Source of the DNA: a virus
Direction: 5' to 3' (one strand)
Virus record (IMG/VR): IMGVR_UViG_3300029197_000008
DNA: 45,159 nt
Shown here: positions 1 to 45,159 of the stretch, one piece after another
Layout of the letters: every line of letters begins with the position of its first letter
Position numbering within the stretch: position 1 is the stretch's first letter
The notes under the pieces: generated by a model
The model's input: only the letters and a program-made list of their open reading frames with translations
What the model was told of the DNA's origin: nothing
The model's database searches: none
Translations under genes and position numbers: made by a program

Positions 1-165
1 ACCCTTTTATAAAGGTATGATCACCAATAGACTAGTTACTGTTCCTCTTGTTCCGGGACTTTATCTAGTTTCAACGTATCCTATATAGAATGAATTATGA
101 AATGGAGGTACATAAATAGCCGGTGCAAGCATAAGCCCTACATCAGTGCAGACAGGGGCGAAATA
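1..165. repeat. Terminal overlap copy 1 (identical to 44995-45159)
   Basis: Base-by-base identity read directly from the sequence. Either a circular-assembly overlap or terminal redundancy. Confidence 0.95.
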
Positions 166-278
166 TGCGATTGCTGTTGATGTTCGGAATGTCCAGTATG
201 TATTAGGCACAAGTGATGGATCAGCACTTGCCACTTCTGATGGTTCGATGCTGAGAGTGAAATAATAGAGGTGATTAT

Positions 279-701
279 ATGGCAGAATCATTAAAAACAA
301 TATTAATGTCGGCACTGGCTTCGAAAGCAACGCCGGCAGAAAGTGACACATTGATAGTTGGAGAAGGGAATGTATTAAAAAAAATATCGTTCTCACAATT
401 ATTTACATACCTGAAAGACAAGCTAGGCATTAATACATTAAACACGAAGATAACTTTTGTAAATCAAGTTTGTAAAGGTACTGGAGCAGGATATATCTAT
501 ATTAATCCACCAGATACTAACAATGATTATTACTTAATAGGAGCTACTAATGCGGACTGGAACGCTTGTCCAGTTAGTATAGTTGCTGTAAGTAGGCAAA
601 ATTCTACTCATATAGTGCATTTTACGGGTAACATTGAAAATGGTAAATCTGTTCGAATACTCAGTATGTGGACACAAGCTAAATATATAACTTTTAAATA
701 A
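279..701 (+). CDS. Small tail-fibre / receptor-binding protein, currently expressed isoform (constant aa 1-53 plus tip cassette 1, aa 54-140)
   Basis: SD GAGGTGA upstream of the ATG. The N-terminus (ATPAESDTLIVGEGNVLKKISFSQLFTYL) is paralogous to the N-terminus of ORF 44780-45082, directly downstream of the tail spike. The 16-nt recombination repeat starts exactly at codon 54. Confidence 0.7.
   Translation: MAESLKTILMSALASKATPAESDTLIVGEGNVLKKISFSQLFTYLKDKLGINTLNTKITFVNQVCKGTGAGYIYINPPDTNNDYYLIGATNADWNACPVSIVAVSRQNSTHIVHFTGNIENGKSVRILSMWTQAKYITFK
438..453 (+). repeat. Putative recombinase crossover site A (TTAAACACGAAGATAA)
   Basis: Perfect inverted copy at 1046-1061 and a 15/16 direct copy at 2183-2198. 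All three are codon-phased as L-N-T-K/N-I. Confidence 0.75.
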
Positions 702-710
702 TAATATAAT

Positions 711-1061
711 TTATGCTCGTATAAACATTAAATCTGCTATATAATTAGCTGCAATTATAAACCCAGAAGCAACAATGTCATAACCATTTGATGAAACGGA
801 TAATGCACCAATATATGCTTTGTAACCTTGTACAGTACCCATACCAATAACACCAATATTAGCATTAACCGTTGATACTTTTACAGGTAATGTCATAATC
901 ACTGTTCCTGACTGTATACCTGAATTATCAATAGAGTTAAATCCAATATGAAGATATAAAAAACTATCGTTATATATACAATATGTTTGCCCAGTTTGCA
1001 AATATCCGCCACCATTATATGTTTTTAATGTAACATTTTTATTATTTATCTTCGTGTTTAA
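711..1061 (-). other. Silent (start-less) tail-fibre tip cassette 2, 116 codons
   Basis: The open frame begins in phase at site B (LNTKINNKNV...) and lies tail-to-tail with cassette 1 (9-nt gap). It has no SD or start of its own at the junction. It shares a CIYN motif with cassette 4. Confidence 0.65.
1046..1061 (-). repeat. Putative crossover site B (reverse complement of site A, 16/16)
   Basis: Plus strand reads TTATCTTCGTGTTTAA. Confidence 0.75.
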
Positions 1062-1100
1062 CACACTCTTATCGTATAATTGAGGTAGGAGGTGTTTAAC

Positions 1101-2093
1101 ATGGATATAAGAAGAAATATCATACAATCGGTATTACAGATGTTGCACGGAAAAGTCGATACAGAAGTTATTGATACTGTTCAGGACGTACTTGTGATTC
1201 AACTTAATCAGTACGAGATTCAGGAACGCAGTACGAAACTGACGGTTTCTGACAACAGCTCAGAGGGATTGCTGAGACGCTACATTGCTACAAAACGTAT
1301 TGAAGGCAAAGCAGAATCAACTCTAAAAAGATATTGGGAACAGAATTTGAAACTGATTCAATTTATCCAAAAGCCACTTCATGAAATCATGATAGATGAT
1401 ATCAGGTTTTACATGGCTTATCGCAGACAGCAAGGTGGTATCAGCAACCGCACACTTGACGGTATGAGACGGTGCTATAGGACTTTCTTTTCTTGGCTCA
1501 CAGCAGAGGGATTGATTAACAGGAATCCATGTACTGCACTAAGTCAGATTAAAAGCCGAAAGCAGATAAAAAAACCGTATTCAGCGGTAGAGATGGAGTT
1601 AATCAGGAAATCATGCACTGACAAGCGTGATATTGCATTGGTAGAATTTTTGTATTCTACTGGGTGCCGTGTATCTGAGGTGTCTGGATTAGACATCATG
1701 GACATTGATACAAATACTGGCGAATGCGTTGTTATCGGTAAAGGCAATAAGGAACGCACAGTATATCTGACAGATGTGGCATTATTGCATCTCAGGATAT
1801 ATCTTGACAGCAGAAATGACAACAGTATAGCTTTATTTACCGGCAAAGGCTCAAATAGATTAACAAAAAGCGGAATAGAGAACCTATTAAAGCGAATTGG
1901 AAAAACAGCAGGTGTGACAAATGTTCATCCTCATCGCTTTAGGCGAACACTGGCAACTAATTTGCTTGATCGTGGAATGAATATTCAAGATGTTGCCATG
2001 ATACTAGGTCATGCAGACCTAAAAACAACTCAGATTTATTGTTTCATAAGTCAATGTAACGTAAAGAATGCATATCGCAAGTATGCAGCATAA
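1101..2093 (+). CDS. Tyrosine site-specific recombinase (XerC/D- or Rci-like); putative tail-fibre invertase
   Basis: SD AGGTAGGAGG 8 nt before ATG 1101. SAM-like N-domain. Catalytic signature GCRVSE ... HPHRFRRTLAT ... LGHADLKTTQIY. Sits between sites B and C. Confidence 0.9.
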   Translation: MDIRRNIIQSVLQMLHGKVDTEVIDTVQDVLVIQLNQYEIQERSTKLTVSDNSSEGLLRRYIATKRIEGKAESTLKRYWEQNLKLIQFIQKPLHEIMIDDIRFYMAYRRQQGGISNRTLDGMRRCYRTFFSWLTAEGLINRNPCTALSQIKSRKQIKKPYSAVEMELIRKSCTDKRDIALVEFLYSTGCRVSEVSGLDIMDIDTNTGECVVIGKGNKERTVYLTDVALLHLRIYLDSRNDNSIALFTGKGSNRLTKSGIENLLKRIGKTAGVTNVHPHRFRRTLATNLLDRGMNIQDVAMILGHADLKTTQIYCFISQCNVKNAYRKYAA

Positions 2094-2182
2094 CCATTAA
2101 CCGAAGTATTTGATACTCCGGGGATAACTCCGGAGTTTTTAGTATGCAATAAAAAAATTAAGAAAGGAAAAGAGATAGAAAA

Positions 2183-2198
2183 TTAAACACGAATATAA
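2183..2198 (+). repeat. Putative crossover site C (TTAAACACGAATATAA, 15/16)
   Basis: Direct orientation relative to site A and inverted relative to site B. In phase with the downstream cassette. Confidence 0.65.
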
Positions 2199-2494
2199 GT
2201 AATTTAATGCAAATATCATCTGATACAATTAAAGACATAGATGTTCCTGCGTCAGGATCTGTAATGATAACATTTACTAAATTCAAACCTAAAAGTGGTT
2301 ATAATAGGGTTGTTTTAGCTCATAGTTTTAATAATTCTTCTAACGGAGGTTCAAATTATTCTGGAATGTTTATATATAACACTACAGGAGTAACGGACGG
2401 AATACAAGTATTTATTCATAATGTATGGAATAGCAAAGGAAAGGTTAATTTATCATTAACTGTTGCATATATACAATCAAATTTCTTTAATTAA
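2183..2494 (+). other. Silent tail-fibre tip cassette 3 (103 aa, LNTNISNLMQISSD...)
   Basis: The frame is open only from 2162. Site C is in phase. No SD precedes the internal ATG at 2207. Confidence 0.55.
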
Positions 2495-2729
2495 TGCTAA
2501 TAAATCCGTCTTTTATATAGTTATTAATAGCATTGATGGTGCTAACTGCGCCTGTAACACTATTTGCACCTATTCCTAACAAAGTCTTTAAATTTACTCC
2601 ATTTGGAAATGTGGCTAGTAGAGTACCATTAGCAAGGCCATCAGGAATTGCTAAAGTTAAATGAGCAAATACTATATCATTATTGTATATGCAATATGCG
2701 CCGCCAAGTTTGTTGTGACTGTTTATGGC
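2487..2729 (-). other. Tip cassette 4, apparently fossil (no crossover site)
   Basis: Tail-to-tail with cassette 3 (8-nt overlap). INSHNKLGGAYCIYNN aligns with INNKN...TYCIYND of cassette 2. The expected LNTK site is replaced by unrelated sequence. Confidence 0.45.
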
Positions 2730-2779
2730 ATGCCAACGGCAACAGAATAAGGCAAGTAATAGCACTTTAGATGGAATGA

Positions 2780-3019
2780 GGAATAAAAAAGGCTCAGATC
2801 GAGCAGATTGTGAACCAGATAAGCGAGAGAGCAAATCTTGTAAGACAGCTGTATCCTCATCTTATCCGGCATACCACAGCCACAATGTCTCTTGAGCGTG
2901 GTATGGATGTTACGGAATTGCAAAAGATGTTAGGACATGAAAAATTAGACACGACTATGATTTATGCGAAGGTATCGCAAGAATCATTGAAATACAGTCA
3001 CCACAGATACGTGGTGTGA
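2780..3019 (+). pseudogene. C-terminal fragment (about 80 aa) of a second tyrosine recombinase
   Basis: YPHLIRHTTATMSLERGMDVTELQKMLGHEKLDTTMIYAKV aligns with the HxxR...GH...Y end of the intact recombinase (roughly 40-45 percent identity by eye). An in-frame stop at 2777 removes the N-terminal three quarters. Confidence 0.75.
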
Positions 3020-3031
3020 AAGGAGCACAAC

Positions 3032-4489
3032 ATGGAAATTAAAGGAATTGACGTATCATCGTGGCAAGGGAAACCGGATTGGGCAAAAGTATCAAAATCT
3101 GGAGTTAAGTTTGCAATATTAAGAATCAATCAGAAATCTGGAATTGACGAATCATTCGAACACAACTACAAGGGCTGTAAATCCAATGGAATTCTTATTG
3201 GTGGATATAAGTACAGCTATGCTTTAACATCGGCACAAGCTATCGAGGAAGCTGAGAACGTAATTTCTGTTCTTGGTGGACGTGGACTTGACTTTCCAGT
3301 ATTCTACGATCTGGAATGGGCACAGCAAAGAAGTCTCGGAAAACAGGCTATCGAGAATATTGCAGTAGCGTTTCTGACCAGAATCAAGAAAGCTGGTTAT
3401 AAGGCCGGTATCTACTGTAATCTGGACTGGTATAATAACGTTCTGTCAGATGCTTTGAAGCAGTATGATTGTTGGATTGCTCGTTATCCAGCGGATGATA
3501 ACGGCACTGTCCAAACACGACTGAAGCCATTGGCCGGTGTAGGCTGGCAGTATTCCAGCAAAGGAAAAGTTCCAGGAATCAGCGGAAATGTTGATATGGA
3601 TGTGTTCTACAAGGACTACAGAGATTCTAACCAGAAAGGAGAAACTAAAATGGTAAAAATCAGTAACTGCGGACATGATGAAAGAGGAAGATATGCAGGT
3701 GGGAAAGCAGGAGATCAGACTGGTACAGAATATCAGATCATGAACTGGTACAGTAGACCGTGGCTCTGTGTCCTAAGATTCAATGACGCCAAAATCGCAA
3801 CCATGATTGCAGACATGGCGACAAAAGCGGCACAGAACAATCTCATCGGATACGATCAGGGCACTGCCGGAAACAGCAATGACCGGTATTCGTTCTGGCG
3901 GCACTTAAAAGCAAGTAACTACGATCCGGCGCAGATCACAATAGCTTGTGAATCTGACTGTAGTGCAAGTACAGCTGCAATCGTTAAGGGTGCTGGATAT
4001 CGCCTAAATAATGCAAAACTGAAAGCAGTAAGCATCTATCTGACAACGCGAAACATGAGACAGGCATTGAAGAATGCAGGGGCAAAGGTACTGACAGATA
4101 AAAAATATCTGACTTCCGGCGATTATCTGAAAGCCGGAGACATTCTTCTGAATGACAGCCACCATGTAGCTATTGCAGTCACAAGCGGAAGCAAATCCAG
4201 CAATACTGCAAATAATACAACAACTACAATAACCACGAAAGGAGCCGGTTATATGTTTGAGCCAAAATTAGTAAAACTTGGAAGCGAAGGAACTTCTGTC
4301 CTGTTGCTTCAAGAGATTTTGATCGCAAGAGGATTTAAAGGAAAAAACGGGAAAGCACTGAGCTTATCCAGAAAAGCAGATGCAAATACCATTTATGCAT
4401 TAAAACAGTATCAGAAATCCAGAAACGGGGTTCTGAGCGTTGACGGGGAATGCGGAAAGAACACCTGGAAAGATTTGATTGCCATCTAA
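3032..4489 (+). CDS. Endolysin: GH25 muramidase N-domain plus C-terminal PG_binding_1-like domain
   Basis: GIDVSSWQG ... FAILR ... YDLEW GH25 motifs. C-terminal GSEGTSVLLLQEILIARGF...VDGECGKNTWKDL. SD AAAGGAG. Confidence 0.9.
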   Translation: MEIKGIDVSSWQGKPDWAKVSKSGVKFAILRINQKSGIDESFEHNYKGCKSNGILIGGYKYSYALTSAQAIEEAENVISVLGGRGLDFPVFYDLEWAQQRSLGKQAIENIAVAFLTRIKKAGYKAGIYCNLDWYNNVLSDALKQYDCWIARYPADDNGTVQTRLKPLAGVGWQYSSKGKVPGISGNVDMDVFYKDYRDSNQKGETKMVKISNCGHDERGRYAGGKAGDQTGTEYQIMNWYSRPWLCVLRFNDAKIATMIADMATKAAQNNLIGYDQGTAGNSNDRYSFWRHLKASNYDPAQITIACESDCSASTAAIVKGAGYRLNNAKLKAVSIYLTTRNMRQALKNAGAKVLTDKKYLTSGDYLKAGDILLNDSHHVAIAVTSGSKSSNTANNTTTTITTKGAGYMFEPKLVKLGSEGTSVLLLQEILIARGFKGKNGKALSLSRKADANTIYALKQYQKSRNGVLSVDGECGKNTWKDLIAI

Positions 4490-4528
4490 TAATTGGCTAA
4501 TGGCATTGCCACCTTTTTGTCGCTGATA

Positions 4529-4618
4529 GGAACAAAAGACAAAACCGACTGGTACTATATCCGCATTGCCGGAAAATATTTTGGATTTGTTTCTGCAAAA
4601 TACATCAAAAAAGTATAA
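4529..4618 (+). pseudogene. Remnant of an SH3b-type cell-wall-binding domain
   Basis: GTKDKTDWYYIRIAGKYFGFVSAKYIKKV lies in the same frame as the endolysin, directly after its TAA TAA double stop. Confidence 0.5.
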
Positions 4619-4622
4619 AATA

Positions 4623-4654
4623 TCCCGGGGTTAATTCCCCGGGAGTTTCTTTTT
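4623..4654. terminator. Rho-independent terminator between convergent endolysin and integrase genes
   Basis: 7-8 bp GC stem CCCGGGG/CCCCGGG, loop TTAATT, then TTTCTTTTT. Confidence 0.8.
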
Positions 4655-4706
4655 AAAATTAATGATAGCATCATTGCGCCAGCGAACTGGCACATAGAAG
4701 ATGTCA

Positions 4707-6281
4707 TTAATCATTTTTTTGAATTTTTGGGAAAATGTCTAGCTCAAAATTAATCTCGTTACCTTTGCCGTAAGTGTTTTTTATATTTTTCGAGTAGACG
4801 ACTTTTTCAACTAGATTCTTGAGCATTCTATTTCGTGATTCTATGTTAAGGTCCCAATAGTTATTAAGCAGCTCTTCACAACGCGGAATAAAATTCGACT
4901 GTTGTGCCTTAATATTCTCATCGTGTTCGATTTCTTCTCTTAATTTCGTAATAATATCAGAGCATGATTGGATAGACCTAGCTATGGTTTTGGAGCGTTC
5001 AAGGAAGACTTCTGTGGTGTAGATTCCGCGCTCAAGCAGATCGTATTGTTTTACTTTTTGGACATTTAAGCTTTCCAGCTCACTTTCTTTTTCGCGTATA
5101 AGATTTTGCTTAGATATTATACCGGAATTAATAGTATTAGACGGAGTATTAATATCATTGTTCAGTTTATACTTCTCTGCTATTTCTTTGATTCCATCAA
5201 GTACAGCTTTTTCAACCAGAGATAATTTGCTACTCACTGTAGGGCAAGACGTATATGGACACATAAGAGTATCTTCCTGTCCGCGTTTTTGATGAGGGCG
5301 GCGAACCATGGCACGACCACACTTGCTGCAATAGACAATTCCGGCAAGCGGATTGCGAACTGTGTTTTTTATGCTAATCGGACGGGGTGGGTTCTTTTGA
5401 CGTATCTCTTGCACAGAATTATACAGATCGTCTGATATAATAGACGGATGCAATCCCTCACAGATAAGGACATTCCTGGACCGTGGGCGTGTCTTGACTA
5501 CTTGACCATTCTGTATAGTCTTTACTGTTTTTCGACCATTCCACCGGATTTTTCCTATATACACCGGATTTGTTAGAATTCCCTGTATGCTGGCAGGAGT
5601 CCAGTCACCACCTAGCGCAGATTTTATTCCCATGTCGTTTAATTTCCGTACAATCTTCGCAACTCCAATTTGCTCACAACCATCACCGGCATACCAGGTG
5701 TATATCATATTTACGATCTCGGCTTGAGCCGGAACAGGTCTGAGGGTATAACCTTTTTCTTTTTCGAGTTTTACTCTTTCGTATCCGTAAGGTGGTTTGT
5801 TGCCACAGTATTTTCCCTCTTTGACCGATGAGATTCTACCATTATTCAATCGGCGCTTGATGGTCTTATATTCACGTCTGGACATAAAAAGTCCAAATTC
5901 GAAGTATTCTTCATCAAATTCATTGTTCGGATCATATATTTTTGTAGGGGTAATAATCTTCGTGTCAGAGTATTGAAAAGCTCTGGACACAACACCTTGG
6001 TCGATGGTGTCACCTCTGGCAAGACGCTCTACTTCGACAACCAAAACACCGTCCCACATGCCGGATTCTACTTCGTGAAGGAGTTGCTGCATGACAGGGC
6101 GGTCGGCGATAGTTTCTCCAGATACCACTTCGCGGTAAATTGCGCCCACAATGTACTCTTTTTTCTTTGCGAAATCTAACAGAATCCGCTGATGTCTGGC
6201 GAGTGTTTCGCCCTCTCCATGTGCTTCAGCTTCCCGATCGGCTCTGGATTTCCTTAAATAGATGCATACTGATTCATTCAT
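4707..6281 (-). CDS. int: Large serine recombinase (phage integrase)
   Basis: N-terminal resolvase domain (IYLRKSRAD catalytic Ser), recombinase domain, zinc ribbon CSKCGRAM...CPYTSCP, C-terminal coiled coil. Confidence 0.92.
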   Translation of the reverse strand: MNESVCIYLRKSRADREAEAHGEGETLARHQRILLDFAKKKEYIVGAIYREVVSGETIADRPVMQQLLHEVESGMWDGVLVVEVERLARGDTIDQGVVSRAFQYSDTKIITPTKIYDPNNEFDEEYFEFGLFMSRREYKTIKRRLNNGRISSVKEGKYCGNKPPYGYERVKLEKEKGYTLRPVPAQAEIVNMIYTWYAGDGCEQIGVAKIVRKLNDMGIKSALGGDWTPASIQGILTNPVYIGKIRWNGRKTVKTIQNGQVVKTRPRSRNVLICEGLHPSIISDDLYNSVQEIRQKNPPRPISIKNTVRNPLAGIVYCSKCGRAMVRRPHQKRGQEDTLMCPYTSCPTVSSKLSLVEKAVLDGIKEIAEKYKLNNDINTPSNTINSGIISKQNLIREKESELESLNVQKVKQYDLLERGIYTTEVFLERSKTIARSIQSCSDIITKLREEIEHDENIKAQQSNFIPRCEELLNNYWDLNIESRNRMLKNLVEKVVYSKNIKNTYGKGNEINFELDIFPKIQKND

Positions 6282-6375
6282 TTCATCATTCTCCTTTTTT
6301 ACACTTGTACGGCAATCCCGGAGATGATATACTTAATGTGTAGGTAAGATTATCACCGAGATTGTCTTATTTTTC

Positions 6376-6417
6376 AAAAAACCGGTTCCCGTTGGTAGCA
6401 GGAGCCGGTTCTTTTTA
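6376..6417. terminator. Bidirectional terminator downstream of the SHOCT-protein gene
   Basis: 10-bp stem AACCGGTTCC/GGAGCCGGTT (one G-U pair) flanked by T-runs on both strands. Confidence 0.75.
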
Positions 6418-7311
6418 TAAAAGTTCTGATTTTTTCTGGTCAAATTCTTCTTGAGTAATAATACCGCTATCTAAAAGCTCTTTGTAATCCTTCAGTAGTT
6501 CAACGGATGTTTTCTGATTTCGAACATTTTCAACAGCATCAGAGCTTTTGGAAATATTGAAGCTCTTTAACTGCATATCTATATTTGAACTACAGCGGAA
6601 TCCAATAATATTTATTTGATTGGTTTCGATATTCCGCATTTTCATAGATGCATAAGAATCCACTTCAATGTTATCACTTGTTGTGGTAGCAGTTCCAGTA
6701 GTAGTGGAATTATTCTTTCCTTTAGTTTTCTTTCCGGTTCCAACAGCTGCACCGACAGCTGCGCCGACAACAGGGTTTCCAAGCGTGACAGCTGTAGCAG
6801 CCGTACCAATAACAGCACCAGCTAATCTTCCTTTTCGTTTTGTTTTTTCTTTACTTTTCCCTTTAGTGTGAGATGTTGTAGTTGTCTTTTCTACTGTTCT
6901 GTATTCCGGCCCGTTCCATTCATAGTCGAAAAGTTCATATTTGGTTGGAGCATCTGACACTGTAACAGATCCATCTTTCCATTGCTTCAAATCAAATCTT
7001 GTGTGTTTGGAACCAAGCTCAAAATCCTCCTTACCGGATATAACTCTCAGATTCAATACTCGAACAGGTTTTTCTACAACCGCCGGCTGGGTTGCTACGG
7101 AATTATTTGATATTGCAGGTTTTTGAACCTTATTTTTAATAGACAGCAAAAGTGCAAAAATAAGATACAAAACAGCAATTCCAAATACCTCAAGTACAAC
7201 AACGACCATAATATTGTCTGATGAAAGATCGTTTGAACTCATCAAGGCCACAATCATTAATACAATTAATGCGGTCCAAACGATCATCAACACATTTCGT
7301 ATTTTTTTCAT
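6415..7311 (-). CDS. Membrane protein with Thr/Gly/Lys-rich linker and C-terminal SHOCT-like motif
   Basis: Two N-terminal TM helices. C-terminus is LLKDYKELLDSGIITQEEFDQKKSELL. ATG 7311 is preferred (SD AAGGGGG) over the track GTG at 7329. Lies 20 nt downstream of the LytTR gene. Confidence 0.6.
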   Translation of the reverse strand: MKKIRNVLMIVWTALIVLMIVALMSSNDLSSDNIMVVVVLEVFGIAVLYLIFALLLSIKNKVQKPAISNNSVATQPAVVEKPVRVLNLRVISGKEDFELGSKHTRFDLKQWKDGSVTVSDAPTKYELFDYEWNGPEYRTVEKTTTTSHTKGKSKEKTKRKGRLAGAVIGTAATAVTLGNPVVGAAVGAAVGTGKKTKGKNNSTTTGTATTTSDNIEVDSYASMKMRNIETNQINIIGFRCSSNIDMQLKSFNISKSSDAVENVRNQKTSVELLKDYKELLDSGIITQEEFDQKKSELL

Positions 7312-7331
7312 ATTTCCCCCTTTTGACACGA

Positions 7332-8036
7332 TTACTCAAAATTCTCGATATAATTCTTATATAGATTCCTTATTTTGGCAGCCTCCCTCTGCCTGATTGG
7401 AACAATATCCCCCGATATCATCTCAAAATGATCTGATGCATCTTTAATTTCGTCCATGTTGACGATATAACTTTGATGGCAACGGAGAAATCTTCCATCA
7501 AGATGCGGCTCTATATCTGACAGCTTTCCACGTGCTACATGTATAACGCCGCAAGTACAGTGGACGAGAATTGATTTATTTCGGCTTTCTATGTATTCGA
7601 TGTGACGGAATTCTACCCGATGTAAGTGATCTCGGTTTTTGATAGTCAAGGCTTTCTCACGGATATCTTCCAATGTGTGTGCTACGACAGAATACATGCG
7701 TCCATGCTCAGAGCCTTTGATGATGTAATGCACTGGCAAGACGTCCAATGCGTCAAATACATAGTTTTTGTATGCTGTCCAGAAGGCAATGTTGCCATTA
7801 TATCCATTTTTCCTGAGCTGTCTTGCAACATTTATGCCATTCTCATTATCAAGGACCACATCCAACACGACTATATCGTACCATTGACCGTCTGCTATAT
7901 CATCAATCAGCGGCTTTCCACTACTATAAGCGTTTAGCGTGTAACTCTTGTCTCCGCGCTTTTTCAAAAACTCATCAACATGAGCCTTAAAAAAATCAAT
8001 CTGTAAAGAATTATCGTCACAAATCGCAATTTTCAT
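7332..8036 (-). CDS. LytTR-family response regulator (AgrA/ComE-like), orphan
   Basis: Receiver domain (DD at aa 7-8, VVLD59V) plus LytTR domain (FLRCHQSYIVNMDEI, IPIRQRE). SD AAAGGA. Confidence 0.85.
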   Translation of the reverse strand: MKIAICDDNSLQIDFFKAHVDEFLKKRGDKSYTLNAYSSGKPLIDDIADGQWYDIVVLDVVLDNENGINVARQLRKNGYNGNIAFWTAYKNYVFDALDVLPVHYIIKGSEHGRMYSVVAHTLEDIREKALTIKNRDHLHRVEFRHIEYIESRNKSILVHCTCGVIHVARGKLSDIEPHLDGRFLRCHQSYIVNMDEIKDASDHFEMISGDIVPIRQREAAKIRNLYKNYIENFE

Positions 8037-8158
8037 GCAAATCAGTCCTTTAAATTGTCATTTTCGCCATTTGCGTTAAATAAGAATTCTATATGTTATA
8101 GTTGATTATAGCATCATGCAATATAGTTGTAAATAGACGTTTGTAGGTGATTTATGAA

Positions 8159-8533
8159 ATGAAAATAATTAAAAATATACTAATTATAATAGGAGCTGTG
8201 CTTTTGCTTAATTATATTGTTTGTTTACCAATGTGCGTAGACGATTATATCTGCGAAGAGTCAGAAGTGTATTCTGTCCAAAATGCGTACAGATCTTCTA
8301 CCCTACATAAGAATAGCGCCCATGAAACAAAGCAGACCATGCCGCCGTTTTTATTCGCCCTGCCACTAAACAGAAAAGACTATATCTTTGATGTTACGAA
8401 TAATTTCTATGCGATCATAAACATATCGGTGTATATCTGGCAGTTTCCAAGGGCGAACATTAGTGGCATAATAGCAAAAATGAACGAATGTTCGGTTATA
8501 TTTCACACAAACCGGACATATACTGTAGTGTAG
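8159..8533 (+). CDS. Hypothetical protein with N-terminal signal/TM segment
   Basis: SD AGGTGA 8 nt before ATG 8159. IIKNILIIIGAVLLLNYIV hydrophobic N-terminus. Divergent from the LytTR operon. Confidence 0.4.
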   Translation: MKIIKNILIIIGAVLLLNYIVCLPMCVDDYICEESEVYSVQNAYRSSTLHKNSAHETKQTMPPFLFALPLNRKDYIFDVTNNFYAIINISVYIWQFPRANISGIIAKMNECSVIFHTNRTYTVV

Positions 8534-8561
8534 GCGGTAGCTGTGACAGGGAGGGTTATTT

Positions 8562-8681
8562 ATGGATTATAAGAAGGAAATTATTGAAATGATAGAAAAA
8601 ATGAGCAACTTGACTTTTTTAAAAATGGCTTATGGATTTGTAAGAAGATTATACAAGGAAGAAAAAGAGCAGGGGAGTTAA
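8562..8681 (+). CDS. Small hypothetical protein (39 aa)
   Basis: SD GGGAGGG upstream. Ends inside the terminator stem. Below the ORF-track size cut-off. Confidence 0.4.
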   Translation: MDYKKEIIEMIEKMSNLTFLKMAYGFVRRLYKEEKEQGS

Positions 8682-8699
8682 CCCCTGCTTCTTTTATTT
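8668..8699. terminator. Bidirectional terminator between convergent genes
   Basis: 8-bp stem AGCAGGGG/CCCCTGCT, with T-runs on both strands. Confidence 0.7.
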
Positions 8700-9041
8700 C
8701 ATAAACCGTTCCATAAAGTCCCAGAATAGTTTTTTGTCTTCTGGCGTAAGCTGATAGTATTTTGTTATGGCATCTCTGGCTTTTTTATCATGGACGGCAA
8801 TGGTGGCGCAAAGATCACTAAAGTCAATATCAATGTCCTTTTCTTTTTTTCCTTTACCAGTTCTTAACCATTCTTCATTCAGAGAAAATTCATTACAAAT
8901 ATCTCTTATAGTCCTGTCGGACATATTTTTATTTCCGTTTTCAAACTGATTAATGAAATTTCTTGAAAGATTTAACCTTTCTGCAAAAGCTTCTTGACTT
9001 AAATGATGTTCTTTGCGGATTCCAATAATCCTATTTCTCAT
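8694..9041 (-). CDS. XRE-family HTH repressor (CI-like)
   Basis: IRKEHHLSQEAFAERLNLSRNFINQFENG HTH. SD AAAGGAGGA. Divergent from the early promoter. Confidence 0.85.
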   Translation of the reverse strand: MRNRIIGIRKEHHLSQEAFAERLNLSRNFINQFENGNKNMSDRTIRDICNEFSLNEEWLRTGKGKKEKDIDIDFSDLCATIAVHDKKARDAITKYYQLTPEDKKLFWDFMERFMK

Positions 9042-9079
9042 CGATATCCTCCTTTCTGTTATTATAATACATCAAAAAG

Positions 9080-9142
9080 GTTTACAAGTCAACATTTTTA
9101 TATTGACAAAAGATAACTTGTGTGCTATATTATGTTTACAAG
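9080..9142 (+). promoter_or_regulatory. Early rightward promoter with putative operators
   Basis: TTGACA (9103-9108), 17-nt spacer, TATATT (9126-9131). GTTTACAAG direct repeat at 9080-9088 and 9134-9142. Inverted half-site ACTTGT at 9116-9121. Confidence 0.65.
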
Positions 9143-9179
9143 GAAACAAGGAGGTGAAGAAAAATGTTAGAATGCATCA

Positions 9180-9707
9180 TTAGCGAAAATATTCTCGGTC
9201 AGGTTTCAGTTCAACTCGAAATGACGAGCCACGACTGGTCGAAATTAAAAACCTCTGGTGTGTGGAGTCAGATGGAGCAGGTTCTAATGGAATCTGAAAC
9301 ACAAAGTAGCCGCTGCTTCCACCATATCCAGACAAACAAACCGGAAGAGACATATTGTGCAAGCTGCTGGAAGAAACGGTTTTTCCACCGATTTTCCGGT
9401 CTGAAGAAGCAACGATAGTTGGCAACTTATTGCATGGATATGTAATTCCGTTAATAACAATTGAGACATCTGTAATTGATATTGCGGAATTTGAGAGATT
9501 GTCGAACTGAATATAAGCCAAAGCCAGTTGTTTTTCTGGGCTATATCCAAAATAAGGTAAGCTCAAATGAAGATTACGCCGTGATTGAAATAATTGCCAA
9601 GCAGTTCCAGCAGACCCTATTAACCCAAGCATAAAGGAAACATTTTCAAACGTAATGATTTCTTTAGCCGATTTTAAAATTGAAATAATTTGATTTATTT
9701 TAATCAC
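9180..9707 (-). CDS. Membrane-anchored hypothetical protein (moron-like, candidate exclusion factor)
   Basis: One TM helix (VSFMLGLIGSAGTAW) plus a beta-rich domain. Preceded by copy 1 of the 42-bp promoter/SD element. The GTG start overlaps the SD, so the start is uncertain. Confidence 0.6.
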   Translation of the reverse strand: MIKINQIISILKSAKEIITFENVSFMLGLIGSAGTAWQLFQSRRNLHLSLPYFGYSPEKQLALAYIQFDNLSNSAISITDVSIVINGITYPCNKLPTIVASSDRKIGGKTVSSSSLHNMSLPVCLSGYGGSSGYFVFQIPLEPAPSDSTHQRFLISTSRGSSFRVELKPDREYFR

Positions 9708-9746
9708 CTCCCTCTACTGGGAGTATATCACAAGAAAGGAGTGAGT
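9705..9746. repeat. 42-bp bidirectional promoter/RBS element, copy 1
   Basis: CACCTCCCTCTACTGGGAGTATATCACAAGAAAGGAGTGAGT is identical to 10559-10600. The minus strand carries an extended -10 TGATATACT (9722-9730) and SD GAGGGAGG. The plus strand carries SD AAGGAG. Confidence 0.8.
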
Positions 9747-9748
9747 GC

Positions 9749-9910
9749 ATGACTACATTAGAAAGAACTGATATTGAAGATGGAAAACGTATTGTTGATA
9801 TCTTTACAACTTTATCAGAAGAAAACAAGAATATGGCAATCGTTTATCTTTCCGCATTGAGAGATAAGGAGATTGCGGATTCTTATAAGGCACAGAAAGA
9901 AAGTTCTTAA
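9749..9910 (+). CDS. Small hypothetical protein (53 aa)
   Basis: The ATG lies 8 nt after the AAGGAG contributed by repeat copy 1. Confidence 0.5.
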   Translation: MTTLERTDIEDGKRIVDIFTTLSEENKNMAIVYLSALRDKEIADSYKAQKESS

Positions 9911-9931
9911 CTAGAAAGGAGGTGAAAACAG

Positions 9932-10291
9932 TTGAGCAGATACAAAAAAGAAACCGATGAAGCCATAAGAAGACTTAGCGAGCATCTCTGGAATTTGCAA
10001 GACCAGACCAACAAAATAAAGGAAGCTGTTCTGACAGGTGAAAAAGGCAATTTGAAAATGCCAGAGAAAAGAGAGCTGGAACCAGGTGAGCCGATTCCTT
10101 ATGACGGAACGGTAGATGTGGACAGTATCTTTCCAAAAGAGCCGTGTGAGCAGGTAGATGTTGAATTTTCGGTAAAGGAATTATTACAAATGTATACACA
10201 TTATATAGATTCGCTATCTACCGACACACACGTTTTAGCAGCTATTTCAATAATTGCTCTAATAATTTCAATAGTGGCTCTGATTGTATAG
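9932..10291 (+). CDS. Tail-anchored membrane protein, hypothetical
   Basis: SD AGGAGGTG 7 nt before the TTG start. C-terminal TM helix AAISIIALIISIVALIV. Confidence 0.55.
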   Translation: MSRYKKETDEAIRRLSEHLWNLQDQTNKIKEAVLTGEKGNLKMPEKRELEPGEPIPYDGTVDVDSIFPKEPCEQVDVEFSVKELLQMYTHYIDSLSTDTHVLAAISIIALIISIVALIV

Positions 10292-10553
10292 AGATTGAGA
10301 AAAGCCCAGTAATCAGCGCAATGATGGATAGAACAGTGGTTATCCAGAATCGAGAAATATCTTGGAAATACACTTTTATAGCAACTTCCCCCTCTTGGGT
10401 GATTTCATATTCGTGTTTTCCATCTCTTGAACGGCTTAGATATTTTTTCTCAAAAAGATATCTTGCGGCGTCTGCTTCACGCGGTCCATCAGTGCTAAAG
10501 CCTTTATTCCGTAGAGCCTTTTTCAATATTTTACACTGAAATTTGGTAATCAC
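10242..10553 (-). CDS. Tail-anchored hypothetical protein (moron-like)
   Basis: GTG 10553 lies 7 nt after SD GAGGGAGG in repeat copy 2. C-terminal TM helix. Its 3' end overlaps the convergent gene 9932-10291 by 50 nt. Confidence 0.55.
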   Translation of the reverse strand: MITKFQCKILKKALRNKGFSTDGPREADAARYLFEKKYLSRSRDGKHEYEITQEGEVAIKVYFQDISRFWITTVLSIIALITGLFSISIQSEPLLKLLEQLLK

Positions 10554-10558
10554 ATCAA

Positions 10559-10600
10559 CACCTCCCTCTACTGGGAGTATATCACAAGAAAGGAGTGAGT
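10559..10600. repeat. 42-bp bidirectional promoter/RBS element, copy 2
   Basis: Identical to 9705-9746. Extended -10 lies at 10576-10584 on the minus strand. Confidence 0.8.
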
Positions 10601-10604
10601 ACAC

Positions 10605-10982
10605 ATCAAAAAGAAATTATTAATTATCCCGATAGTTGCAGGGGCTGTTTTTCTCTCTGGTTGCAAAGGGAAACTGAAAGAGGGAGAAATTTACAATAAA
10701 GAATTTATTCCTGCACATACAGAAACAGTTCTGATCTCTACAGTCCGAACTAACGGAAAAACGTCATATACAACTGTAATACCTTATGTGTATTACTATT
10801 CGGATTCTTATGAAATAGATATTCGCGATTACAATGAGGAAGAAAAAGAATATGACACAGCTACTTATTATGTAACTGAGGAAGTATATAACCAATGTGA
10901 GATTGGAAGTATTTTCAAATATGAAAAAGGCCGGGATTTTAATGAGATTCCACATACTCGTGAAGAAGCAGATTCTAATTAG
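10605..10982 (+). CDS. Putative lipoprotein with a non-canonical ATC at the expected start
   Basis: IKKKLLIIPIVAGAVFLSGC is a textbook lipoprotein signal with an LSGC lipobox. SD AGGAG lies 9 nt upstream of ATC 10605. There is no ATG/GTG/TTG between the stop at 10596 and the lipobox. Confidence 0.55.
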   Translation: MKKKLLIIPIVAGAVFLSGCKGKLKEGEIYNKEFIPAHTETVLISTVRTNGKTSYTTVIPYVYYYSDSYEIDIRDYNEEEKEYDTATYYVTEEVYNQCEIGSIFKYEKGRDFNEIPHTREEADSN

Positions 10983-11044
10983 AAGCAGAAATGTGGAAAA
11001 CAGCATATCTTAACATGGTGAATGCATAAAAAGGAGGTTTACTG

Positions 11045-11203
11045 ATGGCAGTAATCAAAACAATCAAAAAAGGGTCTGGGGTAATCAGGATACATGATGA
11101 TTACTGCAAGGATAACACACCGGAAGACAATCAGAGAATTGTAGATGAGTGTTCAAGAATCATCTTGAGCTACTATCGAAGAAAAGAAGCAAATTTGACG
11201 TAA
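11045..11203 (+). CDS. Small hypothetical protein (52 aa)
   Basis: SD AAAGGAGG upstream of the ATG. Confidence 0.45.
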   Translation: MAVIKTIKKGSGVIRIHDDYCKDNTPEDNQRIVDECSRIILSYYRRKEANLT

Positions 11204-11325
11204 GCGCCCCGGAGGGAGTCACGACCTCCGCCCCGGAGCCGTAAACCACTAAACCAACCTTAGCGGATTACAGGATAATCATAACATTTCTTCCTGTATT
11301 TCGCAAGAGAACAGGAGGATTTTTT

Positions 11326-11514
11326 ATGAAGAAAACCGAGGGTAAAAGCACAATGGATAACGCAAAAGTAACCAGCTTTGAAGATTTTGAAAACTTCTAT
11401 GCAGTGGAAGTCGTAAGAGAAGCCAAGAAACAGACACAGAAATGGTTCTATGCATGGGGAATTACCATGGCGGCATTGATTCTTTCGAATGCAGCATGGG
11501 TATTCCTTAGATAG
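11326..11514 (+). CDS. Small membrane protein
   Basis: SD CAGGAGG. C-terminal TM helix. Confidence 0.5.
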   Translation: MKKTEGKSTMDNAKVTSFEDFENFYAVEVVREAKKQTQKWFYAWGITMAALILSNAAWVFLR

Positions 11515-11524
11515 AGGGGTGCGA

Positions 11525-11671
11525 ATGAAGAAATATCGTAAACGAGAAATTTTGATGTCAATAGCAATCGGAATCCTTTTAACATTCCTACCAGCATGGG
11601 AGTGGACAAATGGGCTTGATCGGATTCTGACAGCAGCAATCATAAGCCTGATTCTGATAGGAAATTTATGA
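11525..11671 (+). CDS. Small membrane protein (48 aa)
   Basis: ATG 11525 is preferred over the track start. Two hydrophobic segments. Confidence 0.45.
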   Translation: MKKYRKREILMSIAIGILLTFLPAWEWTNGLDRILTAAIISLILIGNL

Positions 11672-11683
11672 AAGGGAGAAAAA

Positions 11684-11950
11684 ATGAACGATGAGAAAAT
11701 TAAGGAATTATTTGAACTGTGCCTGAGAGTTTCAAGTGAAACAACGGCGCATGTGAATTTTGACTATACGGCGTGTGACGACATATCCAGAGTTTATATT
11801 TATGTATTTAATGATGCAGGGGAGATCGTAAAGCATTTTTCAGTGTGCCAGTTTTACGAATTTCCGTCTGAAGCTGGAAGTTTTGAGGGTGCGAAGAAAT
11901 GTCTTCTGGAACTGCTTATTAATGGGAGGTGTCCGTTAAATGAATCTTGA
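11684..11950 (+). CDS. Hypothetical protein
   Basis: SD AAGGGAG. Confidence 0.6.
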   Translation: MNDEKIKELFELCLRVSSETTAHVNFDYTACDDISRVYIYVFNDAGEIVKHFSVCQFYEFPSEAGSFEGAKKCLLELLINGRCPLNES

Positions 11951-12218
11951 AGAATTAAGGCTTCTTCCAAAATGGGATATGGTACTTGCAGTGAATGTCC
12001 TCTTGGAGGAACTGAACAAGCGAAATGTGCCTATTGTTGACTGGGAGAATTCAGATATGTTTATCGACCATCTTGAGTATCACGCCGCTGATTCCATTCA
12101 GAACGGCAAGACAGTTCCGGGCATGGGAGATAAGTCAGACGCGATCTATTGTTTTTTTAAGCAGTTAAAGGAGCCGGTCTATGAACGAGAGGATACAGGA
12201 AGTACTGAGACTGATTGA
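11940..12218 (+). CDS. Hypothetical protein
   Basis: SD GGGAGGTG. Confidence 0.6.
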   Translation: MNLEELRLLPKWDMVLAVNVLLEELNKRNVPIVDWENSDMFIDHLEYHAADSIQNGKTVPGMGDKSDAIYCFFKQLKEPVYEREDTGSTETD

Positions 12219-12354
12219 TGTTCAGCTTGCACTTGCTCCAGACAATCCAATAGAGGAGCAGTATAAGGCGAGAACGTTGTCAAGTTATGTGCAGACTTTA
12301 AATGGGCTTTTGACAGCTCAGAAATCATATAAGGAGGAGAGTATCAGTGAGTGA
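12181..12354 (+). CDS. Small hypothetical protein (57 aa)
   Basis: SD AAGGAG. Overlaps both neighbouring genes. Confidence 0.35.
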   Translation: MNERIQEVLRLIDVQLALAPDNPIEEQYKARTLSSYVQTLNGLLTAQKSYKEESISE

Positions 12355-12547
12355 ATTTGAAATCCGTATTCCGGCAAGGAAGAAGCAGCCTGCAACCGAT
12401 AAGGATAACCCAGTTGTGAAAGTATCAGCAGTTGCATACAACGCACTGGTCGAAATCTATAACGAATCAACCTTATCCATGAAGGATATCGCAAGTTTGC
12501 TGATTATTGAAGGCAGTAAACATGTGGTTTATGACAAGGAGGAATAG
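12347..12547 (+). CDS. Hypothetical protein
   Basis: SD AAGGAGGAG before the GTG start. Confidence 0.5.
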   Translation: MSEFEIRIPARKKQPATDKDNPVVKVSAVAYNALVEIYNESTLSMKDIASLLIIEGSKHVVYDKEE

Positions 12548-12549
12548 CA

Positions 12550-13200
12550 ATGGCAACACCAGTATTAATCATTGGAAAATCTGGTTCCGGCAAGAGTACC
12601 AGTCTTAGAAACTGCCAGAATGAACACTGGAATCTTATTAGAGTATTAAATAAACCACTTCCGTTTAAAGGCAAGATTGACGGATGGTTTACAGATGATT
12701 ACCAGCAGGTAATGAAGTGCCTGATCGCATCAAAAGCGGAGTCAATCGTAATTGATGATGCAGGATATCTTATCACAAACCACTTTATGCGTGGACATGC
12801 TTCTGCCGGAAAAGGCAATGCGGTATTCGCTCTGTACAATGATATTGGAGACTATTTTTGGAATCTTATCCAGTTTATTGTCACGAAAGTACCTCAGGAC
12901 AAGATTGTGTACATGATGATGCACGAAGAAAAGGACGATTCCGGAGATGTGAAGCCGAAGACTATCGGCAAGTTACTTGATGAAAAGATTTGCTTAGAAG
13001 GTCTTTTTACAATCGTTCTTCGTTGCATCGAAGAGAGCGGCAAGCACTTATTTGTCACTCAGTCCAGTCAGGGAGCAGTAAGCAAGTCTCCGATCGGGAT
13101 GTTTGACAGTTTGACTATTGATAATGACCTTGCAGAAGTGGACAAGGTTATCAGAGACTACTACGAATTAGGAGGAACAGACAATGCAGAAACCAAATAA
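12550..13200 (+). CDS. P-loop ATPase (AAA_24 / Sak4-like recombination ATPase)
   Basis: Walker A GKSGSGKST and Walker B SIVIDDAG. Position is upstream of an SSB-like gene. Confidence 0.75.
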   Translation: MATPVLIIGKSGSGKSTSLRNCQNEHWNLIRVLNKPLPFKGKIDGWFTDDYQQVMKCLIASKAESIVIDDAGYLITNHFMRGHASAGKGNAVFALYNDIGDYFWNLIQFIVTKVPQDKIVYMMMHEEKDDSGDVKPKTIGKLLDEKICLEGLFTIVLRCIEESGKHLFVTQSSQGAVSKSPIGMFDSLTIDNDLAEVDKVIRDYYELGGTDNAETK

Positions 13201-13777
13201 TTACGAAAACACACAGGCATCTGGAGAATTTACACCTATCAAATTAGGTGGTCATATCCTTGAAATTAAGGAAGTTCTTGAAACGCAGAGCAGATCAGGA
13301 AAACCAATGTTGAAAGTATCTTTTGATTTTGCTCAGAATGATTCTCAGGCAGGATATTTTGTGGAATCATTTAGAAATGATATCAGACCAGACAAAAGAT
13401 GGCCGTCAGCAGGAACAACGTATATCATGACAGAAGATCAGGACGGAAACTGTTCAAAGCAGTTTAAAACATTCACGACTTCCGTTGAAAAATCTAACCC
13501 TGGCTTTTCTGTAATCTGGGGTGATAATTTTGGACAGTGCTTTAAAGGAAAGGCTGTTGGCGGAGTGTTTGGGATTGTAGAAGAAGAATACAACGGAAGT
13601 ACACACAAAAATCATAAACTCAGATGGTTCAGAAGTGTGGATGGTGTGAAAGATGCAGCTATTCCGGAAGAAAAATTGCTTCCTACTTCTTCAAATCAGA
13701 GTTCTATGCATGAGCCTGGTTCAGACGGATTTATGAATATTCCAGACGGAATCGATGAAGAATTACCATTTAACTAA
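13184..13777 (+). CDS. Putative ssDNA-binding protein (DUF669-like)
   Basis: The acidic C-terminal tip IDEELPFN resembles an SSB tail. Synteny with the Sak4-like ATPase. Confidence 0.55.
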   Translation: MQKPNNYENTQASGEFTPIKLGGHILEIKEVLETQSRSGKPMLKVSFDFAQNDSQAGYFVESFRNDIRPDKRWPSAGTTYIMTEDQDGNCSKQFKTFTTSVEKSNPGFSVIWGDNFGQCFKGKAVGGVFGIVEEEYNGSTHKNHKLRWFRSVDGVKDAAIPEEKLLPTSSNQSSMHEPGSDGFMNIPDGIDEELPFN

Positions 13778-13790
13778 GAGGGTGATTTAA

Positions 13791-14318
13791 ATGGATATAC
13801 AGATTGATTCCAGAGAAAAAGCCAAGGCAATACAAAAAATCAAAAAATCATTTGATCAGGGCGGAGTCAATTATTTTTTCAGCAAGCTCATGGTGGGGGA
13901 TTATATGAATTTGGATAATCCCCGCCTGATAATTGACAGAAAGCAGAATTTGCAGGAATTGTATGGAAATGTCTGCCATCAGCATGAAAGGTTCAAGAAA
14001 GAACTTATAAAAGCTATGCAGACACATATTCAGCTTGTAATTCTGGTAGAACACGGATCAGATGTGAAGTGTCTTGAAGATGTATATTTCTTCTATCAGC
14101 CGGAGATGGAACGCTTTCGGTATGTAACGCGAACAATTGACGGAAAACAAATCAAAACAAGAGAAAAATACATACAGAAAGAAATTAAAGGAACTTCTTT
14201 GTTTCGATCTTTATGCACAATTAGAGACCGGTATAATGTACAGTTTGAATTCTGCAATAAAAAGGACACCGGAAAACGAATAATGGAGATTCTGTCGGAT
14301 GGACAAAGAAACAATTAA
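13791..14318 (+). CDS. ERCC4/Mus81-like nuclease (putative structure-specific endonuclease)
   Basis: IDSREK ... GDY ... IIDRKQNLQEL pattern resembles the GDxn-ERKx3D motif. Confidence 0.5.
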   Translation: MDIQIDSREKAKAIQKIKKSFDQGGVNYFFSKLMVGDYMNLDNPRLIIDRKQNLQELYGNVCHQHERFKKELIKAMQTHIQLVILVEHGSDVKCLEDVYFFYQPEMERFRYVTRTIDGKQIKTREKYIQKEIKGTSLFRSLCTIRDRYNVQFEFCNKKDTGKRIMEILSDGQRNN

Positions 14319-14790
14319 ACAGCAGAACAGCATGAGAGATGTTCTTTCCAGATACGGAATGATTCCGAACAGAGCTGGCTTTATCAGTTGCCCATTTCAT
14401 CCCAGTGACCGTACTGCTTCATTGAAAATTTACAAAGACAGCTATTATTGTTTCGGTTGTGGTGCAACAGGTGACATATTTACATTCGTTCAGAACATGG
14501 ATAATTGCGATTTTAAGACAGCTTTTACCATACTTGGGGGAACTTACCAGAAACCAGATTTCTCCTCCAGAATGGCAATATATCACGCTCAGAAGCAAAA
14601 AGAAATGAGAGAGAAAGCAGAGCGGAAGAAAAACGAAGAATTGCAGGAATGTTTGTCCGATATTGACTTTTACAGGTCTATTCTTGGCAGAGTAAAGCCA
14701 TTATCAGATGGCTGGTGTGAAGCATGGAACAAATTACAGCTTGCATTATATAAGCATGGATTTCTAACAGGATTGGAAGAAGGTGATTAA
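14299..14790 (+). CDS. CHC2 zinc-finger protein (DnaG primase zinc-binding domain only)
   Basis: CPFHPSDRTASLKIY...YYCFGCGATGDIFTF. Confidence 0.75.
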   Translation: MDKETIKQQNSMRDVLSRYGMIPNRAGFISCPFHPSDRTASLKIYKDSYYCFGCGATGDIFTFVQNMDNCDFKTAFTILGGTYQKPDFSSRMAIYHAQKQKEMREKAERKKNEELQECLSDIDFYRSILGRVKPLSDGWCEAWNKLQLALYKHGFLTGLEEGD

Positions 14791-14792
14791 AA

Positions 14793-16694
14793 GTGGAAAT
14801 GATAAGCAAGCTCACGAAGGATTCTATTCTGGACGAAGAAGTGTTTGACGAGATATTCAGTCAAGAAGACGAGATATACAAGGCACGTCTTACGCTGACT
14901 CTTCTGGACAGAGCCAAGGAGCTTGGCGTAAAGAAAAAATTTGAGGATTTGCTGAAGGCTTATACGAAAGTACAGAAGCAAATGATCGAGAAAGAGAAGA
15001 ACAATAGAACAGTGTCTATGCTGGACCAGTGGACTAATTTCTCTGATTGTGAATATGACAGAATGAAATGTCTTAACTGGATAGCAGATGATGACGGAAT
15101 CAGAATATCAAATACGAATCCAGGATCACCGGATATTATAGCTTGTTATCACCCTATTCTCCCAATCGAACGAATGAAGAATCTGGAGACCGGGGAAGAA
15201 CAGATAAAGTTAATCTATAAGAGGAATAATAAATGGTCAGAGGTTATTGTTCCAAAAACCATGGTTGCATCAGCCAGTAAAATTGTGGGCTTATCTGCGC
15301 TTGGCATTTCAGTGACTTCTGAGAATGCGAAGTTCCTTGTCCGATATCTGTCAGATGTAGAAAATGCCAATGATGATTATATCAACATCCAATATTCTTC
15401 CAGCAAAATCGGGTGGATTCGAGATTATTTCTTACCCTATGACAAGGATATCGTATTTGATGGCGATATGAGATTTCGGCAGTTATACGAAAGTATCAGT
15501 GTAGGTGGCAGCAGAGCAGAGTGGTATGAACATGTAAAAAGGGTTCGTGCTACTGGAAGAATCGAACCAAAAATCATGTTGGCTGCAAGTTTTGCAAGCA
15601 TTCTAATCAAACTGGTCGGTGCTCTTCCATTTTTTGTAGACCTCTGGGGGGAAACTGAGGGTGGCAAGACCGTAACGCTTATGTTGGGGGCTTCTGTCTG
15701 GGCGAATCCAGGTGAATCTAGGTACATAGGAGACTTTAAGACAACAGATGTGGCCTTGGAAGCTAAGTCTGATATGCTAAACAACTTACCGCTGATTCTG
15801 GATGATACCTCTAAAGTGTCGGCTAAAATCAGAGATAATTTTGAAGGTATTGTATACGATTTATGTTCCGGAAAAGGAAAGAGCCGTTCCAATAAGGAAC
15901 TAGGAGTTAATCGGGAGAATCGCTGGCAGAATTGTATCCTTACTAACGGTGAACGTCCGCTTGCCGGATATGTCAGCCAAGGCGGGGCTATTAACCGAAT
16001 TATCGAGGTCGAGTGTTCTGAAAAGATTTTTGATGATCCACAGCTTACCGCAGATACCCTTAAAAAGAACTACGGATATGCAGGAATCGATTTTGTGGAC
16101 GCAGTCAAGGAAATGTCCATTGATGATATAAAAGCCCTGCAAAAGCACTATCAGGGGCTTATACAGGACGATGACAAGATGCAGAAGCAGAGCATATCTA
16201 TGAGTATTATTTTGGCAGCAGATAAGATTGCAACAGATCAGCTATTCCATGATGACCAGTACATTGACATTGAGACAGCAAAGAGCCTCCTGACAGAGAA
16301 AGAAATGGTGTCTGAAAACGAACGTGCTTACTGGTTTGTGGTTGATAAGATTGCCATGAACGGAATTAAATTCGATGATAACCCAGATATTAAGACAGAA
16401 AGATGGGGAGCTATTGACAATGATCCGGTAGAGAAGACGTCAACCGCAATAATCTATAGCGCAGCGTTTGATGATCTGTGCAAAATTGGAAAATTCTCCA
16501 GAAAGGCATTCTTGTCATGGGCTGTCAAGAAGGGGCTTGTGGAAACCGACAGCAGAGGTTATCCGACCAAAGCGAAAAAGCTGGACGGAATCGTCACCAA
16601 ATGTGTGTTCTTGAAAATTGTAGATGAAATTCCAAAAGGATTCGTGAATTGTAATGATGATTTTGAGATTACGGACGATATTGTGTTTGATTAA
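14793..16694 (+). CDS. SF3-type replicative helicase (DUF927/D5-like)
   Basis: Walker A GETEGGKT and Walker B LPLILDD. 633 aa. Immediately upstream of the iteron region. Confidence 0.75.
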   Translation: MEMISKLTKDSILDEEVFDEIFSQEDEIYKARLTLTLLDRAKELGVKKKFEDLLKAYTKVQKQMIEKEKNNRTVSMLDQWTNFSDCEYDRMKCLNWIADDDGIRISNTNPGSPDIIACYHPILPIERMKNLETGEEQIKLIYKRNNKWSEVIVPKTMVASASKIVGLSALGISVTSENAKFLVRYLSDVENANDDYINIQYSSSKIGWIRDYFLPYDKDIVFDGDMRFRQLYESISVGGSRAEWYEHVKRVRATGRIEPKIMLAASFASILIKLVGALPFFVDLWGETEGGKTVTLMLGASVWANPGESRYIGDFKTTDVALEAKSDMLNNLPLILDDTSKVSAKIRDNFEGIVYDLCSGKGKSRSNKELGVNRENRWQNCILTNGERPLAGYVSQGGAINRIIEVECSEKIFDDPQLTADTLKKNYGYAGIDFVDAVKEMSIDDIKALQKHYQGLIQDDDKMQKQSISMSIILAADKIATDQLFHDDQYIDIETAKSLLTEKEMVSENERAYWFVVDKIAMNGIKFDDNPDIKTERWGAIDNDPVEKTSTAIIYSAAFDDLCKIGKFSRKAFLSWAVKKGLVETDSRGYPTKAKKLDGIVTKCVFLKIVDEIPKGFVNCNDDFEITDDIVFD

Positions 16695-16712
16695 TAAACA
16701 ATTCGTTCAAAA

Positions 16713-16898
16713 GGTAACCGGGTAACCTAGGTAACCTTTGATTCTGCATATATATATTTGAGTATTTATATACACATATTGAGTATAAAAGTTTCCCTAT
16801 ATGAGGAAGTCAGGGTTACTCGGTTACTCGGTTACCATGCAGTAAAATCAATGGTTTGCGGATTTTTGAACGGTTACGTTTCGGTTACTATCGGTTAC
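16713..16898. repeat. Putative origin of replication: inverted iteron arrays flanking an AT-rich segment
   Basis: GGTAACC x3 (16713, 16721, 16730). AT-rich 16748-16795 with TTGAGTAT x2 spaced 21 nt. GGTTAC x3 (16814, 16822, 16830). CGGTTAC x3 (16871, 16882, 16892). Confidence 0.65.
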
Positions 16899-16916
16899 TC
16901 ATAAAGAAGGTGAATA

Positions 16917-17144
16917 ATGAAAGTAGAAGCTAAAGATATTCCGATCATGCACAAGTTCATGCCAGAGTTTTGGAATGCAATAAAAGAATTTTACAATGTG
17001 AAAAATGATGATGAATATTTTGGTGCATTACATAAAAAAATCGAGGATTTATATGAAATCTATCCAGACAGTTTGGCAAGATATCTGTCTTTGGCCTTTT
17101 ACAAATGGGCTGCGGATGTGTCAAATGGAAAATGCAAGGTATGA
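16917..17144 (+). CDS. Hypothetical protein
   Basis: SD GAAGGTGA. Confidence 0.55.
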   Translation: MKVEAKDIPIMHKFMPEFWNAIKEFYNVKNDDEYFGALHKKIEDLYEIYPDSLARYLSLAFYKWAADVSNGKCKV

Positions 17145-17422
17145 ATGAGGTGATAGAAATGCCATATAACACAGCAAGAAAGTATTATGAAGGTATCCAG
17201 ACAAGGAAAGACGTGTATCTGTACATCATAAGATACTTGAAAGAACATGATTATCCGCCAAGTATTCCAGACATTGCAGCAGGGCTGAGCATATCCAATC
17301 ATACTGTACAGAACCACTTTGGAGAGCTACTGGAATGTGGATTGCTTGAGACAGACAACCCCGGTGCGCCACGAGCGTATCGAGTGGCAGGATACAAGTT
17401 CAGAAAGGTGAAAGAAAAATGA
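17141..17422 (+). CDS. LexA-N-terminal-like winged-helix DNA-binding protein (no peptidase domain)
   Basis: YIIRYLKEHDYPPSIPDIAAGLSISNHTVQNHFGELLECGLLE. ATGA overlap with the upstream gene; an alternative ATG is at 17159. Confidence 0.6.
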   Translation: MNEVIEMPYNTARKYYEGIQTRKDVYLYIIRYLKEHDYPPSIPDIAAGLSISNHTVQNHFGELLECGLLETDNPGAPRAYRVAGYKFRKVKEK

Positions 17423-17802
17423 GTAGCAAGTTAAAAGTCAAGAAAAAGACCAGATTTCCTGTTCAGACTTCTAATCAGGCAGCTCATGCGTTTGGACGGG
17501 CTATGCAGAACTGTTATAGACAGATAAAAGACGTAGAGCAGCAAGCCTACGAGGATGGATTCACTGTTGGTGAAGATTGGAGTAACACGATCAACACTGT
17601 TACAACAATGATGGCTCTGAGGCGTTTATATGGCTTTTCTACGAAACGATTGCTGGATGTGGTAAGAACTGCCAATGAGTACGTTGAAATGGCAAATGAG
17701 GGCAAAATGAGCGTTCTGAGTATGATGCAGGACATTGAAGAGAACACAGATGTAAGATTTGACGAGATGAATAAGAACCTGGTTAAGAAGATGGGAGTTT
17801 AA
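17419..17802 (+). CDS. Hypothetical protein
   Basis: SD AAAGGTGA. ATGA coupling with the upstream gene. Confidence 0.6.
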   Translation: MSSKLKVKKKTRFPVQTSNQAAHAFGRAMQNCYRQIKDVEQQAYEDGFTVGEDWSNTINTVTTMMALRRLYGFSTKRLLDVVRTANEYVEMANEGKMSVLSMMQDIEENTDVRFDEMNKNLVKKMGV

Positions 17803-17861
17803 AATCATGGAGGACTGCACAATAGCGTGTCAGTTGCTTACATGGGGAAAGTGAGGATGGA

Positions 17862-18218
17862 ATGACAGAACAGGAAAAGAAGGAGCTACTGGACGAGTTA
17901 GAAAAACGTATGGACGAGAAATACAAAGGTTGTCTTACCAGAGAAGATGTTGCAACCACATTAAAAGCACCGAGAGAAAAGTGGTTTAGAGATGAGAATG
18001 GGAACGGAAGAGATTCTCTGATGACGGATGCTTTTGATTCTACCATTATCGCATGGCAGGTTTGGGAAACAATCAGAAAATTAACTTGCGTCGTGTGCGG
18101 TAAACAGTACGTCAGACATCTTGCAAATGTAGAGAATGCAGACGAGATTGCAGAGGAACTTTGCCAGTTTATTTATGACTTGAAGATGGATTTTAAGAAA
18201 CAGGAGGACACGAAATGA
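17862..18218 (+). CDS. Hypothetical protein
   Basis: SD GTGAGGA. Confidence 0.6.
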   Translation: MTEQEKKELLDELEKRMDEKYKGCLTREDVATTLKAPREKWFRDENGNGRDSLMTDAFDSTIIAWQVWETIRKLTCVVCGKQYVRHLANVENADEIAEELCQFIYDLKMDFKKQEDTK

Positions 18219-18643
18219 GAAAATACACAATAAATCTTCCAAGAGGACTGGAAGTAGATATTTCTAATTTGCCAGAGGACTTCAAAGAACAGATCGAGCA
18301 GGCGTTCAGAGAGTATACATCTGGAACAGCAAAAGCGTATATGTACGTTGACAAGTTGGGATTCATTGACCGTTGCGTGGAATATTTAAACGGTAACGAG
18401 GATTCAGATGATGTTGTAAATACACTGGTTGAAGAAGCAATGATTTCTGAATGGAGAAACAATGGAGAAATCATCAAGGAAGATGATATATACTGTATTG
18501 ATTTTATGGAAGATTGCTACAGAAAAGGCAATGAAGATGCAAAACTAAACTCACATTTTAGAACTGACGATCATCATATTTACGACCAGATTCAGAAAGT
18601 TCTGGTGCAGGTAATTACAATTGTAATGAATTATCAGGATTAA
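18215..18643 (+). CDS. Hypothetical protein
   Basis: SD AGGAGGA. ATGA coupling with the upstream gene. Confidence 0.6.
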   Translation: MRKYTINLPRGLEVDISNLPEDFKEQIEQAFREYTSGTAKAYMYVDKLGFIDRCVEYLNGNEDSDDVVNTLVEEAMISEWRNNGEIIKEDDIYCIDFMEDCYRKGNEDAKLNSHFRTDDHHIYDQIQKVLVQVITIVMNYQD

Positions 18644-18655
18644 GGATGACGCAAA

Positions 18656-19021
18656 ATGTTAATCAGAAGTCAGAATAAAATAACACTGGTAAAGTTTGAA
18701 AACATTGTTGTAAATATCAATAACATTAATGGTAAAGAAATTATTTGTTGGAGCCAGATGAATCCAGGAGAAGATGAGTATATTTCATTGGGTCATTATT
18801 CCACCAAAGCAAAAGCCATGAAAGTACTGGATATGATTCAGGAGGCTTACATGGATTACAAATCCGGTGAAATTATTGGCAGTGGGTTGGCAGGATCAGC
18901 ATACACAGGAAGCTATGATACAAAAGAAAGTGTGGCACATGGAATTGCTGTATTAAAAGGCTATGGAAATGAGGTAAGAAAATCAATCCTGTTTCAGATG
19001 CCAGAAGATAGTGAGGTGTAA
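18656..19021 (+). CDS. Hypothetical protein
   Basis: SD AAGGA. Confidence 0.6.
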   Translation: MLIRSQNKITLVKFENIVVNINNINGKEIICWSQMNPGEDEYISLGHYSTKAKAMKVLDMIQEAYMDYKSGEIIGSGLAGSAYTGSYDTKESVAHGIAVLKGYGNEVRKSILFQMPEDSEV

Positions 19022-19023
19022 GT

Positions 19024-19200
19024 ATGAACAAGACCAATATTGGCTCTTTGAAACATGGAGATGTTTTCCAATATAAATGCGAAATGTATAGAGCTGGACA
19101 TGTAATCGAAAATACAGATGGATATGTTTCTTGCACAAATATCAAAACACGCAAAGTTGAAAGGATTTACATAGATACAGAAGTGGAGGTGGAAGTATGA
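19024..19200 (+). CDS. Small hypothetical protein (58 aa)
   Basis: SD GAGGTG. ATGA coupling to the next gene. Confidence 0.5.
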   Translation: MNKTNIGSLKHGDVFQYKCEMYRAGHVIENTDGYVSCTNIKTRKVERIYIDTEVEVEV

Positions 19201-19763
19201 AAAGATATGAAACAACAAAATTTCTTGGTCAATTGATGGAAAAAAGCTGTTTTTCCGGCCCAGGTAAATACTGGGCTAGAGAAGTAAGCCTTGATTATGG
19301 CTACGCAGCAGGAAAGCCAAGAAGAGTAAATTACATGCAGTTTATTCCGGAAAACCAGTGTTCTATCTCATCAATCGAAAAAGGAATATTTACATGCTAT
19401 GAAATCAAAAGCTGCAAAGAGGATATTTACAGCGGAAATGGATTAAATTTTATTGGCGAAAAAAACTATCTTGTAACAACAATGGAGTGCTACAAAGAGA
19501 TTTTACCTGATTTAAAAAATGGAAAATTTGCCCAACATATACGTGAGAATTTTCCAGAATGTTACGCGGAAATAGGTAACATGGGAGTAATGGTTGCAGT
19601 TCCGTATCAGAGAGATGTTGCCGAAGAATTTGAAAACCCAACACCACTAGATGGAGATGTGGAAAAATGGAGATTATCAGTTATTTTGAAGTGTGGACAC
19701 AATGGGTCAAGAAAAAGATCCATGACAGAACTGTTGTTTCACATGGTAAGAAGCTGGAATTGA
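19197..19763 (+). CDS. Hypothetical protein, possible PD-(D/E)xK nuclease (MmcB-like)
   Basis: EVSLDYG...RVNYMQF...CYEIKSCKEDIYS pattern. The function call is weak. Confidence 0.55.
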   Translation: MKRYETTKFLGQLMEKSCFSGPGKYWAREVSLDYGYAAGKPRRVNYMQFIPENQCSISSIEKGIFTCYEIKSCKEDIYSGNGLNFIGEKNYLVTTMECYKEILPDLKNGKFAQHIRENFPECYAEIGNMGVMVAVPYQRDVAEEFENPTPLDGDVEKWRLSVILKCGHNGSRKRSMTELLFHMVRSWN

Positions 19764-19779
19764 GAAAGGATGGAATAAT

Positions 19780-20112
19780 ATGAGCCATATCAAAGACAGA
19801 TTATCGGATTATCATGATTTCATGAAGAAACTTGCGGATGGCCACCAGATGGTTTTAGCAAGTGATGTTCTGGAAATGATAGAACAGATTAAGGATGATC
19901 TGGAACAGGACGAGAAAGAAAATGGTTGGATTCCAGTCAGTGAGAGATTACCGGAAAACGGAACATATATCACTACTTTAGACGGAGAGCTTGTCGGACA
20001 GGAAGAACCATTCACGGGAATGTGCGGTATCGAAAATGGAAAATGGGATGATGAAGACTGTGTTATTGCCTGGATGCCACTTCCAGAACCATATAAGGAG
20101 GACGAGCCATGA
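19780..20112 (+). CDS. DUF551-like protein
   Basis: GWIPVSERLPE ... IAWMPLPEPY. Confidence 0.6.
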   Translation: MSHIKDRLSDYHDFMKKLADGHQMVLASDVLEMIEQIKDDLEQDEKENGWIPVSERLPENGTYITTLDGELVGQEEPFTGMCGIENGKWDDEDCVIAWMPLPEPYKEDEP

Positions 20113-20210
20113 TTACATTCTTATTAGGGCTTACACTTGGAATCATAGTCGGAGTGGTCGGTCTTGTATGCGTAGCGATCATGTACGATAAACACCACCC
20201 AGACGATTAG
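20109..20210 (+). CDS. Tiny membrane peptide (33 aa)
   Basis: SD AAGGAGGA. A single TM helix. Confidence 0.4.
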   Translation: MITFLLGLTLGIIVGVVGLVCVAIMYDKHHPDD

Positions 20211-20223
20211 AAAGGAGAACAAT

Positions 20224-20538
20224 ATGCTGACAAGGAATAAAAAGCTGAAAGACTACGGTATTCCGGCAGAGGACATTGAAAAACTGAATACAATGCTGAA
20301 AGACTTCCCGGCAGAGTACGGCTACCTGCTTTCCGGTGCCGCCTTGTCAGCTTGTCCGAAGAACACGGTGATAGCGGATATGGTTATTGAGAATATCCTA
20401 CACCGGAAAAGTTACAGAAAAATCAGCAGAGAAAGATATATCCCGATGAACCCGAAAGACTTTTACGGATACAGGCGCAAGACCGTCGCTGTACTGTATG
20501 AGAGAATGCGGTTGTTGGGAGTGTGGGAGGATGAATAA
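20224..20538 (+). CDS. Hypothetical protein; candidate late-gene regulator by position only
   Basis: SD AAAGGAG. Lies about 1.3 kb upstream of the late promoter/terminase, where RinA/ArpU-type activators usually sit. Confidence 0.55.
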   Translation: MLTRNKKLKDYGIPAEDIEKLNTMLKDFPAEYGYLLSGAALSACPKNTVIADMVIENILHRKSYRKISRERYIPMNPKDFYGYRRKTVAVLYERMRLLGVWEDE

Positions 20539-20692
20539 AAAAATGTGTCTTGTATGGTTGGCGATTATATTTATTTGTTGGATTTTAGGTGCAAAAATAT
20601 CAGATATTAATGTTGCAATGATAGCAATATTCTATATTGGCGATTGTATTTCTGACCTTGCAAAAGCAATTGAGAAGAGGAGTGAAAAATGA
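20531..20692 (+). CDS. Small membrane protein
   Basis: Two hydrophobic segments. The start is uncertain. Confidence 0.4.
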   Translation: MNKKMCLVWLAIIFICWILGAKISDINVAMIAIFYIGDCISDLAKAIEKRSEK

Positions 20693-20919
20693 AGTTAATT
20701 GATTTAATAGCAGTAATTGACGACGATCCTGAAAGCGATATAAAAATTCAGATATGTCACCCTGGAAGAAGCTGGGAGGATTACGATACATTCAATGCCG
20801 GTTCAAAGCTGCTGAAACCATTTTACGATTTAGAAATAAGCTGCCTTTCGGCAATAGAAACAGATGTGATCAGAGTTGATTTGAATTTTGACAAGAAAGA
20901 AGGCAAAACAGATGAGTAG
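20689..20919 (+). CDS. Hypothetical protein
   Basis: SD GAGGAGTG. Confidence 0.55.
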   Translation: MKLIDLIAVIDDDPESDIKIQICHPGRSWEDYDTFNAGSKLLKPFYDLEISCLSAIETDVIRVDLNFDKKEGKTDE

Positions 20920-21103
20920 ACTGATTGATGCTGATGAATTAATTAAATACATTAAAATTTGGGAAATCGGGACAAGTATTAGTTCCGACCAGAAAGAGTT
21001 TATTGATTGCATTAACAGACAGCCGACAGCATTTGATGCGGAAAAAGTTACGGAATCGCTTATTTCATCTCCTCCAACTTCTTCTCAGCTTCTTCACGAG
21101 TGA
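20912..21103 (+). CDS. Hypothetical protein
   Basis: ATG 20912 (MSRLIDADELIKY...) is preferred over TTG 20888. Confidence 0.5.
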   Translation: MSRLIDADELIKYIKIWEIGTSISSDQKEFIDCINRQPTAFDAEKVTESLISSPPTSSQLLHE

Positions 21104-21268
21104 GGAATACCAAATCATTTTATGTTAAAAAGTCAGATGTAATAAAAATCATGGAAAATAATTCTCACATGATAGAGGTATTTGGAGTTAAAAAGAAAAT
21201 GATTGACGGATTCGCAATGGGTTGTGATTTCGCAGATCTGGAAACTGTCAGTATTGAGGAGGACGATA

Positions 21269-21586
21269 ATGAGGATTAACATGAAACCAGAAGAAGCAAA
21301 AGACATATTATCCGATATGAGAGACCAGCATTTATGTTTCATTGAAAGTTCTGAAAACAAAGATGAATGGCAGAAAAAATATCTCAAGGAAGCATGGGCG
21401 TGTGATTCCGGAGCAAAAGCATTGGAAAAGCAGATTCCATGCAAACCTGAAGAATATGTTCCAGATTTTCCGTACAATATATTTTCCACTCAAAAATGTG
21501 CGAAATGCGGAACACCTATTATTGGTAAAAAAATAAGCAAGTACTGTTATGAATGCGGGCAGAAAATTGACTGGGGAGAGGAGTGA
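21269..21586 (+). CDS. Zinc-ribbon protein
   Basis: SD GAGGAGG 7 nt before ATG 21269. C-terminal CAKCGTPI...CYECGQKI. Confidence 0.6.
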   Translation: MRINMKPEEAKDILSDMRDQHLCFIESSENKDEWQKKYLKEAWACDSGAKALEKQIPCKPEEYVPDFPYNIFSTQKCAKCGTPIIGKKISKYCYECGQKIDWGEE

Positions 21587-21590
21587 TTAA

Positions 21591-21734
21591 ATGGATTTTA
21601 ATACAGCAATGGCGAAATCAGTAGCATGGGCCAGTACATCATTTGCCGTAATAGCGGCACTCAGTTATACAAAAGAACCATTATGCTTAATGGCATTAGT
21701 TCTTCCGCTGTTTGTTGGATTACTTGCACATTAA
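21591..21734 (+). CDS. Small membrane protein (47 aa)
   Basis: SD GGAGAGGAG. Two TM segments. Confidence 0.45.
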   Translation: MDFNTAMAKSVAWASTSFAVIAALSYTKEPLCLMALVLPLFVGLLAH

Positions 21735-21775
21735 TGAGAAGGAGTTGATAATCATGTTGGACAATCCTACATTAG

Positions 21776-21802
21776 AGAGTCGGTATTTACCGGCTCTTTT
21801 TT
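21776..21802 (+). terminator. Terminator closing the early/middle region
   Basis: 8-bp stem AGAGTCGG/CCGGCTCT (one G-U pair), 6-nt loop, then TTTTTT. Confidence 0.7.
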
Positions 21803-21817
21803 AGCACAAAATTTCTC

Positions 21818-21857
21818 AAACATGTACCACAACTTTTCCACCAACCTATGATAGAAT
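21818..21857 (+). promoter_or_regulatory. Late promoter copy 1 (upstream of terL)
   Basis: AAACATGTACCACAACTTTT, then a 14-nt spacer whose 3' end supplies the TGA of the extended -10, then TAGAAT. The same 20-mer at the same 34-nt offset from a TG-extended -10 recurs at 29975-30014. Confidence 0.65.
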
Positions 21858-21910
21858 ATACTCAGAAGTGTTACTATGGGGTTTTATAGCTTAATTCAGA
21901 AAGGATATGA

Positions 21911-23476
21911 TTGGATGTTGATAGGATGGCAAACGAGGAAAATTTAAAACCATTTACAAGCAATCAAAGCCGTGAGGAAGCCGTGAGAAACGGACAAAAA
22001 GGCGGTATTGCATCTGGATATTCTAGGAGACAAAAAAAAGCCCTTTCTGATTATGTGAAAATTATAGCTGAAAGCCCTGCATCAAGTACTGCAAAAAAGA
22101 AACTTGCAAAAATGGGGATTGCTGACGAAGACGCAAATAACATGGCAGTCGTAGCAACTTCTCTGTATAAAAAAGCGGCAGATGGAAATATACAGGCTAT
22201 CGAAAAATGGGAGCAGCTAACAGCAGCTTCAAAAGACGATGATGAAAAATACGAACTTCCTGCCAGAGTGCTCGGCAAGGCATTCGTGGACATTAACCGA
22301 CAGATTAAGCCCAACATTGAATATGTATTCGAGGGCGGCCGAGGCGGTCTGAAATCTTCATTCGTAGCTTTTAAGATTGTTGAACTTATCAAGAATAATC
22401 CTCAGATGCACGCCTGCATTACAAGACAGGTGGCTGGTACTCTGAAAGATTCTGTATATGCCAATATGAAATGGGCTATCAATGAACTTGGACTGATGGA
22501 AGAATTTGAATGCAAGGTGTCACCACTTGAGATCAAGTATATTAAGACAGGGCAGACAATATACTTCCGTGGTCTGGACGATGAAACCAAACTGAAATCT
22601 ATTAAGCCGGAATTTGGATATATCGGAATCCTCTGGAAAGAAGAAAAAGACCAGATGAAGGGAGATGCTCAGGAACGTTCTGTTAATCAGTCAGTACTTC
22701 GTGGTGGCGATGAATCTTATGATTTTTCATCATACAACCCACCAAAATCAAAATCAAACTGGGTAAACAGGATCAAGCTCACACCTAACCCGAAAAGAGT
22801 TATTCATCATTCGAGTTATTTGGAAGCCCCGGCGGAGTGGCTTGGACAGAAGTTTATTGACGATGCAGCGCATCTGAAAGAAATCAATCCAGAAGCCTAT
22901 GAGCATGAATACCTGGGTGTTCCAAATGGTGACGGCGGAAACGTATTTGAATATCTGGAGATTAGAGATATTACAGATGAAGAAATCGTCCGCATGGATC
23001 GTATTTTCGCTGGCGTAGATTATGGATGGTACCCGGATGCCTTCTGCTATCTCCGAACTTATTACGATTCTGCTAGAGAGAAAATATATCTGATTGACGA
23101 ATTGTATGTAAATAAATGGAGCAACTCCAAGACCGCTGATTGGATCAAGAAAAAAGGCTATGACGATTATACGATGATATGTGATTCCGCGGAACCCAAG
23201 TCCGTGAACGACTTCCGGGATGCCGGACTTCCTGCCAGAGGAGCGATCAAAGGGCCGGGAAGTATCGAGTATGGTTTTAAGTTTTTACAGACTAAGACAC
23301 TTGTCATTGACCCGAAGCGGACACCGAACGCATATAAGGAAATCACAGAGTATGAGTACGATCGGGACAAAGAGGGAAATGTAATAAGCGGTTATCCTGA
23401 TGGAAACGATCATGCAATCTCGGCACTTAGGTATGCTTATGAGCCGTTATTTAACAGGAGGGGGTACAGTGCATAA
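21911..23476 (+). CDS. terL: Terminase large subunit with an N-terminal extension of about 130 aa
   Basis: Walker-A-like GGRGGLKSS. PBSX-type TerL layout. The C-terminal nuclease region ends DHAISALRYA. Confidence 0.9.
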   Translation: MDVDRMANEENLKPFTSNQSREEAVRNGQKGGIASGYSRRQKKALSDYVKIIAESPASSTAKKKLAKMGIADEDANNMAVVATSLYKKAADGNIQAIEKWEQLTAASKDDDEKYELPARVLGKAFVDINRQIKPNIEYVFEGGRGGLKSSFVAFKIVELIKNNPQMHACITRQVAGTLKDSVYANMKWAINELGLMEEFECKVSPLEIKYIKTGQTIYFRGLDDETKLKSIKPEFGYIGILWKEEKDQMKGDAQERSVNQSVLRGGDESYDFSSYNPPKSKSNWVNRIKLTPNPKRVIHHSSYLEAPAEWLGQKFIDDAAHLKEINPEAYEHEYLGVPNGDGGNVFEYLEIRDITDEEIVRMDRIFAGVDYGWYPDAFCYLRTYYDSAREKIYLIDELYVNKWSNSKTADWIKKKGYDDYTMICDSAEPKSVNDFRDAGLPARGAIKGPGSIEYGFKFLQTKTLVIDPKRTPNAYKEITEYEYDRDKEGNVISGYPDGNDHAISALRYAYEPLFNRRGYSA

Positions 23477-23477
23477 A

Positions 23478-23636
23478 ATGTTAGATAGGTACTTTCCAGA
23501 TAAAATAAATAAATTCTTAAGCATCGGTTTAAAAATATATGGATCATCCGACATTAACGAAATCTTAAAAGTTGTAGAATATGAAGACATTATTGTGCGA
23601 GATACTCCTGTAAGATGGATGGATTTTAAAAGGTAG
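23478..23636 (+). CDS. Small hypothetical protein (52 aa)
   Basis: Fills the terL-portal gap. The SD is distant. Confidence 0.3.
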   Translation: MLDRYFPDKINKFLSIGLKIYGSSDINEILKVVEYEDIIVRDTPVRWMDFKR

Positions 23637-23641
23637 ATTAA

Positions 23642-25087
23642 ATGGGACTTATAACAACACTAAAAAGGTGGTTTAACATGATTTTCAAAAAACAAGCCGA
23701 AGAGGACTTTAATATCCAGGCAGCAGAATTTCCAGAAATGGAAGCACTGATTAACCGGTGTGCGAACATCTACAGGGGCGTACCGGAATGGCTAGATGAT
23801 AAGAATAATATCAATACGATTAATTTTGCAAAATCTGTCTGCTCAGAGACAGCACGGCTCGCAACACTGGCGATCGGCATTCAGATTGACGGTTCTGCAA
23901 GAGCTACGTGGCTACAGGAGCAGATAGATAAAGTATATTTCCAGATCCGGCATTGGGTGGAATATAGCTGCGCTTACGGAACAGTGTTCATTAAGCCGAA
24001 CGGCGAGAGCCTTGACGTATTCACTCCGGCAGATGTGATGATTGTGGATTACGACAATCAGGAAATCAAAGGGATTATATTCAAGGATTCTTATACGGTT
24101 GGGCGGAAATACTATACACGGCTTGAATATCATAGATTTGTTGAGACAACAGTGGACGGAGTGACAACCTATCCGTATTATGTTTCCAACAGAGCCTATG
24201 TGTCAAAATCTCCTCAAAGCATCGGAGACAAGATTGACCTTAAACAGACCAAATGGGCTGACCTTATGGCAGATACGCCGCCGATACTCAAGACAAACGG
24301 TGAGAAGCTGGACGGGCCTCTGTACGGAGTGTTGCGGACGCCACAGGCTAACAATGTGGATATTAGTACGCCACTGGGACTTCCAATATTCGCAGAAGCC
24401 ATAGAAGAATTAAAAGACCTGGACATTGCATATAGCCGAAATGCAAAAGAAATCCTTGATTCTAAGCGGACTGTTCTAGCAGACGATCGACTGCTGATGC
24501 CAGGCGGCTCTCCTGTTTCCGCTATGACGCCACAGGCAATGGAACACAGATGCTCAGAAATGAGTTTGCCAGATTATGTGAAAAACGTATTCGGACAGGA
24601 CGAGAAAGAGTTCTATCAGGAAATCAATCCACAGCTCAACACAGATACCCGTATAAGCGGTATAAATGCCCTTTTAAGCCAGTTGGGATATAAGATTGGA
24701 TTCTCCAACGGGTATTTCGTTTTCAATGAATCTAGCGGCATTCAGACAGCTACAGGAGTAGAAGCGGAACAACAGAGGACAGTGCAGTTCATCAAAGACG
24801 TTCGAGACAAACTGGAATCCTGTCTGGACGAAGTTATTTATGCGCTGAACGTTTACGCTGACTTGTACGGACTTGCCCCCGTCGGAGCCTATGAAGTCAA
24901 CTATGATTTTGGAGACATTCTCTATGTGCGCGAAAACGACCGTGCGAGATGGTGGCAGTATGTGACTACTGGCAAGGTACCGGCGTGGTTGTATTTCGTG
25001 AAGTTCGAGGGAATGACGAAAGACGAGGCGGTAGCAATGGTCAAAGAAGCTCAGCCAGACGAACCGAAACTGTTTGGAGATGAATAG
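23642..25087 (+). CDS. Portal protein
   Basis: 481 aa, directly after terL. SPP1-type order. Confidence 0.85.
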   Translation: MGLITTLKRWFNMIFKKQAEEDFNIQAAEFPEMEALINRCANIYRGVPEWLDDKNNINTINFAKSVCSETARLATLAIGIQIDGSARATWLQEQIDKVYFQIRHWVEYSCAYGTVFIKPNGESLDVFTPADVMIVDYDNQEIKGIIFKDSYTVGRKYYTRLEYHRFVETTVDGVTTYPYYVSNRAYVSKSPQSIGDKIDLKQTKWADLMADTPPILKTNGEKLDGPLYGVLRTPQANNVDISTPLGLPIFAEAIEELKDLDIAYSRNAKEILDSKRTVLADDRLLMPGGSPVSAMTPQAMEHRCSEMSLPDYVKNVFGQDEKEFYQEINPQLNTDTRISGINALLSQLGYKIGFSNGYFVFNESSGIQTATGVEAEQQRTVQFIKDVRDKLESCLDEVIYALNVYADLYGLAPVGAYEVNYDFGDILYVRENDRARWWQYVTTGKVPAWLYFVKFEGMTKDEAVAMVKEAQPDEPKLFGDE

Positions 25088-25089
25088 TT

Positions 25090-26319
25090 ATGTTAAGCCC
25101 AGAATATTTACGGCAAATTACAGAGGGCAGTGAACAAATTGCGGAAGAACTGCATCAGTATATCATCTCTGAGATCGTGTCGAGAATGGTGGCAAGAATC
25201 GGCAGAGGTGAAGATTATATTCTGACTAATGCCGATGCGTGGAGAATCAGAACACTACAGGAATCCGGTGAACTGTTAGAGGACATTCTGGCAGAATTAT
25301 CCAAATGCACCAAACGTGAACAGCAGGAACTTCTTGAAGCGTTTGAAGATGCCGGAATCACTGCTCTCGATTATGATGATAAGATTTACAAGGCGGCAGG
25401 ATTAAGCCCTGTGCCGCTCGAGCAATCCCCGACTATGATAAGGCTCATGGAGCGAAATATGCTTGCGACTATGGGAGAATGGCGGAACTTCACAAGGACA
25501 ACTGCAAATGTGGCTCAGGCACTGTATATCAACCAATGTGACCTTGCATATAATCATGTAATGACTGGAGCAGTTGGGTATACGCAAGCGATTAGAGAAG
25601 CAGTTAACAATGTTGTAAGCAATGGCGTTACAGTAACATATCCATCCGGCAGAAAAGATACAATTGAAACAGCGGTTGCGCGCTCTGTTAGAACTGGAGT
25701 CGCACAAGCGACTGGAGATATTTCTATCAAACGAATGGAAGAAATGAACTGGGATTTAGTTCTGGTCAGTGCTCACATAGGAGCCAGAACAGGTGACGGC
25801 GGTGAGAATCCGGGAAATCACGCATGGTGGCAAGGAAAGATATACTCTCGTTCTGGCAAGAGCAAGAAATTTCCGCCGTTCTCATTGACCGGATACGGAA
25901 CAGCAAGCGGACTGTCAGGAGTTAACTGTCGGCATAGCTTTGGGGCAAGTGACGGGGAATTTAATCCTTATGCAGAACTATCAGCACAGGATAAAGCCAA
26001 CAAAGGCAAACAGTACGAAAAAGAACAGCGACAACGTACTTACGAGCGAAGAATCCGCAAAACAAAGCGTGAAGTCCTTGGAATGCAAGCGGCGGTTGAT
26101 AACTGCAAGGACGAACAGGCAAAATTCGCATTACAGCAAGACCTTGACCAGAAGTCTTATCTTTTACAGAAACAAAATGCTGCATATAAGGACTACTGCA
26201 AGCAGAATGACCTAAGAGAGCTGCAAGACCGACTTATGATAGCGAAGTGGAACCGCCAGAATGCCGCAAAAGCCAGAGGAGCGGCAAAGAGATATAAAAC
26301 AGCAAAGGGGATTGACTGA
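25090..26319 (+). CDS. Head morphogenesis / minor capsid protein (Mu F, SPP1 gp7-like)
   Basis: HIGARTGDGGENPGNHAWWQGKIYS ... GVNCRHSF motif. Confidence 0.85.
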   Translation: MLSPEYLRQITEGSEQIAEELHQYIISEIVSRMVARIGRGEDYILTNADAWRIRTLQESGELLEDILAELSKCTKREQQELLEAFEDAGITALDYDDKIYKAAGLSPVPLEQSPTMIRLMERNMLATMGEWRNFTRTTANVAQALYINQCDLAYNHVMTGAVGYTQAIREAVNNVVSNGVTVTYPSGRKDTIETAVARSVRTGVAQATGDISIKRMEEMNWDLVLVSAHIGARTGDGGENPGNHAWWQGKIYSRSGKSKKFPPFSLTGYGTASGLSGVNCRHSFGASDGEFNPYAELSAQDKANKGKQYEKEQRQRTYERRIRKTKREVLGMQAAVDNCKDEQAKFALQQDLDQKSYLLQKQNAAYKDYCKQNDLRELQDRLMIAKWNRQNAAKARGAAKRYKTAKGID

Positions 26320-26702
26320 TGGACAGATGGGAATATTATAATCCAAATCCTGTTAAGGACAAGAGAACAGGAGATTGCGTTGTCCGGGCAATATGTAAAG
26401 CAACCGGCTTTGATTGGGAAACGGTATTCGCCGGATTAATGATACAGGCATGCACTCTGTCAGATATGCCATCAGCTAATTACGTTTGGGGAGCGTACCT
26501 CTACAAGCATGGGTACAGACGCAAACTGATTGAGCAATCAGAACGGTATATCTATACAGTCAATGATTTTTGCGCAGACCATCCGACAGGCACGTACATT
26601 CTCTGCATAGATGGTCATGTAGTGACGGTACAAGAGGGCAAATATTTCGATACATGGGATTCCGGAAATGAAGTCCCAGTATATTACTGGGAAAAGGAGT
26701 AG
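26319..26702 (+). CDS. Conserved phage protein, possible papain-fold cysteine peptidase
   Basis: GDCVVRAI (Cys) ... DGHVVTV (His) ... DTWD (Asp) spacing. Confidence 0.6.
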   Translation: MDRWEYYNPNPVKDKRTGDCVVRAICKATGFDWETVFAGLMIQACTLSDMPSANYVWGAYLYKHGYRRKLIEQSERYIYTVNDFCADHPTGTYILCIDGHVVTVQEGKYFDTWDSGNEVPVYYWEKE

Positions 26703-26706
26703 CTAA

Positions 26707-27012
26707 ATGAGCATATCAGAATTTGTACAAGTATTCCTCTCAATTTGCGGAGGAGTGTCTATTGTCGGAGGAGCAGTGGCTGTAATCATTAAGTGGATTA
26801 CTCCAGCATTTCGACTCAATAAGCGAGTTGAGACACTGGAGGAACACGATAAGCGAGATTACGAGAGTCTTAAAAGGATTGCGGAACGTGATTCATTGAT
26901 TCTGGAAGTATTATCGACTATGTTGGACAGTCAGATCAGTGGAAACAATATTGAAGAATTAAAAAAAACAAAACAGAAGCTCACAAATTATCTTGCACAG
27001 AATCAGCGTTAA
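26707..27012 (+). CDS. Membrane-anchored coiled-coil protein
   Basis: N-terminal TM helix. SD AAAAGGAG. Confidence 0.55.
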   Translation: MSISEFVQVFLSICGGVSIVGGAVAVIIKWITPAFRLNKRVETLEEHDKRDYESLKRIAERDSLILEVLSTMLDSQISGNNIEELKKTKQKLTNYLAQNQR

Positions 27013-27035
27013 TTGCATTAATAAGGGGTATGCTC

Positions 27036-27236
27036 ATGAAATTATATGTGTTCACTAAGAAAGATATAGACAGATTCTTGATAGAGTGTAATTTTACACC
27101 GGACGAAGAAAGGCTGTTCCGGCTGAGATGTAAGGAACACACTCTTGAGTACTGCACTGAGGAAATGAACGTGAGCATATCCACGGCAAAACGATTAAGC
27201 CGGAGGGTGAACAATAAAATAATTAAAGTATGCTGA
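27036..27236 (+). CDS. Small sigma-70 region-4-like HTH protein
   Basis: EERLFRLRCKEHTLEYCTEEMNVSISTAKRLSRRVNNKI. Confidence 0.55.
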   Translation: MKLYVFTKKDIDRFLIECNFTPDEERLFRLRCKEHTLEYCTEEMNVSISTAKRLSRRVNNKIIKVC

Positions 27237-27260
27237 TACTTTTCAGATACTTATATGGGT

Positions 27261-27290
27261 CTTAGACGAACTGTCTAAGGCTCTTTTTTT
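27261..27290 (+). terminator. Rho-independent terminator
   Basis: 7-bp stem CTTAGAC/GTCTAAG followed by a T7 run. Confidence 0.7.
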
Positions 27291-27300
27291 ATGTAAAAAT

Positions 27301-27342
27301 AGTCATAGAAAGTCATAGAATAAGTCATAGAATAAGTCATAG
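27301..27342 (+). repeat. Four tandem AGTCATAG(A/G) repeats (starts spaced 10, 12 and 12 nt)
   Basis: Copies at 27301, 27311, 27323 and 27335. The last copy overlaps the SD of the next gene. Confidence 0.85.
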
Positions 27343-27354
27343 GAGGTGTACGAG

Positions 27355-27825
27355 ATGGCATTATATAACAATCCTTATCAATATAGTTTTGGTGTCCCTG
27401 GGCAGATGAACCAGTTCCAGCAACAGCCTGTCCAGATTCCAGCTCAACCAGTGCAACAACCCCAGCAGAATAATAATGGAATCCTGTGGGTATCTGGCGA
27501 AGTTGGTGCAAAATCCTATCTGGTAGCACCCGGGACAAGCGTTTTACTGATGGATTCAGAATCAGAAAAATTCTTTATAAAATCCACAGACGTTTCCGGT
27601 ATGCCACAGCCATTACGAACATTTGAATACCATGAGGTAGGCACTCATATGCCACCTAAACAGCCTGTTCAGAACATGGATAGTAAATACGTCACCAGAC
27701 AGGAATATAACGATTTAAAGGGCAAATACGAAGCTATCATAAACCGATTAAATTCATTTTCTGAACCTGTTAGGGCTAATACTGTACAGGAATCAGCAAT
27801 CAAGGGAGGAAATGCAGATGAGTAA
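27355..27825 (+). CDS. Gln/Pro-rich hypothetical protein
   Basis: SD AGGAGGTG 6 nt before ATG 27355. Q/P-rich N-terminus, then GILWVSGEVGAKSYLVAPG. Confidence 0.65.
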   Translation: MALYNNPYQYSFGVPGQMNQFQQQPVQIPAQPVQQPQQNNNGILWVSGEVGAKSYLVAPGTSVLLMDSESEKFFIKSTDVSGMPQPLRTFEYHEVGTHMPPKQPVQNMDSKYVTRQEYNDLKGKYEAIINRLNSFSEPVRANTVQESAIKGGNADE

Positions 27826-28039
27826 TCCATTATTTAACACACTTGGCGGTGGGATGCCACAGGGAAACGGACCAATGCAGATGATACAACAATTCATGCA
27901 ATTTAAACAGAATTATAAGGGAAACCCAAAAGAAGAAGTTCAGAAAATGTTGCAGTCTGGAAGGATTTCACAGCAACAGCTTAATCAGGTTCAACAGATG
28001 GCAGGGCAGTTCCAAAATCTGCTGAAAAATATAAAATAG
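27818..28039 (+). CDS. Small Gln-rich hypothetical protein
   Basis: SD AGGGAGGA 8 nt before ATG 27818. Confidence 0.6.
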   Translation: MSNPLFNTLGGGMPQGNGPMQMIQQFMQFKQNYKGNPKEEVQKMLQSGRISQQQLNQVQQMAGQFQNLLKNIK

Positions 28040-28091
28040 TACATTACAATCTGGCCAGATTGATGTAAATACAAAAAAGGAGATTATAACT

Positions 28092-28868
28092 ATGGATGGA
28101 AATTTAACAGCATCAGACGTTGCTCTTTTGACCGGGAACAACAGAAATGATGGAATGTTTGGCGGAGATGGCGCATGGTGGCTTATCGTGCTTTTCTTGT
28201 TCGCATTTTGCGGATGGGGAAACAACGGCTGGGGCAATAATGGAAACGGCGGAGGATATGTAGCTACAGCAGCTACTCAGGCAGATATTCAGAGAGGATT
28301 CGACAATTCCGCTGTAATCAGCAAGCTTGACGGAATCAATAGCGGCCTGTGTGATGGCTTCTATGCTATGAATAACGGTATGCTTACCGGATTTAACGGA
28401 ATCAACACAAACATCATGCAGACTGGTTTCGGCATTCAGCAGGCTATTAATGCTGACACTGTAGCAAATATGCAGAATACCAATGCACTCCAGGCACAGC
28501 TTGCAAACTGCTGCTGCGAAACCAGAGAAGCAATCCAGGGCATAAACTACAACATGGCACAGAATACCTGTGCATTGCAGAACACCATGAACAGTAACAC
28601 AAGAGACATTATCGACAGCCAGAACGCCGGAACAAGGGCAATCCTTGATTACCTGTGCAACGAGAAGATATCCAATCTCCAGGCTGAAAATAACGACCTC
28701 AGACGTGCCGCTTCTCAGGATCGCCAGAGTGCGCTTCTCACAACTGCAATGGCTTCTCAGACACAGCAGCTCATTAATGCGATTAATCCAGCACCGATTC
28801 CGGCATATCAGGTTCCTAATCCGAACACATATTACGGATGCGGATGCAACACCGGATGTAATTGTTAA
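28092..28868 (+). CDS. Single-pass membrane protein, Gly/Asn-rich and Cys-rich
   Basis: TM helix WWLIVLFLFAFCGW, then GWGNNGWGNNGNGGG, a CCC triplet, and C-terminal CGCNTGCNC. Confidence 0.65.
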   Translation: MDGNLTASDVALLTGNNRNDGMFGGDGAWWLIVLFLFAFCGWGNNGWGNNGNGGGYVATAATQADIQRGFDNSAVISKLDGINSGLCDGFYAMNNGMLTGFNGINTNIMQTGFGIQQAINADTVANMQNTNALQAQLANCCCETREAIQGINYNMAQNTCALQNTMNSNTRDIIDSQNAGTRAILDYLCNEKISNLQAENNDLRRAASQDRQSALLTTAMASQTQQLINAINPAPIPAYQVPNPNTYYGCGCNTGCNC

Positions 28869-28978
28869 CAACTTCATATCGAGAGTATCTTTCGATTGAT
28901 TCGGATGTCGGCTTATGCCGTATTACACAGAGGGGCAGGCTGAGACCTGTCCTTTTGTGATATGAAAGGAGTATTTTT

Positions 28979-29401
28979 ATGGCAGAATTTACAAATGTAG
29001 CTGCTCAGACTGTAGCAGCAAATGGAAACGTAGTATTTTCAAACACAGCAGTCAAAGGTTCTAACTGCATTCAACACAGGGAGGGAAGTGGAATCATCAC
29101 CCTGAGAGGACTGACCAACCAGTGTAAAGCAAGATTCTTCGTGGATTTTTCTGGTAATATCGCAATTCCAACAGGCGGTACTGTCGGAGCTATTTCTCTG
29201 GCTATTGCAATCTCTGGCGAGCCTGTATTATCTTCACAGATGATTTCCACACCGGCAGCAGTAGACCAGTATAACAATGTGTCTTCTGGAATTTACGTGG
29301 ATGTACCTCGCGGTTGTTGCGTTAATATCGCAGTAGAGAACACAAGCGATCAGGCTGTTTCTGTTGCGAACGCGAATATTGTCGTAACCAGAGAAGCGTA
29401 G
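28979..29401 (+). CDS. Beta-rich hypothetical protein (jelly-roll-like by eye)
   Basis: SD AAAGGAG. 140 aa with a CC pair. The fold call is a guess. Confidence 0.65.
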   Translation: MAEFTNVAAQTVAANGNVVFSNTAVKGSNCIQHREGSGIITLRGLTNQCKARFFVDFSGNIAIPTGGTVGAISLAIAISGEPVLSSQMISTPAAVDQYNNVSSGIYVDVPRGCCVNIAVENTSDQAVSVANANIVVTREA

Positions 29402-29412
29402 GAGGTGTGATT

Positions 29413-29967
29413 ATGAGAGATATTAAAGACTTATGCGCAAGAATTGAGGATGAGCTTTCCAAAATTGCTGATAATGGGCTGAACACTGGAAATCTGGAAA
29501 TGACATACAAACTGATTGATATGTATAAGGATATCAAGAATACGCAGTACTGGGACAAGAAAGTGGAATATTACAATACTGTCCTTGATGAGATGCGTGG
29601 TGGCTACAATGACGATTACAGCGAACGTGGAAGAAAACGTGACAGCATGGGGAGATACAGCGCAAATGATGGCAGAATGATGCCGGATTACGACAGAGGT
29701 AGTTCTTATGCCAGACGTGGTGAGCATTATGTCAGAGGACATTACAGCCGTTCTGACGGACGAGATGCTTATGACGACTATATGACGCAGAAACAGAGCT
29801 ATCGTTCCGGCAAATCCGAGGACTGCAAGAGAAAGATGCTTGCCGCTCTGGAAGAACATCTGGACGAACTCACAACAGAAATGAGCGATATGTCCAAGGA
29901 TGCGGAGTGCCGGGAGGAACGTGATCTTGTTAAAAGATACGTGGAAAAGCTCAGGGATATGCTCTAA
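29413..29967 (+). CDS. Charged Arg/Asp/Tyr-rich hypothetical protein
   Basis: SD GGAGG 7 nt before ATG 29413. The central region is R/D/Y/S low complexity. Confidence 0.65.
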   Translation: MRDIKDLCARIEDELSKIADNGLNTGNLEMTYKLIDMYKDIKNTQYWDKKVEYYNTVLDEMRGGYNDDYSERGRKRDSMGRYSANDGRMMPDYDRGSSYARRGEHYVRGHYSRSDGRDAYDDYMTQKQSYRSGKSEDCKRKMLAALEEHLDELTTEMSDMSKDAECREERDLVKRYVEKLRDML

Positions 29968-29974
29968 TTGGCTA

Positions 29975-30014
29975 AAACATGTACCACAACTTTTTGAAGG
30001 TTCTGTGATACAAT
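29975..30014 (+). promoter_or_regulatory. Late promoter copy 2 (upstream of the RNA locus, scaffold and capsid genes)
   Basis: AAACATGTACCACAACTTTT, then a 14-nt spacer whose 3' end supplies the TGA of the extended -10, then TACAAT. Confidence 0.65.
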
Positions 30015-30020
30015 ATATTC

Positions 30021-30338
30021 GTAGGGAAGATTTGTAATCAGAAATGCTTGACATAGACATTTTTATTGCTTTCCTCCTTTCTTTAAGCAGATGCGTGTCC
30101 TTAATAGAAACAGGTTCGGGGTGGAATCTGGAGGTTGAAAAGCGGATGCAATTTCCGACACGTATCATTGCCGTTAGTGCATGACGGCATACCTCCTCGT
30201 TAGCACATATAACTGAACAGTGGAATCCAACCCGTGCAGAGGTGCGCGACCGTATAGGCGGTGTTGACGTATCCCGAAACGTCTCGTGTTTAGGCATAGC
30301 ACGTAAAATACCTTGCTAACCCGGGAATCCGGGTTATG
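30021..30338 (+). ncRNA. Non-coding, hairpin-dense leader / candidate structured RNA
   Basis: No credible ORF. Stems at 30170-30190, 30266-30283 and 30317-30336 (8 bp). Possible long-range GGAGG/CCTCC pairing between 30130-30134 and 30193-30197. Confidence 0.3.
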
Positions 30339-30410
30339 TGGAATGTGCAGCTAGTGGAAAGCTGATAGGGACGAGTAACCTAGTCTCCGGTTCGATTCCG
30401 GGCGTTCCGC
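30339..30410 (+). ncRNA. tRNA-like element with an aberrant anticodon arm
   Basis: Acceptor TGGAATG/CGTTCCG. D-arm CAGC-TAGTGGAAA-GCTG. T-arm TCCGG-TTCGATT-CCGGG. The anticodon arm has a G-A mismatch, loop ACGAGTA (no U33) and a 3-nt variable loop. Confidence 0.4.
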
Positions 30411-30529
30411 TTTGATTCGGTTAGAATTACGCTGTCTGTATACAGATGGTCTATGATTCGACTGAATTTATCTCATGAGAAAAGGTTATTGCTTATCCTG
30501 CTGTCTGGTGTCCGGATCAAAAAGCATAA

Positions 30530-30601
30530 TGAAATGTAGCTCAGTGGTAGAGCAACATCCGCATAGGGTGCGTGTCGGCGGTTCGATTCCGCCTATTTCA
30601 T
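30530..30601 (+). tRNA. tRNA with CAU anticodon triplet (Met/Ile2-type) and an unusual loop
   Basis: Canonical D-arm GCTC-AGTGGTA-GAGC and T-arm GGCGG-TTCGATT-CCGCC. 7-bp acceptor stem. Anticodon loop CGCATAG has G instead of U at position 33, and 27:43 is an A-C mismatch. Confidence 0.55.
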
Positions 30602-30678
30602 TACCCTGCCAGTGGTCTAACTGGCTTAATCCACTTACCTGCGGCGGCAGGTCAATAAACACGACCAGGAGGATATAT

Positions 30679-31311
30679 ATGCAGAAACTTATTGACACAT
30701 TAAAATCATTTGGAATTGAAATCCCGGAGGACAAACAGGCAGATGTGAAAAAGGCACTCTCTGAGCATTATAAAAATGCTAAAGAAGTAGTGAAAACCCT
30801 GTCAAAAGTCGAGGGTGAACGTGATGACTGGAAAGAACGTGCTGAGACAGCAGAAGAAACCTTAAAAGGCTTTGACGGTATCGACCCGGCGAACATTCAG
30901 ACAGAGCTTGCTGGATGGAAGAAGAAAGCTGAGGACGCAGAGAAGGAATTCAATGCGAAGATCTACGAAAGAGATTTTGACGATGCTCTTAAAACTGCAT
31001 TGGAAAATGTTAATTTTTCATCTCCAGCAGCTAAAAGATCTGTTACTGCTGATATCAAATCAGCTGGTCTTAAGCTTAAGGACGGAAAGATTCTTGGACT
31101 TAATGATTTACTTGAACAGATGAAACAGGATGAACCTGATACATTTGTAGATGAATCTCAGCAGCAGGCTCAGCAGAACCAGGCAAGGTTTACCACTCAT
31201 GTTGGACAGCGGCAGACACCGGGAAACATGACCAAAAAAGATATCGAAGCAATCAAAGACCCGTCCGAAAGGCAGGCTGCAATTGCTCAGAATATCCAGT
31301 TATTCCAGTGA
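30679..31311 (+). CDS. Scaffolding protein
   Basis: SD AGGAGG 7 nt before ATG 30679. Helical and charged, 210 aa, directly upstream of the capsid gene. The track start at 30475 runs through the tRNA and is rejected. Confidence 0.8.
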   Translation: MQKLIDTLKSFGIEIPEDKQADVKKALSEHYKNAKEVVKTLSKVEGERDDWKERAETAEETLKGFDGIDPANIQTELAGWKKKAEDAEKEFNAKIYERDFDDALKTALENVNFSSPAAKRSVTADIKSAGLKLKDGKILGLNDLLEQMKQDEPDTFVDESQQQAQQNQARFTTHVGQRQTPGNMTKKDIEAIKDPSERQAAIAQNIQLFQ

Positions 31312-31390
31312 TTTTTTTTCACCGACTATACACCAGAGTATAGCCGCTAACCCAATGCCTTAACAATTATGGGTAGAAAGGATTTTTTAT

Positions 31391-32557
31391 ATGGCAGCAA
31401 AAGCTAATCTTATTATGAGTAATGATATTCAGGTCACAGCACGTGAGATTGACTTTGTAACCAGATTCGAAAGAAACTGGGAACACTTACGCGAGATTCT
31501 TGGTATCATGCGTCCAATCAAAAAGACACCCGGAGCGGTTCTTAAATCAAAATACGCAGAAGGCACATTGCAGGATGGAAATGTTAAAGAGGGTGAAGAA
31601 ATCCCTTACAGCAAATTCACTGTAAAAGAGAAGCCTTATGCAGAAATGAGTATTGAGAAGTACGCAAAGGCTGTATCTATCGAAGCAATCAAGGATCACG
31701 GTTATGAAAACGCCGTTCAGATGACCGATGATGAATTCCTTTTCCAGCTTCAGACCAATGTTACTGAAAGATTTTATAATTATTTGAAAACAGGTACCCT
31801 CACATTTACAGAAACTACTTTCCAGATGGCCCTGGCAATGGCTAAAGGCCGTGTTGAGAACAAATTCAAACAGATGCACAGAAATGTGACTGGCGTTGTT
31901 GGATTTGTCAACATTCTGGATGTGTATGAGTATATCGGAGCAGCTGAGATTTCTATTCAGAATCAGTTCGGATTCCAGTATATGAAAAATTTCATGGGAT
32001 TCAATACAATCTTCCTGTTATCTGACAGCGAAATCCCGAGAGGACAGGTTATTGCAACACCTGTTGAGAACATCGTTCTGTACTATGTTGACCCGAACGA
32101 ATCTGATTTCGCAAGAGCAGGACTTGTATATACCGTATCTGGCGAGACAAACCTGATCGGATTCCACACTCAGGGCAACTACCACACAGCAGTATCCGAA
32201 GCATTTGCAATCATGGGACTTACCCTCTTTGCAGAGTACATTGATGCTATTGCTGTCGGAACTATCAACGTAACTCAGACACTTGGAACTCTGACTGTAA
32301 ACTCCACAGCAGGAAGTAAGAGCGGAGATACTAAAGTGACTGTTACTCCGACAAAAGCAAGCGCAGGAAATGCATATAAGTACAAAGTTGCATCTTCTGA
32401 GACTACTGTAGATTATGGCCAGAATGTGAAGAACTGGACTGCGTGGGATGGCGAATCTGACATTACCGCAACAACAGGGCAGGTAATCACAGTGGTTGAG
32501 TGTGACAGTACCTATAAGGCACTGAGCGCCGGACACGCAACTGTAACAGCAAAATGA
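31391..32557 (+). CDS. Major capsid protein with a C-terminal Ig-like domain
   Basis: 388 aa, positioned after the scaffold gene. The C-terminal TVNSTAGSKSGDTKVTVTP...ATVTAK region is Big_2-like. Confidence 0.85.
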   Translation: MAAKANLIMSNDIQVTAREIDFVTRFERNWEHLREILGIMRPIKKTPGAVLKSKYAEGTLQDGNVKEGEEIPYSKFTVKEKPYAEMSIEKYAKAVSIEAIKDHGYENAVQMTDDEFLFQLQTNVTERFYNYLKTGTLTFTETTFQMALAMAKGRVENKFKQMHRNVTGVVGFVNILDVYEYIGAAEISIQNQFGFQYMKNFMGFNTIFLLSDSEIPRGQVIATPVENIVLYYVDPNESDFARAGLVYTVSGETNLIGFHTQGNYHTAVSEAFAIMGLTLFAEYIDAIAVGTINVTQTLGTLTVNSTAGSKSGDTKVTVTPTKASAGNAYKYKVASSETTVDYGQNVKNWTAWDGESDITATTGQVITVVECDSTYKALSAGHATVTAK

Positions 32558-32569
32558 TAAGGAGCAGCT

Positions 32570-32725
32570 ATGGAGAACGATATAAAAGATTTTAAAGAAG
32601 CTATGAAAACAGCGGTTGAATGGTTTCAGAAGAACTGCAACCCGCACCAGAAAATCATCATTTCGGGTGATGGAGTGGAAATGGTTTCAGGAGAAATGGC
32701 TTTTCCTGTGAAACCTGTAGATTGA
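32570..32725 (+). CDS. Small hypothetical protein (51 aa)
   Basis: SD TAAGGAG. Confidence 0.5.
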   Translation: MENDIKDFKEAMKTAVEWFQKNCNPHQKIIISGDGVEMVSGEMAFPVKPVD

Positions 32726-32741
32726 TCAGGAGGTAACTGGC

Positions 32742-33236
32742 ATGGCTTATGCAGATTATAAATTCTATACAGAATCATTCGGCAATGTCGTGCCAGAAAC
32801 CGACTTTCCACGACTGGCAGAAAGAGCCAGTGATTTCGTGGACACAATGACATTTGACAGACTGGTGGATGGACTGCCAACAAACGAACGCTCTCAGAAG
32901 CGTATCAAAAAGGCAGTCTGTTCATTGGCTGAATTAATGTATCAGATTGAGCTTGCTGAAAAAAATGCTACCAATGCCGCCGCCAGTGGAATATCAACCA
33001 CAATCGGGTCCGGTGGTAGCACTACAGGCATTGTAACCTCTGTATCCTCTGGCAGTGAATCCATTTCCTACGCAACTCCTCAGCAGATCGGAGCAAGTGC
33101 AAAGGAATGGAGCGCAGTATATGCCGCCGCTGGAGATGTACAGAAAACAAATGACTTACTTCTTAAGACAGCTTTACCGCTTCTGATGGGAGTAAGGACG
33201 GATGATGGAATACCAGTTTTGTATGCAGGAGTGTGA
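32742..33236 (+). CDS. Head-tail connector (gp6-like) protein
   Basis: MAYADYKFYTESFG...FPRLAERASDFVD N-terminus is typical of connector proteins. Supported by position. Confidence 0.6.
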   Translation: MAYADYKFYTESFGNVVPETDFPRLAERASDFVDTMTFDRLVDGLPTNERSQKRIKKAVCSLAELMYQIELAEKNATNAAASGISTTIGSGGSTTGIVTSVSSGSESISYATPQQIGASAKEWSAVYAAAGDVQKTNDLLLKTALPLLMGVRTDDGIPVLYAGV

Positions 33237-33496
33237 TAGAAATGATGGAATTAAAACAGACCGTTGAAATGATGAATAGTGCAGATTACAAGGAACGCTT
33301 TAAGGCAGAGTATATGCAGGTGGTTATTCGATATAAGAAACTTGCGAATATGCTTGAAAAATGGGATAAAGGAGAACTCCCATTTACTCCTACTTGTCCG
33401 AGAAGCACTTACAATATGCAGGTAAGAGCAATGACGGATTATATTGCCGTTCTGGAAGCAAGGGCAGTTATGGAAAAAGTTGATTTGGAGGTATGA
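33233..33496 (+). CDS. Hypothetical protein
   Basis: Coupled to both neighbouring genes. Confidence 0.55.
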   Translation: MIEMMELKQTVEMMNSADYKERFKAEYMQVVIRYKKLANMLEKWDKGELPFTPTCPRSTYNMQVRAMTDYIAVLEARAVMEKVDLEV

Positions 33497-33768
33497 TTAT
33501 GGACATTTCAATATTAGGCTCATGCGTAGCAATCGTTATGATCTGTTACATCGTAGGAATGGGCTGCAAAGCATCAAAAAGAATCTCTGATGAATGGATT
33601 CCAGTAATCATGGCGGTTATTGGTGGGATTCTTGGAGCTGTCGGGATGGGAATTATCCCGGATTTCCCGGCAACGGATTATATCACGGCAGTTGCAGTCG
33701 GTATGTTTAACGGATTGTCGGCTACTGGTGTAAATCAGGTTATTAAGCAGACAGTGCAGAAAGAGTGA
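33493..33768 (+). CDS. Holin (A118 Hol118-like family)
   Basis: Hydrophobic segments. EWIPVIMAVIGGILGAVG ... GLSATGVNQVIKQ resembles Hol118. ATG 33499 has better SD spacing. Confidence 0.6.
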   Translation: MIMDISILGSCVAIVMICYIVGMGCKASKRISDEWIPVIMAVIGGILGAVGMGIIPDFPATDYITAVAVGMFNGLSATGVNQVIKQTVQKE

Positions 33769-33772
33769 TTTT

Positions 33773-34108
33773 ATGGGTGGACGTGGTGGAAGTAGCGGAT
33801 TCACAGCAAATTCTAAAGTAGTTACTTTTCCCAGGAAGGAAAAATCAAATAATAATTCCAGAAAATGGGATTATAGAGGTTTTGTCCAAAGAACTGATTC
33901 GCTTGAAAAAGCAGTTAATGAAGCGAATACGAGAAAAAAAGTACAAACAGTATTTAAAGGATTAAGGGATCATGACAAAAATATAACTGCTGAATTAGAC
34001 AGGATTGCTTCTGGAGTGAAAGATGCTGGAGATGAAAAGGCACTGATGACAGAAAGACGCAGAACGAGGTTATTAATCCGAAAAATTAAGTTCAAAGGAA
34101 TATTGTAA
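33773..34108 (+). CDS. Basic hypothetical protein starting MGGRGGSSG
   Basis: ORF with a weak SD. Coupled to the DUF4417 gene. Confidence 0.5.
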   Translation: MGGRGGSSGFTANSKVVTFPRKEKSNNNSRKWDYRGFVQRTDSLEKAVNEANTRKKVQTVFKGLRDHDKNITAELDRIASGVKDAGDEKALMTERRRTRLLIRKIKFKGIL

Positions 34109-34749
34109 TGGCAAACAAGTCAACCAGTATCGCATACGAAAATCTAAACCGTCGCATATTTTCCGGTGTTGGTGAATACGGTATACCGCAGATAGAACCT
34201 GAGACGTTTGAGGGAACCTGTGAATTTGTCGGCTTCAATTATGCCAGAGGAAAATGCAGCAATCCAGAAGAGAAAACCGTTCATTTCTTCTTAGATGACT
34301 ACCAGTTTAACGCGCTATGGAGAAACCCAGACAGGTACGCGGACAAGCTGAGCAGATTCCGGTACATTCTGACGCCAGATTTCAGCACTTACACTGATTT
34401 CCCGAAAGTTATCCAGATATACAATCATTACCGCAAACACTGGATAGGTGCATATTTGCAAGAATATGGTTGCCGTGTGATTCCAACAATATCATGGAGT
34501 ACACCGGATTCTTACGATTGGTGTTTTGATGGGGAACCAGAGGGCGGAACGGTTGCAGTATCTTCTGTTGGTTGCATGAATGGAAAGAAAAAGAAAGAAC
34601 TGTTTCTTTCTGGTTACAATGCCATGATTGAGAAGTTGCACCCAGAAAGCATTATCTTTTATGGGAAAGTGCCGGAAGAGTGTAAAGACAATATTGTCCG
34701 AATAAAACCATTCTCTGATAGATTTTTAAAAGCAATATGTGAAGGATAG
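34108..34749 (+). CDS. DUF4417-like protein
   Basis: VHFFLDDYQFNALWRNPDRY ... LTPDFSTYTDFP ... YRKHWIGAYLQEYGCRVIPTISW. Confidence 0.65.
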   Translation: MANKSTSIAYENLNRRIFSGVGEYGIPQIEPETFEGTCEFVGFNYARGKCSNPEEKTVHFFLDDYQFNALWRNPDRYADKLSRFRYILTPDFSTYTDFPKVIQIYNHYRKHWIGAYLQEYGCRVIPTISWSTPDSYDWCFDGEPEGGTVAVSSVGCMNGKKKKELFLSGYNAMIEKLHPESIIFYGKVPEECKDNIVRIKPFSDRFLKAICEG

Positions 34750-34758
34750 GAGGGTATC

Positions 34759-35220
34759 ATGTACGAAAAAACAGTGACGATTTTCAACTATTACGAATCA
34801 GCCACGACTGGAGATGCGTACTGGTACCCTCATGTTTTATCCGGTGTCGACCTTATTACGGACAAGGGGGCAATCCTTAAAAAGTACGGACCAGACGCAA
34901 CTGACAACGCACAGTTACACGTTCGTTATACTGTCCAGAACGGTGATATAACCATTGCTGATAAAGACGGTAAGATTCTTCCATGGGTGCCAGTTAAAGA
35001 GTGGAAAAGGCAGATTAACAACGCTCTGGAAGACACTATCACATTCTCAGATGAATCGTTCTTCTGGGAGGGTGAGTGGACTGGTGGAATAGTAACCGAT
35101 GGCGATTACCGAAATGGATTCTATCAGTACATGAATGAGAATAAGGATAATGTGTTCAAGATTACCAGTGTGGGCGGTCCGTATACGCTGATTCCTCACT
35201 TCGAGATTCTGGGTAAGTAA
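34759..35220 (+). CDS. Head-tail joining protein (hypothetical)
   Basis: Position and SD TAGGAGGG. Confidence 0.55.
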   Translation: MYEKTVTIFNYYESATTGDAYWYPHVLSGVDLITDKGAILKKYGPDATDNAQLHVRYTVQNGDITIADKDGKILPWVPVKEWKRQINNALEDTITFSDESFFWEGEWTGGIVTDGDYRNGFYQYMNENKDNVFKITSVGGPYTLIPHFEILGK

Positions 35221-35221
35221 T

Positions 35222-35713
35222 ATGAGTAAAATTCATCATTTCAAAGGGTTCTCCATGGTTGATGGAGATATGAAAATCAAGCTGAATATGGACAGATTTT
35301 CCAGACAGTATCAAGAAGCTCAGTATCTCCTTGATGGAATGGTTATGGACAGCATGGTGCCATTTATGCCGATGATTACTGGAGACTTTATCAATAAGAC
35401 AAGGGCAAGAAGTTCCTCTATGCAAGGCACAGGCTTTGTTTGTGCGGCGGCAGAACCTTATGGCAGATTCCTTTATATGGGAAAAACGATGGTGGACGAG
35501 CTGACTGGAAGTCCTTACGCTCGGCAGTATGCCAAGAAAGTTCTTGTTAGTCAGTTTTCTGGTCGGACAGCCGCAAAGGAGAATCTTGAATACACCAAAC
35601 AGGCTCACCCACGGGCACAATCCCAGTGGTTTGATCCCGCTAAACGACAATACGGCAGTACATGGATTCGCAAAGTAAAAGCACAGGCAGGAGGTGGCAG
35701 ACATGGCAGATAA
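35222..35713 (+). CDS. Minor capsid / head-tail joining protein
   Basis: Position between the connector and tail tube genes. Confidence 0.55.
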   Translation: MSKIHHFKGFSMVDGDMKIKLNMDRFSRQYQEAQYLLDGMVMDSMVPFMPMITGDFINKTRARSSSMQGTGFVCAAAEPYGRFLYMGKTMVDELTGSPYARQYAKKVLVSQFSGRTAAKENLEYTKQAHPRAQSQWFDPAKRQYGSTWIRKVKAQAGGGRHGR

Positions 35714-36203
35714 ACCTATCGGAAAAGATGCAACTGGATATGAGATTCTGACAGATGCCATGAAAGCACTTCTGAACCAGTATCCGGGACTGTACGATAA
35801 TGAAACAATCAAATTTGAGGAACTCGGAAAGGAATCAGGAATTGCATTCTCGGCAGACAACGGGGCGTTGGTCTATTCAGAAAAAGAAGATGTTTGCGGA
35901 ATAATGCACCAAATTTGTCAGTACCCATTTTATGTAGTGTACCGAACAGCATCCGACAAGGAACGGCAGAAGTTATCTGTTCAGAAGTTCCTGGATAATC
36001 TCGGTAAATGGATATGCCGAGAACCAGTTATCATAAATGGCTCTGAGACACGTTTAAATGCGTTTCCTGAGCTTTCACAGGGGCGAGTGATAAAACGCAT
36101 CACCCGTGACAACTCCTATGGTTTAGAGCCACAGGAGAGTGGTGTACAGGACTGGTTATTGCCATTATCGGTACGCTACGAAAACACTTATGAAGTAATA
36201 TAA
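35694..36203 (+). CDS. Minor capsid / tail terminator-like protein
   Basis: Position and SD CAGGAGGTGG. Confidence 0.55.
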   Translation: MADMADKPIGKDATGYEILTDAMKALLNQYPGLYDNETIKFEELGKESGIAFSADNGALVYSEKEDVCGIMHQICQYPFYVVYRTASDKERQKLSVQKFLDNLGKWICREPVIINGSETRLNAFPELSQGRVIKRITRDNSYGLEPQESGVQDWLLPLSVRYENTYEVI

Positions 36204-36284
36204 CAAGTAACAACCGGCTATCAGTTGGAGATAGTCGCTAACTTACACAGCCTTTTAAAAGTTATAGGCAGAAAGGACATTTCT

Positions 36285-36785
36285 ATGGCAGTTACAGGAA
36301 AGATTGACCGTAAATATATGGCTCATTATATTGACGCAGGTTCCCTCTGCGGAGGACTGACACCAAAATATGAGCGTCTTGGAAAGGACCTGGAAGAGTA
36401 CAACATCGAGCTCAACCCGGATACCGAAACATCTAAAAATATTCTTGGAGAATCCACATTTAAGCATAACGGCTATGAGGTATCTTCTGATGCCGATCCA
36501 TTTTATGCAGATACCACTTCTGACCTATTCACGGCGTTACAGAAGATTGTAGACGGACGCCTCAAAGACGATAGCCTCAAGACAAAAGCAGTTGAAGTTC
36601 ATCTCTGGACAGAAGCCACATCAGGCAAGTATGAAGCATATCAGCAGGACTGCTACGTTGTGCCGACATCCTACGGTGGAGACACATCTGGCTATCAGAT
36701 TCCATTTACTGTCAACTATGTTGGCGAACGTGTAAAAGGAAAATTTGATATCAGTTCCGGTACATTCACAGCTGACAGTGAATAA
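36285..36785 (+). CDS. Major tail (tube) protein
   Basis: ATG 36285 with SD GAAAGGA. 166 aa, immediately upstream of the chaperone genes and tape measure. Confidence 0.75.
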   Translation: MAVTGKIDRKYMAHYIDAGSLCGGLTPKYERLGKDLEEYNIELNPDTETSKNILGESTFKHNGYEVSSDADPFYADTTSDLFTALQKIVDGRLKDDSLKTKAVEVHLWTEATSGKYEAYQQDCYVVPTSYGGDTSGYQIPFTVNYVGERVKGKFDISSGTFTADSE

Positions 36786-36811
36786 GCACATACACAAGGA
36801 GGATATGCTAA

Positions 36812-37237
36812 ATGGCAAAAGTAATTAATACCAAAATTGATGATGGAATTTTTACATTCACGTTTACCAACAACGAAGACGAAGTTTTTTCTTCTTTCAA
36901 GCTTAACCCGACTGATATCAATGTAGCAGCACGTGCGGAGGAACTGGGAGAGTACTTTGACCAGCTTAAAAATTCTATTCAAAAAGTCACATCTGGTAAG
37001 GAAGTGGCAGAACTGAGCAAACAGATCGAAGACAAAATCAACTATCTGCTCGGATATGAAGCATCAAAAGACCTGTTCAAGGAGCCGATCACAGCGACTA
37101 CTGTATTCGGCAATGGTCAGGTATTCGCCTACATCGTACTTGACAAGATCGCAGAAGCAATCGCACCGGAAATCGAAAAGAGAAAAAAGAAAATGCAGAC
37201 GGCAGTCAATAAGTACGTGGAGAAATATACAAAATGA
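36812..37237 (+). CDS. Tail assembly chaperone
   Basis: Position between the tube and tape measure genes. SD AAGGAGGA. Confidence 0.6.
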   Translation: MAKVINTKIDDGIFTFTFTNNEDEVFSSFKLNPTDINVAARAEELGEYFDQLKNSIQKVTSGKEVAELSKQIEDKINYLLGYEASKDLFKEPITATTVFGNGQVFAYIVLDKIAEAIAPEIEKRKKKMQTAVNKYVEKYTK

Positions 37238-37806
37238 CCGCCTATGAGCTACCCACCTCACTGAACATAAGTGGGGTGGATTTTTCTATCAGAACGGATT
37301 TTCGAAAAATAATAGGCATATTAATCGCTCTTGGAAATCCGGATTTTAGCAATGAAGCGAAAGCAATAATTGCTGTTCAGATAATGTACGAAAAATGGTG
37401 GGAGATACCAGAAGAAAATTTAAGCGAAGCTCTTCAAAAAGCTTATGAGTTCATCGACTGCGGACAGTCTGACGATAATCCGAACCGCCCAAAACCCCGT
37501 TTGATGGACTGGGAACAGGACGGAGACATGATTGTGCCAGCAGTAAACAAGGTTGCAGGTAAAGAAATCAGAGCCGTGCCGTACATGCACTGGTGGACGT
37601 TTTTCGGATATTTCATGGAATCCGGCGAGTGCCTGTTCAACACAGTTGTTGGAATCCGGTCAAAAAAAGCAAAGGGCGAAAAGCTCGATAAATGGGAAAA
37701 GAAATTCTATCAGGAAAATAAGAACATTATTGATATAAAAACACGTCTCAGCGAAGAGGAGCAAGCGTACAAGGATGCGCTGAATGAGATGTTAAACCTC
37801 AAATAG
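37234..37806 (+). CDS. Gp15-like tail assembly protein
   Basis: YELPTSLNISGVDFSIRTDFRKIIGIL N-terminus. ATGA coupling with the upstream gene. Confidence 0.6.
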   Translation: MTAYELPTSLNISGVDFSIRTDFRKIIGILIALGNPDFSNEAKAIIAVQIMYEKWWEIPEENLSEALQKAYEFIDCGQSDDNPNRPKPRLMDWEQDGDMIVPAVNKVAGKEIRAVPYMHWWTFFGYFMESGECLFNTVVGIRSKKAKGEKLDKWEKKFYQENKNIIDIKTRLSEEEQAYKDALNEMLNLK

Positions 37807-37821
37807 TTAGGAGGTGAATGT

Positions 37822-40536
37822 ATGGCTGCTGATGGCTCAGTCATTATTGATACCAGAATGGATACAACCGGTGTCCAGAATGGTGTCTCAGCTATAAAAC
37901 AGTCATTTAACGGCCTTGGAAGTGCTGTAAAAAAAATCGGTCTGCTGATTGGTGGGGCTTTTGCAGTTGGTAAGTTAGTACAGTTCGGCAAAGAGTGCGT
38001 GGAACTCGGCTCTGACCTTGCGGAAGTACAGAACGTGGTCGATGTTACATTTACAACCATGTCTGACAAAGTAAATGAATTCGCAAAGAACGCCATGACT
38101 TCTGCCGGATTATCTGAAACTATGGCAAAAAGGTATGTCGGCACGTTCGGAGCAATGTCTAAGTCGTTCGGATTTTCAGAATCACAGGCTTACGACATGT
38201 CAACGGCCCTGACACAGCTGACTGGTGATGTGGCATCATTCTACAACATCAGTCAGGACTTGGCTTATATCAAACTGAAATCAGTGTTTACGGGTGAAAC
38301 GGAAACATTAAAAGATTTGGGCGTGGTAATGACCCAGTCGGCACTTGACCAATATGCACTTGCAAATGGCTACGGCAAAACCACATCTGCAATGACTGAA
38401 CAGGAGAAAGTTGCTCTCCGCTTTGCTTTTGTGCAGGAACAGTTATCAGCCGCATCTGGTGACTTCATTCGTACTTCTGACAGCTGGGCGAACCAGGTGC
38501 GAGTGATGCAGTTGCAGTTGCAGTCCCTCAAGGCAACAGTCGGACAAGGGCTGATTAATATTTTTACACCTGTTCTGAAAGTAATCAATATTCTTCTCGG
38601 TAAACTGGCGACTCTGGCAAACGCATTTAAGTCATTCACGGAGCTTATTACTGGCAAGAAATCTTCCGGTCAAACGAGCGGAAGTGGAGCAGGCCTTGCC
38701 GGAACAGACGCGATCGCAGATACAGCAGATCAGTATGGACAGGCAGCGGATAATGCAGAGAAACTGGCAGATGCCACGAACGACAATGCAAAAGCCACAA
38801 AAAAAGCGAATAAGGAAACAAAAAACTATCTTTCGTCACTTGATGAAGTTCACAAAGCCACATCTACTGGCAGCAATTCATCTTCCACACCATCTTCATC
38901 TGGTGGAAGTGGTGGAGCAGGTAACAGCGGTCTTCCGAGTTCAGTTGGTAATGTGGACTACGGAAATCTCGCAGAAGGTGAAACCGCGCTTGATAAGATT
39001 AGCGATTCCGCAAAGAAACTTGCTGACCTTCTCAAAAAACTCTGGAAACCGTTCCGGGAAGCATGGAAAAAAGAGGGTAAGAATACCATTGATGCGGCAA
39101 GTATTGCTTTGTCGGGAATTGCAAAACTTGCTAAGAGTGTAGGTAAAAGCCTTGTAGAGGTCTGGACAAATGGCACAGGCACAACGATGCTTACGACCAT
39201 GCTGAGGATTGCTCAGAACGTGCTTAAAACTATCGGTAATATTGCATCTGGTTTCGCTGATGCTTGGAATAAGAACAATGTCGGAACGCAGATTATACAG
39301 AACATTGCAGATGCCCTTGTGGTGGTTATGCAGTTTGTTGAAAAAATCGCAGAGGATACAGCAACATGGGCGGCAAACTTGGACTTCTATCCGTTACTAG
39401 AATCCATCAGTAACCTGACCAGTACCTTTGCGCCAATTCTGGAATCTATCGGAAATGTTCTTGAATGGATTTATAACAATATTGTTCTCCCAATGCTGAA
39501 ATGGCTGATTGAAACAGGAATTCCGACAGTGATTAACCTAGTGTCTGATTTGGCTGGATTCTTTGCAGATCATCAATCAATCATTGAAGCATTTGGCGCA
39601 GCTCTGATCGGAGCATTTGCGGCAGCGAAGATTGCAGGCTTAGCTTCGAGAATCGCAGGAAGTATAACGACAGTAGCAAGTTTCATTAAGGGTCTTATTG
39701 CACTCATGACCGGCTCTGGCGGCATTATTGGTGGAATCAAAGCCATTGCGACAGCTGTCGGACCGGGCGGAATTTTTATAGCAGCAGTAACAGCTTGCAT
39801 TGCGATTGGTGTATTGCTGTACAAAAACTGGGACAAAATAAAAGAAGTTGCAGGTGCGGTATGGAGTTGGATTAAAGACAAAACCATAGCTTTCGTTGAT
39901 GGAATAAAATCCAAACTAAGTGATTTGGCAGAAAAGATTGTTTCTATTTGGAATGGTATCAAATCAAGTGCAAAAGAAAAGTGGAGCGCTATATGGTCCA
40001 CTATAAAAGAAGTTGTAAAGAGGATAGTTGATGGAATCGTTGATAAATTCAAAAGTGCAAGAGACAAGGTTGTTGATACGTTCGAGGGTATTAAAAACAA
40101 AGTTAAAGAGATATTCAATAAAGTTATCGGTATCGTAAATGGCGCAATCGGTACGGTGAACGGCGCGATCAGTGGAATTGAATCTGCAATGTCATTTGGT
40201 CCGTGGGAAGTGCCTACACCATTCGGCTCTAAGACGATCGGATTTAGCGCAAGCTTTCCAAGAGTACCGACTATTCCATATCTGGCAAAAGGTGCAGTTA
40301 TTCCACCAAGAAGCGAATTTCTGGCTGTCCTTGGAGACCAGAAACAGGGTAATAACATCGAGGCACCAGAAGCACTACTTAGGAATATTGTCCGAGAAGA
40401 AACTGGTGGACAGCAGAGTAGTGGAAATTATCGTTTTACCGCTCAGATTAACCGAAGAACAGTGTTTGACGAAATTATCGAAGAAGCAAAGTTAAGACAG
40501 AATACAAGCGGCAGAAATCCGTTTGAACTGGCATAG
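37822..40536 (+). CDS. Tape measure protein
   Basis: 904 aa, helical, with Gly-rich and TM-like central segments. Canonical position. Confidence 0.9.
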   Translation: MAADGSVIIDTRMDTTGVQNGVSAIKQSFNGLGSAVKKIGLLIGGAFAVGKLVQFGKECVELGSDLAEVQNVVDVTFTTMSDKVNEFAKNAMTSAGLSETMAKRYVGTFGAMSKSFGFSESQAYDMSTALTQLTGDVASFYNISQDLAYIKLKSVFTGETETLKDLGVVMTQSALDQYALANGYGKTTSAMTEQEKVALRFAFVQEQLSAASGDFIRTSDSWANQVRVMQLQLQSLKATVGQGLINIFTPVLKVINILLGKLATLANAFKSFTELITGKKSSGQTSGSGAGLAGTDAIADTADQYGQAADNAEKLADATNDNAKATKKANKETKNYLSSLDEVHKATSTGSNSSSTPSSSGGSGGAGNSGLPSSVGNVDYGNLAEGETALDKISDSAKKLADLLKKLWKPFREAWKKEGKNTIDAASIALSGIAKLAKSVGKSLVEVWTNGTGTTMLTTMLRIAQNVLKTIGNIASGFADAWNKNNVGTQIIQNIADALVVVMQFVEKIAEDTATWAANLDFYPLLESISNLTSTFAPILESIGNVLEWIYNNIVLPMLKWLIETGIPTVINLVSDLAGFFADHQSIIEAFGAALIGAFAAAKIAGLASRIAGSITTVASFIKGLIALMTGSGGIIGGIKAIATAVGPGGIFIAAVTACIAIGVLLYKNWDKIKEVAGAVWSWIKDKTIAFVDGIKSKLSDLAEKIVSIWNGIKSSAKEKWSAIWSTIKEVVKRIVDGIVDKFKSARDKVVDTFEGIKNKVKEIFNKVIGIVNGAIGTVNGAISGIESAMSFGPWEVPTPFGSKTIGFSASFPRVPTIPYLAKGAVIPPRSEFLAVLGDQKQGNNIEAPEALLRNIVREETGGQQSSGNYRFTAQINRRTVFDEIIEEAKLRQNTSGRNPFELA

Positions 40537-40547
40537 GAGGTGGAAGA

Positions 40548-40946
40548 ATGGCAACTATTCCAAAAAGCATAACAGAACGATACAAGATGAACGGGGCCTC
40601 CATCTATCAGCCAGATAAAGATATGGGTTATAACCTCGAAACAACTTATTCAGAAGGTAGTAACCGTACGCAGTTCGGAAAAGCGTTGTTAACTCCATTG
40701 TTTACAGTTGAACAGTATAGCTATGAAGCATCAAACGTTCCAGTTATAGAAACAAACAAAATTCTCAAAATTATCGCAAAAGGAAAAACTTTCAATTTGT
40801 ACCATTGGTCGCTTTACCACATGGCATGGAGAACTGACCCGTTTTATGTCGGAAAAGCAAGCCTAACTATTGGAGAAATTTCGCCAGACTTAAAATTTGT
40901 ATCAAAAATATCTTTTAACATGCAGGGGGTGAATCCACTTGATTAA
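40548..40946 (+). CDS. Distal tail protein-like
   Basis: Position after the tape measure. Only 132 aa, which is short for a Dit. Confidence 0.5.
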   Translation: MATIPKSITERYKMNGASIYQPDKDMGYNLETTYSEGSNRTQFGKALLTPLFTVEQYSYEASNVPVIETNKILKIIAKGKTFNLYHWSLYHMAWRTDPFYVGKASLTIGEISPDLKFVSKISFNMQGVNPLD

Positions 40947-43900
40947 TGTATCTGATACATTTAAGCAAAAACTACAGGACGGAGAAAGAGTCTGGCAGGA
41001 AGTGGAAATCACCTTTCCTGACGGAACTGTAAAAACAGTCAAAAATGAAATCATGGGCGAAAACTGCACTTTTTCCGATTGTGCAGAAAGTAGCGGCTTT
41101 CCGATTGGCTGCGTTGTTTGTAAATCCATGACATTGGAGTTGGACAACACTTCTGATCAGTGGAAAAACTATAATTTCTACATGGCAAAAGTTCATGCGT
41201 ATCTTAAAATGCAGACCTCTGTAGCAAGTCCGGCTACAACAGATGAATTGCTGGATGAAAACTATGACCCAATTCTTGACCAGAGTGGCGGTGCGATTCT
41301 GGCAACAAAAGCAGCGACAGAAGACAGAATCGAAACTATTGATAAAGGTATTTATACAATTACGACACCAGAACAATATGGCGAAATCCTTAGTTTTACT
41401 GCTCTTGATGATATGTACAAAGCAAATGCCACATATACATCAAAATTGGTATTGCCTCAGACAATTATTAATCTTGTCAGAGATGCGTGCGATACATTGA
41501 GCATTCCATTTGGTGGAACAATGCAACATGGCAATCTGATTATATCGGAGATTCCAGAAAATATGACATTTCGCCAGTTATTCGGATGGGCGGCAATGCT
41601 TGAGACTGCGAACGCTCGCCTGGACAGCAGAGGATACTTGCGATTTATCAAATGGGATTTTTCCAATGTGCAAGAAGATTATGGTGCAATTGCGGATGCT
41701 GATGGAAACATTACGTTTAAAGGTGGTGCAAATGTTGACTCCGATAACTTTATAAGCCCGGTAGGAAACTGGTCGATTGACAATGATGGTTTCTTGACAC
41801 TGATTGAATCAGCTACTGATACATCTGAAAAACTCAAAGACTTTTTTACAAGTCCGACTGTATCCAGCGATGATATTATAATCACTGGAATCAAGCTAAA
41901 AAATAGAGAAAATGAAGCCATGTACGGAAGCACAGGATATGTTCTTGAATTGGAGAACGACCTTGTTGCGGATTCGGACTTGGACACGGTAGCTGCTCAA
42001 ATTGGTGATTCCATAATTGGAGCTAAATTCCGTAACATGTCGGGAGAACTTGCATATAATCCACTCATTGAGTTTGGAGATATGGCATATACTTACGACC
42101 GCAAGTGGAATAGGTATATCACTCCACTGACAGACGTTTCCTGTTTCGTTAATGGAAAGACCACTGTAAAAACTCAAGCCGATGATCCGATCAGAGGAAT
42201 GAGCAAGTTTGTTTCTGATGGGACGAAAGCCATTGTTGAAGCAAGACGACTTGTTAAAAAAGAACAATCAGCTAGAGAAAAAGCAGTAAAGAAATTAGAA
42301 GAAACCTTAAAAAATTCTTCTGGATTATATGAAACATCAGTCGCACAGGAAGATGGTAGTACTATCACATATCTGCACGATAAGCCTACACTCGCAGAAT
42401 CAAAAAATGTAATTAAATTCACAGCAGAAGCCATTGGCGTATCCAATGATGGTGGCAAAACATATCCTTACGGTTTCTTTCTGACAGGCGATTTGATAGC
42501 AAAAATTCTGTACGCGCATGGTATCAATGCTGATTATATTGACACAGGCGCACTGACTGTCAGAGATAGCGATGGAAACATAATCTTCCAGGTTGATATG
42601 GATACCAAAAAAGTAATCATCAGTGGTGATAATGTTGTAATTGGTGACAGTTCTTTGCCGGATAAACTGACAAAAATGGACAACAATATTGCATCTGCCA
42701 AGAATATGACATTCCAGCTGTCGAACGATATGCAGACGATCACATCTGACGCAGACGGAAACATTCCGGTATTTCCGACAGTGGCAACTACAGCGAAAGT
42801 TATGTACGGATCGTCAGATATCACAAATGATTGTAGCTATACCATTACAAAATCAGACAGTGTAACCGGCTCTTGGGATGTCAATACGCACACCTATACA
42901 GTCACAGGACTGATAGCTGATAACGGATGGGTGGATATTAAAGCCACTTACCTGCAAACCTTGTCCATCACAAGAAGATTCACGATTGCCAAGCTTAAAG
43001 CTGGAAAGAACGGAGTCAATGGGCTGGATGGTTTGCAAGGCGAAAAAGGCGAACAAGGAGTTCCCGGAAAAGATGGCAAAGATGGAACAAATGGAGTAGA
43101 CGGCAAGACATCATATTTCCACATCAAATATAGTTCCGTGGCAAATCCGACATCATCTAGTCAGATGACTGAAACTCCGTCCACGTATATAGGTACTTAT
43201 GTAGACTATGAACCGAATGACAGCACAGACCCGAAGAAATATACGTGGTCAAAATTCGAGGGGTCTGATGGTAAAGATGGTATTGCTGGAACGAACGGCA
43301 CAGACGGAAAGACGTATTATCTACATATTGCCTACGCGAACAGTGCTGATGGAAAGACAGGCTTTTCGGTTTCTGATGGAACTAATAAACTGTATATTGG
43401 CCAGTATACGGATACCACCAAGACAGATTCCACTGACCCGACAAAATATACATGGAGTAAGATTAAGGGCGAGACGGGAGCTGATGGAAAACCGGGAAGA
43501 ACCTACATCATTGAGCCGTCTTGTAACGTGCTGAAACGTGGTTCAGATAAAGTGATTAGTCCAAACTTTATAACCTTTAAAGCGTATTATCGTGATGGTG
43601 ATTCAGCTGCTAGAGTACCTTATAAAGGCAGATTTATCGTTGAAGAAACTGTTGATGGAAGTGCTTGGAAAACCATTTATATTAGTTCAACCGATGAGGA
43701 TACAGTAACACACTACCTGTATTCTATTTTAACAAATAGTTCAGGTCAAGCAGTAGCAAGCTCCAATGGCTCAACCATTGGTATTCCTAGAGATGTGACG
43801 AATGTTAGATGTAAATTATATGCATCCGGTGGTACTACGACATTGATGGATATGCAGAGCGTGGCGGTCGTTATTGATATAGACAATTTGACGCAGGAGC

Positions 43901-44778
43901 AAATAGTTAGCATTCTGACTAATGACGGGGCTTGGAAGGGATTATATTATAGCAATGGGCGTCTCTACGTCAGCCTTGATGCTCTTCTTGGTGGAACAGT
44001 TACCTTGGGCGGCAAAAAGAATGGGAACGGTTATCTGAAAATTAAAGATGCCAGCAATGCTGTTAAAGGATTAATTGATCGCTCTGGATATACTGTATTT
44101 ACAAGCTACGAAGAAAATTCAGAGTACATGAAATATACAGGTGTACAGTTTTCAAGCGATGGAATATTCCCTGTTGATATCAAGAAGTTCTTTGGCGATG
44201 AAGTAGATATTGAAATCGAAAATAGCGAAAATTGGGGAATCAGTTGGGACGATAACAGTCTAACCGTACATGCCACAGAGGTATCGGCTGACACTGGTAC
44301 ATTTGAAAATTTAACTGTTACTAATCCTGCATCTTTCGCAAAATCGCCAAAGATAGAAGACATGGAGTATACGACATCATCAAATACTGTTTGTTGGGAT
44401 GGACGTACAGGATACAAACAGCTGATGCTAAAATCTTCATCTTCAAAGCGCTATAAAGATATCGGAAGCGATATTTCGGAGCAAGAAATTGAAGAATGGT
44501 ACAATATCGAACCAACGTGGGCGAAATACAAAAAGGGATATCTAGTTAAAGGGGACGAGAATGAAGGAAGATATATCCCGATGTTTATTGCTGAGAATGT
44601 AGAAGCATTCTTTCCGGAAGCTACTCGGCATCAAAACGGACTTGTTGAGGACTGGAACGAACGTATCATGATACCTGCTATGTTTGCAATGATAAAAAGC
44701 CAGAAAGAACAGCTTGACCGACAGGAGAAACTAATTAATCAGCTCTATGAAAAGTTCAATATAGAAAAGGAGAATTAA
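40939..44778 (+). CDS. Tail-associated spike/fibre protein with collagen-like triplets and a C-terminal S74-type intramolecular chaperone domain
   Basis: GKNGVNGLDGLQGEKGEQGVPGKDGKDGTNGVDGKT. A duplicated module of about 60 aa ends ...DSTDP(K/T)KYTWSK. C-terminal SSSSKRYKDIG ... IPMFIAENVEAFFPEA. Confidence 0.85.
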   Translation: MINVSDTFKQKLQDGERVWQEVEITFPDGTVKTVKNEIMGENCTFSDCAESSGFPIGCVVCKSMTLELDNTSDQWKNYNFYMAKVHAYLKMQTSVASPATTDELLDENYDPILDQSGGAILATKAATEDRIETIDKGIYTITTPEQYGEILSFTALDDMYKANATYTSKLVLPQTIINLVRDACDTLSIPFGGTMQHGNLIISEIPENMTFRQLFGWAAMLETANARLDSRGYLRFIKWDFSNVQEDYGAIADADGNITFKGGANVDSDNFISPVGNWSIDNDGFLTLIESATDTSEKLKDFFTSPTVSSDDIIITGIKLKNRENEAMYGSTGYVLELENDLVADSDLDTVAAQIGDSIIGAKFRNMSGELAYNPLIEFGDMAYTYDRKWNRYITPLTDVSCFVNGKTTVKTQADDPIRGMSKFVSDGTKAIVEARRLVKKEQSAREKAVKKLEETLKNSSGLYETSVAQEDGSTITYLHDKPTLAESKNVIKFTAEAIGVSNDGGKTYPYGFFLTGDLIAKILYAHGINADYIDTGALTVRDSDGNIIFQVDMDTKKVIISGDNVVIGDSSLPDKLTKMDNNIASAKNMTFQLSNDMQTITSDADGNIPVFPTVATTAKVMYGSSDITNDCSYTITKSDSVTGSWDVNTHTYTVTGLIADNGWVDIKATYLQTLSITRRFTIAKLKAGKNGVNGLDGLQGEKGEQGVPGKDGKDGTNGVDGKTSYFHIKYSSVANPTSSSQMTETPSTYIGTYVDYEPNDSTDPKKYTWSKFEGSDGKDGIAGTNGTDGKTYYLHIAYANSADGKTGFSVSDGTNKLYIGQYTDTTKTDSTDPTKYTWSKIKGETGADGKPGRTYIIEPSCNVLKRGSDKVISPNFITFKAYYRDGDSAARVPYKGRFIVEETVDGSAWKTIYISSTDEDTVTHYLYSILTNSSGQAVASSNGSTIGIPRDVTNVRCKLYASGGTTTLMDMQSVAVVIDIDNLTQEQIVSILTNDGAWKGLYYSNGRLYVSLDALLGGTVTLGGKKNGNGYLKIKDASNAVKGLIDRSGYTVFTSYEENSEYMKYTGVQFSSDGIFPVDIKKFFGDEVDIEIENSENWGISWDDNSLTVHATEVSADTGTFENLTVTNPASFAKSPKIEDMEYTTSSNTVCWDGRTGYKQLMLKSSSSKRYKDIGSDISEQEIEEWYNIEPTWAKYKKGYLVKGDENEGRYIPMFIAENVEAFFPEATRHQNGLVEDWNERIMIPAMFAMIKSQKEQLDRQEKLINQLYEKFNIEKEN

Positions 44779-44779
44779 T

Positions 44780-45082
44780 ATGGCAAAATTTAATGAATAT
44801 CCCGTAAAAACAACACCAAAAGATGCAGATAAATTTATGCTTTACAGTGCGGAGGATGCGGCAAACAAGCTGATTGATTATGATAAGCTTGCTGATGCGG
44901 TACTCAATAAATTGACATCAAAGACCTTCGGACTGGATCAGGGAACGATGACGTTACCGGCCGCGCTTAACCAATTAAATAGTAACCGGTTAAAACCCTT
45001 TTATAAAGGTATGATCACCAATAGACTAGTTACTGTTCCTCTTGTTCCGGGACTTTATCTAGTTTCAACGTATCCTATATAG
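44780..45082 (+). CDS. Small tail-fibre-like protein, paralogue of the constant part of 279-701 with a very short tip
   Basis: SD AAAAGGAG. TTPKDADKFMLYSAEDAANKLIDYDKLADAVLNKL ... LNQLNSN followed by only 31 aa. The stop corresponds to 86-88 in start coordinates. Confidence 0.6.
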   Translation: MAKFNEYPVKTTPKDADKFMLYSAEDAANKLIDYDKLADAVLNKLTSKTFGLDQGTMTLPAALNQLNSNRLKPFYKGMITNRLVTVPLVPGLYLVSTYPI

Positions 45083-45159
45083 AATGAATTATGAAATGGA
45101 GGTACATAAATAGCCGGTGCAAGCATAAGCCCTACATCAGTGCAGACAGGGGCGAAATA
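44995..45159. repeat. Terminal overlap copy 2 (identical to 1-165)
   Basis: Same as copy 1. Confidence 0.95.

Follow-up and report, generated by a model that had tools for sequence, protein, structure and literature searches.

The region 279-2494 of the window, i.e. the whole 45,159-nt stretch of viral DNA analysed here (IMG/VR record IMGVR_UViG_3300029197_000008), raises the question whether a short repeat, the start-less reading frames headed by it and the tyrosine recombinase gene between them form a switch that exchanges the tip of a phage protein. The original prediction, made from the sequence alone, had described the region as shufflon-like. This reading is supported by a chimera gene, by four inversion isomers and by breakpoints in the core of the repeat, and we assign a probability of roughly 85% to the region being a phage-encoded shufflon whose target is a small tail-tip receptor-binding protein (RBP). 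The features of the locus are listed in Table 1.

Table 1. Features of the switch locus and its surroundings, in window coordinates.
Feature	Position	Strand	Basis or remark
Constant 5′ part (codons 1-53) of gene 279-701, which encodes the putative small receptor-binding protein	279-437	+	N-terminus joined to many tips elsewhere
Site S1	438-453	+	TTAAACACGAAGATAA, head of expressed tip A; core 439-448
Tip cassette A, now expressed	454-701	+	Full-length constant+A proteins P0121-P0135
Tip cassette B, silent, tail-to-tail with A	711-1045	-	Expressed as constant+B in P0001 to P0005
Site S2′	1046-1061	-	Exact reverse complement of the S1 16-mer; core 1051-1060; inverted relative to S1
Tyrosine recombinase (predicted invertase), XerC/D-like, two domains	1101-2093	+	Pfam, structure alignment, conserved motifs
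Putative terminator (hairpin and T run)	2115-2136	+	3′ of the recombinase gene, upstream of S3
Site S3	2183-2198	+	TTAAACACGAATATAA, one mismatch; core 2184-2193; direct orientation relative to S1
Tip cassette C, intact, stranded	2199-2494	+	98.5% identity with a cassette that L002 and L016 express and that is silent in L003
D-type tip fragment, without both ends and own site	2514-2716	-	98.5% identical to L018 5343-5141
Remains of another tyrosine recombinase gene, divergent from the first	2725-3019 (about 2725-2775 and 2810-3019)	+	Pfam and motif
Endolysin (GH25 + ELLD + PG_binding_1)	3032-4489	+	Pfam
Large serine recombinase, 524 aa, presumed integrase	4707-6281	-	Pfam
Tail protein, 1279 aa, BppU-like C-terminal domain and collagen repeats	40939-44778	+	Upstream of the switch on the circular map

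The three repeat copies were confirmed where they had been predicted. The 16-mer begins at codon 54 of the 140-aa gene 279-701 (279+53*3=438), its perfect reverse complement heads a start-less ORF on the opposite strand, and the third copy, with one mismatch, heads another start-less ORF; all three are in phase and read L-N-T-K/N. With up to three mismatches allowed, five matches were obtained in the window versus 0.78 expected, a number that was reached in 0/100 shuffles, and the three copies with 0-1 mismatch all lie inside a 1.8-kb region. Comparison of sister loci showed that an invariant 10-nt core, TAAACACGAA, is common to 28/28 distinct junctions, one of its flanks being specific for the position and the other for the cassette. 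In L001 and L046, compared with the window, the inversion breakpoint falls in S1. The final 5 nt of the 16-mer (GATAA, TATAA, GTTAG and so on) move along with each cassette, so that the 'mismatch' in the copy at cassette C is cassette sequence and not decay. Judged from these sequences, the exchange must take place within the core, i.e. at 439-448 in S1; the expectation of breakpoints at the repeats agrees with the comparative data, with the exchange placed inside the 10-nt core and not in the whole 16-mer.

The frame of cassette B (711-1061, minus strand; LNTKINNKNV...) comprises 116 codons and is separated by 9 nt from the stop codon of the expressed gene, and the frame of cassette C (2183-2494; LNTNISNL...) comprises 103 codons. 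Both heads are without a start codon, and the chance of a stop-free frame at the local base composition is 4.9e-5 for B and 1.5e-4 for C. Inversion of 454-1045 had been predicted to yield a 169-aa protein with the tip of the 116-codon frame, and this chimera was found as a real gene, P0001, 97% identical over the full length to the predicted product. Among public proteins the constant N-terminus is fused to at least six unrelated or distantly related tips, the joint always being ...LGINTLNT(K/N), and in sister prophages cassette A is found as a silent copy at S3 or at S4′. The variation consists of whole-cassette exchange at fixed sites and not of scattered adenine-specific substitution, and a diversity-generating retroelement was set aside as an explanation.

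The 330-aa product of ORF 1101-2093, encoded between the second and third repeat copies, was verified as a tyrosine recombinase. It matched Pfam Phage_integrase (2e-37) and an N-terminal SAM-like domain, aligned with XerC-like, XerD and XerA structures over residues 57-327, and has an N-terminal extension of about 59 aa; no arm-binding domain was detected in it with Pfam and NCBIfam profiles. The motifs GCRVSE, KGNKER, HPHRFRR, LGH and TQIY are readable in the sequence and the R/K/HxxR/H/Y set is therefore intact, in line with the R / HxxR / H / Y signature noted before. In the profile search against Rci and Xer families that had been suggested earlier, the NCBIfam matches were XerA, XerC, XerD and integron integrase together with weak FimB/E-type invertase models, and no Rci-specific model was listed among them. 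The protein is exactly WP_118197696.1 of Blautia obeum and occurs on 902 contigs, the contig index giving 1,541 blocks of the collection. By its position, conservation and identity, the recombinase probably catalyses the inversion. Promoter-like matches were near chance (18 versus 15.6 expected).

A search for the inverted orientation had been called for in the original prediction, and public assemblies provided it, both as the chimera gene and as isomers with breakpoints in the core. The isomers were compared as assemblies, between samples and lineages. The native window gave a two-piece match to L001, with 439-1060 reversed at 99.7% identity, and the window with 454-1045 inverted in silico was collinear with the same locus over 948 nt. 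For L002 and L003, which come from different samples, the flanks are 99.83% and 99.93% identical and the 606-nt core-to-core segment has the opposite orientation at 100% identity. All four isomers were represented in a set of 16 sister loci: C><E with A><B (4/16), E><C with A><B (4/16), C><E with B><A (7/16) and E><C with B><A (1/16). These loci belong to near-identical Blautia obeum prophages, the recombinase protein of which is identical to that of the window residue for residue. In the 28 distinct junctions, cassette B occupies 4/4 site positions, A three and C three. In L046 a constant flank of the window type precedes B′> <A′ and then the recombinase, as predicted for the flipped state, and its contig ends on the last base of the S3 core, suggesting heterogeneity within one sample. 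In the Muricoprocola aceti prophage L010 the layout and the core are kept with a recombinase that is only 60% identical. It counts against the shufflon reading that recombinase-less two-cassette loci were present in both orientations (L001, L008); their isomers arose either before the recombinase deletion or through a recombinase in trans.

The exchange of tips could also be attributed to homologous recombination between related phages at the LNTLNTK-coding stretch, with the recombinase serving in Xer-like dimer resolution or as a second integrase. Its public annotation, only XerC/XerD or 'integron integrase' next to a target annotated as 'hypothetical protein', would fit this explanation, as would Terrisporobacter phage TPELB_ph1, in which a related recombinase occupies the same position, between tail fibre and holin, and neither cassettes nor repeats were found. 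Moreover, the cassette region is 98.5-99.8% identical between phages with backbones only about 81-92% identical, and cassette identity so well above backbone identity means that the modules move between phages. However, 10-16 bp of identity are too few for RecA-type exchange, and the inversions are precise and lie inside otherwise 99.8-100% identical prophages. Promoterless, start-less cassettes are kept in convergent pairs, the recombinase is embedded between two such pairs in every intact locus, and the position of the integrase is already held by the large serine recombinase. Homologous exchange is a highly improbable source of the variation.

In the proposed shufflon mechanism, codons 1-53 of gene 279-701 would form the constant anchor and the rest of the gene the exchangeable receptor-binding head. 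The recombinase would pair the inverted cores at 439-448 and 1051-1060 and invert the roughly 600-bp segment, whereby tip A would be replaced in frame by tip B and the 140-aa by the 169-aa protein, with reversal possible later. By such a swap a lysogen population would release virions with either of two host specificities; the tips presumably bind different receptors. The full form comprises four sites and four cassettes in the order constant part, X> <Y, recombinase, Z> <W. Across 26 loci, flipping was seen for each of the convergent pairs that enclose a cassette module, and recombination of S2′ with S3 (1.1 kb apart) or of S1 with S4′, which would reverse the recombinase gene, was never seen, although cassette B is known from every site position. 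As a tentative suggestion, an armless tyrosine invertase may discriminate between site pairs via built-in pairing or a topological filter. Another reading of the absent recombinase-inverted state is selection against genomes that carry it.

In the window the distal half has decayed, which leaves a two-state switch and the stranded cassette C. No fourth site was found in 2200-3100, neither as a match to the 16-mer with up to three mismatches nor as a minus-strand match to the core with up to two. A fourth tip-like ORF had been described tail-to-tail with C, and this description holds for part of ORF 2487-2834 (minus strand): cassette sequence is confined to the D-type fragment 2514-2716, the L018 counterpart of which is complete, with 107 codons and a site at its head, and the remainder is read-through into recombinase debris. 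Within this debris 2810-3019 matched Pfam Phage_integrase at 3e-13 over profile positions 115-170 only, the C-terminus is 39% identical to the intact recombinase, and a RQQ..SNSTLDGMR motif is readable at 2725-2775. Since the window is without a fourth site, no invertible segment includes C or the D fragment, and only the A/B pair can flip. Fusion of cassette C to the constant part would require an irreversible deletion between 438 and 2183, in which the recombinase would be lost as well; deletion-type products of this kind occur elsewhere (L008).

Such decay is also what a fossil would display, i.e. a shufflon-derived locus that no longer flips in the lineage of the window and in which tip A is effectively fixed. 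In addition to the decayed distal module (D fragment, no fourth site, second recombinase in pieces), the upstream paralogue has been truncated by a 310-nt deletion, and no flipped isomer of the exact lineage of the window was found, the window and L033-L035 all being in the A> <B state. However, this lineage is represented by the exact protein on only five contigs, too few for excluding a minority orientation. The A/B pair has two perfect cores, the silent cassette B is still open over all its codons, the recombinase is full length with complete catalytic residues and the same protein as in the four-isomer loci, and the A/B module is 99.8% identical to one present in both orientations elsewhere. 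We consider the loss of switching unlikely and infer that flipping still goes on in the lineage of the window.

It then has to be asked which protein is switched. No family was found in Pfam, NCBIfam or PHROGs for the RBP, the cassettes or the upstream 100-aa ORF, and a profile search of the RBP against PDB sequences gave no match. The structure prediction proposed earlier was successful in part: the model of the window's own A-type protein (pLDDT 57) was too poor for a fold search, whereas the constant+B model (P0001, monomer, pLDDT 74, medium confidence) matched RBPs. Its best PDB fold matches were the TP901-1 RBP ORF49, the Listeria phage PSA RBP gp15 and the p2 RBP head, and 15/15 of the top matches were siphophage RBPs, including a TP901-1/p2 chimeric RBP (Foldseek E about 7e-4, TM 0.35-0.53). 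A fold search in a viral library returned tail fibre and minor tail proteins. The constant+B protein is predicted with medium confidence to adopt an RBP-like fold.

A real switch with another target, in which the variable protein would be a tail accessory (e.g. decoration, or unrelated to host range), would accord with the lack of a sequence family match and with the modest structural match; the 1279-aa collagen-repeat/BppU-like tail protein and an upstream 163-aa protein are further adhesion candidates nearby. Against such a target stand the exclusively RBP-type top 15 fold matches and a putatively BppL-like layout, with a size of 140-170 aa, a short N-terminal anchor, a helical neck and a beta-sandwich head. 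Furthermore, the preceding tail protein has a BppU-like domain, and BppU is the baseplate protein that holds BppL in TP901-1. The variable cassettes of the Rin shufflon, described below, have been reported to resemble the C-terminus of the TP901-1 RBP. A target other than an RBP is quite unlikely.

The ends of the window overlap by 165 nt, and the gene order is tape-measure protein, BppU-like tail protein, switch gene and lysis genes. In sister prophages a recombinase of the large serine class lies at the prophage end inside cotJC. The upstream paralogue is not taken as a homologue of the switch gene; it is similar by eye (K-T/A-TP...LN.LN), but the BLASTP E value is 1.4. At the DNA level nothing similar across the switch was found in annotated phages, the endolysin being the sole match.

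Read as an RBP shufflon, the locus is a Firmicutes variant, characterized by a central recombinase and paired convergent cassettes, and it is widespread. Blautia obeum is one of the commonest commensals in the human gut. With this locus, the range of tyrosine-invertase RBP shufflons in phages is extended from Actinobacteria to Firmicutes, and a host-range switch would account for the differences between assemblies, and the occasional breaks, seen here. For host-range study or engineering there are at least eight RBP heads (A-H), natural and exchangeable, that fit the 53-aa anchor, and the 10-bp core and the 330-aa enzyme make up a compact system for studies of inversion versus deletion control. 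The site-pair filter, if true, would be a natural entry to the open question of directionality control in armless tyrosine invertases. Inversion screens using longer inverted repeats (PMC9881135) would probably miss such short sites.

The closest precedent, the Rin shufflon, was published for prophages of Bifidobacterium breve/longum (Mavrich et al. 2018, PMC6109161). It is a phage shufflon for which a tyrosine invertase has been predicted, and it has also been reported in Eggerthella lenta prophages (PMC8778435). The concept of a phage RBP shufflon with a tyrosine invertase is thus not new; the assignment of integration to the serine and of inversion to the tyrosine recombinase agrees with the comparative data, and the 'swapped' roles are not new either. 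Both systems are found in temperate siphophages, with an armless XerD-like tyrosine recombinase adjoining the RBP gene and a constant RBP 5′ part accompanied by several variable 3′ cassettes that lack promoters. Every cassette is headed by an asymmetric crossover site of only 10-11 bp, inversion isomers occur between related prophages, and the tips may resemble the TP901-1 RBP. They differ in host (Firmicutes, namely Blautia obeum and Muricoprocola, versus Actinobacteria), in the core (TAAACACGAA here, TTCCCTAACCC in Rin) and in the length of the constant part (53 aa here, 168 aa in Rin). The recombinase lies mid-array between two convergent pairs here, whereas rin lies at the far end of tandem cassettes; moreover, each pair here flips independently of the other, and an inverted recombinase segment was never seen. 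No Bifidobacterium record was among the phage-collection matches to the recombinase at E<=1e-20, which is no decisive test of Rin orthology. In the searched literature no Firmicutes or Blautia equivalent was found, nothing beyond the Rin papers and one general survey of inversions being returned.

The R64/IncI1 shufflon likewise has a dedicated tyrosine recombinase, a constant 5′ segment, multiple invertible segments with convergent 3′ cassettes, and short asymmetric sites of which only one side is conserved. Its target, however, is the type IV pilus adhesin gene pilV on a conjugative plasmid, in contrast to the phage tail module found here between tail proteins and endolysin, and Rci is encoded outside the array, not inside. 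With Mu Gin, P1 Cin and p15B Min the locus shares the principle that a phage alternates the C-terminal part of a host-recognition protein by site-specific inversion, Min being a multi-segment version of tail-fibre inversion. Those systems employ small serine invertases with enhancer and Fis on long tail fibres of Gram-negative myophages, whereas the enzyme here is of the tyrosine class and the sole serine recombinase, 524 aa long and of the integrase type, is encoded outside the array. TP901-1 BppL (ORF49; 163 aa versus 140-169 aa here) is the best structural match, with a probably similar domain order and a BppU-like domain in the upstream tail protein here, but there is no detectable sequence similarity and BppL is not phase-variable. 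Cultured phages with 30-34% identical recombinases are TPELB_ph1 and C. scindens phiCs5676-1, the latter with the related enzyme in another context.

Type I restriction-modification hsdS loci whose phase variation is driven by tyrosine invertases of the PsrA/CreX type (PMC9881135) have the same layout of cassette pair, recombinase and cassette pair. They differ in the target, a DNA-specificity subunit, in the core, and in being chromosomal and not phage-borne. In L013 a Type I hsdS shufflon with another core has a 41%-identical recombinase in its middle, and the recombinase clade thus includes inversion enzymes. As tentatively as for the site-pair filter, phage RBP shufflons and host restriction-specificity shufflons may have a recent common origin.

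The protein database was queried with the predicted chimera of constant residues 1-53 of the receptor-binding protein (RBP) gene 279-701 and the silent tip cassette B (711-1045), and the chimera was found to exist as the public protein P0001 (169 aa, 97% identical, full length), together with several additional constant+B proteins. The original prediction that inverting 454-1045 would yield a 169-aa constant+B protein was thus matched by a real gene. P0001 is encoded on contig L001, with which the window is collinear over 948 nt after in silico inversion of 454-1045; the alignment of the native window to it was split in two, and 439-1060 matched in reverse at 99.7% identity. Natural isomers of this kind support the shufflon reading overall, and a site-specific RBP shufflon at this locus is given a probability of roughly 85%.

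L001-L009 and L036-L045 form a sister prophage family integrated within the Blautia obeum spore-coat gene cotJC (Mn_catalase). In L001 and L002 a large serine recombinase (or fragment) lies at one prophage boundary, and L001 is a roughly 4-kb remnant retaining only the RBP switch, holin and endolysin. The loci with silent cassette B (L002-L009), all inserted in cotJC, have as their complete four-site form constant part, site S1, X> <Y, site S2', recombinase, site S3, Z> <W, site S4' and holin, where > and < denote cassette orientation. L002 and L003, from different samples, share flanks of 99.83% and 99.93% identity, with the 606 nt from S1 to S2' inverted between them at 100% identity. An exact-sequence look-up of the window's recombinase added ten further loci; the 16 loci of the cotJC family comprised all four isomers, with C><E / B><A in seven loci, C><E / A><B and E><C / A><B in four each, and E><C / B><A in one (the slash separates the pairs). 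Assembly artefacts could be considered for such variants, but the inverted repeats of 10-16 bp are far below assembly k-mers and the isomers derive from several assemblers as well as from isolate genomes, from which we infer that they are genuine. In L042, a long-read-style contig, in-frame stops were observed right behind the core at 2334-2951 and 4699 (LNTKYKQFNANII*, LNTKITIL*; asterisk, stop), which represent either consensus errors or decayed cassettes.

In the window, the position of the 16-nt repeat at codon 54, its perfect inverted copy and the L-N-T-K-I phase were confirmed (see table). With up to 3 mismatches allowed, the 16-mer matched 5 times in the whole 45-kb window (0.78 expected; at least 5 matches in 0/100 shuffled windows), and the three good copies are grouped inside 1.8 kb. 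At the local G+C content of 29%, the chance of staying open is 4.9e-5 for the 116-codon frame, which terminates 9 nt away from the stop of the expressed gene, and 1.5e-4 for the 103-codon frame. The cassettes (438-1061 and 2183-2494) have 29% G+C, compared with 39% for the recombinase gene and 41% for the whole genome.

Features of the switch region and its surroundings, in window coordinates
Feature	Position	Strand	Remark
Repeat copy 1 (S1), TTAAACACGAAGATAA	438-453	+	starts exactly at codon 54 of the 140-aa gene 279-701; reads L-N-T-K-I
Frame of 116 codons headed by copy 2	711-1061	-	no start codon at head
Repeat copy 2 (S2')	1046-1061	-	perfect reverse complement of copy 1
Repeat copy 3 (S3), TTAAACACGAATATAA	2183-2198		one difference from copy 1
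Frame of 103 codons headed by copy 3	2183-2494		
Piece of cassette D, 203 nt	2514-2716	reverse	
Two pieces of a second, divergent tyrosine recombinase	about 2725-2775 and 2810-3019		fused directly to endolysin start
Endolysin	3032-4489		after switch
Large serine recombinase	4707-6281	-	after switch
Tape-measure protein	37822-40536		precedes switch on circular map
Tail protein, 1279 aa	40939-44778		collagen repeats and BppU-like C-terminal domain; precedes switch

All of the 28 distinct junctions collected, which include every junction gathered, contain TAAACACGAA. To the left of this core the sequence is set by position (constant gene, upstream or downstream of the recombinase, outer flank) and to the right by the cassette, so that, judging from the junctions, strand exchange must be confined to the 10-nt core, or to 11 nt at junctions that also have the preceding base in common. 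The last five bases of the 16-mer (GATAA, TATAA, GTTAG, GTTAA, TTTGA and others) move with the cassette. The breakpoints had been predicted at the 16-mer; they do lie at the repeats, narrowed to the core, and the third copy is present with its one difference, which is cassette C's own sequence rather than a mismatch. Cassette B occupied 4/4 positions among the 28 junctions, and A and C three each; this combinatorial pattern of cassettes and positions is the defining mark of a shufflon. Like the sfx sites of R64 and the 11-bp rix sites of Rin, the site is asymmetric. In P0056, a full-length RBP, the peptide encoded by the site is present as three tandem copies (LGINSLNTKTNSLNTKINSLNTN...), which looks like a triplication of the recombination site.

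The intact 330-aa tyrosine recombinase predicted between copies 2 and 3 was corroborated by matches to Phage_integrase (2e-37) and a SAM-like core-binding domain, by alignment along its length to XerC-like, XerD and XerA structures, and by legible R, K, HxxR, H and Y positions. Its protein sequence is exactly that of Blautia obeum WP_118197696.1, which is the recombinase encoded by the loci found as four isomers. A 34%-identical tyrosine recombinase, annotated 'integrase', is encoded at 3923-4918 in the cultured Terrisporobacter phage TPELB_ph1 (PP197244.1), between the holin and a 577-aa gene in tail-fibre position; a second 'integrase' of 527 aa is located further on, and silent cassettes or matching inverted repeats were looked for in this phage and not found.

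The closest intact relative, L018 (97.9% identical over 113-2193), is laid out as constant part, A> <B, recombinase, D> <F, S4' and endolysin. The window has the first half in common with L018 and differs after S3, where its cassette C is 98.5% identical to C of the cotJC family. No fourth site was found in the window, and D is present as a fragment; the in-phase frame of C stands, but C and the fourth predicted frame do not form an invertible pair. An assembly error is argued against by contigs from two other samples that are 100% identical to the window across 81-5701, so that the distal decay is regarded as real. The C-terminus of the second recombinase is 39% identical to the intact enzyme and 53% identical to the enzymes in L020-L024, and its pieces suggest an older, larger or different array, since deleted. 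A and B can alternate by inversion in the window; C is unreachable by inversion because no two inverted sites enclose it. Recombination between the directly repeated S1 and S3 would join C to the constant part, deleting A, B and the recombinase. Such deletion products exist, L008 corresponding to L002 without the stretch from S1 to S3, and two-cassette loci without recombinase recur in other lineages (L001, L047/L048).

S2' and S3, only 1.1 kb apart, form an inverted pair bracketing the recombinase, and S1 and S4' form another; recombination at either would flip the enzyme gene. In 26/26 loci with constant gene and recombinase (window, L002-L007, L009, L010, L016-L019, L033-L040, L042-L046) the recombinase runs in the same direction as the tail genes, which reflects selection against flipped genomes, quick reversion or discrimination of site pairs by the enzyme. 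Cassettes have moved across the recombinase: the A/B pair of the window and L018 is proximal, that of the cotJC family distal.

Activity in this lineage is supported by perfect S1 and S2' cores, the intact identical enzyme, an A/B module with 99.8% identity to a module that occurs both ways round, and L046, in which a window-type constant flank is followed by B'> <A' and the recombinase, the predicted flipped layout. On this sequence evidence, the locus probably still flips in the window phage. A flipped copy of the window's exact lineage was not found, the exact protein being present on only five contigs. The L046 metagenome contig stops exactly at the last base of the S3 core (6897-6906), as expected from assembly-graph branching if both distal-module orientations were present in that sample.

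Bases 1-165 of the window recur unchanged at 44995-45159, so that it represents a complete phage genome (about 44,994 bp) in circularly permuted form. Closing the circle places the switch right after the tail genes of the window end, with two small ORFs between it and the 1279-aa tail protein; the position after tail genes and before lysis is the customary siphophage RBP locus. Sequence searches with the variable protein gave no match. The structure model of constant+B (42 homologues, pLDDT 74), on which the fold evidence is based, the A-type model being unusable, consists of a helix and hairpin at the N-terminus, a helical neck into which the site-encoded LNTLNTK falls, and a head rich in beta structure. 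The top-ranking folds in the PDB are without exception siphophage RBPs (TP901-1 ORF49 (BppL), Listeria phage PSA gp15, lactococcal p2 RBP head), followed by reovirus sigma1 and adenovirus fibre heads, and in a viral library tail fibre and minor tail proteins were matched. The scores are modest (E about 7e-4, TM 0.35-0.53), which is not unexpected for a monomer model compared with trimeric folds. Together with the BppU-like domain of the preceding tail protein and the gene position, a BppL-like RBP is the best, if not proven, reading of the modelled protein.

Next to the switch, L033 (99.98-100% identical to the window) has 310 additional nt at window 44780-45082 and encodes an intact 163-aa protein (4195-4686), whose counterpart in the window is shortened to 100 aa with the junction at 45077 (= 83). 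Contigs L034 and L035 both start at window position 81, so position ~81-83 may be variable in populations. The 163-aa protein vaguely resembles the RBP constant part, but not significantly by BLASTP (E=1.4). The small ORF at 116-265 has a homologue in the sister prophages, a conserved 57-aa gene situated ahead of the RBP gene; this gene starts MADANIYIAGASISP... in L001, and the window and L033 are without that ATG and the first seven codons.

The locus had been likened to R64 and contrasted with Mu Gin and P1 Cin; the Rin shufflon, known from Bifidobacterium prophages and published as the first tyrosine-family invertase encoded by a phage (PMC6109161), comes closer as a precedent. Rin combines a constant RBP 5' part (Rc) with variable 3' cassettes (Rv) weakly similar to the TP901-1 RBP C-terminus, asymmetric rix sites and an armless XerD-like tyrosine recombinase, and inversions were observed between prophages and within virion DNA (PMC6109161). 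It was subsequently reported from Eggerthella lenta prophages (PMC8778435). No equivalent in Firmicutes phages was described in the literature searched, and a survey that systematically catalogued gene-altering inversions includes tail-fibre targets but leaves the present system unmentioned (PMC9881135). The original observation is confirmed and its interpretation supported, with corrections in three respects, namely the crossover region, the non-invertibility of C and D in the window and the Rin precedent. In L010, a prophage of Muricoprocola aceti whose enzyme is 60% identical, the core and layout of the present system are conserved. The pair-recombinase-pair layout is shared by an hsdS shufflon (Type I restriction-modification; HsdM, HsdS) at L013 2471-6009, where four copies of ACAAATGATTATTTAGC in alternating orientation surround a central 41%-identical recombinase and the core differs from that of the phage. 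The system is very frequent in metagenomes of the human gut, and its current annotation is incorrect. By function the present locus is a Rin-type shufflon, and it differs from Rin in host phylum, core sequence, constant-part size and its array layout of a central recombinase with two convergent pairs; it is moderately interesting rather than surprising, and well supported by natural isomers.

Follow-up and report, generated by a model that had tools for sequence, protein, structure and literature searches.

We analyzed a 45-kb window of viral DNA (45,159 nucleotides), which has a terminal repeat of 165 nt and is a complete phage genome. Related prophages were found in Enterocloster, Blautia, Faecalimonas, Mediterraneibacter, and Ruminococcus genomes, including those of Enterocloster hominis CLA-SR-H021 and Blautia sp. 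MSJ-19, and the window probably represents a ~45-kb phage of gut Lachnospiraceae. The locus considered here is the leader of the scaffold gene, situated within the terminase/portal/scaffold/capsid module. Its features, listed with the neighboring late genes, are as follows:

21819 to 21837 (+), late-promoter upstream box, copy 1: an exact repeat of the box at 29976, belonging to the 60-nt repeat family D2, ahead of the terminase large subunit gene
21911 to 23476, terminase large subunit gene, with box copy 1 upstream
29976 to 30014 (+), putative late promoter, copy 2: box AACATGTACCACAACTTTT at 29976 to 29994 and extended -10 TGATACAAT at 30006 to 30014
30022 to 30089 (+), 5' leader, containing box 1, a small hairpin, and a U-rich tract
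30073 to 30082 (+), box 1, CCUCCUUUCU, anti-Shine-Dalgarno-like
30090 to 30166 (+), RAGATH-21 RNA (Rfam RF03097)
30170 to 30198 (+), hairpin (30170 to 30190) and box 2, ACCUCCUC (30191 to 30198)
30199 to 30292 (+), variable spacer with small hairpins (including 30266 to 30283), differing between lineages
30293 to 30335 (+), conserved pre-tRNA module, GGCAUAGCACG..ACCUUGCUAACCCGGGAAUCCGGGUU
30339 to 30410 (+), tRNA-like element A, in which the acceptor and T arms are well formed, the end is G-1:C73, and the anticodon arm is non-canonical
30411 to 30529 (+), structured spacer between the two elements, closed by the stem UUGAUUCGG/CCGGAUCAA and with the palindrome at 30434 to 30445 inside a hairpin
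30530 to 30601 (+), tRNA-shaped element B
30602 to 30678 (+), scaffold-gene 5'UTR motif: hairpin H1 (30608-30612/30621-30625), AAUCCA, hairpin H2 (30638-30642/30647-30651), and Shine-Dalgarno AGGAGG (30667-30672)
30679 to 31311 (+), scaffold protein gene, the first gene after the leader (Pfam Phage_scaffold, PF06810, 8e-22; PHROG 194)
31391 to 32557, major capsid gene, downstream of the scaffold gene (PHROG 544)

Five ORFs overlap positions 30015 to 30678: 29431-30297 (-), 30044-30184 (+), 30174-30302 (-), 30475-31311 (+), and 30486-30734 (-). The fourth of these is an in-frame upstream extension of the scaffold gene that runs through the tRNA. Because none of the five has a PHROG family match, we rejected a protein-coding reading of this stretch, in agreement with the first-pass annotation, which had seen no credible ORF before the scaffold gene. 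Every sequence item which that annotation had listed for 30015 to 30678 was present. It had also described the region as dense in hairpins, and the MFE folds contain those at 30170-30190, 30266-30283, and 30319-30335 as well as the palindrome at 30434-30445. From end to end (30022 to 30700), the leader folds with an MFE of -226.7 kcal/mol, compared to -197.0 +/- 7.5 for shuffled sequences (z = -3.96, with 0 of 20 shuffles as low). Overall, the 660-base gap upstream of the scaffold gene is a real non-coding leader and is densely structured. On the + strand inside it, we detected no convincing intrinsic terminator and no convincing sigma-70 promoter.

There are exactly two copies of AACATGTACCACAACTTTT in the window, at 21819 and 29976, compared to an expectation of 0.02, and an extended -10 lies downstream of each. 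The same layout of box and extended -10 lies upstream of RAGATH-21 in many relatives. These data suggest that AACATGTACCACAACTTTT and the extended -10 form a promoter, with a predicted transcription start near 30021 to 30023.

The leader contains a strong Rfam match to RAGATH-21 (86.9 bits, with the gathering score at 70.3; E 9e-16), which covers model positions 1-76 of 76. The first-pass annotation had suggested a large structured RNA for this locus and had named 30021 to 30338 as the decisive stretch; a curated RNA family does lie there. RAGATH-21 itself was not spotted in that annotation. The RNA consists of helix P1, the junction CCUUAAUAGAAA, a variable hairpin P2, a GNRA hairpin P3, and a T-arm-like hairpin P4 that is contiguous with the 3' strand of P1. 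We compiled 72 distinct sequences from 189 loci for covariation analysis. Pairs 2 to 10 of P1 are formed in at least 69 of the 72, with two to four pair types each, and P2 is represented by 49 distinct hairpin inserts of 12 to 37 nt. Very high sequence conservation stands beside freely varying helices. The window copy is a member of the family by its P1/P2 covariation as well as its phage context, and its folding energy (30090 to 30166, z = -3.34) differs from that of shuffles; the segment immediately downstream (30167 to 30292, z = -0.59) is indistinguishable from them. The nine well-conserved P1 pairs and the 3-bp P4 make a stack of 12, capped by the 7-nt loop UGCAAUU. In P4 the closing pair is A-U or G-U, compared to G53-C61 in true T-arms, and position 55 is G. 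We also considered a mini-ORF starting at an AUG in the P4 loop, with GGAGG 11 nt upstream, and rejected it: a sister copy has ACG there, close relatives differ in frame through single-base indels, and conservation is lacking in the peptide that would follow. We found no mention of RAGATH-21, and no description of its function, in the literature that we searched; the name RAGATH is absent from the main text of the NAR 2017 paper. New for this family are its fixed place at the head of a scaffold-operon leader, the CCUCC box upstream of it, and its exchange with mini-tRNA cassettes.

This exchange was apparent in the 80 contigs with the closest scaffold proteins. RAGATH-21 is present in 58 of them, and a 49-nt mini-tRNA consisting of an acceptor plus a T arm is present in the other 22. 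The two are mutually exclusive, occupy the same place between the same flanks, and are never both missing (0 of 80). One such cassette is that of L131, at 1252 to 1300. When the mini-tRNA is aligned to the Rfam tRNA model, the D and anticodon arms come out as deletions and the score is a marginal 17.7 bits (E 0.7). A third cassette, found at 69 remoter loci, has CCUUAA and GGUUGAAAA in common with RAGATH-21 but its T-arm is canonical. A full-length alignment with the RAGATH-21 model is again marginal (19.8 bits, E 0.71) and puts the T-loop on the P4 loop. The mini-tRNA cassettes also partially match the T-arms of tmRNA and mascRNA. Each link in the series from tRNA through mini-tRNA and intermediate cassette to RAGATH-21 combines a marginal score (E ~0.7) with positional equivalence. 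In other lineages, the cassette comes right after a strong terminator, which is preceded by GCCAG repeats and a gene for a Cys-rich zinc ribbon. Hammerhead or twister ribozymes might fill this slot in other phages, but an Rfam scan of 38 related loci, covering a minority of the cassette-less loci, detected no ribozyme.

In 275 of 296 loci, the 35 nt preceding the cassette contain CCTCC, compared to 1.4% of random 35-mers. Box 1, CCUCCUUUCU, is identical to the 3' tail of Firmicute 16S rRNA. The hairpin and box 2 that flank RAGATH-21 on its 3' side also follow the mini-tRNA cassette in sister phages. Both boxes are complementary over 7 to 8 nt to the invariant scaffold Shine-Dalgarno, AGGAGGAU, and the box CCUCCUUUCU is complementary at 10/10 bases to AGAAA-[P2]-GGAGG inside RAGATH-21. 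We dropped a specific pairing of the box with this RAGATH-21 sequence because the box is unchanged when cassette forms lack it; no covariation links the boxes to the purine stretches found in the three types of cassette. The CCUCC box could also be the reverse complement of a ribosome-binding site serving a minus-strand gene. We rejected this explanation given that, of 87 contexts, 39 have no start codon in range and a further 24 have ORFs of <30 codons.

Between RAGATH-21 and the scaffold gene lie the two elements that the first-pass annotation had described as tRNA-like with non-canonical loops. The pre-tRNA module is present in 175 loci, always 1 to 4 nt upstream of the first tRNA or tRNA-like element, whatever its type. 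Its hairpin varies in a compensatory manner (CCCGG/CCGGG, CCGGC/GCCGG); a second candidate helix in the module, UAGCA/UGCUA, is unsupported, with an A-C mismatch common among relatives. Element A follows, with a 7- to 8-bp acceptor and a T arm (UCCGG-UUCGAUU-CCGGG) whose T-loop is canonical. ARAGORN did not call it, the Rfam tRNA model did not match it at E <= 10, and its sole Rfam match is a 15-nt T-arm fragment to tmRNA (9.6 bits). In the register of its family, the anticodon arm consists of UAGG/CCUA with a G-A mismatch and the loop ACGAGUA; the mismatch and the loop had been read in this way earlier. The family alignment (A2) has 93.3% of cells paired and eight pairs with compensatory change; the acceptor alone is 97% paired, also with compensatory changes. 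Most family members have 5-nt anticodon loops of unrelated sequence. The tRNA-His-like G-1:C73 pair occurs in 11 of 15 members and is kept across remote lineages. The 119-nt spacer between the two elements folds with z = -2.44 and is conserved in relatives with wobble and compensatory changes.

Element B is a cloverleaf with G18G19, a canonical T-loop, and a CAU triplet. ARAGORN called it tRNA-Met(CAT) and the Rfam tRNA model scored it at 45.9 bits, above the cut-off of 29 bits. Its anticodon loop reads C32 G33 C34 A35 U36 A37 G38, in which U33 is missing and C32-G38 can pair, and A27 and C43 are unpaired (flagged as non-canonical in the Rfam alignment). The earlier reading of this loop, with G33 and an A-C apposition at the top of the anticodon stem, was right: B is called as tRNA-Met by ARAGORN and passes the Rfam tRNA model, with a non-canonical anticodon loop. 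U33 and unpaired positions 32 and 38 are near-universal rules for ribosomal decoding. The 16 variants of the B family (alignment A1) are 95.7% paired, with compensatory change in four of six anticodon-stem pairs. All 16 have the loop C-R-[C/U]-A-U-A-G, in which position 33 is G or A and never U, C32-G38 and positions A35 to A37 are invariant, and C34 is replaced by U in one variant. Since the families of A and B are both conserved and covarying, with non-canonical anticodon loops, neither element can be put down to sequencing noise or simple decay. Compared to canonical tRNA (RF00005), B shares the cloverleaf and differs by G33 and the C32-G38 pair, whereas A shares the acceptor, T, and D arms and differs by its mismatched stem and the loop ACGAGUA; neither encodes CCA.

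The D-arm-like fragment noted earlier at 30604 to 30650 is real, but represents the first of two hairpins that make up a conserved motif in the scaffold 5'UTR. The alignment of this motif (A3) is 97.8% paired with 25 double-sided changes. In 291 of 294 occurrences, the motif directly abuts a tRNA-shaped element, 9 to 11 nt past the T-arm. In the MFE fold, AUCC of the 5'UTR pairs with GGAU of the Shine-Dalgarno. Neither GP20-b nor any other Rfam model matches 30602 to 30678 at E <= 10. GP20-b (RF03003), a candidate cis-regulator of GP20-type scaffold genes, likewise stands directly before a GP20/Phage_scaffold gene and has two hairpins ahead of the Shine-Dalgarno; its sequence is different, however, and the window motif has its own covariation. 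The GP20-b model matches two related loci, L034 and L035, at the place equivalent to 30602 to 30678, and in lineages with this UTR, RAGATH-21 directly adjoins it.

We compared 85 distinct tRNA-shaped elements from these leaders. None encodes CCA, and the trailers start with UU in 66. U33 together with R37 occurs in 42 elements, four of which are artefactual calls on the 5-nt loops of family A; canonical-looking elements thus number about 38. A further 20 were called without U33, one was called without a 3-nt anticodon, and 22 were uncalled, including four that resemble ordinary tRNA-Tyr. Canonical Asn, Tyr, Ile, Gln, and Ser tRNAs occupy the same slots in relatives, and the slots show rapid identity turnover, partial duplications, and module swaps among near-identical phages. 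In one tRNA body family of 24 members, mean pairwise identity is 0.91 for the 5' acceptor strand plus D arm and 0.84 for the T arm plus 3' acceptor strand, but only 0.63 for the anticodon arm, which ranges from 18 to 24 nt in length. As candidate substrates of RNase P and RNase Z, A and B have about 12 stacked pairs, a T-loop cap, no CCA, and a U-rich trailer; RAGATH-21 has the 12 pairs and a 7-nt loop, but a closing pair other than G-C. Both A and B probably cannot decode. If about half of the tRNA-shaped genes in such leaders cannot decode, counts of phage tRNA genes made with standard finders overstate decoding capacity.

Among ~300 related contigs, the layout is constant: a CCUCC box, one cassette (RAGATH-21 or one of two mini-tRNA forms), zero to three variable tRNA or tRNA-like genes, the covarying 5'UTR motif, and the scaffold gene. 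In the 119 contigs that we selected by RAGATH-21, this RNA is followed by zero to three tRNA genes of varying identity and then by a scaffold ORF of ~210 aa. The distance from RAGATH-21 to the ATG ranges from 268 to 950 nt among close relatives, and in some lineages RAGATH-21 lies 92 nt upstream of the ATG with no tRNA between. Sequence matches, covariation, conserved module order, and module interchangeability are all established directly, and they point to a leader that is a chain of modules, each gained, lost, or swapped independently among close relatives. The locus is not one large RNA, a possibility that the first-pass annotation had raised.

That annotation had also pointed to the ROOL and GOLLD classes, which are found near tRNAs and are possibly co-transcribed with them (PMC5737381, PMC12286853). 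Neither ROOL (RF03087) nor GOLLD matches the window, whether the threshold is the gathering score or E <= 10, yet the lead was apt for sister phages: two of them, L064 and L102, carry a full ROOL (375 to 385 bits) in the same leader, together with the same RAGATH-21 core as the window, and tRNAs bound this ROOL within 0 to 8 nt on both sides. The genomic habitat is thus the same, while the cargo between the tRNA-shaped elements of the window is just the 119-nt structured spacer. We detected no tmRNA in the window with ARAGORN, and Rfam returned only the 9.6-bit T-arm fragment. Self-cleaving ribozymes (hammerhead, twister, pistol, hatchet, HDV-like) have no Rfam match at E <= 10 in 29500 to 31200. 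Even at E <= 10, only RAGATH-21, above its gathering score, and tRNA, at element B, match Rfam, and we therefore rejected ROOL, GOLLD, tmRNA, riboswitches, and ribozymes for the window. Theta ribozymes, which are HDV-like, have a role in tRNA end-processing. They adjoin gut-phage tRNAs (PMC10879173) and are likewise small structured RNAs in that position, but no HDV-like model matches in the window.

Acceptor/T-arm handles are known from other systems: the tRNA-like domain of tmRNA, mascRNA (MALAT1), the tRNA-miRNA chimeras of gammaherpesviruses, mitochondrial tRNA punctuation, and the "species 1/2" RNAs of the T4 tRNA operon. Such handles are non-decoding, and RNase P and RNase Z use them to set the ends of neighboring RNAs. 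The elements in the window belong to none of these sequence families and are accompanied by neither SmpB nor a tag ORF; the setting also differs, being the leader of a bacterial-virus capsid mRNA in which cleavage is putative.

With somewhat more belief than doubt, we propose that the locus is a tRNA-punctuated, modular leader of the late scaffold/capsid operon that is cut by RNase P and RNase Z, with RAGATH-21 as a derived mimic of an acceptor/T-arm. Of the roles that the first-pass annotation had raised (decoys, processing signals, anticodon-nuclease countermeasures), that of processing signals fits the comparative data best, the other two being conjectural; co-transcription and cleavage are what the anatomy of the leader and established tRNA biology would predict. 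A late transcript from ~30021 would cross the whole leader into the scaffold gene without meeting a strong terminator, carrying box 1, RAGATH-21, the hairpin and box 2, the pre-tRNA module, A, the spacer, B, and the two-hairpin 5'UTR in that order. Host RNase P on the 5' side and RNase Z on the 3' side, where no CCA is encoded, would cut at each tRNA-shaped module, freeing the intervening RNAs as separate small RNAs; the scaffold/capsid mRNA would then begin exactly where the UTR motif starts. A and B would serve mainly as punctuation or handles rather than as ordinary decoders, with their top halves and D arms kept and their anticodon arms remodelled. RAGATH-21, with its 12 stacked pairs and T-loop-like 7-nt loop, would be a derived mimic of a tRNA top half that replaces a tRNA at the head of the leader.

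A pure processing signal would let the loop sequence of B drift, yet it stays invariant in 16 variants. B must therefore also do something loop-specific, and the invariant loop seems to imply a further partner beyond processing. The marginal scores along the series from tRNA to RAGATH-21, and the P4 closing pair and G55 of RAGATH-21, also speak against the proposal. It does not account for the CCUCC boxes, for which any role is conjectural. A wider version of this proposal, which we consider speculative and improbable, holds that RAGATH-21 and its two sister cassettes are tRNA-derived mimics heading the capsid-operon leaders of many gut Clostridia phages, where they act with the CCUCCUUUCU boxes as a processing-dependent device. 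Late in infection, cleavage by RNase P and RNase Z would then either unmask the scaffold Shine-Dalgarno or liberate small anti-Shine-Dalgarno RNAs. The R33 and 5-nt-loop RNAs would be non-decoding mimics (one with a tRNA-His-like G-1:C73 end) that might be charged or might decoy tRNA-targeting defences.

Alternatively, B, and perhaps A, could be working decoder tRNAs whose altered loops resist host anticodon nucleases and so sustain the decoding of AUG/AUA (and other) codons. Changes in the anticodon loops of phage tRNAs have been proposed to evade tRNA-targeting defences (PMC10264068; PMC11555353), and there, too, the differences are concentrated in the loop. Both ARAGORN and the Rfam tRNA model recognise B. 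The CAU triplet and A37 do not vary in its family, save for one sister copy with UAU, which would keep AUA reading, and AUA occurs at 12 per 1,000 codons in the late genes. The canonical tRNAs of relatives also sit in the same slots. However, those defence-evading tRNAs keep a decodable 7-nt loop, whereas none of the 16 B variants has U33 and, in all of them, a Watson-Crick C32-G38 pair leaves a loop of 5 nt. Family A has mostly 5-nt loops of unrelated sequence that tRNA finders miss, and in other relatives the anticodon arm shrinks to 18 nt in total. We therefore consider decoding a possible but improbable role.

It is also rather unlikely that RAGATH-21 and the CCUCC boxes form a cis-regulatory device, either for processive antitermination or as a translational operator masking the Shine-Dalgarno, with the tRNA genes as passengers. 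What immediately precedes the cassette is always the late promoter or, in other lineages, a strong terminator; the boxes are complementary to AGGAGGAU, and the box CCUCCUUUCU also to the AGAAA and GGAGG stretches of RAGATH-21; and the family's conserved sequence beside varying helices is typical of an RNA with a specific partner. Against this, 22 of the 80 close relatives have the mini-tRNA instead of RAGATH-21 but keep the same boxes, which favors a tRNA-like role and speaks against a unique antiterminator fold. The absence of covariation between boxes and cassettes argues in the same direction, as does the variable cargo of up to ~1 kb between cassette and Shine-Dalgarno.

Turnover of tRNA identity, partial duplications, and swaps among near-identical phages are what would be expected if the non-canonical elements were functionless, decaying pseudogenes in a hot spot of tRNA-gene recombination. 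Decay should strike all arms, but the acceptor, D, and T arms are 84 to 91% identical while the anticodon arm alone diverges. Furthermore, the remodelled arms retain their helices through compensatory change, the B loop is invariant, and family A retains G-1:C73 across remote lineages, which makes this explanation very doubtful. Finally, a single large ornate RNA of the ROOL/GOLLD type spanning all 660 nt, although it would suit the folding energy of the whole leader (z = -3.96) and the ROOL in the same leader of sister phages, is already largely refuted and scarcely credible, given that no large-RNA model matches at E <= 10, that 30167 to 30292 folds like shuffles, and that close relatives differ by whole modules (268 to 950 nt from RAGATH-21 to the ATG), more than one folded unit would withstand.

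Several phage RNAs, RAGATH-21 and ROOL among them, are orphan motifs without a known job. Three such RNAs share one setting, the late-promoter leader of the scaffold/capsid genes: RAGATH-21 in the window, and ROOL and skipping-rope in relatives. If RAGATH-21 is a true mimic of the tRNA top half, this orphan motif gains a mechanism, and the conserved anti-Shine-Dalgarno-like boxes may represent an unrecognised layer of control over capsid-gene translation. Prophages with such leaders are present in cultivable hosts, namely Enterocloster hominis and Blautia sp.

The window is a complete phage genome of about 45 kb, since its ends are identical over 165 nt (1-165 = 44995-45159, an exact terminal direct repeat) and it carries terminase, portal, scaffold and capsid genes. 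The repeat points to a genome length of about 44,994 bp, with circular assembly or terminal redundancy. In the databases, its closest relatives are phage contigs from human faeces that lack annotation. The host is a member of the gut Clostridia, most likely of the Lachnospiraceae, because genomes of Enterocloster, Blautia, Faecalimonas, Lachnoclostridium, Mediterraneibacter, Eisenbergiella and Ruminococcus also contain the RNA that characterises the locus. RAGATH-21 loci binned as Bacteroidota (L124, an Odoribacter splanchnicus assembly) and Verrucomicrobiota (L125, an Akkermansia MAG) are probably mis-binned phage contigs rather than signs of true hosts. A 19-nt box, AACATGTACCACAACTTTT, is present in exactly two copies against 0.02 expected, each with an extended -10 downstream, and it is reasonable to read box and -10 together as a late promoter. 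A 45-nt direct repeat (CACCTCCCTCTACTGGGAGTATATCACAAGAAAGGAGTGAGT.CA), 98% identical, lies at 9705-9749 and 10559-10603, 854 nt apart in an early or regulatory region. The C-terminal domain of the major capsid protein matches that of the S-layer protein SbsC (PF18316, 2.6e-14) and is probably an Ig-like decoration domain.

Features of the window
21819: box AACATGTACCACAACTTTT, copy 1, ahead of the terminase gene
21911-23476, + strand: terminase gene
+ strand, same module as terminase, scaffold and capsid: portal and minor head protein genes
29976: box AACATGTACCACAACTTTT, copy 2, ahead of the leader
30073-30082: CCUCC-type box 1, upstream of the cassette (the module at the head of the leader)
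30090-30166, + strand: RAGATH-21 (Rfam, RF03097)
30191-30198: CCUCC-type box 2, 3' of the hairpin that closely follows the cassette (window's lineage)
30293-30335: pre-tRNA module, GGCAURRCACG..UUGCUAACC-hairpin-GGUU
30339-30410: element A, tRNA-like
30530-30601: element B, tRNA-shaped
30602-30678: two-hairpin 5'UTR motif of the scaffold gene
30679, + strand: ATG of the scaffold gene (Pfam Phage_scaffold, 8e-22)
31391-32557, + strand: major capsid gene

Every feature that the first-pass annotation had listed in the leader (30015-30678) was found in the sequence. As it had stated, there is no credible ORF: those overlapping the leader are antisense, tiny or an in-frame scaffold extension through the tRNA, and a PHROG search of them gave no family match. 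The leader (30022-30700) has a folding energy of -226.7 kcal/mol compared to -197.0 +/- 7.5 for shuffled sequences (z = -3.96), and 0 of 20 shuffles folded as well. By segment, z was -3.34 for RAGATH-21, -2.44 for the inter-tRNA spacer (30411-30529), -2.16 for the tRNA segment and only -0.59 for 30167-30292. Rfam models of ROOL, GOLLD, tmRNA, riboswitches and ribozymes gave no match at the locus, even at E <= 10. The annotation's proposal of a large structured RNA and/or tRNA mimics was therefore half right: a ROOL- or GOLLD-like giant is absent, but conserved non-canonical tRNA-shaped RNAs are present. The leader also holds a known orphan RNA that the annotation had overlooked, RAGATH-21, which scored 86.9 bits against a gathering score of 70.3 (E 9e-16) with the whole model covered. 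In the literature searched, we found no mention of this curated motif and no function described for it.

Searching with a pattern from the invariant core of RAGATH-21, we collected >119 viral contigs with a constant module order: upstream gene, promoter and/or hairpin with a U-run, CCUCC(UUUCU) box, RAGATH-21, zero to three tRNA genes, conserved UTR and a scaffold gene of ~210 aa. The tRNA identities vary (Met, Tyr, Ile, Asn, Val, Thr, Gln, Ser and others), and some lineages have no tRNA, with RAGATH-21 92 nt upstream of the scaffold ATG. As an unbiased sample, we used the 80 viral contigs with scaffold proteins closest to the window's (at least 89% identity). All 80 carry a cassette at the leader head, RAGATH-21 in 58 and a 49-nt element in 22; the two are mutually exclusive and share their flanks. 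The 49-nt element consists of an 8-bp helix, a linker (CUUUGAUGGAAAGUUAAA) and a canonical T-arm (ACAGG-UUCGAAU-CCUGU), with 98% of helix cells paired and a few compensatory changes; the Rfam tRNA model matches it only marginally (17.7 bits, E 0.7), with the D and anticodon arms deleted. A third cassette, found in 69 loci of remoter lineages collected through the UTR motif, is built from a helix, CCUU(AA/GC)(C/G)GGAA-GGUUGAAAAU and a canonical T-arm, and has CCUUAA and GGUUGAAAA in common with RAGATH-21. The RAGATH-21 model aligns it end to end, again marginally (19.8 bits, E 0.71), placing its T-loop UUCGAUU on the P4 loop UGCAAUU. The cassette is missing from a few lineages, in which a true tRNA directly follows the upstream terminator.

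Across 72 distinct RAGATH-21 sequences, each of the P1 pairs 2-10 forms in no fewer than 69 and shows two to four pair types; P2 varies freely as a hairpin of 12-37 nt. The P3 loop stays of the GNRA type through a GAAA to GGAA change. A small ORF starting at the AUG of the P4 loop was excluded because a relative has ACG there. In the model structure lines, the 3' strand of the enclosing helix follows the last hairpin without interruption, as in tRNA, and the nine well-conserved P1 pairs and three P4 pairs make 12 stacked pairs, the same number as in the tRNA acceptor/T stack. On the similarity scores, each marginal, combined with the positional equivalence of the cassettes, RAGATH-21 is probably a tRNA 'top-half' structure in derived form, into which a variable hairpin has been inserted. 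Extra mini-tRNA elements (ACCGUGC-AUGGAAGCAG-CCGGGUUCAAGCCCCGG-CGCACGGU) lie further downstream in L300/L320-type leaders (e.g., L320 6300-6340), and one partially matches the mascRNA T-arm. In contigs of other lineages (L034, L007, L037, L062, L073 and L300), a small Cys-rich zinc-ribbon gene (..NLPVFCPKCK..) precedes the cassette, and 3' of this gene GCCAG-N4-GCCAG-N6-GCCA repeats overlap a strong intrinsic terminator, an arrangement that looks like a protein-dependent antitermination switch.

Element B was called tRNA-Met(CAU) by ARAGORN and scored 45.9 bits with the tRNA model, and element A was called by neither tool. The loop of B reads C32-G33-C34-A35-U36-A37-G38, with A27 and C43 unpaired, as the annotation had it. 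Its 16 distinct relatives share the loop C-R-[C/U]-A-U-A-G, with C32 and G38 always present and U33 never; with a possible C32-G38 pair, the arm amounts to a 6-bp stem capped by a 5-nt loop. Four of the six pairs in the anticodon stem change compensatorily (95.7% of cells paired), and 0 of 500 shuffles reached this covariation score. The family of element A (n = 15) has an acceptor 97% paired, a canonical T-arm and a covarying helix at the anticodon position, which bears a 5-nt loop in 10 members (UCGCG, UCGCU, CCACU, UAUCA and others); the window's copy diverges from this pattern (UAGG/CCUA, a G-A mismatch and loop ACGAGUA). Eleven members, including those of remote lineages, have G at -1 opposite C73, a hallmark of bacterial tRNA-His acceptor ends, and none of these has a GUG anticodon.

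We then considered every acceptor-plus-T-arm element in the RAGATH-21-selected leaders (85 distinct sequences). U33 and a purine at 37 occur in 42; four of these calls are artefacts of family-A 5-nt loops, which leaves about 38 canonical-looking elements. ARAGORN called 20 others without U33 and one without a 3-nt anticodon; 22 were uncalled, four of which resemble ordinary tRNA-Tyr, missed in isolation. CCA is encoded in 0 of 85, and trailers begin with UU in 66, features of 3' ends that mature through RNase Z in Firmicutes. In a 24-member family with the body GGAAUGUAGCUCAG..., mean pairwise identity is 0.91 in the acceptor-5'/D-arm, 0.84 in the T-arm/acceptor-3' and 0.63 (minimum 0.38) in the anticodon arm, which is 18 to 24 nt long and may be a canonical Asn(GUU) or Ile(UAU) arm, an R33 loop or a 5-nt-loop stub. 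This pattern is the opposite of uniform decay: what RNase P, RNase Z and the CCA-adding enzyme recognise is retained, and remodelling affects the portion that the ribosome reads. Elements A and B are genuinely non-canonical, conserved tRNA-shaped RNAs.

The 5'UTR motif, which no Rfam model matches, is conserved across all lineages, with two helices 97.8% paired and 25 double-sided changes among 18 distinct sequences. Its first hairpin is what the annotation had described as a D-arm-like fragment at 30604-30650; the hairpin exists, but it belongs to this motif. In 291 of 294 occurrences a T-arm ends 9-11 nt upstream of the motif, with just the acceptor strand, the discriminator and one or two U in between. 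Its AAUCCA is predicted to pair with the Shine-Dalgarno sequence GGAGGAU, and both are invariant. The pre-tRNA module lies 1-4 nt upstream of the first tRNA-shaped element, whatever its type, in 175 loci. A and B are separated by a conserved, structured spacer of 119 nt. In L008, the spacer after the family-A element contains a partial tandem duplication (GAGAAAAGGTTATTGC...GCATAATGGAATGTAG twice), which illustrates the origin of new modules in the leader.

The leader thus consists of modules that are ordered, covarying and interchangeable, and we lean modestly toward a processing mechanism. The late promoter would give a single precursor; inside the leader we found no convincing terminator and no + strand sigma-70 promoter. 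Host RNase P and RNase Z would cut at each tRNA-shaped module, freeing the intervening RNAs and forming the 5' end of the scaffold/capsid mRNA at the UTR motif. In the window, this would release the 5' leader with its box, RAGATH-21, spacer 1, A, spacer 2 and B; sister phages would release ROOL too. Elements A and B would be chiefly punctuation or handles, RAGATH-21 being the first such handle. The main weakness of this mechanism is the invariant loop of B, which is unnecessary for a mere cleavage signal; a further, loop-specific interaction of B, for example with a synthetase, modification enzyme or nuclease, is therefore probable. That A and B are instead working decoders with nuclease-proof loops has precedent (PMC10264068), and a CAU to UAU variant fits AUA decoding, but U33 is lost, C32 can pair with G38 and loops of 5 nt occur, which makes this unlikely.

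The CCUCC(UUUCU) box has the sequence of the ten bases at the 3' end of Firmicute 16S rRNA. All three cassette types have it within 35 nt on their upstream side, and its sequence is constant despite the change of cassette. Exact CCUCC precedes the cassette in 275 of 296 loci compared to 1.4% of random 35-mers. Inspection of contexts ruled out a minus-strand ribosome-binding site. The box is perfectly complementary to AGAAA-[P2]-GGAGG of RAGATH-21 and complementary over 7-8 nt to the scaffold Shine-Dalgarno sequence; it may mask the latter until processing, yield an anti-Shine-Dalgarno small RNA or close a 5' stem. The second complementarity, and the position of the cassette 3' of a terminator with GCCAG repeats in other lineages, would suit a cis-regulatory role of RAGATH-21 and the boxes in read-through or translation, the tRNAs being passengers; a unique regulatory fold is hard to square with the exchange of RAGATH-21 for a plain mini-tRNA, and we regard such a role as quite unlikely. 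That the non-canonical elements are pseudogenes is contradicted by their covariation and is very improbable, and a single large ornate RNA, at odds with the module-wise variation and the absent model matches, is scarcely credible. Known kinds represented at the locus are the RAGATH-21 motif, phage tRNA islands with ornate RNAs and tRNA-like processing handles; the cassette equivalence linking RAGATH-21 to tRNA, the apparently non-decoding tRNA-shaped families, the anti-Shine-Dalgarno-like boxes and the fixed leader architecture are new.

ROOL and GOLLD are known near phage tRNA islands, with which they are possibly co-transcribed (PMC5737381; PMC12286853). The annotation's lead to these RNAs failed for the window itself, but an Rfam scan of 17 RAGATH-21 loci found complete ROOL in the same leader of two sister phages with the window's exact RAGATH-21 sequence.

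RNAs carried in relatives' leaders
L064 4213-4771, + strand: ROOL (375-386 bits, L064 and L102)
L102 7044-7602, - strand: ROOL (375-386 bits, L064 and L102)
L021 10362-10445: skipping-rope RNA (RF02924), 49.2 bits, adjoining the 3' side of a tRNA in the RAGATH-21 leader of a different lineage

In both sister phages, ROOL overlaps the 3' end of the upstream tRNA-Met by 7-8 nt and the downstream tRNA-Ser abuts or overlaps it, and the tRNA borders lie within 0-8 nt of overlap or gap; the transcription unit and boundaries of ROOL in these leaders can be named. In lineages without tRNAs, GP20-b lies directly 3' of RAGATH-21.
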